Source: Candidatus Aminicenantes bacterium (lineage in GTDB: Bacteria > Acidobacteriota > Aminicenantia > Aminicenantales > Saccharicenantaceae). From it: DNA of 64,000 bases. Position numbers and translations under genes: made by a program. The stretch is from contig JACIYI010000016.1 of assembly GCA_014360005.1 (NCBI GenBank), forward strand, positions 54 to 64,053, given 5' to 3'. Shown piece by piece: positions 1 through 64,000 of the stretch. The notes under the pieces are model-generated. The model worked only from the letters and a program-made list of their open reading frames with translations, was not told the origin of the DNA and searched no databases. Numbering within the stretch: position 1 is the stretch's first letter; every line of letters starts with the position of its first letter.

Positions 1-260
1 CCAGATGTAGTGGTCGGCGGGGGTGTCGTCTGAGTACCGCTTGTGGTCTGGCCGCTCGTTGTCTGCTGAGCCCCAGCCTGCTGGCCAGTGGTCTGTTCAG
101 TTGTCTGGCCGGTTGTGCTTACCTGCTGACCAAGAGCACCACGAACATCACCAGCCTGAGTCCCAGAGGTTGCCCTTTCGGCTCCAGTTGCTGTTTGTTG
201 AGCTCCAGTCGTTGCTGCCTGCCCTCCAGTTGTAGCCACGGCCTGTTGTTCAGGATTTCC
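1..260 (-). repeat. Low-complexity Thr/Gln/Gly-rich coding repeat (linker)
   Basis: Translates to ATTGGQAATTGAQQTATG...TTGQTTEQTTGQQAGAQQTTSGQTTSGTQTTPPPTTTS. Confidence 0.8.
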
Positions 261-1910
261 CTGCGGCTGGGCAGCAGGTAAACCTGCAATTTTCACTCTT
301 AAATTAGATACTGATTCAGCCACTGTCCTTTTATACCCGTCGAGCTTAGCTTCAGGTACTGCTTCATTGTAATCCCTAAGAAATCCTTCAAGTAGTTCTA
401 GTGCTTTCTCATAGTTATCTCGCCGGTTATTCTCCATAGCATCACCTGCTTCTTCGAAAGAGTAACCAGCAGCAACCAAGGCCGAGGGGTTTTTTACCAG
501 CCCATAAACAAGCAGGAATTCTTCTCCGGCCTCCAGGTATTTCCCAGATTCTCTAAGTGTCAAGGCTTGTTCGAACATTTCTCGGGCTTTATCTATATCG
601 GAAATTTTATTAGCCACACCCTGTCGCATATCTGAATAAGCATTTTTTTCTTCAGCCAGCTGCAAAAACATCTTTAGATAAATTTCGGCCTTATCAAAAT
701 CGTAGAGAAATCGTTCGTAAAAATAGGCAACCCTAAAATAATATATCGGGTCGGAACAGGCAGCATAAGCTTTTTTAAACTGGTCAATCGCCTCTAAGTA
801 TTTCTTTTCAACTCCCAGAGCCAGTCCTTTCTGATACAGCTGCTCAGCCCGCCGCTTGTCAGCAGCACTGCAGCCAAAGTTCTCAGCTGAAGTTGTTTGT
901 TGTTCCTGCTGGTTCCAGTCATTCGGTCCACCAGAAGTTTCTTTGGCTGAAACGTCCATAACCAAATCTGGCTTGGGCACCTCTAAACTGCCAAAATAAT
1001 CTTCAGACCAATCATTATATCTATTGATCATCGTTCTGGGCCTGAAGAATGAATGAATGGTGGATGAATTAGCAACCCCGCCTCCGACTGGTACCTTATC
1101 GCACATCAGCTCCAGGATGTGATTATAGGCAGTCTCCAGCAGCTTCTGCATGTTCTCATTCTCGCCAACTATCTCCAGCTGAATTGCTCCTTTTTGACGT
1201 AGCTCCTCCAGCGTCGCCCCCAGGTCAGCCCTGAGTTTCACCACCTTTACCGTCCCCTCCACCGCAGCCTTAATGTCGTGCTGGGTGTATACCTTGTCCC
1301 AGTCCACTTTGAGCTTGGCCTGAAAAGCCGGAGTTATCCCCGAAAATTTCAGCACATACTGCACCGAGACATCTGAAGTCGGGTTCTTAAATGATTCCCA
1401 CAGAAGTGAGGCCCCTTCTTCTGTCAAGGCAATGGAGACCGCCGCCTTCTGCCCCGGCAGAACCGGCGCCTTCCCCTCCCCCACTATCCGCCGGTTGAAA
1501 AGGCCGTCTTTGCCGGCCGTGGCCGAAATTACCTGAAACGTCCCTTCCTTAAACGGAACCGGCCCGGCCAGCTTGGCCTGCGAGTCAATTCCCTTAAGAG
1601 CCGACTCAGCCGAGCTCAGCTCGCCTGAAGTAAACCCCCAGGTCACCAGAAAATGCAGCACCCCGCCCTTGGTCGCCCCGTCAGTCTTGGTGTACTTTAT
1701 AAAGGTAAACTCAGGTGTGCCATCCCTCTTGGTGGCTAAACGCGGCTGGTCAGGGACGTAGTAATACTTATGCGGGTCAGCATGGTCCCGGTAAAATACA
1801 AACCTCCCCGCCTGCACCACTTCCTCCACTGAAACCTCGGCCGCCAGGCGAAGTCCGGCCATTATTAACAGACTGATAATAGCCACAAAAATCATCGATT
1901 TTTTTCTCAT
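1..1910 (-). CDS. Secreted protein of unknown family (cluster gene A), 3'-truncated by window edge; conserved N-terminal domain + TPR-like insert + T/Q/G-rich linker
   Basis: Not in ORF track (no stop in window). Manually translated open frame from ATG 1910: MRKKSMIFVAIISLLIMAGLRLAA-EVSVEEVVQAGRFVFYRDHADPHKYYYVPDQPRLATKRDGTPEFTFIKY...GGVLHFL...AAVSIALTEEG...; clear paralog of 3115..4803; GAGGA SD-like sequence upstream. Confidence 0.9.
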   Translation of the reverse strand, partial: MRKKSMIFVAIISLLIMAGLRLAAEVSVEEVVQAGRFVFYRDHADPHKYYYVPDQPRLATKRDGTPEFTFIKYTKTDGATKGGVLHFLVTWGFTSGELSSAESALKGIDSQAKLAGPVPFKEGTFQVISATAGKDGLFNRRIVGEGKAPVLPGQKAAVSIALTEEGASLLWESFKNPTSDVSVQYVLKFSGITPAFQAKLKVDWDKVYTQHDIKAAVEGTVKVVKLRADLGATLEELRQKGAIQLEIVGENENMQKLLETAYNHILELMCDKVPVGGGVANSSTIHSFFRPRTMINRYNDWSEDYFGSLEVPKPDLVMDVSAKETSGGPNDWNQQEQQTTSAENFGCSAADKRRAEQLYQKGLALGVEKKYLEAIDQFKKAYAACSDPIYYFRVAYFYERFLYDFDKAEIYLKMFLQLAEEKNAYSDMRQGVANKISDIDKAREMFEQALTLRESGKYLEAGEEFLLVYGLVKNPSALVAAGYSFEEAGDAMENNRRDNYEKALELLEGFLRDYNEAVPEAKLDGYKRTVAESVSNLRVKIAGLPAAQPQGNPEQQAVATTGGQAATTGAQQTATGAERATSGTQAGDVRGALGQQVSTTGQTTEQTTGQQAGAQQTTSGQTTSGTQTTPPPTTTS

Positions 1911-2068
1911 TTTCTTCCTCCTTTTGCCAGCAAAACAGCCCAGCCGAAGTGACTCGACTGGTTATAATTATTTTGAATTTCCTGTCTTTTTGACCGTTTC
2001 TCTTTTTGCATTGTTCTACCCGCTTCTATTATTTAGACACCTTTTCTAAGCTTTATATTTTTGCTTCC

Positions 2069-3100
2069 TTATCCCACTGAATTATCCCTGATAACCAGTT
2101 CATAACTTGATAAATCCAGGAAAGCGTTATCACCTTCCTGCCAGTCACTCCGGACCGAACGGCCATCAGCCAGAACTCTGGTTATCCGGTAGCGGTACTT
2201 ACCGCCTTTGGCCTCCGGAACATTAAACTCCAGGTCATACTGTGGTTGACTGTCAGACGAAAAGACGACACTTTTGACATCCTTCTGCCCCCGAGCGGTA
2301 GTGCTTTCCACTTCTACTGCCATCTTAACCACGTCCTTATTCAATCCATTAACGAAATCAAAACAGATGACGCTCATTTTGCGGTAATTAAAAGAAAATT
2401 TCTGTGCCAGGTTAATGACCTTAAAAAGCTCGGGATACTGTTCCATGGACACCGGAACATCCAGGCTCAGGCGACCGCTTCTCTCTCCGGGCTGGAGCCT
2501 GCCTTCCTCGTTTATTTCATAACCGCCGTAGGAAAATTCGCATTCGACACTAAGCCCGGCTGCCTTTTTTTCTTCATAGATTTTCCAGAGGTAAGAAGCT
2601 GATTCCCGGCTCAGAGGAAAGGAGAAGCTTTTCCCGGTCCATAAAACCTTGTTGGAACCCAGGGTTTGGCTTTCGGCCGTGCCTTCTTCTTTCGTTTTCT
2701 CCGCTTCCAGTCCGGTATAACTCAGACTGATTTCCATGGTTTCAATCTGAACCGGGCGGTATTCATACTGAACTCCTTTTTCTCTCTTTAAGACTTCAGA
2801 ATCATCACCAAATTCAACCGATAGAGTCAGCACTCCGCCGGCTGTGGTTTTAGGACCGGCCTCTCCCTGGTCTTTCACAAAGACATACTTGTAAAAGAAG
2901 AAATTTGGCTGGCCAAAGGACTGGCTCAACTGGAGCGCCGTGGGCACATAATAAAAGAGTTTTGGGTTTCTATGGTCCGGATAGATGATAATCCGGCCGG
3001 CTACTGTTTCTGGCCTGGTCAGCACCGGGTCGGCCAGCAAGGAGCCTACGGCCACAGACAGCATCAGGACCAGCAGAAAGGTTCTTCTCCTCAAACCCAA
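2069..3100 (-). CDS. Secreted protein of unknown family (cluster gene B, shortest paralog)
   Basis: Signal peptide (GSLLA-D); IYPDHRNPKLFYYVP..PNFFFYKY..GGVLTLSV motif shared with neighbours; C-terminal YRYRITRVLADGRSVRSDW module. Confidence 0.85.
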   Translation of the reverse strand: MGLRRRTFLLVLMLSVAVGSLLADPVLTRPETVAGRIIIYPDHRNPKLFYYVPTALQLSQSFGQPNFFFYKYVFVKDQGEAGPKTTAGGVLTLSVEFGDDSEVLKREKGVQYEYRPVQIETMEISLSYTGLEAEKTKEEGTAESQTLGSNKVLWTGKSFSFPLSRESASYLWKIYEEKKAAGLSVECEFSYGGYEINEEGRLQPGERSGRLSLDVPVSMEQYPELFKVINLAQKFSFNYRKMSVICFDFVNGLNKDVVKMAVEVESTTARGQKDVKSVVFSSDSQPQYDLEFNVPEAKGGKYRYRITRVLADGRSVRSDWQEGDNAFLDLSSYELVIRDNSVG

Positions 3101-3114
3101 GAGTTTTCTCTCAC

Positions 3115-4803
3115 TTAAAATTTTTCATAATAAGCATAGATAAACGGGTCGGTAGCCTTCTTCCAGCCAGAAGAAATGCGGGTATTGTCCTTGAACAGCC
3201 AGGTTATGTTGTATTCATACTCCAGGTTGTTTGGCTCATGGAAATAGACATAGTTTATGTTAAGAGGCTCTCCCTTGCGCAGAACAACTTCTTTCTGCAG
3301 CTGCCGGCCGAAATTTTTATGCCGGAACTGAACCGCAATCCGGATAATTCCGTTTTTATTCATATTTTCTTCTTCCGCCAGAACCTCAATGTATCTGTAC
3401 TTGTGTGGTGGAGTCAGAGTTATGACCGGCTGACTGGTCTTAATCCAATCTCCGGCCACTTCCAGCCCGCCTACATAACTCCAGATGGGACGATACTCAT
3501 ACTCCAGCCATTTATCGGTCTGGTCACCCTTCCGCCTGTATTTCAGGGAAAGTTTATTGCCGTTCTGACCGAACTTGGTCCGGTCAAAAATCAAATCTTC
3601 AGTAATAGCTTTCATGTCTGCGCTTTCATATTCTTTCTTAAAAGTAATGCCGGCAAAATTAAGGTACTGCTGAAAAGTCTGGAAATCTTCTCCATCCAGA
3701 ATGACGTTAATGGTCCGCTCTTCAAAGGTCGGGTCATCCAGGTCGACCACCGCAAAAAATTCAGGATTATTACCAAGCTGTTTATAAAGCCCTCCGATAT
3801 TGCCGGTCAGAGGAACTTCTCGCTGGTCTCTTTTGCGCCGGGTCAGGTCCACTGTGTACTTGCCGGTTAGCTTGATCTGTTTTCGGTAAAAGCCAAAATG
3901 AGCCTGTCCGAACAACTTGCCCAGCCAGTTAGAACCGGTGGAAGCTTCAGATTTTCCGATGTCCTCGGGTTTTACCGGTTTGGCTTCAAACATCATTTTG
4001 GTAATGGTGTTATAGGCAGTATCAAGAAGTTCATCCATCTTGGTATCTTCGCCTATAACCTCCAGCTTGATGGCCCCCAGTTCTCTCAATTCGGAATAGA
4101 TTTTTTGAATTCTGGCGCTGACGAAAAAGCCACCGACATCGGCCTTAAACTCTTTATGGTCATAAACCTTATTCCAGTCAACAGTTAGCAGGGCATTGTA
4201 GGCCGGGGTCAATCCCTGGTAGGTCATGACAAACTGGACCGAAATATCTGAAGTTGGTTTTTTAAAAGATTCCATCAGCAGGGTTGAGCCCTCTTCAGTC
4301 AGAGCTATAGACACGGCTGCTTCAGAACCGGCCAGAAGCGGAGCTTTGCCTGTTCCAACAACCTTGCGGCTGAAAATACCGCCTTCTCCGGCTGAGGCTG
4401 AAATAAGATGGAATTCACCGGAAGTAAACATCACCGGGCCAACTATTTTGCCGTCTTTATCTATCCTGGTCAGCTCCTGCTCTGCTTTCTCCAACTCCTC
4501 TTTGGTCAGGCCAAAAGTGCAGAGAAAATGCAAAATTCCCCCGGTTATTTCTTTACCGGTACGAACATACTGGATAAAACTGAATTTCGGCCGGCCGTCA
4601 GGCCAGGTAGCAATCCTTGGCGCCAGCGGCATGTAGTGATAGGCATGTTCATCGGCATGGTCACGGAACAGCAGCGCTCCACTGACCTGAATTGGTTCTT
4701 TATCCAGAAGTACTTCAGCCTTCAACGCAGAAAATGCGGTTAAAATAATAAGAACAGAAATTAATAGACAAATCTTACACCTTCTTGCTGCCGAACTAAT
4801 CAT
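3115..4803 (-). CDS. Secreted protein of unknown family (cluster gene C)
   Basis: Signal peptide (SALKA-E); FRDHADEHAYHYMP..PKFSFIQY..GGILHFL; two C-terminal YEY..W beta-sandwich-like repeats; GGAG SD. Confidence 0.9.
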   Translation of the reverse strand: MISSAARRCKICLLISVLIILTAFSALKAEVLLDKEPIQVSGALLFRDHADEHAYHYMPLAPRIATWPDGRPKFSFIQYVRTGKEITGGILHFLCTFGLTKEELEKAEQELTRIDKDGKIVGPVMFTSGEFHLISASAGEGGIFSRKVVGTGKAPLLAGSEAAVSIALTEEGSTLLMESFKKPTSDISVQFVMTYQGLTPAYNALLTVDWNKVYDHKEFKADVGGFFVSARIQKIYSELRELGAIKLEVIGEDTKMDELLDTAYNTITKMMFEAKPVKPEDIGKSEASTGSNWLGKLFGQAHFGFYRKQIKLTGKYTVDLTRRKRDQREVPLTGNIGGLYKQLGNNPEFFAVVDLDDPTFEERTINVILDGEDFQTFQQYLNFAGITFKKEYESADMKAITEDLIFDRTKFGQNGNKLSLKYRRKGDQTDKWLEYEYRPIWSYVGGLEVAGDWIKTSQPVITLTPPHKYRYIEVLAEEENMNKNGIIRIAVQFRHKNFGRQLQKEVVLRKGEPLNINYVYFHEPNNLEYEYNITWLFKDNTRISSGWKKATDPFIYAYYEKF

Positions 4804-4857
4804 TTCTTTCTCCTTTTCCGCCCTTAGTTATAAAAAATAACGCCAGGCTGACTTTTC

Positions 4858-7047
4858 TTAGCGATTAAAAAGATTTTTAAGGTGATAAGGTCCTATGGTC
4901 AGGTCCAAGGAATCGGTCACGGTTTCCCAGCTGGCCGATTCGGCAATTTCCCCTGATTTTAAGACGGCTTTGATTTTGTATTCAAAACTAAACTGCTCGC
5001 CGCTGGACATCGGCAGGTAAACGGTAACCAGCTCTTTAAGTTTGTTCTTGTTAAAATCCATCCCGGTTACCAGTCCGCTGCGGCCCTGGGCGCTGAGATA
5101 GGGAGAGCGAATTTCAACCCGGACTTTTTCCACTTCCAGCGGTGTTTCAAAAGCCGAGGGATCAAACACGCTGGACAGAACTTCTACCTGAAGTTTTCTC
5201 ATTCTTTCAATGTAAGAAACAACTTCAACCTTGCTCCAGATCTTGTCCAGGCAGGGCTGACAGCTAAAATCAGGTTCAATTTCCATCCAGAAACTTCTGG
5301 CATACTGCTTGAAGAAAGCATCCACTTTAGGGCTGGCTGGCTGGCCGACCTCGTCCTTGATCAAAATCTCTTCAGCTTCCTTAACCTTATCCTTATCTAA
5401 TTTTTTCTCTAATTCACCTTTTAAGGCACCCAGGCCCTTTTCCAGGAGTGAACTCTTTTTCTTTGGAGCGGGTGGAGCTGTGGGAAAGGTTTTGCGGTAC
5501 TCGGCCAGGAGAAGACCTCTGGGAGCAAACTGGACTTCCAGGTCCAGGGCTTGTTCGGGCTGAATAACTACTTCTTTCAGACATTTAAGGTTTTTATAAA
5601 CTTCCTCTCCATTTGGTAAGCGGAAGCGCAGGTTGACTGAAGATACCTTTATCGGAAAATCAGACAGGTTTCTGACACCATGAAGATAAAGCACCGAATT
5701 CTTTTCATCTATGGAAAAGCCAAGTTCTTCCACGCCAGAATACCAGCGGCCGGTGAAATACTTTAAACCAACTCTGATGGGAATTTCCCTTTCTACTGTT
5801 CCAGATTTGATTTTCATCCCGGCTGTTAATCCTTCCTTCTCCAGCAGAGGTTTCAGCTCCGCCAGAGTGTCAGGAGTCATGGATATGTTAATCGGAAGCT
5901 CTGTTTCCAGAGAACCGAAGCTCGGAATCCGGATGTTGTCAATTTCCCAGTCCTCCCAGCCCTTCATATCAATAATGGAAGCCTCATCGTAAGGCAGGGA
6001 CATGAGAACGGCCTGTTGTCCCCTGGCCTCCTTCAACGCTTCTTCCATCAACTTGACGTCGTCCGGGTCAACGTTGGCCCGAAGGGTCATAGTGGTCCTG
6101 ACCTTCTGGTCGTTGGTCCAGACCGCACTCAAGCGGTAACCTCCAGCCGCCTTGTCCCTGATCAGGTTGATTTCTCTCGGGAGGTAATAGTAGGTGTTAG
6201 GTTTTTCATTGTCTTTAAAAAGGCGGTTAAGAAGGGTCAACGGCTCTTCTATGGACAGAGGACCAATATCTTCAATTTTATGACGGGGAGGCAGAGCCCC
6301 AGCCGGGTTCAAGCGTATTGGTTTGATGACTGCCGGTTTTACCAGTTGAAGGTTCAATTTCTCTGTCGGCTGCTGGGTAGCTGCGGCCCCGACCTTCACC
6401 TTGCTCATATTCGTTGAAGGACGGACCTTCTGGGCAGATAGCGGCACATAAATGGCGGCCGAAGCCCAGACTGCCCAATCCTGATTGGCCCGGCCAGCAG
6501 CTGAGACCGAAAGTCTGAAATCCACCGTGTTTCCAGCATACGGCGATAAGTCCACAGAAATCTGGTCAAGCTTTCCATCGTGAGAAGCAGCCAATTCTTT
6601 CAATAAAACAGCACCACCACCCAGATTTACCAGAGAAACGTAATACTTAACTCCATCAGTCTGAGTGGCTCCTTTAATAAATCCGACAGAGGCCTTAAAG
6701 GTGGCCCCAGCTGGAATCTTGATACCGGAATAAACGCCAATTATATTTCCATTATTTTTCCACTCGGGGTGAGTTTCCAGAACCAGAGCATACCTGTTGC
6801 CATCTTCCAGCACAACATCGGTCAGGTGACGGGCAAAGCCGCGGCTGTCGTTATCAGCTCCGTTCCAGGGAAGTTCCCCACCAGGAGCCATGGCCCGGTA
6901 CCATTTAGCCTCCGGCGCTTTCTTGACAAAGTCATAGTAGATAACATCGGCTGAAGCCGTGCCGGCAGTTAATAAAAGAATCGCTACTGATAAGGACCAA
7001 AACCAGAAAAACATTAAGCTACTTTTCTCTCGTAATCCAGGCTGCAT
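4858..7047 (-). CDS. Secreted protein (cluster gene D): N-terminal NPCBM/NEW2-like carbohydrate-binding-type domain + divergent cluster-family domain
   Basis: Signal peptide (TASA-D); LETHPEW..GIKIPAGATFKASVGF..TDGVKY..ISVDLSPYAGNTVDFRLSV resembles NPCBM-like jelly-rolls; FKDNEKPNTYYYLP motif; C-terminal FEYKIKAVLKSG...W; AAAGGAG SD. Confidence 0.85.
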   Translation of the reverse strand: MQPGLREKSSLMFFWFWSLSVAILLLTAGTASADVIYYDFVKKAPEAKWYRAMAPGGELPWNGADNDSRGFARHLTDVVLEDGNRYALVLETHPEWKNNGNIIGVYSGIKIPAGATFKASVGFIKGATQTDGVKYYVSLVNLGGGAVLLKELAASHDGKLDQISVDLSPYAGNTVDFRLSVSAAGRANQDWAVWASAAIYVPLSAQKVRPSTNMSKVKVGAAATQQPTEKLNLQLVKPAVIKPIRLNPAGALPPRHKIEDIGPLSIEEPLTLLNRLFKDNEKPNTYYYLPREINLIRDKAAGGYRLSAVWTNDQKVRTTMTLRANVDPDDVKLMEEALKEARGQQAVLMSLPYDEASIIDMKGWEDWEIDNIRIPSFGSLETELPINISMTPDTLAELKPLLEKEGLTAGMKIKSGTVEREIPIRVGLKYFTGRWYSGVEELGFSIDEKNSVLYLHGVRNLSDFPIKVSSVNLRFRLPNGEEVYKNLKCLKEVVIQPEQALDLEVQFAPRGLLLAEYRKTFPTAPPAPKKKSSLLEKGLGALKGELEKKLDKDKVKEAEEILIKDEVGQPASPKVDAFFKQYARSFWMEIEPDFSCQPCLDKIWSKVEVVSYIERMRKLQVEVLSSVFDPSAFETPLEVEKVRVEIRSPYLSAQGRSGLVTGMDFNKNKLKELVTVYLPMSSGEQFSFEYKIKAVLKSGEIAESASWETVTDSLDLTIGPYHLKNLFNR

Positions 7048-7568
7048 TTTATTCTCCTTTCTGGATAAGATTTTTATTCAGTCGGCCAACAGTAAAAAGG
7101 CAGGTATTAAAATTATGGTATGGAAGATGTTAAAGGTTAAGGCGAAAAAAGAGGGGAAAGGAAAAGCTTTCGGTCCCCACTCTTTTCCAGCTCCCTTGGC
7201 TGAGCAGGCATCCCACAGCATAATTAAAATAGCCTTCCTTTTCCTGAATAATCTATCTTAATATCCCATTTTAGGTCAAGTGATTTTTGTCAAGTGCTTT
7301 AATTCCAGGCCTTTATAAGAATTCAATCGAGACCAGTTCTTCTCATAATTTCAAATATCCGGTATTTCTTCTACCTAAACCCTTCAGCCAGTAACCCTGG
7401 CCGTGAGGAAAGATAATCGTTTTTACCACTTTTAAGCTAACTGACCGAAATTTAAGAATCACCATAAACCCCATGTTTCAGGACCGGGAAATCGAGCGGG
7501 GTTAAAAATGTTAATAGTGCAACTTAATTAAAAATTCACTTCTTTAAAAGCTGGGGACAGATTCAGGT

Positions 7569-8123
7569 TCAAGCCAGGCCTAGGTCCTGGTCTATTCCCT
7601 GCATTGACTCCAGGCAGATGGTCAGGAATTCGTCCAGGCTCAGCCCCAGGTTGGCACATTGCTCGATCTCTTCCCTTCGGGCGCCCCGGGCAAAATGTTT
7701 TTCCTTGTAGCGACGCTTGAGGAATTCCAGGTCAACCGACTTCAGCTTCTTATCCGGGTGCATCAGGGTGGCAGCAATGATCAGACCGGTGGTCGGGTCA
7801 GCCGAGTAGATCGACCAGTCCATAGCGCTCTGGCAGGGCACCCGGCCAGCATGGGCCTGAATAGCCTGGATAACTTCGGCCGGCAGGCTGTATTTTTCCA
7901 GCATCTTGACAGTTTCGGTGGTATGGAGTTCCGGGCTCTTCTCGGTTAATTCATAGTCCAGGTCGTGCAGCAAACCAGCCAGACCCCAGATTTCTTCATT
8001 GCCACCCAGCCGGCGGGCCAGGCCTTTCATGCAGGCTTCCACCGCCAGGCAGTGTTTGACCAGGTTTTTGTTGTGAAGGTGTTGCTTGACCAGTTCCAAG
8101 GCTTCTTCGCGATTCACGTTCAT
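7569..8123 (-). CDS. HDIG/HD-domain metal-dependent phosphohydrolase
   Basis: KHCLAVE..GLLHDLD..HAG..D motifs; ATG 8123 with AAAGGAG SD preferred over track start. Confidence 0.85.
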   Translation of the reverse strand: MNVNREEALELVKQHLHNKNLVKHCLAVEACMKGLARRLGGNEEIWGLAGLLHDLDYELTEKSPELHTTETVKMLEKYSLPAEVIQAIQAHAGRVPCQSAMDWSIYSADPTTGLIIAATLMHPDKKLKSVDLEFLKRRYKEKHFARGARREEIEQCANLGLSLDEFLTICLESMQGIDQDLGLA

Positions 8124-8136
8124 CTCCTTTCTGGTT

Positions 8137-10431
8137 TTATTCTCCGGCAAAGGAAGTGATATTATACCTCAACTCTGATTTTTTGCTGAGCTGCCCGCTG
8201 CTGGCCACAACGCTGATGAGGTATTGACCCGGGGCCACTGGAAGCCAGGTCCAGGTATTATTCTTGGAAGCTTTCCTGACCAGCCGGTCGCGGCCGTCGG
8301 GAGTCCGGAGATAAAATGCATACCTGGGTTTTTCCAGGCCCGGAGCCAGGGCGGTAAATACTATCCTTCGTCCGGCCGGCTGCGGCGACTCTCTCGAAGG
8401 CCTGATGATAACCCGTGGCTCCTTTTTCAGGGCATAGACTAAGCTCAGGTCCTGACGGTAGTCATGACTGCCGGCCAGGAGCCAGTCGCCTATCCTGACC
8501 AGGTCCGTCTTTATTTCGAAGGTCAGAACAGTTTCAGATGTCTTCCGGCCTGTCTTCAGGTCCAGGCCGTACAAGATTTGGCCCGAAGGAATAATCAACT
8601 CCTCTTTCAGGATGGCCGGCCGACAACAGGCTCTGCCCGGCACCGTCTGCCACCAGAGAATATCACCAGCCGATTGTTTCAGCTTATAAATGATCCCGCC
8701 GGTGGTCAGCAGATAGAGATGGCGGCCATCAGAAAGCAGGTGTTGAACCCGCTGGCTGCCCAGGTTAACTTCCCAGCAGATCTTTTTTCTGGACAAGTCA
8801 AAACATTTCACTTTTCCCGAGGTCGTGCTGAAGTAAATCTTTGGTCCCCAGGCCGGCAGGAAGGTCCCGAATTCATCCTGGAAGTCGTGTTGGTCTATTT
8901 TCCGGCCTGTCTCCAGGCTACACCTGAGGAGCCGCCCTGAAAGGCAGGGAACCAGAACCTCCGAACTGTAAATGATAAGCGGCCCGGAAAATTCCGCTGG
9001 AAGCTCCTGTTTCCAGAGTAATTCGGCCGTTTCAGTCGAGCGAGCTTCAAGACTTTTCTTAAAAGGCAAAAGCAGCCGGTTTCCGGACTCGGCCGGGGCC
9101 CCGGCCAGAGGTTCAGCCAGCTCCACCTGAGTTCCTGCCTTTATTCCAGAAGAACTCAGCCCCCACAGCTTCCCGTCAGAGACCAGCCAGAAGCCAGCTC
9201 TTCCCGGGACCGGTTTTTGCTCAAGTTTTATTTCCAGGAGGCCGGAGCCCTTCTTTTCCCCGGACTGAACTTCAATTAATTCGTAAGCCGGTTGATTATT
9301 TTCATAAAACCACCAGAGCCTGTCCCCATAAGGCACCAGATGATTGACCCGGCCACGGGCAAAGTTGACCCAGCCCCTGGTCAAGGAAAACAGGTAACTC
9401 TCCTCCGGAGCTTGCCCCACAGCTCCCCTGCCCCCTTCATCCTTCCGGGTCTGGGGCCGGTTTATATTCTCAGCCGTTTGACGCGAGCCGGTGCCATCTG
9501 CTATCAGCCGGGATGGTCTCATCTCTTCCGGTTTATCAGGTGACTGAACTGGAGCCAGGCTAAACGCTGTTTCTTTTCCGGCCGCTTGAATAACAGCTCG
9601 CTCCCTGTGCTTTTCTGGTTCTGACCGACCCGCTGAAAGAAGCTCATCTATCCTGACCAGAGCGTAGCCCCGGGCAGTCAGTTCTTCTATTAGTTCCCCC
9701 AGCCGGAAATAGAACAGGTCGGTTCTCTCCGCTGCCGTCCCGAGATGGACCAATAGAATAAAACCGTTGAGTCCGTCCGGCGACCTGGTCTCGTATTCAA
9801 GCAGCTGGTTTAGAATTTCTTCAGACGAGCGATAATTGGGCTGGTCCGGAGTGGTGTAATCGGAGCTGGTTACAAGACCGGGAGTGAAATTTATCACTGC
9901 CACTCCAACCTCCGCGGCCCAGCCGGCGATTTCCTGGTTATACCATTCATAGGGTGGCATAAAATAGCGGGCCCGGTCTCTGCTCACCCCGAATTTTTCC
10001 AGCTCCAGGTAATTATTTGCCAGGTCGGTCATAAACTCTTCCTTCGTGACCAGGGTTTTCTGCCGGTCCTGCCAGTCGCAATAAAGAAGATGGCGGTCGG
10101 AATGAGGGCCCAGGTAATGTCCGTCCTCAACCATTTTCTCTATCCAGCCGCGGAATTCAGGTTGACGCAAAAAATTGCCGGTGAAGAAAAAAGAGGCTTT
10201 AAGCTTTCGCTGCCTTAATTCCGACAGGATGTATTCAGCCCCCTCCCCGTAATAATCCGCAGTAAAGACCAGAGCCAGCTGATTTCGGTCGCGGGGGCCA
10301 CGAATTATCCCGCCCTGCTCCAGGGTCAGGGTCTGGGCCGAAATGAAATCCGCTAAAAACAACACCACCAGGAATAAGCCGACCGATAAGGACGGAAGTC
10401 CTGCTCTTTTTCTAACTGGTGGCCTGGCCAT
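8137..10431 (-). CDS. Secreted polysaccharide deacetylase (NodB/CE4) fused to PQQ-like beta-propeller and C-terminal Ig-like domain
   Basis: LVFTAD, HSDRH, FMPPYE, ILLVH CE4 motifs; repeated (T/S)G..W propeller blades; YAFY...TWTWLP..PGQYLISV C-terminus. Confidence 0.8.
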   Translation of the reverse strand: MARPPVRKRAGLPSLSVGLFLVVLFLADFISAQTLTLEQGGIIRGPRDRNQLALVFTADYYGEGAEYILSELRQRKLKASFFFTGNFLRQPEFRGWIEKMVEDGHYLGPHSDRHLLYCDWQDRQKTLVTKEEFMTDLANNYLELEKFGVSRDRARYFMPPYEWYNQEIAGWAAEVGVAVINFTPGLVTSSDYTTPDQPNYRSSEEILNQLLEYETRSPDGLNGFILLVHLGTAAERTDLFYFRLGELIEELTARGYALVRIDELLSAGRSEPEKHRERAVIQAAGKETAFSLAPVQSPDKPEEMRPSRLIADGTGSRQTAENINRPQTRKDEGGRGAVGQAPEESYLFSLTRGWVNFARGRVNHLVPYGDRLWWFYENNQPAYELIEVQSGEKKGSGLLEIKLEQKPVPGRAGFWLVSDGKLWGLSSSGIKAGTQVELAEPLAGAPAESGNRLLLPFKKSLEARSTETAELLWKQELPAEFSGPLIIYSSEVLVPCLSGRLLRCSLETGRKIDQHDFQDEFGTFLPAWGPKIYFSTTSGKVKCFDLSRKKICWEVNLGSQRVQHLLSDGRHLYLLTTGGIIYKLKQSAGDILWWQTVPGRACCRPAILKEELIIPSGQILYGLDLKTGRKTSETVLTFEIKTDLVRIGDWLLAGSHDYRQDLSLVYALKKEPRVIIRPSRESPQPAGRRIVFTALAPGLEKPRYAFYLRTPDGRDRLVRKASKNNTWTWLPVAPGQYLISVVASSGQLSKKSELRYNITSFAGE

Positions 10432-10471
10432 TGGTGCTTTGAAAAATCATTGTAAATAAACCCGGCCGATT

Positions 10472-10750
10472 GTGCAAACTGTAAGCTTTACTTATCCTGT
10501 CCTTGTTGCTATCATTTTTCCAATGATTAACTACATTCTTCTTTATAAAATCAGGAAGCTGGTCAAGCAGATCCTGAAAGAAAAAATCGAGGACGGCGAG
10601 ATCGCCACCACCCCTCGCTCCTGCCTGGGCTGTCTGGCTGATGAGATCAGCTGGGAAATTTATTACCTTTTCAAGGAAAGAGAAGAACGGAAAAAAGAAG
10701 GCAGCCAACAGGCTGGGGAAGACAAAGAAGAACCAGAAGATAGTAAATAA
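10472..10750 (+). CDS. Small hypothetical protein with one N-terminal TM helix and CxxC
   Basis: 92-aa ORF in intergenic gap; hydrophobic N-terminus, CLGC, charged tail. Confidence 0.55.
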   Translation: MQTVSFTYPVLVAIIFPMINYILLYKIRKLVKQILKEKIEDGEIATTPRSCLGCLADEISWEIYYLFKEREERKKEGSQQAGEDKEEPEDSK

Positions 10751-11065
10751 GCCCCACTTCGTCCTTACCCAATAACCATAACAGCAATAAATAGCTCCGC
10801 CTTTCCTGGCACGAAAAAATTTTAATACCTTGATAGTGCTGCCGAGTTTCCGGGGTAATTACCCCACCAAATCAAATGAGACTATCTGGAGAGGATTCAT
10901 TTCTGCCTGAACCAGGAGGACCCGGTCCTGTAACTTTCGCCAGTCCACCTGAATTGAATTTACTAAAAAGACTGGCATCCGCTGGCCACGACCAAGCCAG
11001 GCCGATCAGAGCCGAGTACAGCACCTGGAACTGTGCCTGGCCGAATTCTTAAATCACCCTGCCGG

Positions 11066-12397
11066 TCAGTCTTCCTGGCCTGACTTGTCCCGACGGATTT
11101 TTTCCTTAAGAGCTTCCCACCAGTCTATACGCTTCTTGATTTCTTTCTCGAAGCCCAGGTTGCCAGGCTGGTAATACTTTCGTCCTCGCAGCCGCTCCGG
11201 GAAAGTCTCCATGTCAGTCGTTGACAGCGGATGGTCATGAGCGTACTGGTAGGCCTGGCCGTAGCCTATTTCTTTCATCAGTGGAGTCACCGGGTTGCGG
11301 ATGTGCAGAGGCACCGGTTCATAGGGACTTTCCTCAACTTCTTTCATGGCCTGACCGAAGGCCACATAAATACGGTTGCTCTTGGGAGCCGAAGCCAGGT
11401 AGACCACAGCTTCGGCCAGGGCCAGTTCCCCTTCTGGTGAGCCCAGAAAATCGTAGGCCTCCTTGGCCCTCAGGGCCACGGCCAGGGCCTGGGGGTCGGC
11501 TAACCCGATATCTTCCGAAGCAAACCGCACCAGGCGCCGGGCTATGTACAGCGGGTCTTCCCCGGCATAGAGCATCCGGGCCAGCCAGTAAAGGGAAGCA
11601 TCCACGTCGGAGTTTCGCAGGCTCTTGTGCAGGGCGGAAATCAGGTTAAAATGCTCTTCCCCGGCCTTGTCATAGAGCAGAATCCGTTTCTGCAGGGCCT
11701 CTTCCACTTCCCGGGTCGTGATTTCCTTCCCGCGGGTCAGGCTGGCGGCGATTTCCAGGGCATTCAGCACCCGGCGGGCATCACCGTTGGACTGTTCGAG
11801 AAGCAGCCTGACGGCTTCATCGTTTATCCTGAGACGGAGCTGGCCCAGACCGTTGACCTCGTCGGTCAGGGCATCTTCTATAATCTTTCTCAGGGCTGTT
11901 TCCTCCAGCGGCTTCAAGACCAGCACTTTGGTCCGGGAGAGCAGGGGGGCAATAACCTCAAAAGAAGGATTTTCGGTGGTGGAGCCAAAGAGAATGACAT
12001 CTCCCCTTTCGACATATGGCAGAAAAGCCGATTGCTGAGCCTTGTTGAAGCGGTGGATTTCATCAATGAAAATAATTATAGGTTTGCCGTAGAGCCTTTT
12101 CTGCTGCTCGGCCTGAGCCATGACTTCCTTGATTTCTTTTATCCCGGAAAGAACCGCGCTGTAGAACAGACAGGTCAGGTCAAAGTGGCGAGCCAGCATC
12201 ATTCCCAGGGTGGTCTTGCCAGAACCGGGCGGTCCCCAGAAGATGATGGACACCAGGTGCCCCGAATCAATCAGTTCAGTCAGAATTTTCCCCGGGCCCA
12301 GGAGATGCTCCTGGCCGTAGAAACGGTCAAAGGTCTGGGGTCTCATCCTCTCGGCTAAAGGAATGTGCTGGCTGTCGGGTCTGTCGGCTTTTTTCAT
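11066..12397 (-). CDS. rarA: Replication-associated recombination protein A (AAA+ ATPase)
   Basis: PLAERMRP, GPPGSGKT, FIDEIHRFNKAQQ, TTENPSF, ISALHKS, ASEDIGLADP. Confidence 0.97.
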   Translation of the reverse strand: MKKADRPDSQHIPLAERMRPQTFDRFYGQEHLLGPGKILTELIDSGHLVSIIFWGPPGSGKTTLGMMLARHFDLTCLFYSAVLSGIKEIKEVMAQAEQQKRLYGKPIIIFIDEIHRFNKAQQSAFLPYVERGDVILFGSTTENPSFEVIAPLLSRTKVLVLKPLEETALRKIIEDALTDEVNGLGQLRLRINDEAVRLLLEQSNGDARRVLNALEIAASLTRGKEITTREVEEALQKRILLYDKAGEEHFNLISALHKSLRNSDVDASLYWLARMLYAGEDPLYIARRLVRFASEDIGLADPQALAVALRAKEAYDFLGSPEGELALAEAVVYLASAPKSNRIYVAFGQAMKEVEESPYEPVPLHIRNPVTPLMKEIGYGQAYQYAHDHPLSTTDMETFPERLRGRKYYQPGNLGFEKEIKKRIDWWEALKEKIRRDKSGQED

Positions 12398-12579
12398 GAC
12401 CTTGCCTGAAAATTATTTAAACCGGCTGCTATCCGGGCGCTCTTATTATATTATCATCGGCCAGGTTTTCATAGCCGCAGCAGGTTTTACCGGCCTATAC
12501 ACCAGGTCCAAAACCTGCCGGAAACGTAATAACTCTTTTTATTAAAGGCTAATTTCATTAAAATATCCTTCAGGAGCAA

Positions 12580-13482
12580 GTGATGAAGAAAAAACAGTTT
12601 GGACCAGCCTTCAAACCAGCAATCGGTGCGATTCTGACCGTTCTGCTGACCCTGATTTTTTTGGCCAGCCTGGCTCTGGCCCAGGGCCGTCCGCGGGGTT
12701 ATCTATTTATCATCGGCGGCGGCACCAGGCCGGAACCGATGATGAAGCGTTTCGTGGACCTGGCCAGCCGGGCCGGAACTGGCCGAATTGTGGTCCTGCC
12801 GATGGCCAGCGCCACCCCCGACGAGACCGGGCGTAGGCTGGTAGAAGAATTTAAGCAGCTCGGAGCCAAAGAAGTTGCCTATTACAACTTCAGCCGCAAA
12901 GAAGCTGAAAATTATTCCAACGCCAGGCTGCTGGCCGAAAGCGGCGGGATCTTTTTCTCTGGCGGCGTCCAGACCAGGATTACCGAGGCCATCCTGGATA
13001 CGCCCATCCATAACATGATTAAAGAACTTTACCAGAAAGGGGCGGTTATTGGCGGAACGAGCGCCGGGGCAGCCGCAATGAGCGAGTTGATGATTACTGG
13101 CGACGAGGCCAGAAAGCCAGAAGAAGGTCATGAATTCGAGACAATAGAAGCCGGGAACGTAATAGTGGCTCGGGGTCTGGGTCTGATCAAATCGGCCATC
13201 ATCGACCAGCATTTCGCCACCCGCAAGAGGCACAACCGCCTGATCAGCCTGATAGCCGGCCATCCGGAACTGGTGGGCGTGGGTATTGATGAAGCCACGG
13301 CCATCATCGTCAACCCGAATGAAACCTTTGAAGTGGTCGGCTACAAGAATGTAATTGTTTATGATTCCGGGCGAGCTCAGGTCGAAGTTCGCGGCGATAA
13401 AGCCCTGTCTATCCGGGGAATGCTGATGCACGTCCTGCTGGAAGGCGAGCGCTTTGACCTGAAGAAGAGGCGGCCGTTTTGA
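12580..13482 (+). CDS. Cyanophycinase-family serine peptidase (S51) with signal peptide
   Basis: LFIIGGG, FFSGGVQ, GGTSAGAA, IIDQHF..RHNRL, GIDEAT motifs; signal peptide ALA-Q. Confidence 0.9.
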   Translation: MMKKKQFGPAFKPAIGAILTVLLTLIFLASLALAQGRPRGYLFIIGGGTRPEPMMKRFVDLASRAGTGRIVVLPMASATPDETGRRLVEEFKQLGAKEVAYYNFSRKEAENYSNARLLAESGGIFFSGGVQTRITEAILDTPIHNMIKELYQKGAVIGGTSAGAAAMSELMITGDEARKPEEGHEFETIEAGNVIVARGLGLIKSAIIDQHFATRKRHNRLISLIAGHPELVGVGIDEATAIIVNPNETFEVVGYKNVIVYDSGRAQVEVRGDKALSIRGMLMHVLLEGERFDLKKRRPF

Positions 13483-13564
13483 GCCACAACCAGGGGTCAG
13501 GGCCAGGCCTGATGGTTCTTGACGGCCCGGCGGCTAAGTGTTAATGTTTTGAGGACATCTACTC

Positions 13565-13951
13565 ATGACCCAGGAACAGAAAGCCAACAGCCTGCGAGAA
13601 GCCATAAACAAGAAATTGATCTTCTCCCTGGAAGAAGTCTGCCGCCTGCTGAAAATCAGCCCGGAGACAGTCAGGGAATGGGAAAAGGAATTCCCCCTGT
13701 TTTACGCTGGACAGACCGCCGGCGGCAAAAAGATTTACCGTCAGAAGGATGTGCTGATAATCCTGCGCCTTAAAGAGCTCCTGGAAGAAAATACTCTGAC
13801 CAGTGCCGGCATCAGAAGAAAGGTCGAAGAGGAATTCGGCTTCAAGACCGATAAGATTCCGCCGGAAAAGCTCTATTCGGCCTTAGCCCAGATTAAGGAA
13901 GAGCTGGCCGAAATTCTCCAGACCCTTGAAAAAAAAGGCAAAAAAGGTTAA
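13565..13951 (+). CDS. MerR-family HTH transcriptional regulator
   Basis: FSLEEVCRLLKISPETVREWEKEFP..GKKIY; classic position just before tRNA-Pro(GGG). Confidence 0.85.
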   Translation: MTQEQKANSLREAINKKLIFSLEEVCRLLKISPETVREWEKEFPLFYAGQTAGGKKIYRQKDVLIILRLKELLEENTLTSAGIRRKVEEEFGFKTDKIPPEKLYSALAQIKEELAEILQTLEKKGKKG

Positions 13952-13974
13952 ATTAATTTACCCTTATCACCAAT

Positions 13975-14048
13975 CGGGACGTGGCGCAGCCTGGTAGCGC
14001 ACATGCTTGGGGTGCATGGGGTCAGCGGTTCAAATCCGCTCGTCCCGA
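13975..14048 (+). tRNA. tRNA-Pro (GGG)
   Basis: Acceptor stem CGGGACG/CGTCCCG, anticodon arm CATGC-TTGGGGT-GCATG, T-loop GTTCAAATC; CCA not encoded. Confidence 0.96.
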
Positions 14049-14153
14049 TTTTTTTTATTTGGCCAGCCGTCATAAAGGAAAATCAGAAAATTCCGGTATC
14101 CTGCCCTAACTCCAAGCAGCAGTGTTATGAGAATGTCGGTCAGGTCGGTCTTG

Positions 14154-14348
14154 CTACAGGGTGTTGATTTTAAGAATCGTGTAGATACCGCAATACCTGG
14201 TGACGGCGGTCAAGACCAGGATCAACCCCAGGATGATTAAAATCCAGCGTAAGACCTTGCCGGTTTTTACCCTGAGAACCGGGGTCAGGTGGATAAAGAC
14301 CCAGCCCACGATAAAACGAATCAGGGCGTCAGTCAGTCCGACGTTCAT
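14154..14348 (-). CDS. DUF2892 (YgaP-like) small membrane protein
   Basis: NVGLTDALIRFIVG...TAVTRYCGIY pattern; AAGGAGG SD. Confidence 0.8.
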   Translation of the reverse strand: MNVGLTDALIRFIVGWVFIHLTPVLRVKTGKVLRWILIILGLILVLTAVTRYCGIYTILKINTL

Positions 14349-14616
14349 TTTGCCCTCCTTATTTATAAGTTCTTAAAATCTTAACTCTTAAATTATCCCT
14401 CTCATTTTAAGAAGCTTATCACAAAATTTTATTAATGAATTTGAAATAAAGCAACTGTTTTATCAGCCAGAAATGTAAACTTCCGCCCGGCTGCTTCCTC
14501 TTTGGGCCTAAGGAAGGTAAATCAACCTGTCTTCAAACCCCACTTATAGATAATTGCAGTCATTTCTTCTATAATAAACAGAAATTGGACTGAATGGCTA
14601 AACACAGCAGGAGAAC

Positions 14617-15450
14617 ATGGCCCTTAAAAGAAAGAGAGAGCAACCCCTGTTTCTACTGACCAATGACGATGGTTATTTTTCCCCGGGAATCACCGCCCTG
14701 GCCGAGGAGCTGGGCCAGATGGGGCAGGTTTACATCATTGCTCCCGACCGGGAAAAGAGTTCCATTTCCCTGGCCCTGACCCTGCGCCGGCCGCTGCGGG
14801 CTGAAAAAATTGACAGGAATACCTATGCCGTGGACGGCACTCCGGCTGACTGTGTCTACATCGCCCTGCGACACATCCTTCCCCGGCAGCCAGACCTGCT
14901 GATTTCCGGTATTAACAGAGGGGCCAACCTCGGTTGCCAGGACGTTTCTTATTCAGGGACGGTAGCTGCCGCCCTGCAGGGAACTTTCATGGGCATCCCT
15001 TCCCTGGCCGTTTCTCATTTAGGAAGACGAACCAAAAACGGCAGCTTCTATGATTTTAAGGGCGCGGCTTCTCTGGTCAGGCCCATAGTTGAGTCCATCC
15101 TGCAGAACGGTCTGCCCCGCCGGGTCTATCTCAACATCAACATCCCCCCGCTTCCGGTTAAAGGTATTAAGATTACCCGCCTGGGAGAAAAACGCTATTC
15201 ACCAGAGCTGGTCAGAAAAAGGGACCCGCGGGGAAAAACTTATTTCTGGATTGGCGTGGGCCACCCCAAAGCAGTTGGCCCCAAAGATTCGGATGTCCAG
15301 GTGGTGGACCGGGGCTGGGTGTCTGTCACTCCGCTGCAGATAGACCGGACGGCCCATCCGCTCCTGGGCCACAGGCTTCTGGAAAGCCTGAAAAATTGCT
15401 GGCCGCCGGAAAAATCCCGTATAAATAATCGTATAAAGAAAAAGAGTTGA
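14617..15450 (+). CDS. surE: 5'/3'-nucleotidase SurE
   Basis: LLTNDDG, GTPADCV, SGINRGANLG, YSGTVAAA. Confidence 0.97.
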   Translation: MALKRKREQPLFLLTNDDGYFSPGITALAEELGQMGQVYIIAPDREKSSISLALTLRRPLRAEKIDRNTYAVDGTPADCVYIALRHILPRQPDLLISGINRGANLGCQDVSYSGTVAAALQGTFMGIPSLAVSHLGRRTKNGSFYDFKGAASLVRPIVESILQNGLPRRVYLNINIPPLPVKGIKITRLGEKRYSPELVRKRDPRGKTYFWIGVGHPKAVGPKDSDVQVVDRGWVSVTPLQIDRTAHPLLGHRLLESLKNCWPPEKSRINNRIKKKS

Positions 15451-15471
15451 GGCCCGGCCCTGAAGCCTGAA

Positions 15472-16140
15472 TCAGCCGGTTTGGCTGTCGCGGCCAGTTT
15501 TCTTCTGTCCTTTTTTTCTCAGGGCGCTGATGGCCGTCGGGACTACCGAGATCAAGATAATGGCCACTATCACCAGGGAAAAATTGTTTTTGATTACCGG
15601 AACGTTGCCGAAGAAATATCCGCCGAACAGAAAAAGCGAAACCCAGAGAATGCTGCCAGCCAGGCTGTAGACCAGAAATCTGGCGTAGGTCATCCGACCT
15701 ATCCCGGCCACAAAAGGGGCAAAGGTCCGGATAAAAGGCATGAACCGGGCCACGATAATGGTCAGGCTGCCATACTTCTCATAAAAGCGGTGCGTCTTAT
15801 CCAGGTATTCTTTATTAAAAAACCGGCTTTTTTCTTTCTTGAACACCCCCGGCCCGACCTTGGAGCCAATCCAGTAGTTGGTGATATTACCTAAAAAGGC
15901 GGCCAGGGACAGGAGCAGGAAAAGCCCCCAGATATTTAAGTTGCCGATGGCCGCCAGGGCCCCGACCGCAAACAGCAGCGAGTCGCCCGGGAAAAAGGGA
16001 GTCACCACAAACCCGGTCTCCGAGAAAATGACCGTAAAGAGGATGAGGTAAGTCCACAGACCATACTGGTTGATGATGTCCACGACATAGCGGTCCAGGT
16101 GGATGGCTATGTCAAACAGCCTCTTGACTAAATCTATCAA
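15472..16140 (-). CDS. dedA: DedA family membrane protein
   Basis: FSETG..PFFPGDSLLFAVG, ARFMPFIRTFAPFVAG; likely TTG start at 16140 after GGAAGG (track start overlaps next gene). Confidence 0.9.
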   Translation of the reverse strand: MIDLVKRLFDIAIHLDRYVVDIINQYGLWTYLILFTVIFSETGFVVTPFFPGDSLLFAVGALAAIGNLNIWGLFLLLSLAAFLGNITNYWIGSKVGPGVFKKEKSRFFNKEYLDKTHRFYEKYGSLTIIVARFMPFIRTFAPFVAGIGRMTYARFLVYSLAGSILWVSLFLFGGYFFGNVPVIKNNFSLVIVAIILISVVPTAISALRKKGQKKTGRDSQTG

Positions 16141-16322
16141 TGGTCGTCCTTCCCCGTCTGCCGGGACCAATTTTTTAAGGAAATTAACTATACTTTTTTT
16201 TTGCCAAGCTGACAAGCAATTTATCAGGCTAAAAAATCCTGTAAAAGAGCTGCTGGCTTCTGCCTGTCTATCGGGCTGCCATCCGACCCAGGCTCTGGTA
16301 TAATGAGCCTGGAAAATTGTAG

Positions 16323-17315
16323 ATGGAAAACAGAGATTTCTTTCTGGAGCGGAAACTCGAAGCCGTAGACCGGGCTCTCGCCAGACTTTCCCCATTTGAA
16401 ACTGACTGCATTCTCTGCCCGCGGGAATGCCGTGTCGACCGCACCAGGGGTCAGACCGGGGTCTGTCAGACGGGCAGCCTGGCCCGGGTGTCGGTCGGGC
16501 TGCTCCATTTTGGCGAAGAACCGGTACTCAGCGGCCGCGGCCTGCCGGCCGGGGCCCGGGGTTCCGGTACCATCTTTTTCGCCGGCTGTAACCTGAAATG
16601 CCTGTTCTGCCAGAACTTCCAGCTCAGCTGGCTCAACGAAGGCCAGCTCCTGACAGAGGGAGAGCTGGCTGCCCTGATGCTGGAACTCCAGAGCCAGGGA
16701 GCCCTGAACATTAACCTGGTTTCCCCCACCCATGTCATCCTGCCGATTCTAAGAGCTTTGCGCCTGGCTTACCGGCAGGGCCTGTCCCTCCCCCTGGTTT
16801 ATAATTCCAACGGTTACGATTCGCTGGAAGTGGTGGAGCAACTGCGAGGAATCGTTGATATTTACCTGCCTGACCTGAAATACGTTTCTTCTGAGCTTTC
16901 CCGCCTCTATTCTTCAGCTCCCGATTATTTCGATAAGGCCAGACTGGCCCTGCAGGAAATGTACTGCCAGCAACCGGACCTGGTGCTCGACGACCGGGAA
17001 ATCGCCCGGCAGGGTCTGATAATCAGACACCTGGTGCTGCCGGGGGCGGCTGACGATTCCATCCGGGTGCTGGAGTGGATTGCCGAAAACCTGTCTACCT
17101 CGGTTGGGCTCAGCCTGATGAGCCAGTATCATCCCTGTTATAAAGCCCCGGCAGAAATTCAGAGGGAAATAACCCGAGAAGAATACCACCGGGTAATGAA
17201 GAGAGCCCTGGACCTGGGTTTTGAGAACCTTTTCCTGCAGCCCGAGCCTTTCCAGCCAGAGGAACACCTGGTGCCTGACTTCAGACGAAAACAGCCTTTC
17301 CGCTGGAAACTTTAA
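16323..17315 (+). CDS. Radical SAM protein, PflX-like
   Basis: CILCPRECRVDR, HFGEEP, GTIFFAGCNLKCLFCQN (CxxxCxxC), DIYLPDLKY, IIRHLVLP. Confidence 0.9.
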   Translation: MENRDFFLERKLEAVDRALARLSPFETDCILCPRECRVDRTRGQTGVCQTGSLARVSVGLLHFGEEPVLSGRGLPAGARGSGTIFFAGCNLKCLFCQNFQLSWLNEGQLLTEGELAALMLELQSQGALNINLVSPTHVILPILRALRLAYRQGLSLPLVYNSNGYDSLEVVEQLRGIVDIYLPDLKYVSSELSRLYSSAPDYFDKARLALQEMYCQQPDLVLDDREIARQGLIIRHLVLPGAADDSIRVLEWIAENLSTSVGLSLMSQYHPCYKAPAEIQREITREEYHRVMKRALDLGFENLFLQPEPFQPEEHLVPDFRRKQPFRWKL

Positions 17316-17746
17316 CCTGGACCTAAAGCCCGGAAACCGCCTCTCTAAAACGCTTTCCGGCCTGTGCCAGGCATATAATTACCAGGGCCCGAAGGTCAAG
17401 AAAGCTCATTTCTTGTCTTATCTCACCAGTCGTCGGGCTTAAACCTTATCGCCGACTCTTAAAAAAATAAAAATCTTTTAAGAAATCTATCCAGGCCGTT
17501 ATTTCTAAGGCCATAACTAAAATTTACCAGGCGTTGAGTGGTTATCTCCATCCATAGGAAAAGGCAATGCTTTCTTCTGGCCTTCTGGGCAGTCACCTGT
17601 CTGAGTCACCCTAAAAATTGGGATGAAAGATACTTTAATTAAAATCCTACACCACTACTGCCTTATATTTTTTCCTTATTAGACTGCTTCCCCGGCTTCT
17701 GGAGTGGAGGTCACACTCGAACGGTTAAATTTTCCAGAAAAAGGGC

Positions 17747-18379
17747 TTATTCGTAGACCAGTATTTCTACTCTTCTGTTCTTGGCCCGACCTGCCCGCGT
17801 GGTATTTTCGGCCACCGGCTTGGAGCTGCCATAGCTCACGGCAGACATCCGGTGGAGCGGGATGTGGTGGGTCTTGTAGAGATACATCATGACCGCTTCC
17901 GCTCTTTTCTGCCCCAGATAGATGTTGACCTCTTCCGGTCCGGTGTTATCGGTATGGCCCTGAATCTCCAGATAAACGCCCTTGTTTTCCTCGATCAACT
18001 TCTGGACAAAGCGGTCAATAGCGGCCTTGGCTTCGGCGCTGAGCTCGGCGCTGTTGAAGGCGAACTTAGCTTCGTCATTGCTCAGGGTGGCGGTCATGAC
18101 CAGATTGCCGCGAATCAGGGTCTTGACCTCTTCAATCTTGCCGTCGACCTGCTTGAACTGGGTATCATGCTTGCCGATGAGTTCGCCGATGGTGGCCAGT
18201 TTCTCGTCGTGCTCTTTGATTCTCTTCTGGGCTTCTTCAATTTCGCTGGAAATGCTGGCCACTTTCTGATCCACCGCGGCCACCTCGGTGCTGACATATT
18301 TCTTGGTGGCACAGCTTGAACCAAGCAGGACCAGGCCGATAACCAGAACCATCGCATAAAAAAGAAAGTTCTTTTTCAT
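17747..18379 (-). CDS. OmpA-family lipoprotein with coiled-coil
   Basis: Lipobox LLGSS-C; IQGHTD, LGQKRAEAV, NRRVEI; ATG 18379 with AGGAGG SD. Confidence 0.9.
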   Translation of the reverse strand: MKKNFLFYAMVLVIGLVLLGSSCATKKYVSTEVAAVDQKVASISSEIEEAQKRIKEHDEKLATIGELIGKHDTQFKQVDGKIEEVKTLIRGNLVMTATLSNDEAKFAFNSAELSAEAKAAIDRFVQKLIEENKGVYLEIQGHTDNTGPEEVNIYLGQKRAEAVMMYLYKTHHIPLHRMSAVSYGSSKPVAENTTRAGRAKNRRVEILVYE

Positions 18380-18533
18380 GCTGACCTCCTTTCTATCGGG
18401 TCTTAAGATAGGCTTTAAGGCCTTTGACTCCCTCATTTTTCTTATTATATCCCATCGTCCAGTCAATGTCATCCAGTATTTTTTGAGCTAAAGATCGCCT
18501 GCGGGACACCTCTCGTGGCCAGGTTGACCGTGT

Positions 18534-19502
18534 CTAATACCCCTGTCTGGTTCGGATCCGGTAGTTTCCCTTGACGGTGCTTACCCGGATTCGCCGGTAT
18601 TTGTCGTCATCTTTGTAGGAGGTGTAGCCTATCAGGTACTGATGGCTTTGTTCCCGTTTGATTTCATAGATAGCTGCCAGCAGGCTTTCCAGGTCGTCCA
18701 GAAAAAAGGCCTTACCTCCGGTGGCTTCGGCAAACATCTTCAGGGTCTCGACAATGCCCATGGCCGTTAAGCCGGTGCGCCTTTTATGCCGGGCCAGGAT
18801 TTCCTCGGCCCTGGGAATTTTATAGCCAATGACATAGATGGGAACGTCCACCCGCCGGGCGATCTCCAGAGCCTGCCCGGCACTGGACTGACTGTCGTTC
18901 TCAATCCCGTCGGTGATCAGGATAAGAGCCCGTTTTTCATTCTTGGCCCGGACCGCATACTGTGGCGAAACGGCCACAGCGTCATTCAGGGCTGTCTTAC
19001 CGTAGGCCTGTTCCTGTTCCAGGGCGGCCAGGAAAGCTGAACGGTCGGTTGAGTGACGGGCTGCCACCTCCACCTCGCCGTCGGCAAACACCAGCAGGGC
19101 CAGCTCGTCCTTAGGGACCAGGACCTTTTCGGCCAGAATCTGGAGGGCCCGGCGGCATTCTTCGAATTTGTTTTCCAGGGCCATGCTGCCGCTGACATCC
19201 AGCAGGACAGTCAGGCTGAGCGGGGCCGACTGGTCATGCTGGAAATAATTTATGGTCTTTTTCTCATTGTTCTCATAAACAATAAAATCTTGTTTTTCCA
19301 GGTTATTGATGTAGCGGCCCTTCTTATCTTGAACGGTCACGGCAATGGTTATGGCATTGACCGTCACGTTGTAGGCTGCCTTTTCCTGGGGTATCTTCTG
19401 AGTTTTTTCCTGAGGCCAGACTTCTGCTGCCAATAAAATGATTAGGATGGCCAGCAGGCACAGGCTGCCGGGGGCTATTTTTTTATTCTTAAAGGAGCTC
19501 AT
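18534..19502 (-). CDS. Secreted VWA-domain protein (Acidobacterial VWFA-related type)
   Basis: VTVQDKKGRYINNL..DF.VYEN N-terminus, MIDAS DVSGS, TALNDA, ILITDG, ATGG; start approximate. Confidence 0.88.
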   Translation of the reverse strand: MSSFKNKKIAPGSLCLLAILIILLAAEVWPQEKTQKIPQEKAAYNVTVNAITIAVTVQDKKGRYINNLEKQDFIVYENNEKKTINYFQHDQSAPLSLTVLLDVSGSMALENKFEECRRALQILAEKVLVPKDELALLVFADGEVEVAARHSTDRSAFLAALEQEQAYGKTALNDAVAVSPQYAVRAKNEKRALILITDGIENDSQSSAGQALEIARRVDVPIYVIGYKIPRAEEILARHKRRTGLTAMGIVETLKMFAEATGGKAFFLDDLESLLAAIYEIKREQSHQYLIGYTSYKDDDKYRRIRVSTVKGNYRIRTRQGY

Positions 19503-19813
19503 GCTTGTCTTAAAAATATCACACCTCAACCCGTCCGGCCAACCAGTGGCCTCACTGATTTTAGTCGGCTCAAGCCCTGGTTGTTCTATCAGGAGAGAAG
19601 AATAGTCAGTGGCCCTATTATCGGGCTTCAGGACTGACTGCCCCCTGCCGCCCAGACCTGGCCTGCTCTCCTTTTATCTACCGAGCTTCATCCGAAAGGC
19701 TTTCCAGCAGCCAATTATCCGTCGGCCATTGAGACTGCTATTAGAACAACCCGACTCCGATTCAGGGCAGGCGCCAGGTATTGACCAGGAAATTTTTTAC
19801 TGTTTACAGGACT

Positions 19814-20482
19814 TTACTTCAGGCTCTCCGGATGGTGGCGGACCTGTTCGGCCTTGACCAGGTAGATTACATCCTCAGCAATATTGGTGGCATGGTCGCA
19901 GATTCTTTCCAGGTGCCTGGCCACCAGGAGCAGGGCCACCCCCCGGGGGGCAGTGCTCGGGTCCTTGGCCATGTAATCGTTTATCAATTCAGATTGCACC
20001 AGGTTGCGCAGCTCGTCGGCTTCATTATCGCGCAGGATAACTGACCGGGCCAGCTCGGTATCCTTGTTGACAAAGGAATTAATAGCATCCCTGACCATCC
20101 CCTGGGCCAGGGTGGCCAGTTTGGGAATATCTATCAGCGGCTTGAGCAGGGGCTGGTCGGCCATCTCAATGACCCTCTGACCGATATCCACCGCCAGGTC
20201 GGCAATCCTTTCCAGGTCGGTGGCAATTTTCATCGACATGATAATAAAGCGCAGGTCGGCGGCCGCCGGCTGGTAGAGAGCAATCAGGTTCAGGCATTTT
20301 TCCTCGATGGCCAGGTCCAGGTTATCAATCCGGTCGTCATCCTTGATCACGGCCTCGGCTTTTTCCCGGCTGAGCTCCCGCAAGGCCTTGATGGAGTTGC
20401 CGATGGTCGCTTCCACCTCGGCCGACATCTCCAGGATTTTCTTGTTCAACTCCAGCAGTTCTTCGTCGAAATATCTGGTCAT
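19814..20482 (-). CDS. phoU: Phosphate transport regulator PhoU
   Basis: QPAAADLR, DLERIADLA, LERICDHATNIAE; ATG 20482 with GGAGG SD. Confidence 0.96.
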   Translation of the reverse strand: MTRYFDEELLELNKKILEMSAEVEATIGNSIKALRELSREKAEAVIKDDDRIDNLDLAIEEKCLNLIALYQPAAADLRFIIMSMKIATDLERIADLAVDIGQRVIEMADQPLLKPLIDIPKLATLAQGMVRDAINSFVNKDTELARSVILRDNEADELRNLVQSELINDYMAKDPSTAPRGVALLLVARHLERICDHATNIAEDVIYLVKAEQVRHHPESLK

Positions 20483-20519
20483 AACGGCCTCCTTTTCCAG
20501 CTGCTCTGGCCAGTCATCT

Positions 20520-21290
20520 CTAACCAAAACGGCCGGTGATATAATCTTCAGTCCGCCTGTCTTTGGGACTGGTAAAAATCTGGTTGGTCTCGCCGAACTC
20601 TATCAGATCACCCAGCAAAAAGTAACCCGTATAATCAGAAACCCTGGCCGCCTGCTGCATGTTATGGGTAACTATAACAATAGTATAGTCTTTTTTGAGC
20701 TCGTACATCAAATCCTCTATCCGGGATGTGGCCAGAGGGTCGAGGGCCGAGCAGGGCTCATCCATCAACACCACCTCGGGCTCAACCGCCAGCAGCCGGG
20801 CGATACACAGGCGCTGCTGCTGCTCTCCTGTCAGTTTCAGGGCATTATCCGACAGCCGGTCCTTCAGCTCGTCCCAGAGGTTGACCGCCTGAAGGCAGCG
20901 AAAAAGTTTTTCTTCCAGAAAATTGGCTTCGGTCCGGCCATGAACCCTGAGTCCATAAGTGATGTTATCGGCTATGCTCAGCGGGAAAGGATTGGGCCGC
21001 TGGAAGACCATGCCCACTCTTCTCCTCAGTTCCAGCAGGTCGGTCTCGGGATCATAGATGTTCTGGCCTTCAAAAAACACCCCGCCCTCAGTCCGGCAGC
21101 CTTCGATTAAATCATTCATCCGGTTCAGGGCCCTGAGGAAGGTAGATTTGCCACAGCCCGAAGGTCCGATCAGAGCCGTAATGCGATTGGCCTGAATATC
21201 CAGGTTGATATCCCTCAGGGCCTGGAATTTTCCGTAATAAACGGCCAGGTTCTTAACTTCGATGACATTCTTGCTGACCGCAGTCATCAC
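20520..21290 (-). CDS. pstB: Phosphate ABC transporter ATPase PstB (copy with intact Walker A/Q-loop/H-switch, degenerate signature LTGEQ)
   Basis: [45 protein letters not shown]. Confidence 0.95.
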
Positions 21291-21567
21291 TGTCGCCTCA
21301 CTTGATAACCCGATTCCTTAAAATCAACCGGCTGCCTTGTTCCCTCCTGGACCCATTCCTGATTGGGTTTGGGCACTTCCAGCCGGACTGTTTCTGCTCG
21401 TCATCAAACAACAAAACACTTGCTCCCCAGCTTCGGTCTTGGCTGGCAGCGGCCGGTCTCTCGGTATTCGTCCTTTTATAATTATAGCTTCTCATTGTTA
21501 ACTTTGATTTAGGTCTCCATTAAATTCAGACAAATAGCCATACTCATTACACCCACAATTGCCGGCC

Positions 21568-22326
21568 TCAGCCAAACTTGCCCTCAAGGTAAGCTTCCGT
21601 CCGTTTATCCGCCGGCCGGGTAAAGACGACCGGGGTCTCGTCAATCTCCACCAACTCGCCCATCAGGAAAAAGGCCGTTCGGTCGGCCACCCGGGCTGCC
21701 TGCTTGGTATTATTAGTTACCAGGATTATGGTGTAATCCTTCTTCAGGCTGCGCAGGGAATCCTCAATTTTCATGGTAGATATCGGGTCCAGGCCGGAGG
21801 TCGGCTCATCCAGCATTATGTATTTGGGCTTAAGGGCCAGCACCCGGGCAATGCACAGCCGCTGCTGCTGTCCGCCTGACAGTTTCAGGGCGCTGCTGTG
21901 CAGACGGTCCTTGACCTCGGCCCAGAGGCCGGCCTTTTCCAGGGAATCTTCCACCACCCAGTCGAGCTCCTTGCGGTTATTGTTCCCGAGTAGGCGGACC
22001 CCAAAAACAATATTTTCGTAGATGCTCATGGGCAGGGGCACCGGGGTTGCAAAAACCATGCCCAGTTTCCGCCGCAGGGCCACCACATCCACCTCGGGCC
22101 CGTAGATATCCTGGTCATCGACCACGATTTTTCCTTCCACTCGGGAGCCGGGTATCAGGTCGTTCAGCCGGTTGAGACAGGCCAGGAAGGTTGATTTTCC
22201 GCTTCTGGCCGGGCCGATTATCCCCAGGATTTCATTTCGGTAGACATCCAGGTTGATTTTGTTCAGACTGCGATGGCCACCGTAGTAATGACTGAAATCC
22301 CTGACCAGGATACCTCTTTGTTTCAT
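21568..22326 (-). CDS. pstB: Phosphate ABC transporter ATPase PstB (copy with intact LSGGQ, altered Walker A/Q-loop/H-switch)
   Basis: [48 protein letters not shown]. Confidence 0.93.
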   Translation of the reverse strand: MKQRGILVRDFSHYYGGHRSLNKINLDVYRNEILGIIGPARSGKSTFLACLNRLNDLIPGSRVEGKIVVDDQDIYGPEVDVVALRRKLGMVFATPVPLPMSIYENIVFGVRLLGNNNRKELDWVVEDSLEKAGLWAEVKDRLHSSALKLSGGQQQRLCIARVLALKPKYIMLDEPTSGLDPISTMKIEDSLRSLKKDYTIILVTNNTKQAARVADRTAFFLMGELVEIDETPVVFTRPADKRTEAYLEGKFG

Positions 22327-22331
22327 AACCT

Positions 22332-23180
22332 TTATGATTTCCGCTTGATATATTTTTCCATCAGATAATAGGTGACTATGTTAATGATCAGGATGGAGAT
22401 GACCAGCACCGCAGCCGTTCCGTAAGCTTTGGGCATGGACACGCCTTCCTTGGCCAGAATATAAAAATGGACCGACATCGTGCGGGACGAAGAGAACAGC
22501 GAGGTCGGCATTCGCAGAGCCGAGCCAGCGGTGAAAATGACGGCCGCGGTTTCGCCTATGCTCCGGCCGATGCTCAGGATAACTCCGGTAACTATTCCCG
22601 GTATGGCCGAGGGCAAAACCACCCTGGTGACGGTCTGCCAGCGGGTGCTGCCCAGAGAAAAGCTGACCAGGCGGTAGGCCGGGGGCACAGCCTTGATGGC
22701 TTCCTCGCTGGTCCTGATGATAGTTGGCAGAACCATGAAGGCCAGGGTCAATCCTCCGCTCAGGATGGACCAGCCGAATTTCAACTTATTGACAAAAAGA
22801 ATGAAGCCGAACAGGCCAAAGATGATGGAAGGGATTCCGGCCAGGCATTCAGCCCCGAACCTGATGATGCGGGTGATGCGGCCCTCAATCGTGTATTCGG
22901 TGAGGTAAATGGCCGTGCCCACTCCCAGGGGTGTGGCCACCAGCAGGGCGATGAAGGTCAGAAAAATGGTGGCCACAATGGTGGAAAGTATGCCACCCTC
23001 CCGCCCCATGTCGGTCGGATTCCGGGTAAGAAATTCCAGACTGAGCTGGGGCAGGCCATTTTTGAGAATAACCACCAGTATAAAGACCAGGACCAGGATG
23101 GCCATCGAGGTTAGAAAATACATGATGGATTGAGCTATTTTCTGCTCTGTTTTTGGATTGAACCTTAGCTGCTGACCCAC
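22332..23180 (-). CDS. pstA: Phosphate ABC transporter permease PstA
   Basis: AIYLTEY, LAGIPSIIFGLFG, GRSIGETAA. Confidence 0.95.
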   Translation of the reverse strand: MGQQLRFNPKTEQKIAQSIMYFLTSMAILVLVFILVVILKNGLPQLSLEFLTRNPTDMGREGGILSTIVATIFLTFIALLVATPLGVGTAIYLTEYTIEGRITRIIRFGAECLAGIPSIIFGLFGFILFVNKLKFGWSILSGGLTLAFMVLPTIIRTSEEAIKAVPPAYRLVSFSLGSTRWQTVTRVVLPSAIPGIVTGVILSIGRSIGETAAVIFTAGSALRMPTSLFSSSRTMSVHFYILAKEGVSMPKAYGTAAVLVISILIINIVTYYLMEKYIKRKS

Positions 23181-23190
23181 CCCTAGCTCC

Positions 23191-24051
23191 TTACTTCTTC
23201 CTCTGCCGGGCCGAGGTCACGTTGGCCATGGTATTCAAAATCATGATGATGATGAACAGGATAACTCCAGTAGCAAACAGTGCTTCCCGATGCTCCCCGC
23301 TAGCGTAAGCCATCTCCAGGGCGATGTTGGAAGTCAGGGTGCGGACCGGGGCTAAAATCGACCCGGGGATATCGGCCGCATTGCCAGCTACCATGATGAC
23401 GGCCATAGTTTCCCCGATGGCCCGGCCCATGCCCAGGATTATCCCGGCAATTATTCCCGAACGGGCGGCCGGCAGAACCACCAGCCTTACAGTCTGCCAC
23501 CTGGTTGCTCCCAGAGCAATGGAACCCTCACGGTAGGAATCGGGCACAGCTCTGATGGCATCGATAGAAATGCTGATAACCGTCGGCAGAATCATAATGC
23601 CCAGGATGATGGAAGCAGCCAGCACCGAAAGCCCTGGACCACCGAACCTTTCCCGGATGAACGGCACCAGGAACATCAATCCAATAAAGCCATAGACCAC
23701 GGAGGGGATGCCGGCCAGAAGTTCAATCACTGGTTTCAGAATCCGGGACAGCCGGCGGTGAGAAAACTCGGTCAGAAAGATGGCACTGGCCATCCCCAGC
23801 GGCACACCAATGATCAGGGCTCCGAAAGTTACCATAAGAGAGCCGACAATCATCGGCAACAAACCAAAACTCTTTTCCGAGGGATACCAGTCCCGGCCCA
23901 GGAGAAAACTGCGGAGGCCATACTTGAACATGATGGGCGTGCCCTGCTCGAAAATGAAAATGGTAATAATGGCCAGGACCGAGATGGCCGACAGGGCTAT
24001 CATTAGCAGGCCGAGTCTGACCAGCCGGTCGTTCCTGTCCAGTTTGGTCAT
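23191..24051 (-). CDS. pstC: Phosphate ABC transporter permease PstC
   Basis: ELLAGIPSVVYG, GMGRAIGETMAV. Confidence 0.95.
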   Translation of the reverse strand: MTKLDRNDRLVRLGLLMIALSAISVLAIITIFIFEQGTPIMFKYGLRSFLLGRDWYPSEKSFGLLPMIVGSLMVTFGALIIGVPLGMASAIFLTEFSHRRLSRILKPVIELLAGIPSVVYGFIGLMFLVPFIRERFGGPGLSVLAASIILGIMILPTVISISIDAIRAVPDSYREGSIALGATRWQTVRLVVLPAARSGIIAGIILGMGRAIGETMAVIMVAGNAADIPGSILAPVRTLTSNIALEMAYASGEHREALFATGVILFIIIMILNTMANVTSARQRKK

Positions 24052-24935
24052 TCGCTGCTCCCCGGCTCCTGTTTAACCGGGATCAAGCCCTCTTTATGGA
24101 CCAGTTCCTGGATTTCTGGCGACAGGACAAAATCAATGAATTCTTTGGCCAGGCCGGTGGGAGCTTCTTTTGTCACAAATAGAAAGGGCCGAACCAGTTT
24201 ATATTCTTTTTTCAGGATGGCTTCTTCGCTGGGAGCCACGCCGTTGAGGGCCAGAGCCTTGACCCGGTCATTGACCAGTCCCAGGGAAATAAAGCCGATG
24301 GCCTCGGGGTCGCGGCTGACGATTTCCCTGACGGTGCCGTTGGAATCCTGAACGATGGCTTTCTTGGTGATTCTGGACTTGCCCATGACCAATTCCTGAA
24401 AGGCTCCTCTGGTACCTGAACCTTCTTCTCGAACAACCACGGTAATGGGCTTTTTCCGGCCGTTCAGTGTCTCCCAGGTGATAATCTCGCCCACAAAGAT
24501 GCTCTTGACCTGCTCAATGCTGAGGCTATCGAGCGGGTTGTCAGGATGAACAATGATGGCCAGACCATCACGGGCCACCTCAATCTGAAACAAGTCCATC
24601 TCATCCTCTTTGAGTTCGCGGGAAGACATGCCGATGTGGGCCGCCCCGGTCTTAACTGCCTGGATGCCGGCGCTGGACCCACCTCCCTGGACATCCACTA
24701 TCATGTCCGGCCTTTCCTCCATGAAAACTTCGGCCCACTTATCGGCAAAGGGCTGGACGCTGGTAGAACCAGCCACTACCAGGTTATGTCCGCTTCGCCC
24801 CTGGCGGCAGGAGGAAAAGAACAGACCGACGGAAAGCAGAATGAAGATGAGAGCTGCGGTCATCCGGATCACAGGAACTGAAAGCCATCCGGCTGATATG
24901 GGCACTTCTCTTCTTTTAGCTTTCATGGTCTCCAT
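24048..24935 (-). CDS. pstS: Phosphate-binding lipoprotein PstS
   Basis: AGSTSVQP, GGGSSAGI, IGMSSREL, REEGSGTR; lipobox FSSC. Confidence 0.95.
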   Translation of the reverse strand: METMKAKRREVPISAGWLSVPVIRMTAALIFILLSVGLFFSSCRQGRSGHNLVVAGSTSVQPFADKWAEVFMEERPDMIVDVQGGGSSAGIQAVKTGAAHIGMSSRELKEDEMDLFQIEVARDGLAIIVHPDNPLDSLSIEQVKSIFVGEIITWETLNGRKKPITVVVREEGSGTRGAFQELVMGKSRITKKAIVQDSNGTVREIVSRDPEAIGFISLGLVNDRVKALALNGVAPSEEAILKKEYKLVRPFLFVTKEAPTGLAKEFIDFVLSPEIQELVHKEGLIPVKQEPGSSE

Positions 24936-25079
24936 CAGGTTAAATCGGCTTAATCAGCTCATTCCTCTCAGGCCCGGGCCAGACACAGTTCAGGATTAGA
25001 GGCCAGTATCCGAAGGATTCATTACAGGTTTTTAATTATACTTAACTTTGAGAAAAAGAAAAGCTATCAGGTCTGGGCT

Positions 25080-27026
25080 TCAGGATGATATCTTGTCTAT
25101 TTCCTGAAGCCTCCGCTCGAAGCTCTGGCTCTTTTCTTCATATTCCAGGTAGACCTGTGTATATTCTTCGTAGAGCGAGTCCAGACTCTTGCGATTGGCA
25201 TCGAGTTCTCGCGACAGACGTACCACCTCCTGGCCCCGGCCGTCGACCGAAGCTTCAATAATCTGCTGAGTCAGCTGGTTGACCTTCTGTTCCAGGGCTT
25301 CAAGCTGGCTCTCCAGCGAAAGCACTCTCTCTTCCAGGGGCTTTAAGATTCGTGATTTTTCTATGATAACTTCTGAGCGCAGCTTGCGCAGTTCCCGGGG
25401 TGAAAGTTTGAAGCGGAAGGATTCATCCTGGAGGGTCTGACGGCTGCCGTTTTTATCGGGCTCGGCTTTGTCCGGTGGTGCGGCCGGGCCTGCTGCCGGC
25501 AGTTGGGCTTCATCCCTGGACTGAACCTGGTTTTCAGCCTGCTCTTCGTTCCAGCCAACCCTCTTGAGGAAGGTTTCGTAGTCGCCTTCCAAAACCGTCA
25601 GCCTGTCATTCTGAAAGATAATTAGCCGCTGGCCCAGGGCTCTCAGGAACATCTCGTTATGGGTCACCATGACCACGGCCCCATCAAAGTTGTCTAGGGC
25701 AGCCAGCAGGGCGTCGCAGGATTCAAGGTCCAGGTGGTTGGTGGGTTCGTCCAGAAGCAGGAGATTAACAGGGGTAGCCAGAATCTTTCCCAGCAATACC
25801 CGGCTTTTTTCTCCGCCCGACAGGACCCTGATGGGTTTGAGGGCCTCGTCGCCTTCAAACATCAGAGTGCCGGCGATCTGGCGCACCCGGGCTGGCTCCA
25901 GCTGGGGATTGGCCGAACCTATTTCTTCTAAGACGGTATTGGCATTGTTCAGGTCTTCGGCAAAACTCTGTTCGTAGTAACCGATGGAAACGGATTTCGG
26001 GCAGGTTATTTCCCCAGATTGGGGTGGGAGGAGCCCGGCCATCAACTTCAGGAGAGTGGTCTTGCCTCGCCCGTTGGGTCCGATGACCATCACCCGGTCG
26101 CGGGCCCCGATGTGCAGGCTGAAATTCTGGATAAGTGGCCGGTCCGGAGTATAAGCGAAACTGACATTATCCAGGCTGAGAGCGTATTTATGGTGGAACT
26201 TCTTCTCCAGGAAAGAAAATTCCATGTTCTTGATTTTTTCCAGCTTCTCCCGCTTTTCCATCTTTTCTATGTATTTAAGGCGGGACTGGACCAGGCCGGC
26301 CAGCCGGGCCTTGGCCCGGAAACGGTTGATGAAGACTTCCAGTTCTTTCCTTTTGCGCTCATCATTAATCCGGGTCTTCTCGTAGACCTCTTCTTCCAGA
26401 GCCAGCTGGTTGTAATACTTCTCGGTATCGCCTTCAATCTTGCGCACCTTGTAGCGGTGGATGCCGAGAATGTGGGTGGCCACCCGGTCCATGAAGCTGC
26501 GGTCGTGGGTGATGAACATCAGCTCGCCCCGCCAGGACAGCAGGAATTTTTCCAGCCAGCGAATGGAAGTGATGTCCAGGTAGTTATTGGGTTCATCCAG
26601 GAGCAGCAGGTCATAGTCGGTAAGAAGGAGGCGGGCCAGGTTCAGCCTGACCTTGAAGCCACCGGACAGCTGGTGCGGGTTCTTCTCAAAATCGGCGGCG
26701 GAAAAACCCAGGCCGGCCAGGACTTTCTCCACCCGCCATAGCTGGTCCGAGTCATGGTCGGACAATCCGCGGCTGGCTTCTTCCAGAACCGTGGGCTTCT
26801 TAAAATCAGGTTCTTGCGCCAGGTAGCCGAGGCGGTAGTGCCTGGGAATTATCACCCGGCCCTCGTCAGGCTCTTCCAGGCCGGCGATGATGCGAAACAG
26901 GGTGGATTTGCCATGCCCGTTTTTACCCACCAGGCCTACTTTTTCGCCCTGGTTGATTTTGAAGCTGATTTTTTCAAAAAGAACCTGCCGGGCAAAGCTC
27001 TTGGACAATTCTTCAACAGCGATCAT
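25080..27026 (-). CDS. ABC-F family ATPase with C-terminal coiled-coil
   Basis: Two NBDs (GKNGHGKST/LSGG/LDEPNNYLD; GPNGRGKTT/LSGGEK/LDEPTNHLD), no TM segments. Confidence 0.93.
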   Translation of the reverse strand: MIAVEELSKSFARQVLFEKISFKINQGEKVGLVGKNGHGKSTLFRIIAGLEEPDEGRVIIPRHYRLGYLAQEPDFKKPTVLEEASRGLSDHDSDQLWRVEKVLAGLGFSAADFEKNPHQLSGGFKVRLNLARLLLTDYDLLLLDEPNNYLDITSIRWLEKFLLSWRGELMFITHDRSFMDRVATHILGIHRYKVRKIEGDTEKYYNQLALEEEVYEKTRINDERKRKELEVFINRFRAKARLAGLVQSRLKYIEKMEKREKLEKIKNMEFSFLEKKFHHKYALSLDNVSFAYTPDRPLIQNFSLHIGARDRVMVIGPNGRGKTTLLKLMAGLLPPQSGEITCPKSVSIGYYEQSFAEDLNNANTVLEEIGSANPQLEPARVRQIAGTLMFEGDEALKPIRVLSGGEKSRVLLGKILATPVNLLLLDEPTNHLDLESCDALLAALDNFDGAVVMVTHNEMFLRALGQRLIIFQNDRLTVLEGDYETFLKRVGWNEEQAENQVQSRDEAQLPAAGPAAPPDKAEPDKNGSRQTLQDESFRFKLSPRELRKLRSEVIIEKSRILKPLEERVLSLESQLEALEQKVNQLTQQIIEASVDGRGQEVVRLSRELDANRKSLDSLYEEYTQVYLEYEEKSQSFERRLQEIDKISS

Positions 27027-27472
27027 TGCTTAATTTCGTCTCCAGCCAGGGTGGCCTTAATAAATCATCAAAATATAATCTTTGACATCAGGGTTACAAG
27101 CCAGGGAGATGACTTCTTATCCCGTTGCCGGGCCGGAATTTTCTCCGCTAGCCTGGACTATAATCATAGCACGTTTGGAGACTGATTTTTAGTCAGGCCC
27201 GGGTCGGAGCCGGCGGTGCGAATATCTGGAGGGGCCAGTTCAATTCCTTGTGATTTAACTTTATCTAAATTGTGGTTTCCCGGTGCTCGCTTCCAGGCTG
27301 GAGTCTAGATAATATTTTTAAAGGCCAAACTGGCCCTAAGAAAACTTAAGTTCTTATAAATTTTGAGGTGGGGCAAAGAATCAATTTCTTTGAAGTTTTG
27401 ACGGATAGATCTGATAGGTTGACTTGAGGCCTTTTTCTGTTAAATAATAAAGCCAGCTAATGGAGAGAAGTT

Positions 27473-27970
27473 ATGGGTGCAAATATTGCCATCATCGATG
27501 ACGACAGGGTATCATCTTCTATGCTGGAGAAATTGTTCAGCGAGAAGGGATACAAGGTGGTTAAGGCCTTTGACGGCGAAAAAGGGCTGAAGCTGGTCAA
27601 AGAAGTCCGACCCCAGGTAGTAATCTGCGATATGCTGCTGCCCAAGATTCACGGGGCTGACCTGTGCCAGAAAATCAAGGATGACCCAGCACTACAGTCA
27701 ACCAAGGTGGTGCTGATTACTGCCGTCTACAAGGGAGCCACTTCCCGGCTCGACGTTAAAAGTTACGGAGCCGACCATTATTTTGAAAAACCCATCAACA
27801 CCAAAGAGCTTTTAAGCTGGGTTGAAAAAAATCTGCCGAAAGAAGAAAAACCAGCTGACAGCAGCCAGCCGACTGATCACAAGCCCATAGATATCGAGTC
27901 CCTGAATATTGACGAAGTCATGAGCCAGCTGAAAACCATGGTGGATAAGGACCTCAACAAGAAAAAATAG
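27473..27970 (+). CDS. Stand-alone response regulator receiver protein
   Basis: IIDDD, ICDMLLP, ITA, FEKP receiver motifs; short C-terminal tail without output domain. Confidence 0.9.
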   Translation: MGANIAIIDDDRVSSSMLEKLFSEKGYKVVKAFDGEKGLKLVKEVRPQVVICDMLLPKIHGADLCQKIKDDPALQSTKVVLITAVYKGATSRLDVKSYGADHYFEKPINTKELLSWVEKNLPKEEKPADSSQPTDHKPIDIESLNIDEVMSQLKTMVDKDLNKKK

Positions 27971-27993
27971 GACAAGAATTCGTTTTAAAGCAG

Positions 27994-28042
27994 AAAAGCC
28001 TGAAGCCCGTAGTTTTTATCTAAAGGCTTCAGGCTTTTTTTT
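27994..28042. terminator. Probable bidirectional intrinsic terminator
   Basis: AAAAGCCTGAAGCC...GGCTTCAGGCTTTT inverted repeat with T tract between convergent genes. Confidence 0.75.
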
Positions 28043-28112
28043 GACGAGAGCCCGGGCTTGGTTCTTATTATTCCATTGTCCGGGCTGTCTTTATTAAAAC
28101 CTCAACTTGGCC

Positions 28113-30305
28113 TTATTTATGTTCCATTTCACATTCGCCGCTGCATAGCCCCATTTCTTTGATCAGGTGGTGAGCGCCGGAAAATTTTTCCGTGATGAAC
28201 AGGACGTAACGGATATCCACGCTGATTGAGCGCTGCCATTCGGGAATGATGTAGTAATCGCCAATAACGCTTTCGTAGGTCATGTCAAAGATAATTCCCA
28301 CCTGTTCGCCTTTGGCGTTGAGGGTTGGCGAGCCAGAATTTCCGCCGGTGACGTTGGTGGTATTGAGGAAGCAGGCCGGCACCTCTTTGAGAATGGGGTC
28401 TTCAAAGCGGCCAAAGTCGCGTTTCTGGTATAGCTCTTTAAGCTTGTCCGGAACATGGAACGGGAATTCGCCAGTTTCTTTTTCCATCACGCCTTTGAGA
28501 GTGGTGATTGGTTTGTAGATGACGGCGTCGCGCGGGCTGTAACCGATGACCGGTCCATAGGTAAAACGTATGGTGCCGTTGGCGTCGGGCGCCAGCTTCC
28601 CTTCTTTCATTTCCAGGAGAGCTGCTTCGTAGAGTTTCTTGATGTCGGCTCTTTCCTGGGCCCAGGCTTTGCTTTCCTCGCGCACCACTTTGAGTTCTTT
28701 TTCCAGCTCAGCTGCCAGGTTGATAAAGGGGTCATTCACCTTCATCAATTCAGCCGGCTTCTTTTCCAGAAGTTCCAGCCGCTTCTGTGGGTCGCCGAGG
28801 ATGGTATTTTGGTAGAGATTATCCACGTATTCATCTATGGCTTTTTCTGATTTCTGGGCCAGAAGAGCTTTGAAAGCAGCGGGGACTTTATCGGCCGGCA
28901 GGTTCATCATCTTCTTGAGCTGGTGCTTGAAGAACTCGCGGTCGGTGTTAAAAACATAACCGCGTTCGGCTAACTGAATTCTCTGCTTGATGTAGGGCAG
29001 GTTGCGGTCCTGATAAGCCGCTTCGCGGTCTTTATCTGGTTTCTGCCGTTCTAAAACTGTGCGGTATACGGTGTAAGCCTGGGAAAGGACGTTGGAGCCA
29101 AAGTAGGGGCTGATGATGCTGCTAAGGAGCTCATTCTTTGAAGCAAACACATCGTAGCGCTTCATGTAGTCAGCCATCTGGTCCAGAACTTTTCCGTATT
29201 TTTTCTGGCGTTCCGGGCTGGCGTTGACCCAGGCTAAAAATTCTTTTTCCTGCTCTTTTTTGTGGGCAATCAGGTCCACTTTTTTCATGCCTTCCACTTT
29301 GCCCTGCATGTTTTTGAGTGAGTTGTAAAGGCCCCTGAGCAGGGAGGCATAGCGGATTTTAGTTTCTTTATCGCCCTTGCTGGCGTTTTCCATGAAGTTG
29401 ATGATGTCCTGGAACTCAGCCATGCGCTTGACCATGGAGTTGAAGTCATACTCTATTTCCGCGGCCAGGTTGTTGCGGTAGGTGCGGCCAGGATAGCCCA
29501 TGACAAAGGTAAAATCGCCTTCCTTTACGCCTTCGGTGGAAATCTTCAGCCAGACCTTGGGTTTGTAGGGAACGTTCTCCGGGCTGTAGTCAACGCCAAT
29601 TCCGTCTTTGGAAACGTAGGCTCTGAGGAAGGAAAAGTCGCAGGTGTGGCGGGGCCACATCCAGTTATCTACTTCTCCGCCGTAGTTGCCGAGGTCCTGG
29701 GGCGGGGCATAGACGAGGCGCACATCCTTAATCCTCTTAAACCGGTATAAATAGTACTGATTGCCGCTGTACATGCCGACAACGTTGGCTCTGATGTCGG
29801 GGCCAGTTTTTTCGGCTTCTGCTACAATTTTTTTGATGGCCGATTCAATAGCTTCGTACTTCTGCCGTGGAGTCATTTTCGGTTTGATCTTGGAAAGCAC
29901 GCGAGCCGTAACTTCTTCATAGCCAAGCAGAATATCTGCGGTGTAGCCCTGGGCCGGGATTTCCTGCTCCCGGGTCAGAGCCAGGAAACCGTCGGTGATG
30001 TAATCGTGGTCCTTGCTGGAAGCTCTCTGAAGGGCGCCAAAGGCTACGTGATGGTTGGTGAGTATAAGCCCGTCGGGGCTGACGAACTCGCCTGTGCCTC
30101 CACCCAGGTTGACCACAGCGCTCATCAAGCCGGTGCCATCTTTTTTGTAGAGGTCATCCGGGTTCATCTTGAGACCGAGCTGCTGCAGGTTGAGCATCCG
30201 CATCTGGTGCGGCATCCACATGCCTTCATCGGCAAAAACAAAGAACGGAAGGCACAGCAGACTAACCAACAGAACACCGATGATTGCTTTTACCTTAAAC
30301 CTCAT
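28113..30305 (-). CDS. Peptidase S46 family dipeptidyl peptidase (DPP7/DPP11-like), secreted
   Basis: ADEGMWMP, LTNHHV, DNWMWPRHTCDF, GYPGRT, TGGNSGSP. Confidence 0.95.
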   Translation of the reverse strand: MRFKVKAIIGVLLVSLLCLPFFVFADEGMWMPHQMRMLNLQQLGLKMNPDDLYKKDGTGLMSAVVNLGGGTGEFVSPDGLILTNHHVAFGALQRASSKDHDYITDGFLALTREQEIPAQGYTADILLGYEEVTARVLSKIKPKMTPRQKYEAIESAIKKIVAEAEKTGPDIRANVVGMYSGNQYYLYRFKRIKDVRLVYAPPQDLGNYGGEVDNWMWPRHTCDFSFLRAYVSKDGIGVDYSPENVPYKPKVWLKISTEGVKEGDFTFVMGYPGRTYRNNLAAEIEYDFNSMVKRMAEFQDIINFMENASKGDKETKIRYASLLRGLYNSLKNMQGKVEGMKKVDLIAHKKEQEKEFLAWVNASPERQKKYGKVLDQMADYMKRYDVFASKNELLSSIISPYFGSNVLSQAYTVYRTVLERQKPDKDREAAYQDRNLPYIKQRIQLAERGYVFNTDREFFKHQLKKMMNLPADKVPAAFKALLAQKSEKAIDEYVDNLYQNTILGDPQKRLELLEKKPAELMKVNDPFINLAAELEKELKVVREESKAWAQERADIKKLYEAALLEMKEGKLAPDANGTIRFTYGPVIGYSPRDAVIYKPITTLKGVMEKETGEFPFHVPDKLKELYQKRDFGRFEDPILKEVPACFLNTTNVTGGNSGSPTLNAKGEQVGIIFDMTYESVIGDYYIIPEWQRSISVDIRYVLFITEKFSGAHHLIKEMGLCSGECEMEHK

Positions 30306-30598
30306 CTTTACCTCCTGAAATATTTACTTAATGGAATAAATATTTATCAAAAGAGATTTCAGCTTCCAAGCTTTAGATAATCCTTAGAGCTAAATAATAT
30401 TTTATTATATTCTTCAAAGCAACCAGGAAAGTTACTCAACTTCCTGCGCTTATTTGCAACCCGATAGCCTATATAGATTTCTTATAACATAAAACTGCTA
30501 AAGATGACATTTTGAGCTGGGAGTCTATGTACTTTCTCGATATGCCTTACCGTCAATAAAATGCTAAAATAACATGAAAAAATTAGGAGCTGGATAGC

Positions 30599-31588
30599 AT
30601 GGCTAAACCCAAAAATACAAAGGTCCTAATTCTGTTCTGCGGTGGGACCATTGTCATGGAAGAAAAAGCTGATGGTTCGCTGGCCGTCCCGGACAGCAAG
30701 GATTCGGCCATCGATATTCTGAGAAATGTTGAGCCACGGCTGACGACCATTGCCGATTACGATATCGAGTTCATCGCCAACCTTGACAGCACCAATATCT
30801 CCCCCGCCGACTGGGACCGCATCTTGGTCAAGATAAAAGAAAACTACAGGCGCTACGACGGTTTTGTTATCACTCACGGCACCGACACCATGGCCTACAC
30901 CGCGGCCGCCCTGAGCCTGGCCATTAAAAATCTGGGCAAACCGGTAGTTCTGACCGGAAGTCAGATACCCGGCAGCAAACTTGAAAGCGACGCTAAGAGA
31001 AACCTGATCAATGCCTTTAAGGTTGCCACAATGGACAGCTCCGGAGTTTTTATTGTCTTTGATGAAAGAATTATCCTGGGCAGCAAAGCTACCAAAGCTT
31101 CCGAAAGCCGCCTGGATGCCTTCCAGACAGTCAACGGAGAAGATGCCGGAGAAATCAACATTGATATCAACATTAAAAGCTGGGTACCAAAGAGAAATAA
31201 AAACTCCCATGATATACAGATCAGGCCGGGCTTTGAACCGGACATATTTATATATACCATCAGCCCGGGTTGCGACCCGGAGGACCTGGAATTTCTCCTT
31301 CACAATAAGAAGATCAAAGGAATTATAATCAGGGCTTACGGCACCGGCAACATCCCCTCTGGTTTTGAAGGCTTTTTCAGAAAAGCCAGGGTCAAAAAAC
31401 TCCCGGTCATCGTGACTTCACAATGTCTTCATGGCAAAACGCTGATGCCTTTGTACGATGTTGGTCGGAAAGCTCTGGAGCTGGGAGCCATAGAGGGAGG
31501 CGAACAGAGCCTTGAATTTCTCTGTGCCAAGTTGATGTGGGGCCTTCGGCACCAGCCTGACCGTATTAAAGAGATAATTAACGAATAG
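30599..31588 (+). CDS. ansA: L-asparaginase, type I (cytoplasmic)
   Basis: GGTI, DST, HGTDTMAY, LTGSQIP, YGTGN, SQC motifs; no signal peptide. Confidence 0.88.
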   Translation: MAKPKNTKVLILFCGGTIVMEEKADGSLAVPDSKDSAIDILRNVEPRLTTIADYDIEFIANLDSTNISPADWDRILVKIKENYRRYDGFVITHGTDTMAYTAAALSLAIKNLGKPVVLTGSQIPGSKLESDAKRNLINAFKVATMDSSGVFIVFDERIILGSKATKASESRLDAFQTVNGEDAGEINIDINIKSWVPKRNKNSHDIQIRPGFEPDIFIYTISPGCDPEDLEFLLHNKKIKGIIIRAYGTGNIPSGFEGFFRKARVKKLPVIVTSQCLHGKTLMPLYDVGRKALELGAIEGGEQSLEFLCAKLMWGLRHQPDRIKEIINE

Positions 31589-31712
31589 AAAAAATAGGAA
31601 AATTATAAGGTGTCCAGATTTTTCGCTTCTTTTTCTTTAGCTGTGACACTTTTGTCAGGAAAAATTTGCGTTTTTGTCAAAAAAATTGGGGTATGAGTAT
31701 TGTGTCCCCCGT

Positions 31713-33122
31713 TTAGAAGGGGCCCCAATTCATCAGCACGGGAGGTATCAGGGCCAGCAGGCTGAAGACCATAAGAATCAGCATCAGCGGCAGGAACCAT
31801 TTAGCCCACTTCTCCCACGGAATCTTAGCCACGCCCAGCACGCCCATGGTAACGGCTGAAGTGGGCAGAATGGGGTTTATTACTTCGCACAGCTGGAAAG
31901 CCAGCACCGAAGTCTGCCTGGTAATTCCAACCAGGTCGCTCAGCGGGGCGATAATTGGCATGGTCAGGGCCGCCTGGGCAGTTCCCGAATGGACAAAGAA
32001 ATTAATCACCGCCTGGACTAAAAAAATTATCTGAGCCGTGAGGATAGAGGGCACAGCTGAAATAACCCCCGCCGCGCCCTGAAGCATGGTGTCCAGCACC
32101 GCCGCTTCCTTAAGGATGATGAGCACCGCCCGCCCGCCGGAGATAATCAGGGAGACATTCATCATATCTTTGGCACCGTCAACAAAGTTCCTGGCCATCT
32201 CCGACGGCCTCATCCCGGCAAAAAAACCTGAGACCAGCCCGATGCCCAGAAACAAAGCGGCAATCTCTTCCATATACCAGCCCTTTTTCAAGATGCCGTA
32301 GATTAAAAGCAGAATGCCAGCAAAAAGGGTGGCAATGATCAGTTTTTGCGATGTCCCCCACTCCTGATTTTGAGCAGAATTTTCCTGATGTAAAAGACGC
32401 TCCCGGTCCAGGTCATACACCGGACTGAGCTGCGGATTTTTTCTAACTCTTTCGGCGTAAACCATAACAAAGGCGATGGCGATGACCGTGGCCATTATCC
32501 ACAAAATCAGCCGATAACCAAGCCCCGAATATAGGGGCAGCTCGGCAAATCCCTGGGCAATGCCCACAGTGAAAGGGTTGAAAAAGGCGGCAGCAAAGCC
32601 TACCGCCGACCCGACAAAGGGAATGGCCACCCCAACCACCGAGTCATAGCCCATGGAAATGGCAAAAGGAATAAATATCAGGACAAACGGAATAGACTCT
32701 TCCGCCATGCCGTAAACACTTCCAGCCAGCGAGAAAATAATCATCAACACCGGAATAACCAGAATCCTCAGCCTGGGATTCCGCCCGAAGAAAGCTGCCA
32801 GCCGCTGAATTCCAGCATCAATAGCTCCAGATCTGGTCAGAATGCCAAAAGTCCCCCCGAAGATAAAAATCAGAAAGATGATGAGCGAGGCATCTTGAAA
32901 GCCGCGTATCGGCGCAATCAGCAGCCACTGAGGCCCGAGCCACTTTTTCTCAATCTGATGGTAGGTGCCCGGCACCGTCACCAGCCGAGTCTTGCCCTGA
33001 ACCGTCTTCTCTGCCCGGTCAAACTCCCCCGAAGGCGAAACCAGCGCCAGCAGATAAACCAGAATTACCAGCAGATAGATTAATACCAGCGTATGCGGCA
33101 GCTTAAAACTCTTTTTAGCCAT
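31713..33122 (-). CDS. YfcC-family (DcuC-like/basic amino acid antiporter) membrane transporter
   Basis: LPHTLVL, GMAEE, NPFTVGIAQ..AELP..SG, SGTAQAALTMPI, IPWEKWAKW. Confidence 0.88.
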   Translation of the reverse strand: MAKKSFKLPHTLVLIYLLVILVYLLALVSPSGEFDRAEKTVQGKTRLVTVPGTYHQIEKKWLGPQWLLIAPIRGFQDASLIIFLIFIFGGTFGILTRSGAIDAGIQRLAAFFGRNPRLRILVIPVLMIIFSLAGSVYGMAEESIPFVLIFIPFAISMGYDSVVGVAIPFVGSAVGFAAAFFNPFTVGIAQGFAELPLYSGLGYRLILWIMATVIAIAFVMVYAERVRKNPQLSPVYDLDRERLLHQENSAQNQEWGTSQKLIIATLFAGILLLIYGILKKGWYMEEIAALFLGIGLVSGFFAGMRPSEMARNFVDGAKDMMNVSLIISGGRAVLIILKEAAVLDTMLQGAAGVISAVPSILTAQIIFLVQAVINFFVHSGTAQAALTMPIIAPLSDLVGITRQTSVLAFQLCEVINPILPTSAVTMGVLGVAKIPWEKWAKWFLPLMLILMVFSLLALIPPVLMNWGPF

Positions 33123-33479
33123 CCTGCCCTCTTAATTTTTTTCAGCCAATTTTACCTTAATAAACTCATAATAGGCAAAAATTTAAGAAATCTGAAATAT
33201 AAAAAAGAAGTAGCCAATTTAAGAGCCCAGCTTGATTACCGGAACGATTACTAACATCGAATGAACTCTTAGGATATCCACTTATTACCCTGGCCTTATG
33301 AAACTAGAAGGCCTTTCGTTCTGCCTGGGGTTGGAATTAGACAATGTCTTAGGGCTAATAAAAAACATGGCAATAATCATAAGAAAAAGATAAAACCTTA
33401 GGATAAATATTAATCAATTAAGACGTCTTTATTAATTATATAGCTTTTGTTAACAAAATAATTCCAGATCAGCCCGGGC

Positions 33480-34400
33480 TCAGCGGTGGAAGCTTTCGCC
33501 GATGAACTTCAGGCCTTCCAGGATACCCGTCCGCCAGTAACTCCAGGTGTGGCCGCCGTCACGGACCCGGAATTCATGCGGTACCTTGCGGTCGCGCAGG
33601 GCCACATGCAGGGCAGCGTTCCCCTTATAGAGAAAGTCATCGTCACCGCAGTCAAGGTAAAAGCGCACAGTTTTTATTTTTTCCACCGGCAAGGTCTTCA
33701 CCAGCTCCAGCGGGTTATAGCTCCGGAAGTGAGCGGTCAGGCGGTCCTTGCCTTTAAGGCCGGGGCCAAAAAGCGGGGCAAAAATTCTCTCGTAGACTTT
33801 TTCATCCGTGACCATGACTTCTTCATCGGTCCAGACCGCGGCGCTGAAAGCAGCGGCGGCGGCAAACATTTTCGGATGCCGCAGAGCATAAATTAACGTG
33901 CCCCAGCCACCCATGGACAGGCCGGCTATTCCCCGAAACTCTTTCATCGGCCTGGTGCGATAAGTGGCATCGATGTGAGGAATGAACTCCTGAAAGAAGA
34001 AATCCTCGTAGCGCACCTTCCCCTTATAATCATTTATGTACCAGCTCACTCCCCCGTCGGGCATGACGATAATCATCGGTGGTATCTCCCGCTCAGCAAT
34101 AGCCCGGTCAACCGTTAGATGGACTTCTCCAAATTGCAGCCAGCCTGTGTCGTTATCAGTATAGCCGTGAAGCAGGTAAACAACTGGATAACGCCGGCTG
34201 GAGGTCTGGTAATCGGGCGGAAGATAAATCGTATACCGCACTTCTTTTCCCAGTATCTTGCTCTCCACTTTTAGCCCTTCCTGTACCTGCCCGGCTGGGT
34301 AAACGTCCTGGGACCGAAGCTCAGCCCCAAAAAAAGCTAAAAGCCAAAGGATTAAAATAATAAAATGACCGTTCGTCTTTAAACAAAATTTTCTTTTCAT
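33480..34400 (-). CDS. Secreted alpha/beta-hydrolase esterase (putative esterase family)
   Basis: YPVVYLLHG, GLSMGG nucleophile elbow, DCGDDD, GGHTWSYW. Confidence 0.9.
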   Translation of the reverse strand: MKRKFCLKTNGHFIILILWLLAFFGAELRSQDVYPAGQVQEGLKVESKILGKEVRYTIYLPPDYQTSSRRYPVVYLLHGYTDNDTGWLQFGEVHLTVDRAIAEREIPPMIIVMPDGGVSWYINDYKGKVRYEDFFFQEFIPHIDATYRTRPMKEFRGIAGLSMGGWGTLIYALRHPKMFAAAAAFSAAVWTDEEVMVTDEKVYERIFAPLFGPGLKGKDRLTAHFRSYNPLELVKTLPVEKIKTVRFYLDCGDDDFLYKGNAALHVALRDRKVPHEFRVRDGGHTWSYWRTGILEGLKFIGESFHR

Positions 34401-34589
34401 TTCTTCTCTCTCACTTTTTAGACTTTCAAATAAGTTTTTTGCTTTCCAGAATAATTGATAATTATAAAACCCTGCCTTATCAAAGCCAAATTCCCACTTA
34501 TTTAGAAATTTTATCTTTTAACCGTTTAATATTTTCTCTTAATTTTTTAGAGCCTTCTAAATAACCTTTTTCAATAATCTCCAGGTAGC

Positions 34590-36173
34590 TCAGATTCCGC
34601 TGGCTTGGGTTAAGGTTCCTTCTACTTTGAAAATTTCATTATTATTAATGGCCAGAAAGTGAAAGGTCTCAGAGCCATTAAATTCTACCCGGCTCAAAAT
34701 TTTATCAAAGAGATGACTTTCCACCCCATCAGCCACTATTAATTCTTTGTTTCCCCTAACAGCCACATAAGCCAAGTGCCGGCTATCCGAACTGAAAACA
34801 GGCTCGTGTTTTGCCTCAAAAAGCAAGCTATTAGAAAAATCAAATAGAGGCCCTTCTACCCCATTAACTACCATTAAAACACCCTTGCTTTTTCTGACCC
34901 AGTAAGCCAGCCTTTGCCCATCAGGGCTGAAAATCCAGGGGGTAATTATTTCTTCAAAACTCTTAACCTTTTGGCCATCCAAAAAAAGACCAACCGAATC
35001 CATTCCATCACGGGCAGTATATATTACTTTTTTGCTATCAGGACCGAAACCCAGACTAACTACAAACTGATGGCTGGTTAATTCCTTTCCATCAACCACC
35101 ACCGTTTCCTTCTGATTCAATAAGGCTGAATAAGCTATATGCCTTGAATCCGGGCTGAAAATGAAATGGTTGATCATATCGTACTGCTTGCTCTCTTTGC
35201 CATCCACCACCAGCACCTGTTTCTGACCGATATCGGCAACGTAGGCCAGATGCTGACCATCTGGGCTGAAACCCATCTTGTCAATCATCTGATATTCAGG
35301 GCCTTCAGTTCCATTCACCACCACTAACTGATTTCCGTTGTGGAAGGCAATATAGGCTATTTTCTGACTATCAGGACTCCACATTAGATTTTCAATTTGC
35401 TCATAAGGCTTACCTTCTTTACCGTCAACCACCACTAAAAATTTTCCATTTTTCCTGGCGACAAAGGCTAACTTTTTACTATCAGGACTGAAGATAGGAG
35501 AAGAGCTGATTGCCTCATAACTCTGTCCATTCTGGCTATCTACTACTACCAGTTCTTTTTCTCCATTGATCGCTATATAGGCCAATCGCAGACTGTCAGG
35601 GCTAAAAACCGGCGAATATTTTTTTACGCTATGACCGATAGGGCCTGGAGTGCTTTCACCAATCCAATCAAAAACGGGACCTTCTTTACCGTTGACAACA
35701 ACTGTTGCTTTTAATTTAGCTTTATCTTCACCTTTGGCCGCCCAATAAGCAATTTTTTTACCGTCAGGACTATAAGTAATAAGTCTTATGTTCGAGTATG
35801 GCTGTCCTTCTTGGCCGTTAACCACAATAAAAGCTTTTCCCTTTTTCCAGGCTCCATAGGCAGCCGTTTTTCCATCAGGACTGAAAATTGAATTAGGCAT
35901 ATGAAGGCCATCATATTCTTTTCCGGCAATTCCATCTATAACCATAAAATATTTTTCGCCCCTCTTGACCGCATAAGCTACTCGCTGGGCCTTTAAATTG
36001 AAACGAAGGGTTTCAGGCACTATACCAGGATTTATTTTCCCCAGTGAAATCTCCTTAAGCCTTATTCGAGTATTCTCCCCGCCGCCCGCTGTCAGAAAGA
36101 AAGTAAAAATCAAACTCAAACTCAAAGTCGATATTAAAGCATACTTTACAGAAAATCTTAATCTTATATTCAT
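34590..36173 (-). CDS. Secreted WD40-like (PD40/TolB-like) repeat beta-propeller protein
   Basis: About 10-12 repeats of FSPD(G/S)..(L/I)AY.A......VV(D/N)G.EG..Y..I; N-terminal signal/anchor. Confidence 0.85.
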   Translation of the reverse strand: MNIRLRFSVKYALISTLSLSLIFTFFLTAGGGENTRIRLKEISLGKINPGIVPETLRFNLKAQRVAYAVKRGEKYFMVIDGIAGKEYDGLHMPNSIFSPDGKTAAYGAWKKGKAFIVVNGQEGQPYSNIRLITYSPDGKKIAYWAAKGEDKAKLKATVVVNGKEGPVFDWIGESTPGPIGHSVKKYSPVFSPDSLRLAYIAINGEKELVVVDSQNGQSYEAISSSPIFSPDSKKLAFVARKNGKFLVVVDGKEGKPYEQIENLMWSPDSQKIAYIAFHNGNQLVVVNGTEGPEYQMIDKMGFSPDGQHLAYVADIGQKQVLVVDGKESKQYDMINHFIFSPDSRHIAYSALLNQKETVVVDGKELTSHQFVVSLGFGPDSKKVIYTARDGMDSVGLFLDGQKVKSFEEIITPWIFSPDGQRLAYWVRKSKGVLMVVNGVEGPLFDFSNSLLFEAKHEPVFSSDSRHLAYVAVRGNKELIVADGVESHLFDKILSRVEFNGSETFHFLAINNNEIFKVEGTLTQASGI

Positions 36174-36485
36174 GCTTATACACCTCTTTTTGTATTGTAA
36201 TCTTTACCTGCCGTAAAGTAAACGCTTTCTAACTTTATTAACTTTTTCAATTTAATATTTTTAAAACTGTTTTAGGATTCGGGCGGTGATTTTAAGCAGA
36301 TTTATTAAATTACAAGAGGAAAAAGAGGCAATCATCCCTTAAGAAATTTTATTTTAAACTAAAATTTTGATAAAAATATTAATGCCTGATAAACCTGATA
36401 AAAAGGAAATTGTAGCCAATAACTATATGATTCATATTTAGGTAGCTGGACATAAAGCTATAATTAATTTATAATTCATGAGCTT

Positions 36486-36560
36486 CGGGGAGTAGCGCAG
36501 CCTGGCCAGCGCACAGCGTTCGGGACGCTGGGGTCGTGGGTTCAAATCCCACCTCCCCGA
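36486..36560 (+). tRNA. tRNA-Pro (CGG)
   Basis: Acceptor CGGGGAG/CTCCCCG, anticodon arm CAGCG-TTCGGGA-CGCTG, T-loop GTTCAAATC. Confidence 0.95.
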
Positions 36561-36749
36561 TTCTTTTATCCTTTAATTTTACCTGCGCCAAGCCATCCTG
36601 ATTAGACAAACCGAAGCCTTCCCGCTTTACTGTATTCAATCCGCCCGTTGCCTTCCTGCCATCCGTCCGTTTCCGGCCTGAAATTTCCTGTTGTAATTTT
36701 TGCAGAATTAAGTATATTCAAATTGTATCTCAAAGGAGGGCCTGACCTT

Positions 36750-37289
36750 ATGATCAAGGAAATTTCCGGGGTAATTATCGAGTGTCTTCAGGGTAACATC
36801 GCCGCCCAACCTGATATCACTGCTATCGTCAACGCCGCCAACGCCCAGCTACGACCGGGAGGCGGAGTAGCTGGAGCTATTCACCGGGCCGCCGGACCCG
36901 GCCTGGAAGAAGAATGCCAACAGTATGCTCCCATTGAACCGGGCCAGGCGGTCATTACCGGCGGCCATAACCTGCCCAACAAGTACGTTATCCATACCCT
37001 GGGACCGGTTTACGGGGTGGACAAGCCTGAAGACAGGCTCCTGGCCGACTGCTACCGCAACTCTCTTCTCCTGGCTGAAGAACACGGCGTAGATTCCATT
37101 GCCTTCCCGGCCATCTCCACCGGCGTTTTCCGCTACCCCCTGGAAAAAGCCACCGAAGTTGCCCTCAAGACCGTCCTGGGAATGCTCCCGCAGTTGAAGC
37201 AGGTGAAAAAAATCAGGTTTGTTCTCTTCACTGAGTCCGACCTCATGGTCTACGAAGCCGAGCTGGCCAGATTAACTGCCGATAAATAA
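36750..37289 (+). CDS. Macro domain protein (O-acetyl-ADP-ribose deacetylase, YmdB-like)
   Basis: AIVNAAN..GGGVAGAIHRAAG, VIHTLGP, AFPAISTGVF; ATG 36750 after AAGGAGG. Confidence 0.92.
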   Translation: MIKEISGVIIECLQGNIAAQPDITAIVNAANAQLRPGGGVAGAIHRAAGPGLEEECQQYAPIEPGQAVITGGHNLPNKYVIHTLGPVYGVDKPEDRLLADCYRNSLLLAEEHGVDSIAFPAISTGVFRYPLEKATEVALKTVLGMLPQLKQVKKIRFVLFTESDLMVYEAELARLTADK

Positions 37290-37439
37290 GACTCACCTCA
37301 ATAAGAATAATACATAATTTCTGGCTCGGCCCGTAAATTTCCAGCTAAAATTGCCGCCTCCGACCGAGCTCAGCCCTTCCCTTCCCTGATTGAAATATGA
37401 AAATGCGAGGCGTATAATAAATGCCATTTTTAGCCATTC

Positions 37440-38720
37440 ATGCACCAGGAAATTAACGGAACCTCAACTCAATTGCTGCCTCGCCTTCTGGCACTGGGGA
37501 AAAAATTTTCCTGGAAACAGACTTTCTACGCCCTCAAGTATCCGAATTACCGTCTCTGGTTCTGGGGCCAGTTAATTTCGGTCTTCGGTTCCTGGATGCA
37601 GATGACGGCCCAGGCCTTCCTGATTTACGAAATCACCCGCTCCCCCGCTTACCTGGGTTATGCCGGCTTTGCTGCCGGTCTGCCCTCCTGGTTGTTCATG
37701 CTCTACGGCGGCGTGGTGGCCGACCGCATCCCCCGCCGCCGAATCCTGATCCTTACCCAAACCGTCATGATGTTACTGGCCTTTGTCCTGGCCGCCCTGG
37801 TTTTCCTGCACCTGGTCAAGCCCTGGCACATAATATTACTGGCCTTTGGCTCTGGCATGGTCAACGCCTTTGACGCCCCGGCCCGGCAGGCTTTCGTCAT
37901 GGAAATGATACAGCCCGAGGCTCTGACCAACGCCATTGCCCTTAACTCAGCCATGTTCAATTCTGCCCAGGCCCTGGGTCCGGCCGCGGGCGGAATAATC
38001 TACGCCTCCCTGGGACCAGCCTGGTGTTTTACCATTAACGGCCTCAGCTTTATCGCCGTAATCATCGCCCTGGCCCTGATGAAGTTAAAACCTTTTGAGC
38101 CCCGGCCGATTGAAAATTCGGTGATTGAAGACCTGAAAGAAGGAATTAGATACGTTATCAACCATAGGACAATTCGCCTCCTTGTCCTGACCGTGGCCAT
38201 GACCACTCTTTTCGGCCGGTCCTTAATCACCCTGCTCCCGGCCTGGGCAGTTCAGATTCTTCACGGCGATGCTCGGACCAACGGTTTCCTTCAGACCGCG
38301 AATGGAATCGGGGCCCTGGTTGGAGCCCTGTTCATCGCCTCTTTCAGCCATCACCTGTCCCGGGGCAAGCTCCTGAGCCTGGGCACACTTTTCTATCCCA
38401 TCTCAATTATTCTCTTTGCCCTGTCCCGCTTTCTCCCGCTGTCACTGGGGCTACTGCTCATTTCGGGGACTGGGGTCATCATCATCTATAACCTGTGTAA
38501 CTCCCTGGTTCAGATTCAGACACCGGAAAAGATGCGGGGCCGGGTGATGAGCATCTACAGCTTTGTCTTTTTCGGCCTGATGCCGTTTGCCGCTCTGTGG
38601 ATTGGAGCCGCGGCCAACCACTTCGGAGAAAAGCTGCCGATTATGGTCTCGGCTTTTATTTTTCTTATCTATTCCGCGGTCATCTTTTTCTTCAACAGCC
38701 AGATCCGCAAATTACGCTAA
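37440..38720 (+). CDS. MFS transporter
   Basis: GGVVADRIPRRR motif A, FDAPARQ, MRGRVMS; about 12 hydrophobic segments. Confidence 0.92.
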   Translation: MHQEINGTSTQLLPRLLALGKKFSWKQTFYALKYPNYRLWFWGQLISVFGSWMQMTAQAFLIYEITRSPAYLGYAGFAAGLPSWLFMLYGGVVADRIPRRRILILTQTVMMLLAFVLAALVFLHLVKPWHIILLAFGSGMVNAFDAPARQAFVMEMIQPEALTNAIALNSAMFNSAQALGPAAGGIIYASLGPAWCFTINGLSFIAVIIALALMKLKPFEPRPIENSVIEDLKEGIRYVINHRTIRLLVLTVAMTTLFGRSLITLLPAWAVQILHGDARTNGFLQTANGIGALVGALFIASFSHHLSRGKLLSLGTLFYPISIILFALSRFLPLSLGLLLISGTGVIIIYNLCNSLVQIQTPEKMRGRVMSIYSFVFFGLMPFAALWIGAAANHFGEKLPIMVSAFIFLIYSAVIFFFNSQIRKLR

Positions 38721-39042
38721 CCACCACCTTGGTCCGGTTGGTAAAACCTAAGTTAGCCAGATTCTTTTTGAAAGTTACAAGATTCTCCTGAATTGTAGAA
38801 CCCGGTCCACCAGGACCATGGCCAGTGGCTCAGCTTTTTCTGGAACTATTTTTATTGGTTGTCTTTGATTTGCCGGCCGGAATCTTGTTCATAATCAGGA
38901 AGTTTCCCGGCAACACCGGCATTAAGTCCCCAGACTGGAAACAGAAAACTGGCTTTATCCGAATCATAATTAATTAGCCCGGATATGGCTGCCACTTTTC
39001 CAATCAAGCGGGGCTGAAGATATTGCTCCTGGACCGGCTGAG

Positions 39043-40134
39043 TTAAAAATCTTTAATTTCCACCAGCTCGTATTTCTGGCTGCCCAGACCTATTTTTTCT
39101 CCGTAGGCCAGCTGTACCGACCAGTCGATGTTATAGCCCTTCTTGAAAGCATCCTGGCCGGCCGTTTTGAGCACCAGGTCAATCGAAGCCCGGTCAACGG
39201 CCACCGGGTCTAGCGAGCCGACAATACCTACGTCGGCCACGATGGCCGGCTGGTTCTTGGCCATGCAGTCACAATCCCTGGTAACCTGGAGGATAAAATT
39301 GAGAAAGCAGATTTTATCCCGGAAATGGTTCTTAACCGCCAGGGCGTATTCGGCCATCTTCTCCTGCAGCCGGCGGGAATCTTCATCCCACTTCATCTTG
39401 ATGGCGCCGTACTTGCAGACCACCAGACACTCCCCGCAACCGATGCACTTTTCATCATCAATCAGCACGTAGCTTTCGGTCTGGATAATGGCCCCAGCCG
39501 GGCAATACCTGAGACAGAGGCCGCAGTTCCGGCACTGCTTGGTATTTACCCGGGGATGAACCACCGAGTGCTGGTCCAGTTTGCCGGCCCGGGAAGCGCA
39601 ACCCATGCCCAGGTTCTTGATGGCTGCCCCTACTCCGCTCTGGACGTGCCCGGTAACATGGGTCAGGCAGAGCATGGCATCCGAGTCCAGGAAAGCGCTG
39701 GCAATCCTGGAAGTCTGGATTCTTTGCCCCTCAACCTTGACTTCCGTTTTCTCCCGGCCGACCAGGCCGTCGGCAATGATAACCGGTATCCTGACCATGT
39801 CTGGGGTAAAACCGTGCTCCCAGGCCAGGCGGATGTGGTCAACCGAATTGGACCTGTTTCCCACATAAAGAGTGTTGCTGTCAGAAAGAAAAGCCCTCTG
39901 GCTCTTTTTCAGCACCTCGTTAATAATCCCGGTCAGCCAGCGGGGCTTGATATGTCCGGTGTTGTTTTTTTCTCCGAAATGAATCTTCAGAGCCACAAAA
40001 TCTTCGGGCTCGATTTTCTCGTTCAAACCGAGGGCCAGGTAGATAGCTCTGGCTTTACTGGCAATGACCGCAGCCTCTTCCTCCCGGCTGGCCCTGATAA
40101 AATAAACTTTGTTCTTCATCATAAACCTCGCCAC
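39043..40134 (-). CDS. DUF362 domain Fe-S protein with 2x[4Fe-4S] ferredoxin motifs
   Basis: KIHFGE, THVTGH, IKNLGMG, CRNCGLCLRYCP, CIGCGECLVVC, CDC, DPVAVD. Confidence 0.88.
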   Translation of the reverse strand: MARFMMKNKVYFIRASREEEAAVIASKARAIYLALGLNEKIEPEDFVALKIHFGEKNNTGHIKPRWLTGIINEVLKKSQRAFLSDSNTLYVGNRSNSVDHIRLAWEHGFTPDMVRIPVIIADGLVGREKTEVKVEGQRIQTSRIASAFLDSDAMLCLTHVTGHVQSGVGAAIKNLGMGCASRAGKLDQHSVVHPRVNTKQCRNCGLCLRYCPAGAIIQTESYVLIDDEKCIGCGECLVVCKYGAIKMKWDEDSRRLQEKMAEYALAVKNHFRDKICFLNFILQVTRDCDCMAKNQPAIVADVGIVGSLDPVAVDRASIDLVLKTAGQDAFKKGYNIDWSVQLAYGEKIGLGSQKYELVEIKDF

Positions 40135-40207
40135 CTGAAGCCATCACTAAGAAGAATAATCAACCGGATAAACAACCTGGTCGGTTGCCGGCAACCAGCA
40201 TCGTCTT

Positions 40208-41359
40208 CTATCTTACCAGAAGAGAGCGGACCGTTTCTACCCCGTCACCCAGGCTGAAAGCATAGCCCAGGTGCAGCAGTGATTTTTCAATGGCATCGAA
40301 GGCAAAAATTATCTGTTCCCGGGTGAGGTTGCCCATGTGTCCGAAGCGAAATACCTGCCCGGCAGTCGGCCCGAGCCCCCCGGCCACCACCACTCCGTTC
40401 TCATAGAGCTTTGTCCTGAAGCTGAGGTCATCCAGCCCCTCAGGATAACGAATGACGGATAGAGTTGAGGCTAAGCAGGTCTCATCAGTATAGACCGAAA
40501 AGCCGAGCGAAGTCAGTCCGCTACGAATAGCCGTGGCGAAACGTTCGTGTCTCTCAAACCTCTTTTCCAGGCCTTCCTCCAGTGCCATCCTGGTAGCCTG
40601 GTAAAAAGCCCGGATTTCATTCACACAGGGAGTCGAGAAGTAGCGGTTAGGATTTTCCATGACCGGAAGCCAGCGCAGAATATCGGCATAATAAGCCTTG
40701 ACCCGGGTCATCTTTTTCCTCTTATCCATGGCCCGCCCGGAAAAAACGTCGATGGCCAATCCGGGTGGTGCTCCCAGGCATTTCTGGGCCGCAGTCAGAA
40801 TGACATCAATACCCCAGTCGTCCAGCCGCTCTTCAATCCCGCCGGTGGCGCAGACCCCGTCCACTACAAAGAGAGCTTCCGGGGCTATCTGGCGAACGAC
40901 TTCGGCATAGTCCTTAACCGGAGCGCAGGCTCCAGTGGCCGTGTCCACATGGGTGCAGACCACTACCTCATACTTATGTTTCCTAAGCTCGGCTTTAAGC
41001 TCTTCCGGCCTGACCGCCTTCCCCCACTGGCTCGACAGCAGGCCATGCTTGATGTCAAAGGCCTGGCAGATCTCAGCCATGCGGCTGCCAAAATAGCCCT
41101 GTGATACAACCAGGACCTTATCCGTTTCAGCCGTGATATTAAGCAGGGCAATTTCCATGGCCAGAGTGCCGGCGCCAGCGATGATAAAGGGCTGGCCGCC
41201 AGCGGTAAACACAATCTTTTTCATGTTTTCCAGGGCCCCGCTCAACTCTTTCTCCATCTGCGGGCTGATATGAGAAACCGTCGGCTGGGCCAGGGCCTCC
41301 AGGACCCGGTCGACCACCGGGCTGGGTCCAGGAATGAGAAGAAGCTTGCTATCTTTCAT
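40208..41359 (-). CDS. Class V PLP aminotransferase (alanine-glyoxylate/serine-pyruvate family)
   Basis: LLIPGPSP, HVDTATG, VDGV, TAAQKCLGAPPG, FRFGHMG. Confidence 0.9.
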   Translation of the reverse strand: MKDSKLLLIPGPSPVVDRVLEALAQPTVSHISPQMEKELSGALENMKKIVFTAGGQPFIIAGAGTLAMEIALLNITAETDKVLVVSQGYFGSRMAEICQAFDIKHGLLSSQWGKAVRPEELKAELRKHKYEVVVCTHVDTATGACAPVKDYAEVVRQIAPEALFVVDGVCATGGIEERLDDWGIDVILTAAQKCLGAPPGLAIDVFSGRAMDKRKKMTRVKAYYADILRWLPVMENPNRYFSTPCVNEIRAFYQATRMALEEGLEKRFERHERFATAIRSGLTSLGFSVYTDETCLASTLSVIRYPEGLDDLSFRTKLYENGVVVAGGLGPTAGQVFRFGHMGNLTREQIIFAFDAIEKSLLHLGYAFSLGDGVETVRSLLVR

Positions 41360-41732
41360 CGTCCTTGTCCTCTTATCCTTTCTTACCCTTAATATTACTT
41401 ATTTTTCTACAGCCATATCTCAAAATCAATCAAAAGTTTGTCTCACTTTCAGTCTTAAAATTTTTCTTGCCGCTATTATGCCTGAAAAATATGATCATTC
41501 TCAAGCCAAACTGACCAGGCCAAGTGCTAACCCGAAGAATCGGTCCGATTTTCCAGGTCTGTTTTTTACCCTTCTTCAAGAGGTAACCTACCGGCAGGCA
41601 GGAGCCAAAGCCTGGTTTCCGCTCCAGAATTTAACGATTCCGGCAGGCTGTTCAGTCAAAATCACATTTTGACTTTCCCCGCCCGGGACTCCTTATGTTA
41701 TTATAGGTTGATATTAAGAGCTGGAGGAAAAA

Positions 41733-43427
41733 ATGAACCGGACAAAAATGACCAGACCCTTAACCCTTCTAAGCCTGATGCTCTTCCTCCTGGCCGGTCT
41801 GATGCTTTCCGGCTGCCAGGAAAAGACAGGACAAAAGGCAGAACTGGTTTTAATTGGCAAGATATTTACCGGTAACGATTCGCAGCCGCTGGTTGAAGCC
41901 CTGGCTGCTGGCGGCGGTAAGATCCTGGCCAGCGGGAGTAAAAAGCAAATCAAGAAATACCTCGGGCCTGAAACCAGGGTGATTGAACTCAAAGAGGGAG
42001 TGGCCATACCGGGGTTGATAGATGCGCACACCCATTTCTCTTCGGGTGGCCGGTCTCTGATCGAACTGAGTTTTCGCGGCGTGGATTCAGTAGAAAAAAT
42101 TCAGCAGATGATTGCCGAAAAAATCAAGGAACTGCCCCCGGGGTCTCCGGTCTTCGGCCGGGAATACGACCACACCCTCTTCCCCGGCCAGAAATGGCCA
42201 ACCCGGGAAGACCTGGATAAAGTCTCACCCCAGAATCCCGTGGTCATTCGCCGGGTGGACGGCCATTCGGCCTGGCTCAACAGCCTGGCCTTGAAACTTT
42301 CGGGCATTGATGAAAAAACCAGGGACCCCTTCGGCGGGGAAATTGTCCGCGACCCCCAAACCGGAGAACCAACCGGAATCTTAAAGGAATCGGCCATGGC
42401 CCTGATCAAAGTCAGGCCCACAATTCAATCCACGCCGGAAGAAGATATCCTGAGAGCCCTGGACCACGCCCGGAAGCTGGGCTTGACCGGGGTCCAGGCC
42501 GATGTCGGCCTGGGTGAGCTGGAGATTTATAAAAAGCTCAAGGCTGAGGGCAGATTGACACTTCGGGTCTACGCCTGGCTACCGATTGAAGGAATTGACC
42601 GGTATCTGCAGATGGGTCTTCGCCAGGGACAGGGAGATGACTACCTGAAAATCGGTTTTCTTAAAGCTTTCATTGACGGGACGCTCGGCTCCGGCACAGC
42701 ACTGATGTTTGAGCCCTTTGCCGATGCTCCTGATAAAAGCGGCCTGCCGCAGTATCCAGAAGAAGATTTTTATCAATTGCTGGAAAAGGCTTATGCCAAC
42801 GGCTTCCAGGTCGGGACCCACGCCATCGGCGATAAGGGCGTCAACTGGGTCTTAAACGCGGTGGAAAGGGCTCAGAAAAAATACGGTCAGAAGGACCTGC
42901 GCTTCAGGATTGAGCATGCCCAGATAATCAGACCGGAAGATTTTCCCCGGTTCAAGCAACTGGGGGTGATAGCTTCCATGCAGCCCACGCACTGCACGAC
43001 CGACATGCGTTTCTGCGAAATAAGAGTCGGAAAAGAACGTTCCCGGTACGCTTACGCCTGGCGCACCCTGCTCGACAACGGGGCGGTCCTGGCTTTTGGC
43101 TCGGACTGGCCGGTCGAACCGCTCGACCCGCGTCGCGGCCTCTACTCGGCCCTCACCAGGAAAAACATCGAATTTGACTACCCGGAAGGCGGCTGGTTCC
43201 CCGAGCAGAAACTGAGCCTGGCCGAAGCCATCAAGTATTTTACCTGGGGCGCGGCTTATGCTTCGTTTGAAGAAAACTTAAAAGGCACCCTGGAGCCGGG
43301 CAAGCTGGCCGATATTACCGTTTTTGGCAGAGATATTTTTTCTGTGGAACCCAGGGAAATCCTGACGGCGCCGGTTATCTATACCATAGTGGGCGGGAAA
43401 GTCGTCTACGAACGGCAGGCGGAATAA
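41733..43427 (+). CDS. Amidohydrolase family 3 (YtcJ-like) lipoprotein
   Basis: Lipobox LSG-C; PGLIDAHTH, DGHSAWLNS, HAIGD, RIEHAQ, GSDWPV, GKLAD. Confidence 0.92.
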   Translation: MNRTKMTRPLTLLSLMLFLLAGLMLSGCQEKTGQKAELVLIGKIFTGNDSQPLVEALAAGGGKILASGSKKQIKKYLGPETRVIELKEGVAIPGLIDAHTHFSSGGRSLIELSFRGVDSVEKIQQMIAEKIKELPPGSPVFGREYDHTLFPGQKWPTREDLDKVSPQNPVVIRRVDGHSAWLNSLALKLSGIDEKTRDPFGGEIVRDPQTGEPTGILKESAMALIKVRPTIQSTPEEDILRALDHARKLGLTGVQADVGLGELEIYKKLKAEGRLTLRVYAWLPIEGIDRYLQMGLRQGQGDDYLKIGFLKAFIDGTLGSGTALMFEPFADAPDKSGLPQYPEEDFYQLLEKAYANGFQVGTHAIGDKGVNWVLNAVERAQKKYGQKDLRFRIEHAQIIRPEDFPRFKQLGVIASMQPTHCTTDMRFCEIRVGKERSRYAYAWRTLLDNGAVLAFGSDWPVEPLDPRRGLYSALTRKNIEFDYPEGGWFPEQKLSLAEAIKYFTWGAAYASFEENLKGTLEPGKLADITVFGRDIFSVEPREILTAPVIYTIVGGKVVYERQAE

Positions 43428-43523
43428 AAAAGAGACCGGCTTTCAGCCTCAGCTGTTTTATTTAATCTATTTTATTTTTATTCTATTCGATTAGCCTGAT
43501 TCGGTTAGTCTGAAGCCTTTCTT

Positions 43524-44108
43524 TTATGGAATCCTCTCTGCCAGTTTTGCTTTTATATCATCAAAAGTTTCAACCAGCTCTGCCCCTTCCAGACCAACCG
43601 GAGTCATCGGACTCTTAAGAATAAAAACCAGCCTGACGCCGGCTTCCTTAGCCGCCAGGAGGTCATAGTTAGTATCGCCCACCACCGCCGTTTCCCCGGC
43701 CCCGGCTCCGAAGTGTTCCATTACCCTGAGAAAGGGAGTCCCGGCCGGTTTATGCAGTCCACTTTCCCGGGTCAGCACCAGGTCAAAGCCCAGCCTGAAC
43801 TTTTGCAGGAGATGGTCGGTATTCTCCCGGCTGTTGTTGGTCACCAGAGCTCTTTTCACCCCGGCCGCGGCCAGCCACTCCAGAAATTCCCTCACTCCCC
43901 GCTTCAGAACCGAACTTTCAGTCTGCTCCCTTTCCAACCTCCGGAGCAGGGCATACTTTTCTGATCTTTCCGGTTCAGGCAGGCTATCAAGGTAAGCCAG
44001 GATGGAACCGCCCTGAACACCCAGCTGCTGCTTTATGGCCGGCCAGTCATAGCTGTTCTCGACCACCGTGCCGTCCAGGTCAAAAATCACCAGCTTCAGA
44101 CTCATCAT
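43524..44108 (-). CDS. HAD-family hydrolase
   Basis: IFDLDGTV, VTNN, KP, VGDT..D. Confidence 0.9.
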   Translation of the reverse strand: MMSLKLVIFDLDGTVVENSYDWPAIKQQLGVQGGSILAYLDSLPEPERSEKYALLRRLEREQTESSVLKRGVREFLEWLAAAGVKRALVTNNSRENTDHLLQKFRLGFDLVLTRESGLHKPAGTPFLRVMEHFGAGAGETAVVGDTNYDLLAAKEAGVRLVFILKSPMTPVGLEGAELVETFDDIKAKLAERIP

Positions 44109-44279
44109 CAAACTAATATTACCTGTCGCCCCCGAGAAATTCAATTCCAGCCTGATTACGACTCCCGTCCACTCCCCCGCTTAATAAAAATTAGATAAAA
44201 TTTGGAATTAAGATTTGACTATTCTTAAAAAATTTTGTAGATAATTATTTACGATGTGAATTACGAAGGGAGGTACAGA

Positions 44280-44531
44280 ATGGGCAAGTACTTAGCCATC
44301 TTTCTGGGTATCGTGGCCATGATTGCCGGTCTCTATATGGTGATATTCGTCTGGTGGAGAGAATTTTACGAGCTGGTCTTTGGTTTTATTCCCCCGATTC
44401 TGTTCTTCGGCGGATTGATCGCCATCATTGCCGGTATCTCCAGTATTAAAGATTCCATCCGGCAGAAAAAACTGGAAGCCGAGGCGGCCGCTCTGCAAGA
44501 AGAACAGAAAACCGAAGAGAAAAAGGACTGA
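44280..44531 (+). CDS. Small two-TM membrane protein, unknown function
   Basis: GGGAGG SD before ATG 44280; two hydrophobic helices and charged tail. Confidence 0.75.
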   Translation: MGKYLAIFLGIVAMIAGLYMVIFVWWREFYELVFGFIPPILFFGGLIAIIAGISSIKDSIRQKKLEAEAAALQEEQKTEEKKD

Positions 44532-44610
44532 TTGCCCCCCCGTCAGATCCAGGGAAATCGGTCTCTCATATCTCTGGAATTATCCATAGATATTTATTAG
44601 AATTGACGAT

Positions 44611-45048
44611 GTGAATGGTGCTTTAGGTTTATTTTTATCCTTTCTGCTGGCCCTGATTAACCAGTTTAATTCTTCCCTGGAAAGCGCTTTCCTGCAGAAC
44701 GACCCGGCTCGGCTGGTCGGGCTGCTGCCCCAGGGCTCCCCTGTTCTTCTGACGCTGCCTGAACCATTCCAGGTATCCGACTGTTTCTCCAGGGAACAGG
44801 CTTTCCAGATACTAAAACGACTCTTTCAGCACGGCTCCACTCTGGAGTTTTTTGTTGACCAGGAAAACCAACCAGTCCTTGACCGAAAAGGGGCTATCAT
44901 CCAGGCCCGCTGGTCGGTCAGCGATAAGCGGGATGGCCGCAAGCACCTTTTCCGGGTTTATTTTTACATCTTCCCGGAAAAGCCGTCCGGCTTGAAGACT
45001 GGCCAGGCACTTCTTAAAATCAGGGAAATTAGAGCTGAAAAACGTTAA
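44611..45048 (+). CDS. Hypothetical exported protein, possibly DUF4783/NTF2-like
   Basis: LESAFLQND..L..LL...FSREQAFQILKRLF pattern; abuts kinase start codon. Confidence 0.6.
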   Translation: MNGALGLFLSFLLALINQFNSSLESAFLQNDPARLVGLLPQGSPVLLTLPEPFQVSDCFSREQAFQILKRLFQHGSTLEFFVDQENQPVLDRKGAIIQARWSVSDKRDGRKHLFRVYFYIFPEKPSGLKTGQALLKIREIRAEKR

Positions 45049-48000
45049 ATGAAAAAATTGAGACAGTCGACCTGCTGGTGGGGCAGGGCAAGCCACAAAA
45101 CCCCGCTGATAGCAGCCTGCCTATTCCTGCTGGCTCTGCTGCTTCTCGGAGCTTCCAGTCTTCTTTACCAGTCCCGCTCCATTCAAGCGGAACAAGACAT
45201 CGTGGCCAGGCTCAAAAAAAATGCGGCTGGCATCAAGGAGGAATTTTCCCGGCTGGTCACCCTCCTGGAAAAAAGGCAAAGCTATTTTGAACAGCCTCTT
45301 CCCGCTTACCAGCCTGAGGAAGTTTTCAATTATTTCCGTAAAGCCGGACTGAAAACAGAGGTGGAAGGTGTGGCCTGGCTGGAACAGGACCTCACCCCGT
45401 ACCTGTGGCTGGGCAACATTGCTAATTTGAAAAACCAACTGCCCGGCTGGCCCCAGGGCTCTGAACAATTGCAGCCTGGCAGCTTCATCGTCGAAGACCG
45501 GGCTTCTTATTACCTGGTCAAGCTGGTAAACTGGCCGGGTCATGGCTACCTGGCCCTGTTTGAACTTCTGGCTTTCCAGCCCCAATTTCAATCGGCCTAC
45601 GTCAGGGAATTCAACAGGTTGAAATCAATTGACCGGAGCGAGGCCGACATCAACTTCTGGCCCCATGATCAGGATACCGAAGCCCTGGGCCGTTTTTTCG
45701 CCCGCACCCAGGATGAATACTTGAGCCAGCAGGCTGAAGAAACCGAAATCCGGACTCTATATTTTCCTCTACGCAACGAACAGGGCCAGATTCTGGCCAC
45801 CGTTACCCTTAATTCCCTCCAGCTCCAGAGGCAGCGAATAATCCTGCCCGGGCTGCTCAGGATTCTGGCCATTATCCTGGCCATCCTGTCTTTTAGCTTG
45901 ATAATTACCTGGCTTTACCGTTTCCGGTCTCAGCATTCTTTGCCCCCGGTGATAACCTGGTTACTGATCCTGTCGGGGCTGATAATCATCCGAATCCATC
46001 TTGGCCTGCTGGCCAGAAATTACCCGGCCTACAGCTGGTCAATTTTCAACGCCCAGACTCTGGGCCTGCGGAGCCCTCTCGGATTGACCGCTTCGCCGGG
46101 CGAAATCTTTATCAGCTGCCTCCTGTTTTTTATCCTGGTTTACCTCAGTCTCAAGATTTTGGCTCCTGAAGCCCTATGGAAAGAGCCGGCGGCAGGCACT
46201 GTTCCGCCTTTCACCAAAAGACGAAAGGCCGCCATAATCCTGCTGGCCTCGGGCTCGGCCCTGGCCATAATGATACTGGCCTGGTTTATAAGGCTGCTGG
46301 TAGCCAACTGCAACCTTAACCTTTTGAGCTTTCCGCTCACTCCAACCTCCCTTTTGGTCTACCTGAGTCTGTTCCTGACGCTGGTCAGTTTACTTCTCCC
46401 GTTAATTTTATTCTCCAGACAAGTCCTCAAAGGAATTCAGAACAACCTGGGCTGGCTGGGGGCCTTTCTTTTGACCGGCCTGGTATTTTATTCCGGACTC
46501 TGGTTTCTGGCTGATTTCACCTGGCTTAACCTTATTATCCAGGCCGGTTTCTGGCTGTTGCTGGCTGCATCCTCGGTTCTACCCTGGAGAAACTGGGCTC
46601 AGCTGGGACTCTGCCTGCTATTAATTTCCGCTTTCACCTATACCCAGCTGAAGGAATTTACCGAGCAACGGGCCAGAACCCTGACCGAAAAGGTCCTGGT
46701 CCACCTCGTTTCTTCCCAGAAAACCTGGGCCCGGACAGCCCTTAACCAATCTTTGGCCGAGCTCCAGAAGAGGTCAAGGGAACTATTACAATATTTCAGA
46801 AACCCTTCCAGCCCGGACCTGGCCCGGTCTCTCTGGAACAAGACCCTCCTGGCCAGGTTCAACTGGAATTCCTGCCTTTATCTCCAATCAACCGACTTCA
46901 AACTACTATCTTCATTCGGCTTAAATATGCCCGTTTTTGCCGAGCAAACCAACGACCTTCCCCTCTCCCTCAGGCCTGCCTTTGATGAGCAATATCTTGA
47001 TATCCTCGGCCAGGAAAAGCATTTCCTGGTCGGTTACCAGGATTTCAGGGATGAGCAGGGACAGGGCGGCCGCCTGGCCATCTGGGTCAGCCTGGACCCG
47101 GAACTCCTGCCCTTCTATTATTCCGCCAATCCTTATTTTGAACTGCTGCGGCTTAACACCCTGCCCTCCCTGCAACACTTCCCGGTCAACCTGGCCATCT
47201 TCGACCGCCGGGGGGAGCCCGTATTCCAGCAGAACAAGCCAGGCCTGGCCCTGCCGGCAGAAATCAAGCAAAGCTGGCCTCCGAGCCCGACCGGCTGCTG
47301 GCTCAAATTCCGGGATGGCCGCAGCCACTACCGTGGCTTTTTCCTGGCCCTCGACGACAATAATATCTGCGTTTTTTACCAGCTGGTGAAACCCTTCCGC
47401 CGGCAGTTTACCGAATTTCTCAAACTCTTCTTTCTGTTAGCCGTTTTCCTGGTGGCCGGCCTGCTGCCTTCCCTGGCGAAGCGCAAAGAATGGTGGCTGT
47501 CCGGGCGGTCTTTCTCTTTCCGCGTCTATCTGTCGTTCCTGGCCGCTGGCCTGGTGCCGATTTTCTTCTTCATCTTTTTCAGTCAGACGGTGGTGGCCAG
47601 AATTTTCGCCGACCGCTTTGTGCAGGAAGCCACCAGCCGGGCTTATTTTGCCCGCAGTATTCTGCATGATTTCATCAGCCTGCAGGAACAGACCGAATCC
47701 CCGGCGCCTGGTTTGCCAGAGGACCTGGTTTTCTGGATCAGCAGTACCCTCAATAACGATGTCAACCTGTTTAAGAACGGGCGGCTGCTGTCATCCAGCC
47801 GGCGGGAGTTTTTCGAGACCGGGCTGTTTCCGGAAATGATGGACGGCGAAACTTATTTCAGGCTGGCCTGGCAGAAACAGCCACTGGTGGTCAAACGCCG
47901 GGCTTTTGGCCGCTATTCTTACCAGACCCTGACCATCCCCTACCGCTACCACCAGGATAATTATTTTCTGAACCTGCCGTTTCCCTTCGAAAGACAGGAA

Positions 48001-48945
48001 ATCTCCCGGGCCCGGGCCGAGCTGTTTGAATTTTTCCTGTTTACCTCCGTCTTTTTTATCCTGCTGATTGCCTTCCTGGTAGCGACCATCAAAAAAATGG
48101 TGGTGCTGCCGATTAATCAGCTCATCCGGGCCACCCAGGAAGTCAGCCTGGGCAACCTGGACGTCCGGGTCGAGCACCAGGCCCAGGACGAGCTCAAGAG
48201 TTTGGTCGAGGGTTTCAACACCATGGTCGAAAACCTGAAGGCCCATGAAAAAGAACTGGCGGAATTGAGCCAGCGGGTAGCCTGGACCGAAATGGCCAGG
48301 AAAGTCGCCCACGAGATTAAAAACCCGCTGACGCCCATTCAGCTTTCGGCCGAGCACATCCTCAAGGTCCAGGCCGATAAGCATCCCGACTTTGACCGGG
48401 TGCTCGAGGAATCCATCTCCTATATCATTTCTGAAGTCGAGAACCTGAGGCGGATTGCCGGGGAGTTCATGACCATTGCCAGGGAAAGCGGAACAATTAA
48501 AACCAGGTTTGACCTGAAAGAACTGGTTCAGGAATTGCTCCGGCCCTTCCAGCAGGCCCTGGCCGACCGGATCAGCTTCAGCCTGCACCAGTCGGGCCAG
48601 GATTTTGAGCTACTGGGAGACCGGGGCAAGATGAAGGTGGCCCTCCGCAATATCCTGATCAATGCCATTGAGGCCATCAAGGGCAAAGGCCGGATCGAAA
48701 TCAACCTGAAGGAAGCGGGCCAGGAGCTGGTTGTGGAAATTAAAGACAATGGCTGCGGTATCCCGCCGGAAATGGTCGACCGGATTTTTGAACCCTATTT
48801 TTCCACCAAGGAAAAGGGCACCGGCCTCGGACTGGCCATCTGCAAGAGAATCGTTGAAGAACACGAGGGCTCCATCCATCTGGAAAGCCAGCCGGGTAAA
48901 GGAACCAAGGTAATCATAACCCTGCCCCGCAGGAAACCGGAATAA
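45049..48945 (+). CDS. Large multi-pass sensor histidine kinase (HAMP-HisKA-HATPase, NtrY-like core)
   Basis: AWTEMARKVAHEIKNPLTPIQL, NILINAIEA, DNGCGI, FEPYFSTK, GTGLGL; many TM segments. Confidence 0.93.
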   Translation: MKKLRQSTCWWGRASHKTPLIAACLFLLALLLLGASSLLYQSRSIQAEQDIVARLKKNAAGIKEEFSRLVTLLEKRQSYFEQPLPAYQPEEVFNYFRKAGLKTEVEGVAWLEQDLTPYLWLGNIANLKNQLPGWPQGSEQLQPGSFIVEDRASYYLVKLVNWPGHGYLALFELLAFQPQFQSAYVREFNRLKSIDRSEADINFWPHDQDTEALGRFFARTQDEYLSQQAEETEIRTLYFPLRNEQGQILATVTLNSLQLQRQRIILPGLLRILAIILAILSFSLIITWLYRFRSQHSLPPVITWLLILSGLIIIRIHLGLLARNYPAYSWSIFNAQTLGLRSPLGLTASPGEIFISCLLFFILVYLSLKILAPEALWKEPAAGTVPPFTKRRKAAIILLASGSALAIMILAWFIRLLVANCNLNLLSFPLTPTSLLVYLSLFLTLVSLLLPLILFSRQVLKGIQNNLGWLGAFLLTGLVFYSGLWFLADFTWLNLIIQAGFWLLLAASSVLPWRNWAQLGLCLLLISAFTYTQLKEFTEQRARTLTEKVLVHLVSSQKTWARTALNQSLAELQKRSRELLQYFRNPSSPDLARSLWNKTLLARFNWNSCLYLQSTDFKLLSSFGLNMPVFAEQTNDLPLSLRPAFDEQYLDILGQEKHFLVGYQDFRDEQGQGGRLAIWVSLDPELLPFYYSANPYFELLRLNTLPSLQHFPVNLAIFDRRGEPVFQQNKPGLALPAEIKQSWPPSPTGCWLKFRDGRSHYRGFFLALDDNNICVFYQLVKPFRRQFTEFLKLFFLLAVFLVAGLLPSLAKRKEWWLSGRSFSFRVYLSFLAAGLVPIFFFIFFSQTVVARIFADRFVQEATSRAYFARSILHDFISLQEQTESPAPGLPEDLVFWISSTLNNDVNLFKNGRLLSSSRREFFETGLFPEMMDGETYFRLAWQKQPLVVKRRAFGRYSYQTLTIPYRYHQDNYFLNLPFPFERQEISRARAELFEFFLFTSVFFILLIAFLVATIKKMVVLPINQLIRATQEVSLGNLDVRVEHQAQDELKSLVEGFNTMVENLKAHEKELAELSQRVAWTEMARKVAHEIKNPLTPIQLSAEHILKVQADKHPDFDRVLEESISYIISEVENLRRIAGEFMTIARESGTIKTRFDLKELVQELLRPFQQALADRISFSLHQSGQDFELLGDRGKMKVALRNILINAIEAIKGKGRIEINLKEAGQELVVEIKDNGCGIPPEMVDRIFEPYFSTKEKGTGLGLAICKRIVEEHEGSIHLESQPGKGTKVIITLPRRKPE

Positions 48946-49017
48946 AGCGCCGGGTTTGGCTAATGCTCCTATTTATGGCAAAATAGCTTCTACCGGCTAT
49001 GAAAATGAGAGGTTAAG

Positions 49018-49512
49018 ATGAGAAGCCTGGTCACCTATTACAGCCTGACCGGAAATACCAGAACTGTGGCAGAGGCCATTTTTGAGGCGCTGCCCGAAAC
49101 GAAGGAACTGAAACCACTGGCCGAAGTTCACGACCTTTCAGGTTACAACCTGGTTTTTATCGGTTTCCCGGTGCACAGTCACAGTGTGCCGACCAGAGTG
49201 GAAACTTTCCTGAAGCAGCTGCCAGCCGGCTTGAAGATTGCCATCTTTATGACCCACGGCTCGATATCTGGCACCAGGCTATCCCGGGAGGCTATGGAAC
49301 AGGCCCAGATATTGGCCTCCAGCACCAAAATACTTGGGACCTTTAGTTGCCGCGGCAAGGTGTCGGAACAGGCCATGGAAGTTCTCAGCCGGTCGCCCGA
49401 ACACGAACTGTGGACGGAAATGGCCGTCACCGCCAGAAACCACCCCGACCGACATGACCTGGAAGACGCCCGGGCTTTCGCCCGCTGGATTGTCAGCCTG
49501 GCCAGGCAGTGA
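49018..49512 (+). CDS. Flavodoxin-family protein
   Basis: YYSLTGNT FMN loop, LVFIGFPV, FMTHG, FSCRG, HPD..DL..A..F. Confidence 0.85.
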   Translation: MRSLVTYYSLTGNTRTVAEAIFEALPETKELKPLAEVHDLSGYNLVFIGFPVHSHSVPTRVETFLKQLPAGLKIAIFMTHGSISGTRLSREAMEQAQILASSTKILGTFSCRGKVSEQAMEVLSRSPEHELWTEMAVTARNHPDRHDLEDARAFARWIVSLARQ

Positions 49513-49529
49513 ACAGCTCAGCCTGGCGG

Positions 49530-50495
49530 TCAGCTATGCCTGATTCTTTCAAACCCGGAAACGGTTACCACTTCCAGGGTCTGGCCGGTTTCCTTCTCCA
49601 GCTGGTCCAGCAACAGGTTTAAGCCCAGGGTGTCGCTGGCAATGTGGCCAGCCACTATTACGTTCAGGTTGGCTTTCTTGGCTTTTTCCAGGGCTTCTTC
49701 ACTGTAATGCATGCCAACCAGGGTGCTGATCCCGGCCGCGGCCTGTTTCTCGTAGATATCCCTAGAGCCCTCGGTGCCACCGGTCATGTCCACATAAATT
49801 TTCCCGGCCCGGCTATTTTCCGAACCGGACAGAATCCTGGGCGGGACTGAATTCCGGCTGGAATTCCGGTATTCAGGAATTTCTTTCAGGATGTTCAGGA
49901 CATCTTTCAACCGCTCCGGAGCTTTTTGCTGAAAGAGCTCGGTTAAATATCTGGTAACACAATTATCGGCTGGAGTATGGAGGCAGGCCAGAGGCAGATT
50001 CAGCAGCCGGGCCACATCCGCCGTCCGGTTATGGTTAACCGGAAGGAGCCGTCTTTCAATCTCCCCGATTCTCTTTTCCAGGAGCTGCTCGGCGACACTG
50101 GGTGTCACCCCGAAAGCGCTCAGCAGGTCAACCTGCAGGGCCATGACCTCAGACAGACGGGCCAGGGCCCGGCCAGAGGGATGATGGGCCAGGACCAGGT
50201 CAAGTTTCTTTTTTTGATCCCGGTTCAGGAGGTAGGCCAGCAGGACCTCGGACCCATCCATATCAATACCAGCCAGGATACGGCAGACCTCGGCTTCCGG
50301 GTCGCCCACCAGCACCCGGCTGTCAGCAAAAGGGTTGAACAGCCGGTCCAGGTCAAAATTTTCTTTATCCTCTGCTTCCAGCTTGTCGTATTTTTCTTTT
50401 TCTTCCCGGAGCAACCGCTCTATTTCCTCCCTGGGCCTGAGGTCGTTCTTAATCCCGATCTCGATGGCCAGCCGGTAGAAATCCTTTAGTTTCAT
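49530..50495 (-). CDS. NIF3/NGG1p-interacting factor-like dinuclear metal protein
   Basis: AGID, AHHP, HTPADN, DMTGGTEG, GMH, AGHIASD. Confidence 0.82.
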   Translation of the reverse strand: MKLKDFYRLAIEIGIKNDLRPREEIERLLREEKEKYDKLEAEDKENFDLDRLFNPFADSRVLVGDPEAEVCRILAGIDMDGSEVLLAYLLNRDQKKKLDLVLAHHPSGRALARLSEVMALQVDLLSAFGVTPSVAEQLLEKRIGEIERRLLPVNHNRTADVARLLNLPLACLHTPADNCVTRYLTELFQQKAPERLKDVLNILKEIPEYRNSSRNSVPPRILSGSENSRAGKIYVDMTGGTEGSRDIYEKQAAAGISTLVGMHYSEEALEKAKKANLNVIVAGHIASDTLGLNLLLDQLEKETGQTLEVVTVSGFERIRHS

Positions 50496-51532
50496 CGTTC
50501 CTCCCCTGTCTGAAGATTTATCATATCCCCTGCCGGGTTAAGGTATTTCCAGCTTCTGGAAGCCAAGTGTAAACCTCTAAGGCTCAGTTTTTCAACCCTT
50601 TCCAGAAAATCAGCCGGTGAGGCGGACTTCTCCTGGCTCAAGCGGTAAAGTCCGAGCTGCAACCGGCCCAGCTCCGTGGCCAGGAAGCAGATTTCAGCCT
50701 CCAGGGTTGCCGGCCAGCCCCGGGGCGGTCTGCGGCTGGCCAGGTTCTGCCAGGCAGCCCGCAGCCAGCCAGAAAAACAGGCCGTCAGAAGAAGATAATA
50801 GCCGGCCAGTAAAGATTGAAACTGACCGGGCTCGAGGCTCAAGACAGGCTGCTGATCCCAGTTCGGGCTGGAATCCAGGGGCCAGGCACACCTGGCCGGT
50901 CTTAAAGGAAAATGGCGCTTACTGGGGCCGCAGTCATAAAGCTTGAAGCTTTTAAGTTCGAGCAAGTAATATGATACCGCCTGACAGCTGTCTCTTTTTG
51001 ACTCAACGACTGACGGAATCAGGATTTTTTTTAATGGCAGCCCGCTGAAGACAGGCAAATTTGGTTTCCAGTGCTTTTCCGAGCTGTCGAGGTCAGCGTC
51101 TGTTCCTCCGACCATTAGTTGAAAAATCCTTCTGGCTGGAACCGACAGGAAGAGATGATTGATCTGGTTCGGGGAATTATCCTGGCCCCCCTTGTCCCTG
51201 GAGAGTTTTTGGCACTCTTTGTCTCCCAGCCCGGAAAGTCCCAGGACGGGAAAGATCAATCCCTTTTGAACAGCCAGTTGTAATCCATATTCCGGGAAGT
51301 GAGCAGCCAGCTCTTCCGTTAACCAGACTACCCGCTCAGTTTTCTTATTGCCCGGCCCAAAAAAGGCCTTGTCGCTCTGGCTGCAGCTTAGCAACCGGGA
51401 AAGCTTCGGGATCAGGTCCTTTTCCGGTAAAACAGGTTTATGGCCGGCTGAAGAGTTTCGAGTTCCTGCAGTCAGCTCACGTATTTTCTCCCTGAGCTGG
51501 CAGAGGTTTTCCGGTAAAAAGCAGTCTATCAT
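50492..51532 (-). CDS. Hypothetical protein, weak resemblance to a degenerate acyl-CoA dehydrogenase
   Basis: 346-aa ORF with ATGA overlap into next gene; N-terminal DCFLPE..QLREKIREL and LTEELAA...GLQLAVQ..L patterns. Confidence 0.5.
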   Translation of the reverse strand: MIDCFLPENLCQLREKIRELTAGTRNSSAGHKPVLPEKDLIPKLSRLLSCSQSDKAFFGPGNKKTERVVWLTEELAAHFPEYGLQLAVQKGLIFPVLGLSGLGDKECQKLSRDKGGQDNSPNQINHLFLSVPARRIFQLMVGGTDADLDSSEKHWKPNLPVFSGLPLKKILIPSVVESKRDSCQAVSYYLLELKSFKLYDCGPSKRHFPLRPARCAWPLDSSPNWDQQPVLSLEPGQFQSLLAGYYLLLTACFSGWLRAAWQNLASRRPPRGWPATLEAEICFLATELGRLQLGLYRLSQEKSASPADFLERVEKLSLRGLHLASRSWKYLNPAGDMINLQTGEER

Positions 51533-51597
51533 TTTCAGACCAAATATAGCTGTTTGTGACAGTCAAAGCAAGCCGGCTGCTGGCTCCACTCCGGTAT

Positions 51598-51626
51598 TTG
51601 ACACCAGCCTGGTAATCGAGTAAATT
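51598..51626 (+). promoter_or_regulatory. Sigma70-type promoter, probably leaderless start
   Basis: TTGACA-17 nt-TAAATT, 7 nt before GTG 51634. Confidence 0.6.
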
Positions 51627-51633
51627 TTAACCC

Positions 51634-51900
51634 GTGTTAATCAGATTAATTTTTCTGGCCCTGCTGCTTTATCTTGTTTACCTGGTGGTTCGCTTTTTCC
51701 AGTCGCTGGGGCAGCCGCCCCGGACCAACCGCCGCCAGCCTGATTCCCTGCCCAAGAAAACCATGGTTAAAGACGAAGTCTGCAACACTTACATCTCTGA
51801 GGACGAGGCTCTGAAAGAAAACTATAACGGCCGGGTTTATTATTTCTGTTCTGAGGACTGCCGGAAAAAGTTTCTGGCCTCGAAAAAAAGCACCGATTGA
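51634..51900 (+). CDS. YHS/TRASH domain membrane-anchored protein
   Basis: MVKDEVCNTYI...YYFCSEDC; N-terminal TM helix. Confidence 0.85.
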   Translation: MLIRLIFLALLLYLVYLVVRFFQSLGQPPRTNRRQPDSLPKKTMVKDEVCNTYISEDEALKENYNGRVYYFCSEDCRKKFLASKKSTD

Positions 51901-51907
51901 AAACCGC

Positions 51908-52192
51908 TCAGAAGCCGGAAAACTTTATGGAAAAATCGGAAAATTCATCCCGAAAATCTTCCCAGCTGACCTCCACCTCTTCCACCCGGGCCAGCCGCGG
52001 GCCCCTTTTGAGCTGAAACAGGAATTGTTCCAGCCTGTCCTTCTCCCCTTCGGCCACCACCTCCACCCGCCCGTCGTACAGGTTGCGCACCCAGCCGGTC
52101 ACTTCAAGGTCGCTGGCCACCTCCTGGGCAAAATAACGGAAGGCCACTCCCTGCACCCGGCCAGAAATTAAAGCATGGAATCTGGCTTTCAC
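51908..52192 (-). CDS. acyP: Acylphosphatase
   Basis: [23 protein letters not shown]; GTG 52192 likely start. Confidence 0.95.
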
Positions 52193-52276
52193 AAAAAGGA
52201 TTTTACCACAAAGAAATTGCTGGTAAAAAGCCAAAACAGGCTAAAAATATTCCCGATTTTAAGTTAGAATTAGCCT

Positions 52277-53041
52277 GTGAGAAAAACACTGCTGACTGTG
52301 GCCGGGTTTGACCCTTCCTGCGGTGCCGGAGCCACTCTGGACTTAAGGGTTTTTCGCCATTTTGGCTATCATGGACTGGCTGTCCTTACCGCTATTACCG
52401 TCCAGAATTCCAGCCGGGTTTATGGCTACCGAAGTCTGCCGCCGCCGCTGGTCCTCGAGCAATACCGACGGCTTAAATCCGACTTCAGGCTGTCCGGGAT
52501 TAAAATCGGCATGCTGGGCAGTAAAAAAATAATCCCAGTGGTTGGAGAAATTGCCGAAGATAACCGGTCTCTGCCGCTGGTGGTAGACCCGGTCTTCCGT
52601 TCTTCTTCTGGCCGCTGGCTGCTGGAAAAATCGGGCCTCAGGCCTTACCTTAAAGCTCTAAGCGGGAAAATCAGCCTGATCACACCCAATCTCCAAGAAG
52701 CCTCTCTGATTCTGGGAGAAAAAATTGACCGGCTGAAAAAAATGGAGGAGGCGGCCCGCAGTATCAGCCACCTGACCTCATCTGCTTGCCTGGTTAAAGG
52801 CGGACACCTTCAGGGAATGGCCGTGGACGTTCTTTTTGACGGTCGCCGTTTTTACCACTTCCGGAAGAAAAAACTTCAGCTGGAAGTTCACGGCAGTGGC
52901 TGTTTTCTGTCCTCGGCCTTGCTCTGCTTCCTGGCCGAGGGCTGTTCTCTGCCAGAAGCCTGCCGCCAGGCCTCAGCCGCTGTTTATCGCGGCCTGCGGA
53001 CTCCCCTTAAAATAAGCCGCCGTCCCCTTTTTGATATTTAG
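52277..53041 (+). CDS. thiD: Hydroxymethylpyrimidine/phosphomethylpyrimidine kinase
   Basis: LTVAGFDPSCGAG, IKIGML, VVDPV, ITPNLQEA, KGGH, HGSGC. Confidence 0.92.
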   Translation: MRKTLLTVAGFDPSCGAGATLDLRVFRHFGYHGLAVLTAITVQNSSRVYGYRSLPPPLVLEQYRRLKSDFRLSGIKIGMLGSKKIIPVVGEIAEDNRSLPLVVDPVFRSSSGRWLLEKSGLRPYLKALSGKISLITPNLQEASLILGEKIDRLKKMEEAARSISHLTSSACLVKGGHLQGMAVDVLFDGRRFYHFRKKKLQLEVHGSGCFLSSALLCFLAEGCSLPEACRQASAAVYRGLRTPLKISRRPLFDI

Positions 53042-53313
53042 TTGCAGTAGCGAGCTTCAGCTTCCTTATAAAGTCTCATGGCGGCCAATAAAATTCTTTT
53101 TTCTTAGAGCCAGACCCAAGTCATCAAGGCCGAACTATTTATCTGCGAATCTCACCATCTGCCTGGACACCCCCCGTTCCTTAAATCAACCCAAACTGAA
53201 AAATTATCGTCAGAAACCGGACTTAATCCGACAGCGCATTATCCACACAGCTTTTGCTAATGATGATGTCCTGGGGAGGACTTTATCTTAAACAGCCAGC
53301 TAAGAGGTCAGAG

Positions 53314-55635
53314 CTATTTCTGCGGCACCAGTTTTTCTGTTCTCTCCAGCACCCGGCCGACGGCTCCTTCCGAAAAAGCCCAGGGATGGTAAAGGCTGTT
53401 CAGGTAGAGGGAGATCTGGTCCTGGTAGTGAGGACTCATAAAGTGGCCACTCTGTCCAGAAGTAATCACCGCCAGCGATTTATCCAGGTCAGACAGGTCG
53501 ACTATCAGCCGGCAGGAAGCCCCGCCAGTGGTCTCCCAGCCGTCGCCGCTGAAACTGGCCCGGACTGTTGTCCCGTCGCCTATCATCGGGTATTTCCCGC
53601 AATTGAAAAATCCCAGGAACCATTTCTGCCCGAGAACATGGATGTAGTCCAGGCGGTGCAGGGTAGGCCAGTCCCATTTTTCCTGGTTTCGCCCGAATCT
53701 GTGGCGCAGGTAATCCAGGGCTTCGAGCAGGGCTTTCTCGATGATTTCTTCCCGCGTTTCCACCTTCTGAGTTTCCTTGAGGTCAAACCAGATGGAATCG
53801 GGTTTGTCCAGAATTCTTTCCAGTCCGGCTTCCTTCACCCGGAAATACTCGGCAATTTGATGGTAATAAGAGCGGAAATCATCGCTGAAAGTCAGTTCCT
53901 GCAGTCTATCCCAGAAAACCTCGAAGATGGCCGGAGCCAGACCTTCCCGCACCTGGCCCGACCATTGAATCAGGAGTTTCCTGGCTTCTTCGGCCGCCGG
54001 GTGGCTCAGTCTGATCTGGCTGAGGACTTTCTTGACCCGCTCGGACCGGCGAGAATAAACATCGTTCTGAATGGCGATCAGGCTCTCGACCGAATGCTTG
54101 GGCCGGGCGGTGATTAGTTCTTTTATCCTTTCTTCTCTATCCGAAGAAAGCCAGTCATAGCCCAGGTAGTGGGGGTACCCATTTGGAGAAATTTTGTTGT
54201 TGGCAGTTATGATGAAGCCGGAGGCTGGATTGAACTGGTTGGGTTTATCTTCCTCGGCCAGGTAGCCGCTCCACAGGCTATCCTCCTTCCAGCCTGGATA
54301 AGGATAGACGGCAGTTTCTTTTTTCCTGACCGGAATTTTGCCCGAAAGGTAGTATCCGATATTTCCTGAAACATCGGCGTAGACAAAATTCTGAGAGGGG
54401 TTTTCAAAAAGCCTGATCCCCCGGCAGAACTCATCCCAGTTCCGGGCCTTGTTGATCAGGTACAGCCCGGCCACGGTGCTATCACCCTCGTACAGTGTCC
54501 AGTGCAGGGTAATGGGCATCTCGCAACTCAGGAGAAAGGGGTTAATCATCGGGCCTTCTTCCACCCAGCGCACCTTCATTACCTGGGGATCCTTCTGGCC
54601 CCGTATCTTGACTTCTTCCCGGCGAAAGCTGAAGGGCTTCCATTCTCCCTTCCGGAAATATGATTCATTGTCCCAGTTGACCTGTTCCACGTAGATATCC
54701 TGGACGTCCACGTAGGAATTGGTCACGCCCCAGGCAATGTATTGGTTATGACCGATTATCACTATCGGCACCCCGGGTACGGTAACTCCGCTCACTCTGT
54801 AATCGGGACATTCCAGGCTGATTTCCATCCAGATGGGCGGCACCGAAATGTTCAGGTGGGGGTCATTGGCCAGAAACGGCTGCCCGGTTTCAGTCAGCTG
54901 GCCGGAAATCACCCAGTTGTTGGAGCCCATTACCGCTTCCTGACCCATCCAGCCCAGGTTGAGATAATCCAGCCTGACTTCCGGGTCGGGCGGGAAATCA
55001 ATGCCCGGCTCCAGGACTTCCAGACCCCGGCGCCCGGTCAACTTCATGATGTTCATGCGAGGTATTTCCGAGGTCAGGTCGGCCGCCAGGCTCATAGCCA
55101 ATACGTGTTTCACTCCAAGGGTATCTTCAATCCGCCAGGGTTCGGGCCTGTACCTGAGGACGATGAATTCCGGTGGCCAGTTCCACTTGAGGCTTTCCAT
55201 GTAAGCATTAACCCCCCGGGCATAAGCCCCCAGGAGCTCCTTCATTTCTCCAGATAGTTTCTGATAGTCTCTCTCTATGCCCACCGGGATGCCCAGCACC
55301 CGGCTCCGGACATCAAACCGCACTCCCGGCTGACCCAGAATTTCAGCCAGACGGCCATGGGCTATCCGCCTGATTAGCTCCATCTGCCATAATCTCTCCC
55401 TGGCCTGGATGTAGCCGGAAGCCAGAAAGAGGTCATGTTCGTTATCGGCCTTGATGTGGGGAATACCCCACTGGTCCCAGTTAATCATCACCTCAGAACG
55501 CAGGCCAGGAATCCGGGCGCTGTCTTTTTTGGGCGGCAACGATGAGCGGAAGGTAAAGTAGATAAAAATGAAGGCTCCCAGCACCAGGAAAAAGACTATG
55601 ACCAGAATGAACCTTAAGAGGCGAGATTTTTTCAT
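53314..55635 (-). CDS. Penicillin acylase family Ntn hydrolase (peptidase S45)
   Basis: WGIPHI, ERLWQME, G-SNNW autoproteolysis site, LANDPHL, QNFVYAD, GQSGH..SPHY.DQ. Confidence 0.94.
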   Translation of the reverse strand: MKKSRLLRFILVIVFFLVLGAFIFIYFTFRSSLPPKKDSARIPGLRSEVMINWDQWGIPHIKADNEHDLFLASGYIQARERLWQMELIRRIAHGRLAEILGQPGVRFDVRSRVLGIPVGIERDYQKLSGEMKELLGAYARGVNAYMESLKWNWPPEFIVLRYRPEPWRIEDTLGVKHVLAMSLAADLTSEIPRMNIMKLTGRRGLEVLEPGIDFPPDPEVRLDYLNLGWMGQEAVMGSNNWVISGQLTETGQPFLANDPHLNISVPPIWMEISLECPDYRVSGVTVPGVPIVIIGHNQYIAWGVTNSYVDVQDIYVEQVNWDNESYFRKGEWKPFSFRREEVKIRGQKDPQVMKVRWVEEGPMINPFLLSCEMPITLHWTLYEGDSTVAGLYLINKARNWDEFCRGIRLFENPSQNFVYADVSGNIGYYLSGKIPVRKKETAVYPYPGWKEDSLWSGYLAEEDKPNQFNPASGFIITANNKISPNGYPHYLGYDWLSSDREERIKELITARPKHSVESLIAIQNDVYSRRSERVKKVLSQIRLSHPAAEEARKLLIQWSGQVREGLAPAIFEVFWDRLQELTFSDDFRSYYHQIAEYFRVKEAGLERILDKPDSIWFDLKETQKVETREEIIEKALLEALDYLRHRFGRNQEKWDWPTLHRLDYIHVLGQKWFLGFFNCGKYPMIGDGTTVRASFSGDGWETTGGASCRLIVDLSDLDKSLAVITSGQSGHFMSPHYQDQISLYLNSLYHPWAFSEGAVGRVLERTEKLVPQK

Positions 55636-56705
55636 CCTTCACTCCTTGCGGCCGCCCGCGGTCGGGACTCTGCGCTGTCCAGGTCAGATGTTTGAATTAC
55701 CCCGTCAGCTTTCTTGAGGACCGACTCCGGAAAACTGATTCCCTGCTTCCGGGCCGCTTCCTGGTTCACAAAAAATCTAACCCGGTCAATGTACTGGAAC
55801 GGTATCCTGGCCGGGCTTTCCCCGTTCTTGATTCTTATGACCAGTTCGGCAGTCTTGTGGCCGATGTCCTCAAAGCCAAAGCCCATGGAGGCACAGGCCC
55901 CGAATTCGGCTCCGGTGGCAAAAGCGGCGAAAAGCGGCAGCCGGTTTTCAGCTGCCAGCTTGCCGATAACCTGGAAATTGGCGTTAATGGTATTATCAGA
56001 AACCGGGAACAGAACCTCCACCCGATCCCGGAGCAGGGCCTGAACGGCCTGGACAATGTCTCCGGCTCCAGCGATGGGCTGGCTGATTATTTCCAGACCC
56101 AGTTCGGAAGCTGCTTCTCTCATCAACTCCAGGTAATATTCGGAGTTAATTTCAGACGGTGTCCAGATGGTGCCTATTTTTCGGGCCGGCGGTAGCAGCT
56201 GGTGAATCAGGGCCAGGACCTGTCTGATGGGTGCGGTGGAACAGACTCCGGTTACCCTGGGGTTATGGTCTACCGCCGTCCGCCCGGCTCTGACAATGTA
56301 GGGATTGGCCACGGAAGAAAAAACCACCGGCTGCTCACTGGAAGCAATCAGGGCTGCCTGTAGGGCGGCCGTGGAAATCGGTACCAGCAGGTTGGCCCGG
56401 GCCGCCAGGCTCTGGACCAACTCCGGCAGTACCGCCACCTGCCCACCGGCCTGCCGGACGATGATTTCCAACGACTGGCCGCTGCTTTTCTGGTACTCTT
56501 CCAGTTTCTCCTGCAACCCCTGCAGCACCTGGAGAGAGGTGGGAGAATTGTAAGCCAGAATTATGCCCACGGTATATTGGTTCTTAACTTTTTCTGCTTT
56601 CTCCATTTTTTCTTTACAACCTGTTAGCACCATGGCCAGACTGACGACCAGCAGCGAAAACCATAATAAGAGACGCTTGGCTGACAAAGTTTTTCTCACT
56701 CTCAT
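55632..56705 (-). CDS. ABC transporter substrate-binding lipoprotein (ABC_sub_bind/TrpX-like)
   Basis: Lipobox LTG-C; PVVFSSVANP, VTGV, IGTIWTPSEINS, DNTI, VNQEAARKQGI. Confidence 0.85.
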   Translation of the reverse strand: MRVRKTLSAKRLLLWFSLLVVSLAMVLTGCKEKMEKAEKVKNQYTVGIILAYNSPTSLQVLQGLQEKLEEYQKSSGQSLEIIVRQAGGQVAVLPELVQSLAARANLLVPISTAALQAALIASSEQPVVFSSVANPYIVRAGRTAVDHNPRVTGVCSTAPIRQVLALIHQLLPPARKIGTIWTPSEINSEYYLELMREAASELGLEIISQPIAGAGDIVQAVQALLRDRVEVLFPVSDNTINANFQVIGKLAAENRLPLFAAFATGAEFGACASMGFGFEDIGHKTAELVIRIKNGESPARIPFQYIDRVRFFVNQEAARKQGISFPESVLKKADGVIQTSDLDSAESRPRAAARSEG

Positions 56706-56720
56706 TGTTTAAATTAAATT

Positions 56721-57689
56721 TTATTCAGAAAAAACCAATTTTTCCCAGAGACTGTCCTCAATATTACCGCCACTAATGATAGCTACCAGCTTCCTGCCCG
56801 AAAAAAGCTCAGGATAGGAGCGGATTCCGGCCAGCGATAGGGCTCCGGCTCCTTCCACCTGCTGGCGGTGATGACGAAAGCAGATGATGATGGCTTGAAT
56901 GATGGCTTCCTCGGTCACGGTCAGGAGGCGGTCGACATATTTCTGGATAAGTTCGAAGGTTATGGAGTTGTCCTCCAGCCCGCCGGCCACAGCCTCGGCT
57001 ATCGTGGGTTTTTCCGCAAAATTATTATCAAGCCGTCCCTGGAGCCAGGAATGCTTGATAAAAGCAGAATTCTCAGGTTCAATCCCGGTGATTATTATCG
57101 ACGGATTTTTTTCCTTCAAGTAGCAGGCAATCCCGGCAATCAGCCCTCCCCCACCCACCGGCACCACCACTTCTTCCACCTCGGGCCAATCAGCCCAGAC
57201 CTCCAGGCCGCAGGTTCCCTGCCCGGCAATTACTTCTTCATCATTATAAGGAGAAACAAAAACCAGACCCGCGGACCGGGCTTCTTCCCGGGCCAGCTTT
57301 TCAGCCTGCTGGCACGGCCCATCAACCAGATTGAGCTTCACCCCGTAATCCTTCAGGTATCCTTTCTTGACCGCAGAAATGGTCCGGGGGACATAAAGTT
57401 CCAGCCGGAGTTTTTCCTGGCTGCAGACATGGGCGGTAGCCAGGCCATGATTGCCGGTGGAAGCCGCCACCACACCCTTCTGCCGGCAGGATTCCAGGTT
57501 AGCCAGAATCTTATTGCTGGCCCCGCGTATCTTGAAAGAACCGGTGGGCTGGTTGTTTTCCCACTTCAGATAGACTTTAGAGCCAAGCCGGGCCGATAGT
57601 TCCAGCGATTCCGACAGGGGGGTGTTAAGAGCATAGTCCCTGATTCTGACCGAAGCCTCTTCAATTTTTCTGGCGAGCAGCACGTTCAT
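56721..57689 (-). CDS. PLP-dependent threonine/serine dehydratase family protein
   Basis: TGSFKIRGA, ASTGNHG, IAGQGT, VGGGGLI, ISGGN. Confidence 0.92.
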   Translation of the reverse strand: MNVLLARKIEEASVRIRDYALNTPLSESLELSARLGSKVYLKWENNQPTGSFKIRGASNKILANLESCRQKGVVAASTGNHGLATAHVCSQEKLRLELYVPRTISAVKKGYLKDYGVKLNLVDGPCQQAEKLAREEARSAGLVFVSPYNDEEVIAGQGTCGLEVWADWPEVEEVVVPVGGGGLIAGIACYLKEKNPSIIITGIEPENSAFIKHSWLQGRLDNNFAEKPTIAEAVAGGLEDNSITFELIQKYVDRLLTVTEEAIIQAIIICFRHHRQQVEGAGALSLAGIRSYPELFSGRKLVAIISGGNIEDSLWEKLVFSE

Positions 57690-57735
57690 CAGACCTAACA
57701 GGCTTTTCTATCTTCTTTTCATTTATAACATAAAT

Positions 57736-57764
57736 TTGACTCAAGTTTAATCTTAACTTATAGT
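57736..57764 (+). promoter_or_regulatory. Sigma70-type promoter for cobO
   Basis: TTGACT-17 nt-TATAGT upstream of 57808. Confidence 0.5.
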
Positions 57765-57807
57765 TGTAGCCTGGAAATCATCAAGACCTGCCAATGAGTC
57801 ACCGACC

Positions 57808-58374
57808 ATGAAAGCCAGACCCGCTACCGCCAACGGCCGCCGGCCTGAAAGCTTCCGCGGTTACATCCAGGTCTACACTGGCGAGGGCAAGGGAAAAACC
57901 ACGGCCGCCCTGGGGCTGGCCCTGCGGGCTGCTGGCCATGGTTTCAGGACCTATATCGGACAGTTTCTCAAGGGTCAGCCGAGCGGAGAAATTCTGGCCG
58001 CCAGAAAGTTGTCTCCCCTGATTACCGTGGAACAGTTCGGCCGGAAAAAATTCCTGAAGGTGACAGAAGATTTTGAGGAGGAAGATTACCGCCTGGCCGA
58101 GGCCGGCCTGAAAAAGTGTCTGAAAGCCATGCTCAGCGGTCAATACCGGATCCTGGTGCTGGATGAAATCAACGTGGCTCTCAACCTGGGGCTGCTTAAA
58201 GAGAAACAGGTTCTGGAATTTCTCGACAAAAAGCCGGAAGGGGTCGAGGTTATCCTGACCGGGCGCTACGCTCCCGAGTCCCTCCTGGCCCGGGCTGACC
58301 TGGTTACGGAAATGGTCTGCCGGAAGCATTATTATGATAGCGGTGTCAGGGCCAGGAAAGGTATTGAAAAATAG
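57808..58374 (+). CDS. cobO: Cob(I)yrinate/cobalamin adenosyltransferase (CobO/BtuR type)
   Basis: VYTGEGKGKTTAALGLALRAAGHG, QFLKG, VLDEIN, ILTGR, ADLVTEM, ARKGIE. Confidence 0.93.
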   Translation: MKARPATANGRRPESFRGYIQVYTGEGKGKTTAALGLALRAAGHGFRTYIGQFLKGQPSGEILAARKLSPLITVEQFGRKKFLKVTEDFEEEDYRLAEAGLKKCLKAMLSGQYRILVLDEINVALNLGLLKEKQVLEFLDKKPEGVEVILTGRYAPESLLARADLVTEMVCRKHYYDSGVRARKGIEK

Positions 58375-58606
58375 ATTCTGTTCGTAGATTCTGTCCGGCC
58401 AGCTCTGGCCGCATTTAGAGCCCTTTCAGCAGCGGCGTGGCTCCTGGCCTGGTTTCAATACCAGAAACAGCCTCCTCGCTGCTCATGAGCTTGTGATACC
58501 TGCCCAACCAGCCTTTTGATTTTCCTGTTTTATAAACTCACCTTTTCAGCTACTATATTAAATGATTGCCTTATATGGAATTTAAGTCTATGAGCCCAGG
58601 ATTAAA

Positions 58607-58975
58607 ATGAACCTGACCAGGGAACGGTTCCAGCAGCTGGTGGGAGAGGCCATGCGGAATATACCGAAAAGATATCTCCGGCAGATAAAGAACGTGGCCG
58701 TGCTGGTGGAAGATTATCCCCCGCCGGGACAACCCTGGCTCGGGCTGTACCATGGCATTCCGCTCAAACACCGCGGTTCTTATTACGGAAATGTTCCGCC
58801 TGATGTCATAGTGTTGTATAAGATTCCGATTGAGAGCCTCTGCCAGACCGAAGACCAGGTCAGGGAAAAGATTGAAGAAGTGTTGCTGCATGAAATTGGC
58901 CATTATTTCGGGATGGATGAAAAAGAATTAAGAGAAATTGAAAACGTAAGAATGAGAAGAGAAAAGAAGCCTTAA
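58607..58975 (+). CDS. Zincin-like metallopeptidase (DUF1025/Zincin_1)
   Basis: LGLYHG.P, PDVIVLY, LLHEIGHYFG. Confidence 0.88.
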   Translation: MNLTRERFQQLVGEAMRNIPKRYLRQIKNVAVLVEDYPPPGQPWLGLYHGIPLKHRGSYYGNVPPDVIVLYKIPIESLCQTEDQVREKIEEVLLHEIGHYFGMDEKELREIENVRMRREKKP

Positions 58976-59045
58976 ATTTCAAAATGAAAAGCAAAGCTTC
59001 CAAACTAAAAAAGAAATTTAGTAGCAAAAATGGAGGAATAAAGAA

Positions 59046-59936
59046 ATGGAAAAAAGATTTAAAGGAATTTTCGCTGCCCTGACCACTCCTTTTTCCAGCG
59101 GTCGGATTGCTGTAGACAAATTTCGGGAAAACATTGAAAAATTCAACCAGACCGGCCTTTCTGGCTACATCATCATGGGTTCTACTGGAGAAGCGCCGTT
59201 CGTGGATGATGAAGAAGCAGAAATCCTGGTCAGAGAAGCCAGAAAAACCGCCAGCCCCGAGAAATACATCATCGCCGGCACCGGACGCGATTCAGCCGAA
59301 TGGACTGTGAAATTAACCAACCGTCTGGCGGAGGCTGGCGCTCAGGCCGCACTCATCAAGCCGCCATATTATTACAAAAGCCGCATGAACTACTCTGCTC
59401 TTAAGGCTTATTATTCAGAAGTGGCTGACCGGGTAAAGATTCCGGTTATAATGTACAACATCCCCCAGAACACCCAGGTCTGGCTGCCTTTAGAGCTGGT
59501 GGTGGAGCTGTCAGAACACCAGAATATCATCGGGCTTAAGGAAAGCGGTGGCAGCCTGGCTTACCTCAGCGAGGTATGCAGCAAAGTTCCAGCTGATTTC
59601 CACTATTTTACCGGCTCAGCCAGCATACTTTATTCTGCGTTGGATATGGGAGCCTGCGGGGCTATCCTGGCACTGGCTAACGTGGCATCAGAACACTGCG
59701 TTAAGTTGTATGACTTGTTTATTGCCGGGAAAAAAGAAGAAGCCAAGGAACTTCAGTACAAATTGATTCCTTTAAACCGAGCTTTAACGGAAACCTACGG
59801 CATTCCAGCCATAAAATATGCTCTGGACCGCCGCGGCTTTTACGGCGGCCCCTGCCGTATCCCCCTTCTCCCCCTGGATGAAAAAGCCAAAATCGAAATA
59901 AACAATTACCTAACAGAATTAAACCTGATCAAATGA
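59046..59936 (+). CDS. Dihydrodipicolinate synthase family lyase (DapA-like)
   Basis: ALTTPF, GSTGE, PPYYY, MYNIP, GLKESG. Confidence 0.9.
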   Translation: MEKRFKGIFAALTTPFSSGRIAVDKFRENIEKFNQTGLSGYIIMGSTGEAPFVDDEEAEILVREARKTASPEKYIIAGTGRDSAEWTVKLTNRLAEAGAQAALIKPPYYYKSRMNYSALKAYYSEVADRVKIPVIMYNIPQNTQVWLPLELVVELSEHQNIIGLKESGGSLAYLSEVCSKVPADFHYFTGSASILYSALDMGACGAILALANVASEHCVKLYDLFIAGKKEEAKELQYKLIPLNRALTETYGIPAIKYALDRRGFYGGPCRIPLLPLDEKAKIEINNYLTELNLIK

Positions 59937-60477
59937 ATTGTTCACCTGTAAAGCTGGCCAAATAATTTTCAGAAAAATCTGGCCTAACCCGCCAAAAAAT
60001 TAATTAGAAAAGCGCAAGATATTGCACTGTTATAACCTGGAGAGATTTTTATAAACCTGGCAGTTATCCTCGGCCAAAAAACAGACCAGATACCTGCTGT
60101 CCAGCCAGAGCCTAACATCTGGTTCATAACCAAGAGTAATTATCCTGGATGAACGCAGCCGTCCGTCAGAACCAAAGCAATCAATACGGGGTTGCCTGTC
60201 ACGATAATAGTTGCTTATGAAAGAAAAACTTCTTTCGCTTGTATTTTTTCCTGCTACGGCCGATAATAACTTGTGCAATTAATCTATTAACATTAGATAA
60301 AGCGAATGATAAAGTCGGCATAATCCCCCAAATAAATACAAAACTCATTTATTAAGAGACCAGGAGTATTTCTCCAATTGCTCCTATAAATGCTCCAATC
60401 GCTGCTACCTCTAGCGCACCTTCTAGACTTAGATTTATAGAATTACCAGTGACAAGTGCGATACCAGCAGTGGCTGC

Positions 60478-61395
60478 AGGCCCACCTCCATTTTCCGTTG
60501 ACCGAAGGCGGTGAAGATGTCGAGGGCCGATTCCATCATCTATCTTCCTTCCAGAACAGCCTCTGGCTGTTATCTTCTCCCGCCAGGTCTTCGCTCTTCT
60601 CCTCAGGGAGGAGCTCATCTCAGAGGCTGTGGTGGAGAAGATCATGGGCTGGCGGCACTCGGGTTTTTCGGTCCACAATAAGGTAAGTGCTAAGACCAGA
60701 AAAGAGGCCGAGCGGGTGAGAAAGTACATGATTCGGCCTCTTCTTTCCCTGGAACGCCTCTCCCTCGATGAAAAAGAAGGCCAGGTCTGCTACCGGTATG
60801 GAGAAAAGCCGGAAGAGATGGAGCGGATGGATTACCTGGAGTTCATCGCCCGGGTGACCGCTCATATCCCGGACAAGGGCCAGGTCTTCTTGCAGGGGGA
60901 ACTTACTTCCCCTTCCAACGTTCACTTCGCTTTCTCCCTCCTTCTCGGGCTTCGCCCAGCGACTAAAGGGGCATACTTCGCTGGATCCCCCGACCGTTTT
61001 TTTTAAACCAAAGCCGTCACTTGGAGATATTTCGGCCTCTACGGGAAAGCCCACTGGGGCAAGGTGCGAAAGAGGGAGGGGTGGGAGCAGAAACTCATTC
61101 TCATCGAGCAAGAATGCCCAAGAATCCCCCACCGCGGCTAAGCTGAGATGATAATTTGGGGACATGTTCCAAATTCTCCGGAATTTGGTACGTGTCCCCC
61201 CTATTTGACCATCTGCTCTGCCCTCAATGCCAGAGCCAGATGCGTCTTATCGCCTTCCTCACCGACTATGCCGTGGTCGACAGGATCATCCATCACCTCA
61301 AGCTGACATTTGTCGCCGAAAGACCTCCTCCGCCTCAGGTCGTCTCGCCGCCATTCTTCCTGGACTCCGGGGCTCCGGCCGATTATTTTTCATAA
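60478..61395 (+). pseudogene. IS91-family transposase pseudogene
   Basis: 5'-truncated at the HUH motif, frameshift near 60565, 132-bp insertion 60887-61018, TAA at 61139, palindromic insertion at about 61154-61206. Confidence 0.85.
61158..61199. repeat. REP-like imperfect palindrome
   Basis: GGGGACATGTTCCAAATTC-TCCG-GAATTTGGTACGTGTCCCC. Confidence 0.8.
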
Positions 61396-61502
61396 TCCTT
61401 CCTTTGGCCAGAAGGAGGAATCTGCCTGATTTTCATCATTTTCCAGGCGACTCTTCGGCTGCTGAGCCGTTTTCACCCACCAGGTGCGATTTTTAATTGT
61501 CC

Positions 61503-61531
61503 TTGACATCCATATTATCGGGATTTATATT
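61503..61531 (+). promoter_or_regulatory. Near-consensus sigma70 promoter inside the IS end, facing outward
   Basis: TTGACA-17 nt-TATATT. Confidence 0.65.
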
Positions 61532-61687
61532 TTCTGAGGATGGTTGAACGAGATTAAAGGCACACCCAAACTGCACAGCTGAAAAGCAACTTCCTATATT
61601 TTTCGTTTTCGACCGCTTTGCGAAAAAATTGGATACCTGAATTGTTTAGCGTTATTTTTATTTATAAAAAAGTTGAAGTAAACAGAG

Positions 61688-62815
61688 ATGAGACTTATTA
61701 AAAACTCTCAGCAAATCACACAGTTGATTCTTGCGGCATTATTGCTAACAATAGTGCAATACGAATCGTTTGCCTGTACCTCCTTTGTTCTTAAGGGGGG
61801 AGGCAGACAATACCTGGCAAAAAATCTGGACTGGCATTGCGGCCAAGGTTATCTTATCTACAACCCAAAATCGGTTATAAAATACTCTTTCAGTCACAAG
61901 GAAAACAACATTTCATGGATCTCAAAGTACATAAGTATCACCTTTAATCAGTTTGGAGTTGGATTTCCCCTGGGGGGGATGAATACGGCAGGACTGATAA
62001 TTGAATCGCTTAACGCTCCCGGCAGTGGCGGAGTTCACAAAGACCAGGCAATACTTAATGAGTTCCAGTGGATACAGTACCAGCTTGACAACCATTCGGA
62101 TGTAGCCGGGGTTATTAACAACATAAAAACTATCGGTGTAAAACCTCTCATTCAGAATCTACATTACATTATTATGGACATTCAGGGAAATGTTGCTATT
62201 ATCGAAATAATAAATGGTGAATTCAAAATCTACTCAGGAGATGATGTAAGGCATAGTGTTTTAAGTAACAACCTCTATGGCAATTCTCTTAAATACCTTA
62301 AAAATTTCATCGGGTTTGGTGGTGAATTGCCATTGGCTGAAAGCCGGGATTCCCAAACAAGGTTTGTAACCATTGCCGACAAGCTAAAACGGCATTCTGA
62401 CAAGGTTCCTGATAAGGAAGCTGCATTTCAATTGCTATCTGAAGTAAGTCAGATAGACACGCAATGGAGCATAGTATACGACAACAAAGAATCAAGAATT
62501 TTCTTTAAGAATGCCAGATCCGGGAAGGAGGTTCAATTCACATTTGAGCCGGGAGGTAACAGTCAGGAAAGGTATTATCAATATTCCGATCTTTCGAACT
62601 GCACCAAAGGAGAAAATTTCAAGGAAGAGCTTACCCCGGAAATTAATATGCAGCTTTTCTATAGGATCGAAGAATCTTACAGAAGAGCCGGTATCAGCGA
62701 ACTAAAATTACGAATTCTCAAAGATATGTTCATCTTCGGTAATGAAAATATGAAGAGAGAGAAGAAGCAACTCAGCCATTTTCAGGTTCCAATAGCTTTT
62801 ATGCATAGCAGATAA
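61688..62815 (+). CDS. Secreted linear amide C-N hydrolase (choloylglycine hydrolase/penicillin V acylase family, C59)
   Basis: Signal peptide ending SFA then CTSF (N-terminal Cys nucleophile), KNLDW, GMNTAGL, WIQYQLDN, LHYII.D, SNN, SQTRF, TQWSIVYD. Confidence 0.88.
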   Translation: MRLIKNSQQITQLILAALLLTIVQYESFACTSFVLKGGGRQYLAKNLDWHCGQGYLIYNPKSVIKYSFSHKENNISWISKYISITFNQFGVGFPLGGMNTAGLIIESLNAPGSGGVHKDQAILNEFQWIQYQLDNHSDVAGVINNIKTIGVKPLIQNLHYIIMDIQGNVAIIEIINGEFKIYSGDDVRHSVLSNNLYGNSLKYLKNFIGFGGELPLAESRDSQTRFVTIADKLKRHSDKVPDKEAAFQLLSEVSQIDTQWSIVYDNKESRIFFKNARSGKEVQFTFEPGGNSQERYYQYSDLSNCTKGENFKEELTPEINMQLFYRIEESYRRAGISELKLRILKDMFIFGNENMKREKKQLSHFQVPIAFMHSR

Positions 62816-63354
62816 AATTATATTACTAATCATGAAATCTTTAAGATTTGCTGGAATTCAGCTTATTCTAAGCAAGGGTGAGGCTGAGATAAACAGGGCA
62901 AGGGCAGAGAGCTTAATTCTGGCTGGTCCTAGCCTGAAAGAAAACGGCCCATGTGGCCTCATGAGAAAATCTATATGAAAGCATATTCATTGCTTCACTT
63001 AAGAATCTATAGGGAATTTGTGCAGATTTTCTATACAGACCCCCTGAGAAGGTAGAAGGAGGATACACTTTTGGTCGACTATTCGCTTATATTATCTCGA
63101 AGAAAGAGCTGTAAAAGCGATGTTATCAAAACACCCGGTGATAGCATGGCTGGGCCATTAATAGTATCGGAAGGGAAAATCCAGAAGGCCCTTTCGATTA
63201 TCCATATCCAGTTTCGACGAAAGCCGCATCCGGGAAGGCGTCCGGAGCTTCGGCCGGGCCCTCCGGGAAATGTTGGAGAACGCTCAATGAACACCAAGGC
63301 GATTCCATGGATCTGGGGCCTGTTTTTCATCATGAAAGGAACATTCCAGCCGAA

Positions 63355-64000
63355 ATGAGCCATATCCGGATCCTGGCTGTTCCTGTCTTATTGGTCCTGT
63401 CTGCTGTTATGTTCCTTTACGGACAAAAGAAACTTGAATTTAAGGTCATCAAAGAGGACGGGGTTCCCGTAGCCGTGAATCCGGACCGTCCCATTCCCGG
63501 GAAGGACAGCCCAAAGGATATCGTGTTCACAGAAAGGTTCAGGATCGGCTCGGCGGAGGGCGATCCGAATTATGTCTTCGGTCCGTTCATCAGCTTCACG
63601 GTGGACGAGCATGGTCATGTTTATGTTCTGGATTGGAGGGGAAAAACGGTAAGAAAATTCAACGACAGGGGAGACTATCTTTTCGCCTTCGGCGGCCCGG
63701 GACAGGGTCCAGGCGAGTTTTCCTCACCCGAGGCGATCCGGTTTCTGCCGAACGGACAGCTCATGGTATTTGAGGGCGAAAGCCAGAAATACTCCTGTTT
63801 CACTAAAGACGGCCGATTGGTCCGAACCGGCCGGTTTCAAAAGCTCATGTTTCCGCCCTATTTTGGGCTCACGAACGGCCACTTCATCGCCGTGAACGTG
63901 CTCCATGATTCCGATAAAACGGAGTCCATCCTGGGAATATACGACGAGCGCTGCAATCTCGTGAAGGAGTTGTCCAGGGGAGAAAGAAAGGCGGATCCGC
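63355..64000 (+). CDS. Secreted 6-bladed (NHL-like) beta-propeller protein, truncated by window end
   Basis: Not in ORF track; open frame MSHIRILAVPVLLVLSAVMFLYG..EDGVPVAVNP..VDEHGHVYVLD..VRKFNDRGDYLFAFGGPGQGPGEF. Confidence 0.85.
   Translation, partial: MSHIRILAVPVLLVLSAVMFLYGQKKLEFKVIKEDGVPVAVNPDRPIPGKDSPKDIVFTERFRIGSAEGDPNYVFGPFISFTVDEHGHVYVLDWRGKTVRKFNDRGDYLFAFGGPGQGPGEFSSPEAIRFLPNGQLMVFEGESQKYSCFTKDGRLVRTGRFQKLMFPPYFGLTNGHFIAVNVLHDSDKTESILGIYDERCNLVKELSRGERKADP

Follow-up and report, generated by a model that had tools for sequence, protein, structure and literature searches.

A recurrent cassette of exported paralogous proteins in Candidatus Aminicenantes and its possible role in an extracytoplasmic assembly

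Genes and export signals at the contig start

The stretch of DNA analysed here (the window, 64,000 nucleotides of Candidatus Aminicenantes contig JACIYI010000016.1) begins 53 bases after the contig start and opens with four co-oriented genes on the minus strand, designated A (4858..7047, 729 aa), B (3115..4803, 562 aa), C (2069..3100, 343 aa) and D or D1 (1..1910, with its ORF at 3-1910; more than 636 aa, the 3' part being cut off by the contig end), with gaps of 54, 14 and 158 bp between them. These ORF coordinates reproduce the arrangement given in a first-pass annotation made from the letters of the window, which had also suspected that the cluster extends past the window edge. It does run on, to contig C5, where a probable second copy of D (D2) and a fifth paralog, E, are located. 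What had been read as four paralogs is really a group of five or six genes, in which the membership of A is moderately supported. The gene order is A-B-C-D1(-D2)-E, the same as in the Aminicenantes loci, and the window and contig C5 together contain, all in one orientation, an A-like gene, a C-like gene and at least three genes of the BN+BC type described below (in total A, B, C, D and E). A consensus scan found two weak sigma-70-like promoter matches upstream of A (7112..7279, minus strand, 9/12 each), as well as a terminator-like hairpin between C and D, within their 158-bp gap (1940..1961, minus strand), which counts as weak because the consensus scan returned 3 such sites against 9.1 expected.

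By inspection, all four proteins carry the Sec-type N-terminus proposed at first reading, in which a basic n-region precedes a hydrophobic h-region and the cleavage site is AxA-like (TASA/DV, ALKA/EV, SLLA/DP and RLAA/EV in the A-D set). No lipobox cysteine was seen at the cleavage site in the N-termini of A to E, which have AxA-type sites instead. The cassette products are presumably exported by Sec. The entry motifs and the C-terminal motifs of the YEY..W type lie where they had been placed; the motif P.F.F..Y...GG.L, formerly assigned to A, B and C, occurs in B, C and D and is absent from A.

Domain architecture, paralogy and the search for relatives

Common to B, D and E are a domain of about 255 aa, BN, and an Ig-like tandem, BC. 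In B, the signal peptide is followed by BN (3949..4716, minus strand, residues ~30-285), the core alpha/beta domain common to the paralogs, and then by BC (3118..3906, minus strand, residues ~300-562), two Ig-like beta-sandwiches in tandem, each with a terminal YEY..W. The AF2 model of B (mean pLDDT 80; pTM 0.53, for a two-domain model) predicts BC to be all beta, and BN modelled alone gave a pLDDT of 82 and a pTM of 0.62. Protein C consists of a signal peptide, a BN-like N-terminal part of ~200 aa, a middle of its own and a C-terminal beta module. Protein A has the most elaborate layout, namely a signal peptide, a lineage-specific N-terminal beta-rich region, a P/T/K-rich linker, a probable divergent BN-like domain (5419..6264, minus strand, residues about 262-543, starting at the entry motif FKDNEKPNTYYYLP), a K/E-rich helix and a C-terminal beta module. 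Profiles built from other phyla identify A as the ortholog of the first cassette gene there (A-like HMM, E = 1e-31, A residues ~277-472 and ~580-728) and C as the ortholog of the second (C-like HMM, E = 8e-40).

The paralogy is uneven, being strong for B, D and E. The close alignment over about 250 aa that had been attributed to A and C actually pairs B (562 aa) with D (>636 aa), which are 48% identical over 275 aa (E = 1e-83) and carry GKAP..AAVSIALTEEG..ESFK.PTSD.SVQ. Protein C matches the B family over its N-terminal ~200 aa only (BLASTP E = 5e-7; hhalign 98.8%, E = 1e-16). With B or C, protein A shares by BLASTP a short motif only (E~0.1), and hhalign gave 3% against a narrow B-family alignment and only 37% against the C family; with the 150-sequence BN alignment it gave 82.6% (E = 9.6e-6, 248 columns, about A 262-543 on BN 3-281). 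These comparisons place BN clearly in C and, with moderate confidence, in A. The beta module in which the three complete proteins had been said to end alike receives modest support, since the BC HMM matches C at E = 6e-5 (residues ~237-327) and the A-like family aligns with BC at an hhalign value of 79.5%; the A-like HMM from other phyla additionally matches C (5.8e-5) and E (3.8e-4).

In a quick IQ-TREE tree of 69 BN..BC proteins, four paralog clades were recovered with support of 99-100, each with mostly one member per genome and members from several phyla; these are old paralogs that have been retained together. The Aminicenantes B, D and E form a clade of their own (support 97), and so do not stand in one-to-one orthology to the four lineages found elsewhere. 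Such lineage-specific duplication also fits a functional diversification without assembly.

The initial impression that the family is an unrecognised one was upheld, as nothing significant was found in Pfam, NCBIfam, PHROGs or PADLOC, the TPR repeats of D aside. Pfam searches with A to D at E<=1 returned chance-level matches only (with a weak TPR in D1), and among 50 diverse family members TPR families alone reached significant E-values. BN matches no named family or solved structure: Foldseek with the BN model returned no match at E<=0.001 either in PDB (best TMq 0.24) or in BFVD, and a sequence-profile search of PDB with BN found none. The whole-B model retrieved generic arrays of Ig, FN3 and MG domains only, the best being 6xi3 (an adhesin extender, E = 7e-8), complement C5 and the pilin 3gle, with E-values down to 7e-8 at TMq of 0.09-0.17. 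All 131 homologues of A are unnamed or 'hypothetical', none of the 85 homologues of B and none of the 107 of C bears a name, and the named family copies inspected are all 'hypothetical protein'.

Recurrence of the cassette and variability of D

A profile search with B collected 2196 clusters at 50% identity (E<=1e-3). The homologues occur as multi-gene clusters and not as singletons: at least two co-oriented family ORFs are present in 77 of 78 loci, at least three in 73 and at least four in 67, the sole singleton being a 1.9-kb contig. The family genes are co-oriented in all 78; every locus holds at least one member because all were found with the B-family pattern. The loci belong to Aminicenantes, Bacteroidota, Gemmatimonadota, Verrucomicrobiota, Dormiibacterota, Spirochaetota, Myxococcota/Thermodesulfobacteriota and Thermoanaerobaculia, and a related block is found on an Alphaproteobacterial plasmid. 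Within the class, 16 of 151 genomes carry the cassette, and within the genus 5 of 10, so that its distribution is patchy. Flanking genes are common to close relatives only, at most 7 of the 34 Aminicenantes loci sharing any one of them, and the cassette is therefore the conserved unit. Outside Aminicenantes, cassettes also include peptidase-like genes: Peptidase_C70 is found at 6 loci (the single member scanned matched Pfam at E = 1e-17), an HExxH family at 10 + 7 loci, and a family whose His and Cys are invariant at 19 loci. Cysteine-peptidase-like genes lie inside Bacteroidota cassettes. Neither the genome of the window nor the Aminicenantes cassette has any of these genes.

The hypervariable part of the cassette lies in D, in which the signal peptide and BN are followed by a TPR-containing middle (231..1013, minus strand, residues ~300-560) and a low-complexity linker rich in T, G, Q and P (3..275, minus strand); full-length relatives of 880-990 aa end in BC, and relatives carry the annotation 'TPR repeat protein'. 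The TPR repeats exceed the Pfam cut-offs in D2 (TPR_1, 30.9 bits against 27.8; TPR_2, 28.3 against 27) and stay below the cut-off in D1 (19.2 bits). The middle of D is hypervariable: compared with the D of locus L053 it is 28% identical, against 91-98% for A, B, C, E and the BN and BC parts of D in the same genome pair, and the D1 middle is 37% identical to that of the second copy on contig C5. The linker is the repeat at which the assembly broke; its DNA has short tandem repeats at 37-65 and 81-116, and positions 1-131 of C8 share 98.5% identity with a stretch lying within the D gene of contig C5.

Read data from three runs of two studies (X1, X2 and X3, of which X1 may be the source sample) bear on the number of D genes. 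Unitig depth in X1, X2 and X3 was 76, ~300 and 197 for the BN region of D and 33, 122 and 86-88 for the A-B-C region, and the depths of the two D middles were close to each other (41 vs 45, 146 vs 148 and 102 vs 100). These unitig depths, which are not copy numbers, fit a genome that carries two D genes differing in their middles, and locus L015 does have two tandem D genes. A duplicated and hypervariable TPR module points to the recognition of a changing partner, and offers a concrete handle on function.

A possible multi-subunit structure and its alternatives

Our preferred reading, to which we assign a probability of roughly 0.45, is that the products of the cassette form a hetero-oligomer outside the cytoplasm, whose specificity lies in a swappable TPR module. 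The cassette A-B-C-D1(-D2)-E, of which the window holds the first four genes, would be a self-contained and horizontally exchanged unit; its products would be non-redundant subunits of one structure in the periplasm or on the cell surface, with the paralogs joined by BN-to-BN contacts, BC and the low-complexity linkers acting as spacers, and the TPR module between BN and BC of D serving as an exchangeable binding or specificity part. The analysis establishes the genes, their paralogy, the recurrence and patchy distribution of the cassette, its lack of known relatives and the hypervariable middle of D, whereas export, co-assembly, the site of the structure and what the TPR module does are inferred. 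The retention of four lineages once per genome across phyla fits non-redundant subunits. Against the reading, neither a secretin nor an usher, an outer-membrane barrel or an ATPase can be recognised in the cassette, so that a route to the surface is not accounted for. A more specific proposal is tentative, namely that this is a previously undescribed class of surface or envelope assembly, made of 4-7 old paralogs of the new fold BN, moving between phyla as a unit and obtaining target specificity through an exchangeable insert (TPR in this case, duplicated and hypervariable) that separates BN from BC in one of the subunits. If the paralogs do form one structure, they would represent a widespread cell-surface or envelope biology that is in no database and is built on a domain without a solved relative; bench study is possible because cultured carriers exist among Bacteroidota and in an Alphaproteobacterium, examples of carriers in culture being Tenacibaculum xiamenense, Dawidia soli and Pararhizobium qamdonense.

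It is rather unlikely, though still to be reckoned with, that the products are independent secreted binding proteins or adhesins, arisen by duplication and each with its own ligand, the cluster reflecting tandem duplication and co-regulation. Ig-like tandems are frequent in adhesins, the lineage-specific clade of B, D and E and the patchy presence agree with such a history, and the variable TPR insert in a duplicated D resembles ligand diversification; free duplication and loss, however, would not give once-per-genome retention, and the four lineages together with the A-like and C-like genes are kept in this manner, in similar order, in several phyla. Stalks of Ig-like or MG domains, as in large adhesins, Gram-positive pilins and alpha2-macroglobulin/complement, may resemble BC, a predicted tandem of beta-sandwiches; TM-scores are only 0.09-0.17, and these families lack BN. 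In multi-component pore-forming or binary toxins, as in the cassette, several secreted components related to each other are encoded as a group. A membrane-attacking toxin or translocon, in which the BN/BC paralogs oligomerise on the target membrane and the peptidase-like genes of other phyla supply cargo or activators, would match the Peptidase_C70, HExxH and His/Cys genes and an accessory, patchy cassette in very different phyla. We consider it improbable, as there is no sequence match to such toxins, no pore-former fold in Pfam or among the Foldseek PDB matches listed, and an amphipathic hairpin was not identified either; among the PDB matches listed for whole B, those to the membrane attack complex have low TM-scores and are read as matches to the Ig/MG-domain arrays of BC, and the window's own cassette and genome have no peptidase-like partner.

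Type V pili of Bacteroidota, encoded by the fimA-E and mfa1-5 operons, are close in outline, being likewise an accessory trait specified by 5-8 tandem genes in one orientation, whose exported beta-rich products are related to each other. A fibre built by strand exchange in their manner, with shaft, adaptor, tip and anchor supplied by tandem paralogs and matured by a protease, would suit the beta-sandwich content, the conserved beta strands that directly follow the signal peptide and those at the C-terminal end, and the cysteine-peptidase-like genes of Bacteroidota cassettes. Against it, A to E have no lipoprotein signal, no Pfam pilin family was matched, FimA/Mfa structures are absent from the 50 PDB matches listed for the whole-B model and for the BN model, the Aminicenantes cassette has no peptidase gene, the alpha/beta core BN has no solved relative, and the cassette occurs in many phyla and not in Bacteroidota alone; such a fibre is accordingly quite improbable in our judgement. 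Even less credit goes to BN being an enzyme domain, e.g., a hydrolase, with the paralogs as isozymes acting on envelope or extracellular polymers. Across 150 BN sequences H92, S135, S165, D186 and S188 show 84-99% conservation and could be active-site marks, yet the columns conserved in at least 80% of these sequences are mostly Gly, Pro or aromatic, and no enzyme family or fold was matched. Turning back to the preferred multi-subunit structure, its proposed specificity module recalls TPR periplasmic scaffold proteins in having TPR repeats; the TPR region of D differs from them in being an insert between two unrelated conserved domains, hypervariable among near-identical strains.

Genes of the cassette and their family

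On the minus strand of the window lie four co-oriented open reading frames, namely gene A (4858-7047, 729 aa), gene B (3115-4803, 562 aa), gene C (2069-3100, 343 aa) and gene D (3-1910, more than 636 aa, 3' end open), with gaps from A to D of 54, 14 and 158 bp, just as the first-pass annotation had described them. Each begins with a basic segment, then a hydrophobic one, and has an AxA-like cleavage site; from this N-terminal pattern, judged by inspection, we infer Sec-type export of A-D. A consensus scan gave weak signals only: upstream of A, two sites resembling promoters, and between C and D, a hairpin resembling a terminator. The ESM Atlas entry for B (window 3115-4803, minus strand) begins at residue 27, read as M; a gene call from that residue would delete the signal peptide, and the longer form is covered by full-length homologues.

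B, D and a further paralog, E, have in common an alpha/beta domain of ~255 aa (BN; B residues ~30-285) and a C-terminal tandem of Ig-like beta-sandwiches (BC; B residues ~300-562). B and D are 48% identical across 275 residues (E=1e-83), and it is really this pair, not A and C as had been claimed, that aligns closely over such a length. Similarity between B and C is confined to the N-terminal ~100-200 residues (BLASTP E=5e-7; hhalign 98.8%, E=1e-16). For A, BLASTP recovered the short entry motif alone (E~0.1), and hhalign against narrow alignments was non-significant (3% versus B, 37% versus C), so that these do not establish its membership; the broad BN alignment of 150 sequences alone reached 82.6% (E=1e-5), over A residues ~262-543. 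The C-terminal beta module proposed earlier is apparently common to the paralogs, at modest significance: the BC HMM matches C at E=6e-5, an HMM of the A-like proteins of other phyla matches C (5.8e-5) and E (3.8e-4), and the A-like family aligns with BC at 79.5% by hhalign.

Searches for known relatives agree with the earlier description of an unrecognised family. Nothing significant was found for A, B or C in Pfam or NCBIfam, and matches in PHROGs and PADLOC were at chance level only; in Pfam and NCBIfam, TPR stayed below threshold for the window's copy of D (D1), and a probable second copy (D2) exceeded the TPR cut-offs. When 50 diverse family members were scanned with Pfam, significant E-values were obtained for TPR families alone (TPR_1 in 3 of the 50), besides scattered single matches at E 0.002 or worse. 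Homologues with a name are annotated either 'TPR repeat protein' or 'hypothetical protein', the latter being also the RefSeq name of every product of the Tenacibaculum xiamenense cassette; the nearest ESM Atlas clusters are unnamed 'hypothetical protein' sets, with no usable BN match among the named clusters. AF2 models were of fair confidence (whole B, pLDDT 80; BN alone, pLDDT 82 and pTM 0.62). With Foldseek, BN gave 0 matches at E<=0.001 in PDB (best TMq 0.24) and in BFVD, and BC gave generic Ig/FN3/MG arrays only, at low TM; a sequence-profile search of PDB with the B family returned a lone match at E=0.85. As modelled, BN appears to be without a known relative among solved (PDB) and viral (BFVD) structures, the two sets to which this statement applies. 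No account of the cassette was found in the full-text literature, the search covering neither subscription journals nor supplements.

Recurrence across phyla and patchy presence

The B-family profile collected 2196 clusters (50% identity) at E<=1e-3, with 574 at E<=1e-30. Scanning the genome collection yielded 78 loci, which divide, judged by record title, into 34 of Aminicenantes type and 44 from Bacteroidota (including cultured Tenacibaculum, Flavivirga, Dawidia, Parachryseolinea and Lacihabitans), Gemmatimonadota, Verrucomicrobiota, Dormiibacterota, Spirochaetales, Deltaproteobacteria/Thermodesulfobacteriota and Thermoanaerobaculia. HMMs for BN, BC, A and C were run on the ORFs of all 78. 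The search design guarantees one member or more per locus, and contig ends truncate many of the loci; we counted at least two family ORFs in 77, at least three in 73 and at least four in 67, all co-oriented, and the single lone gene sits on a 1.9-kb contig. With at least three co-oriented members in 73 of 78 loci, the supposed recurrence as multi-gene clusters is borne out.

In Aminicenantes the genes run A-B-C-D-E. The usual arrangement elsewhere starts with an A-like and then a C-like gene; two genes of BN+BC type follow, then a short one with BN only, one of ~250 aa, and a second pair of BN+BC type. HMMs built solely from other phyla's first and second cassette genes match the window's A and C (E=1e-31 and 8e-40), which are orthologous to them. 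In a rapid maximum-likelihood phylogeny built from 69 BN..BC proteins (19 sources), four clades have support of 99-100, each with mostly one member per genome, from several phyla; B, D and E of Aminicenantes group apart in their own clade (support 97), and the window's D, being divided between two contigs, was left out. On the 900-kb plasmid p2 of Pararhizobium qamdonense (record 821721-836324), a divergent block of seven co-oriented genes, all 'hypothetical protein', carries BN in at least four ORFs (best E=2e-36), which extends the superfamily to Alphaproteobacteria.

Several irregularities were seen among these loci. L064, binned as Spirochaetales, and L068, binned as Deltaproteobacteria, are mutual nearest relatives in the paralog clades (end branches 0.11-0.35), which may reflect either recent whole-cassette transfer or a binning error. 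Three Aminicenantes loci (L032, L037 and L071) have a sixth gene after E, of ~310-316 aa and with BN only (E ~1e-36 to 1e-38), which a search of the window's genome did not find. In two metagenome-assembled genomes A is split into two overlapping frames (L012:199-2398, L018:7734-9981), and one B gene, in the genome G069, has an internal TAA; these could be either assembly errors or decaying copies.

The family is present in 16 of 151 sampled genomes of the window's class (14 of the 113 of high quality), and within its genus in 5 of 10, the five non-carriers being at least 90% complete. No more than 7 of the 34 Aminicenantes loci, all from close relatives, share the flanking genes, whose products are an HD-domain protein, MgsA, DUF456 and a polysaccharide deacetylase that has a BamB-like propeller. 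Patchy presence and flanks so limited indicate that the conserved unit is the cassette and that it is no housekeeping part of the envelope; on this genomic distribution it is apparently accessory and mobile. The exported deacetylase (8137-10431, minus strand, 764 aa, BamB-like PQQ propeller), two genes upstream of A, is unusually variable between close relatives, with 90% identity to L008, 73% to L013 and 50-52% to L009, L014, L015 and L053; the HD protein and MgsA beside it show 88-99%.

Probable duplication and variable middle of D

The window begins 53 bases into its contig (C8), and the cluster does continue past that edge, as had been suspected, since a whole-genome search located further members at the end of a second contig (C5). 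These are E, a B-like gene of 566 aa, and the D2 frame of 748 aa, whose 5' end is open and which comprises the tail end of BN followed by a TPR region, a linker rich in T/G/Q, and BC. Two stretches of C8 match C5 closely, C8:1-131 within this frame (98.5% DNA identity) and C8:1136-1342 at the extreme end of C5 (95.7%); the ~1 kb separating them lacks DNA similarity, protein identity there being 37%.

Contigs from three DNA runs of two studies (X1-X3, X1 being possibly the source sample) were placed on the window. Unitig depth in X1, X2 and X3 was 33, 122 and 86-88 for the A-B-C region, 76, ~300 and 197 for D's BN region, 41, 146 and 102 for the window's middle of D, and 45, 148 and 100 for a contig linking the same flanks via other letters. 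Unitig depth is not copy number, so these figures are a strong hint, not proof, of two tandem D genes per genome. The related genome L015 has two tandem D genes (937 and 961 aa, 70% identical), and with this arrangement the depths lead us to read the cassette as A-B-C-D1(-D2)-E. Two strains are a less likely cause of the contig fork than two tandem genes, since the depth of A-B-C equals that of one middle and not the sum of both.

Compared with the related locus L053, protein identity is 91% for A, 97% for B, 93% for C and 94% for E; within D it is 96% for BN, 98% for BC and 28%, across 193 aligning residues, for the TPR-containing middle. The middle of D2 is 23-26% identical to D of six of the seven relatives tested, the seventh giving no match, and in other phyla the orthologous BN/BC junction of one paralog lineage holds inserts of 103-297 residues. 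By these comparisons, the middle of D is the sole cassette site at which sequence is evidently exchanged rather than conserved. The A-like protein of Lacihabitans (L049:15280-17661) carries three N-terminal DUF7452 domains (Pfam E=1e-61); the corresponding region of the window's A differs, so that exchangeability seems to extend to the N-terminus of A-like proteins.

A candidate structure and accompanying peptidase-like genes

The reading we favour, at a probability of roughly 45%, is that A-E would be the non-redundant subunits of a single extracytoplasmic structure. It builds on old paralog lineages retained side by side, on fixed co-orientation and tight spacing, on the autonomy of the cassette, and also on the lack of a catalytic signature, the Ig-like spacers and the single exchangeable module. 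The Ig-like domains of BC would act as spacers in such a structure. Complex prediction for B (28-562) with C (24-343), run without controls, scored 0.00 in both runs and is evidence neither way.

Other readings are less probable. Proteins with Ig-like tandems and an exchangeable module might serve as independent binding proteins, which we consider unlikely for paralog lineages each retained once per genome and similarly ordered in several phyla. Several exported paralogs could also make up a multi-component membrane-attacking toxin, quite improbable for a family with no pore-former fold in Pfam or among the PDB matches listed by Foldseek; a fibre assembled by strand exchange, as in type V pili, suggested by the beta-rich modules, seems more doubtful still. 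That the family consists of enzymes is the least credible of all, given the lack of a catalytic signature.

Other phyla's cassettes are often accompanied by peptidase-like genes, which suggests proteolytic maturation or enzymatic cargo in non-Aminicenantes lineages; a search of the window's genome found none of them. An exported ~250-aa protein with invariant His40 and Cys165 (GHxGIA ... NCxDFV) occurs at 19 loci, inside cassettes of Bacteroidota (L046:12430-13134, L076:9133-9921 and 17 others), with weak PPPDE/Peptidase_C97 hints (PDB 3ebq, E=0.24; Pfam, 1 of 15 members, E=0.01). Many cassettes end with a member of an exported ~500-aa family bearing an HExxH motif (10 + 7 loci, among them L046:17293-18771 and L063:17038-18492), in which H204 is invariant and E201 present in at least 90% (n=14 sequences); it had no Pfam or PDB match, and its two sub-families are mutually related (hhalign 99%). 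At six loci, in some Bacteroidales and others, a secreted Peptidase_C70 protein (AvrRpt2-like papain-fold; L076:13937-14626 and 5 other loci) directly follows the cassette, the one member scanned scoring 64.5 bits in Pfam (cut-off 19; E=1e-17).
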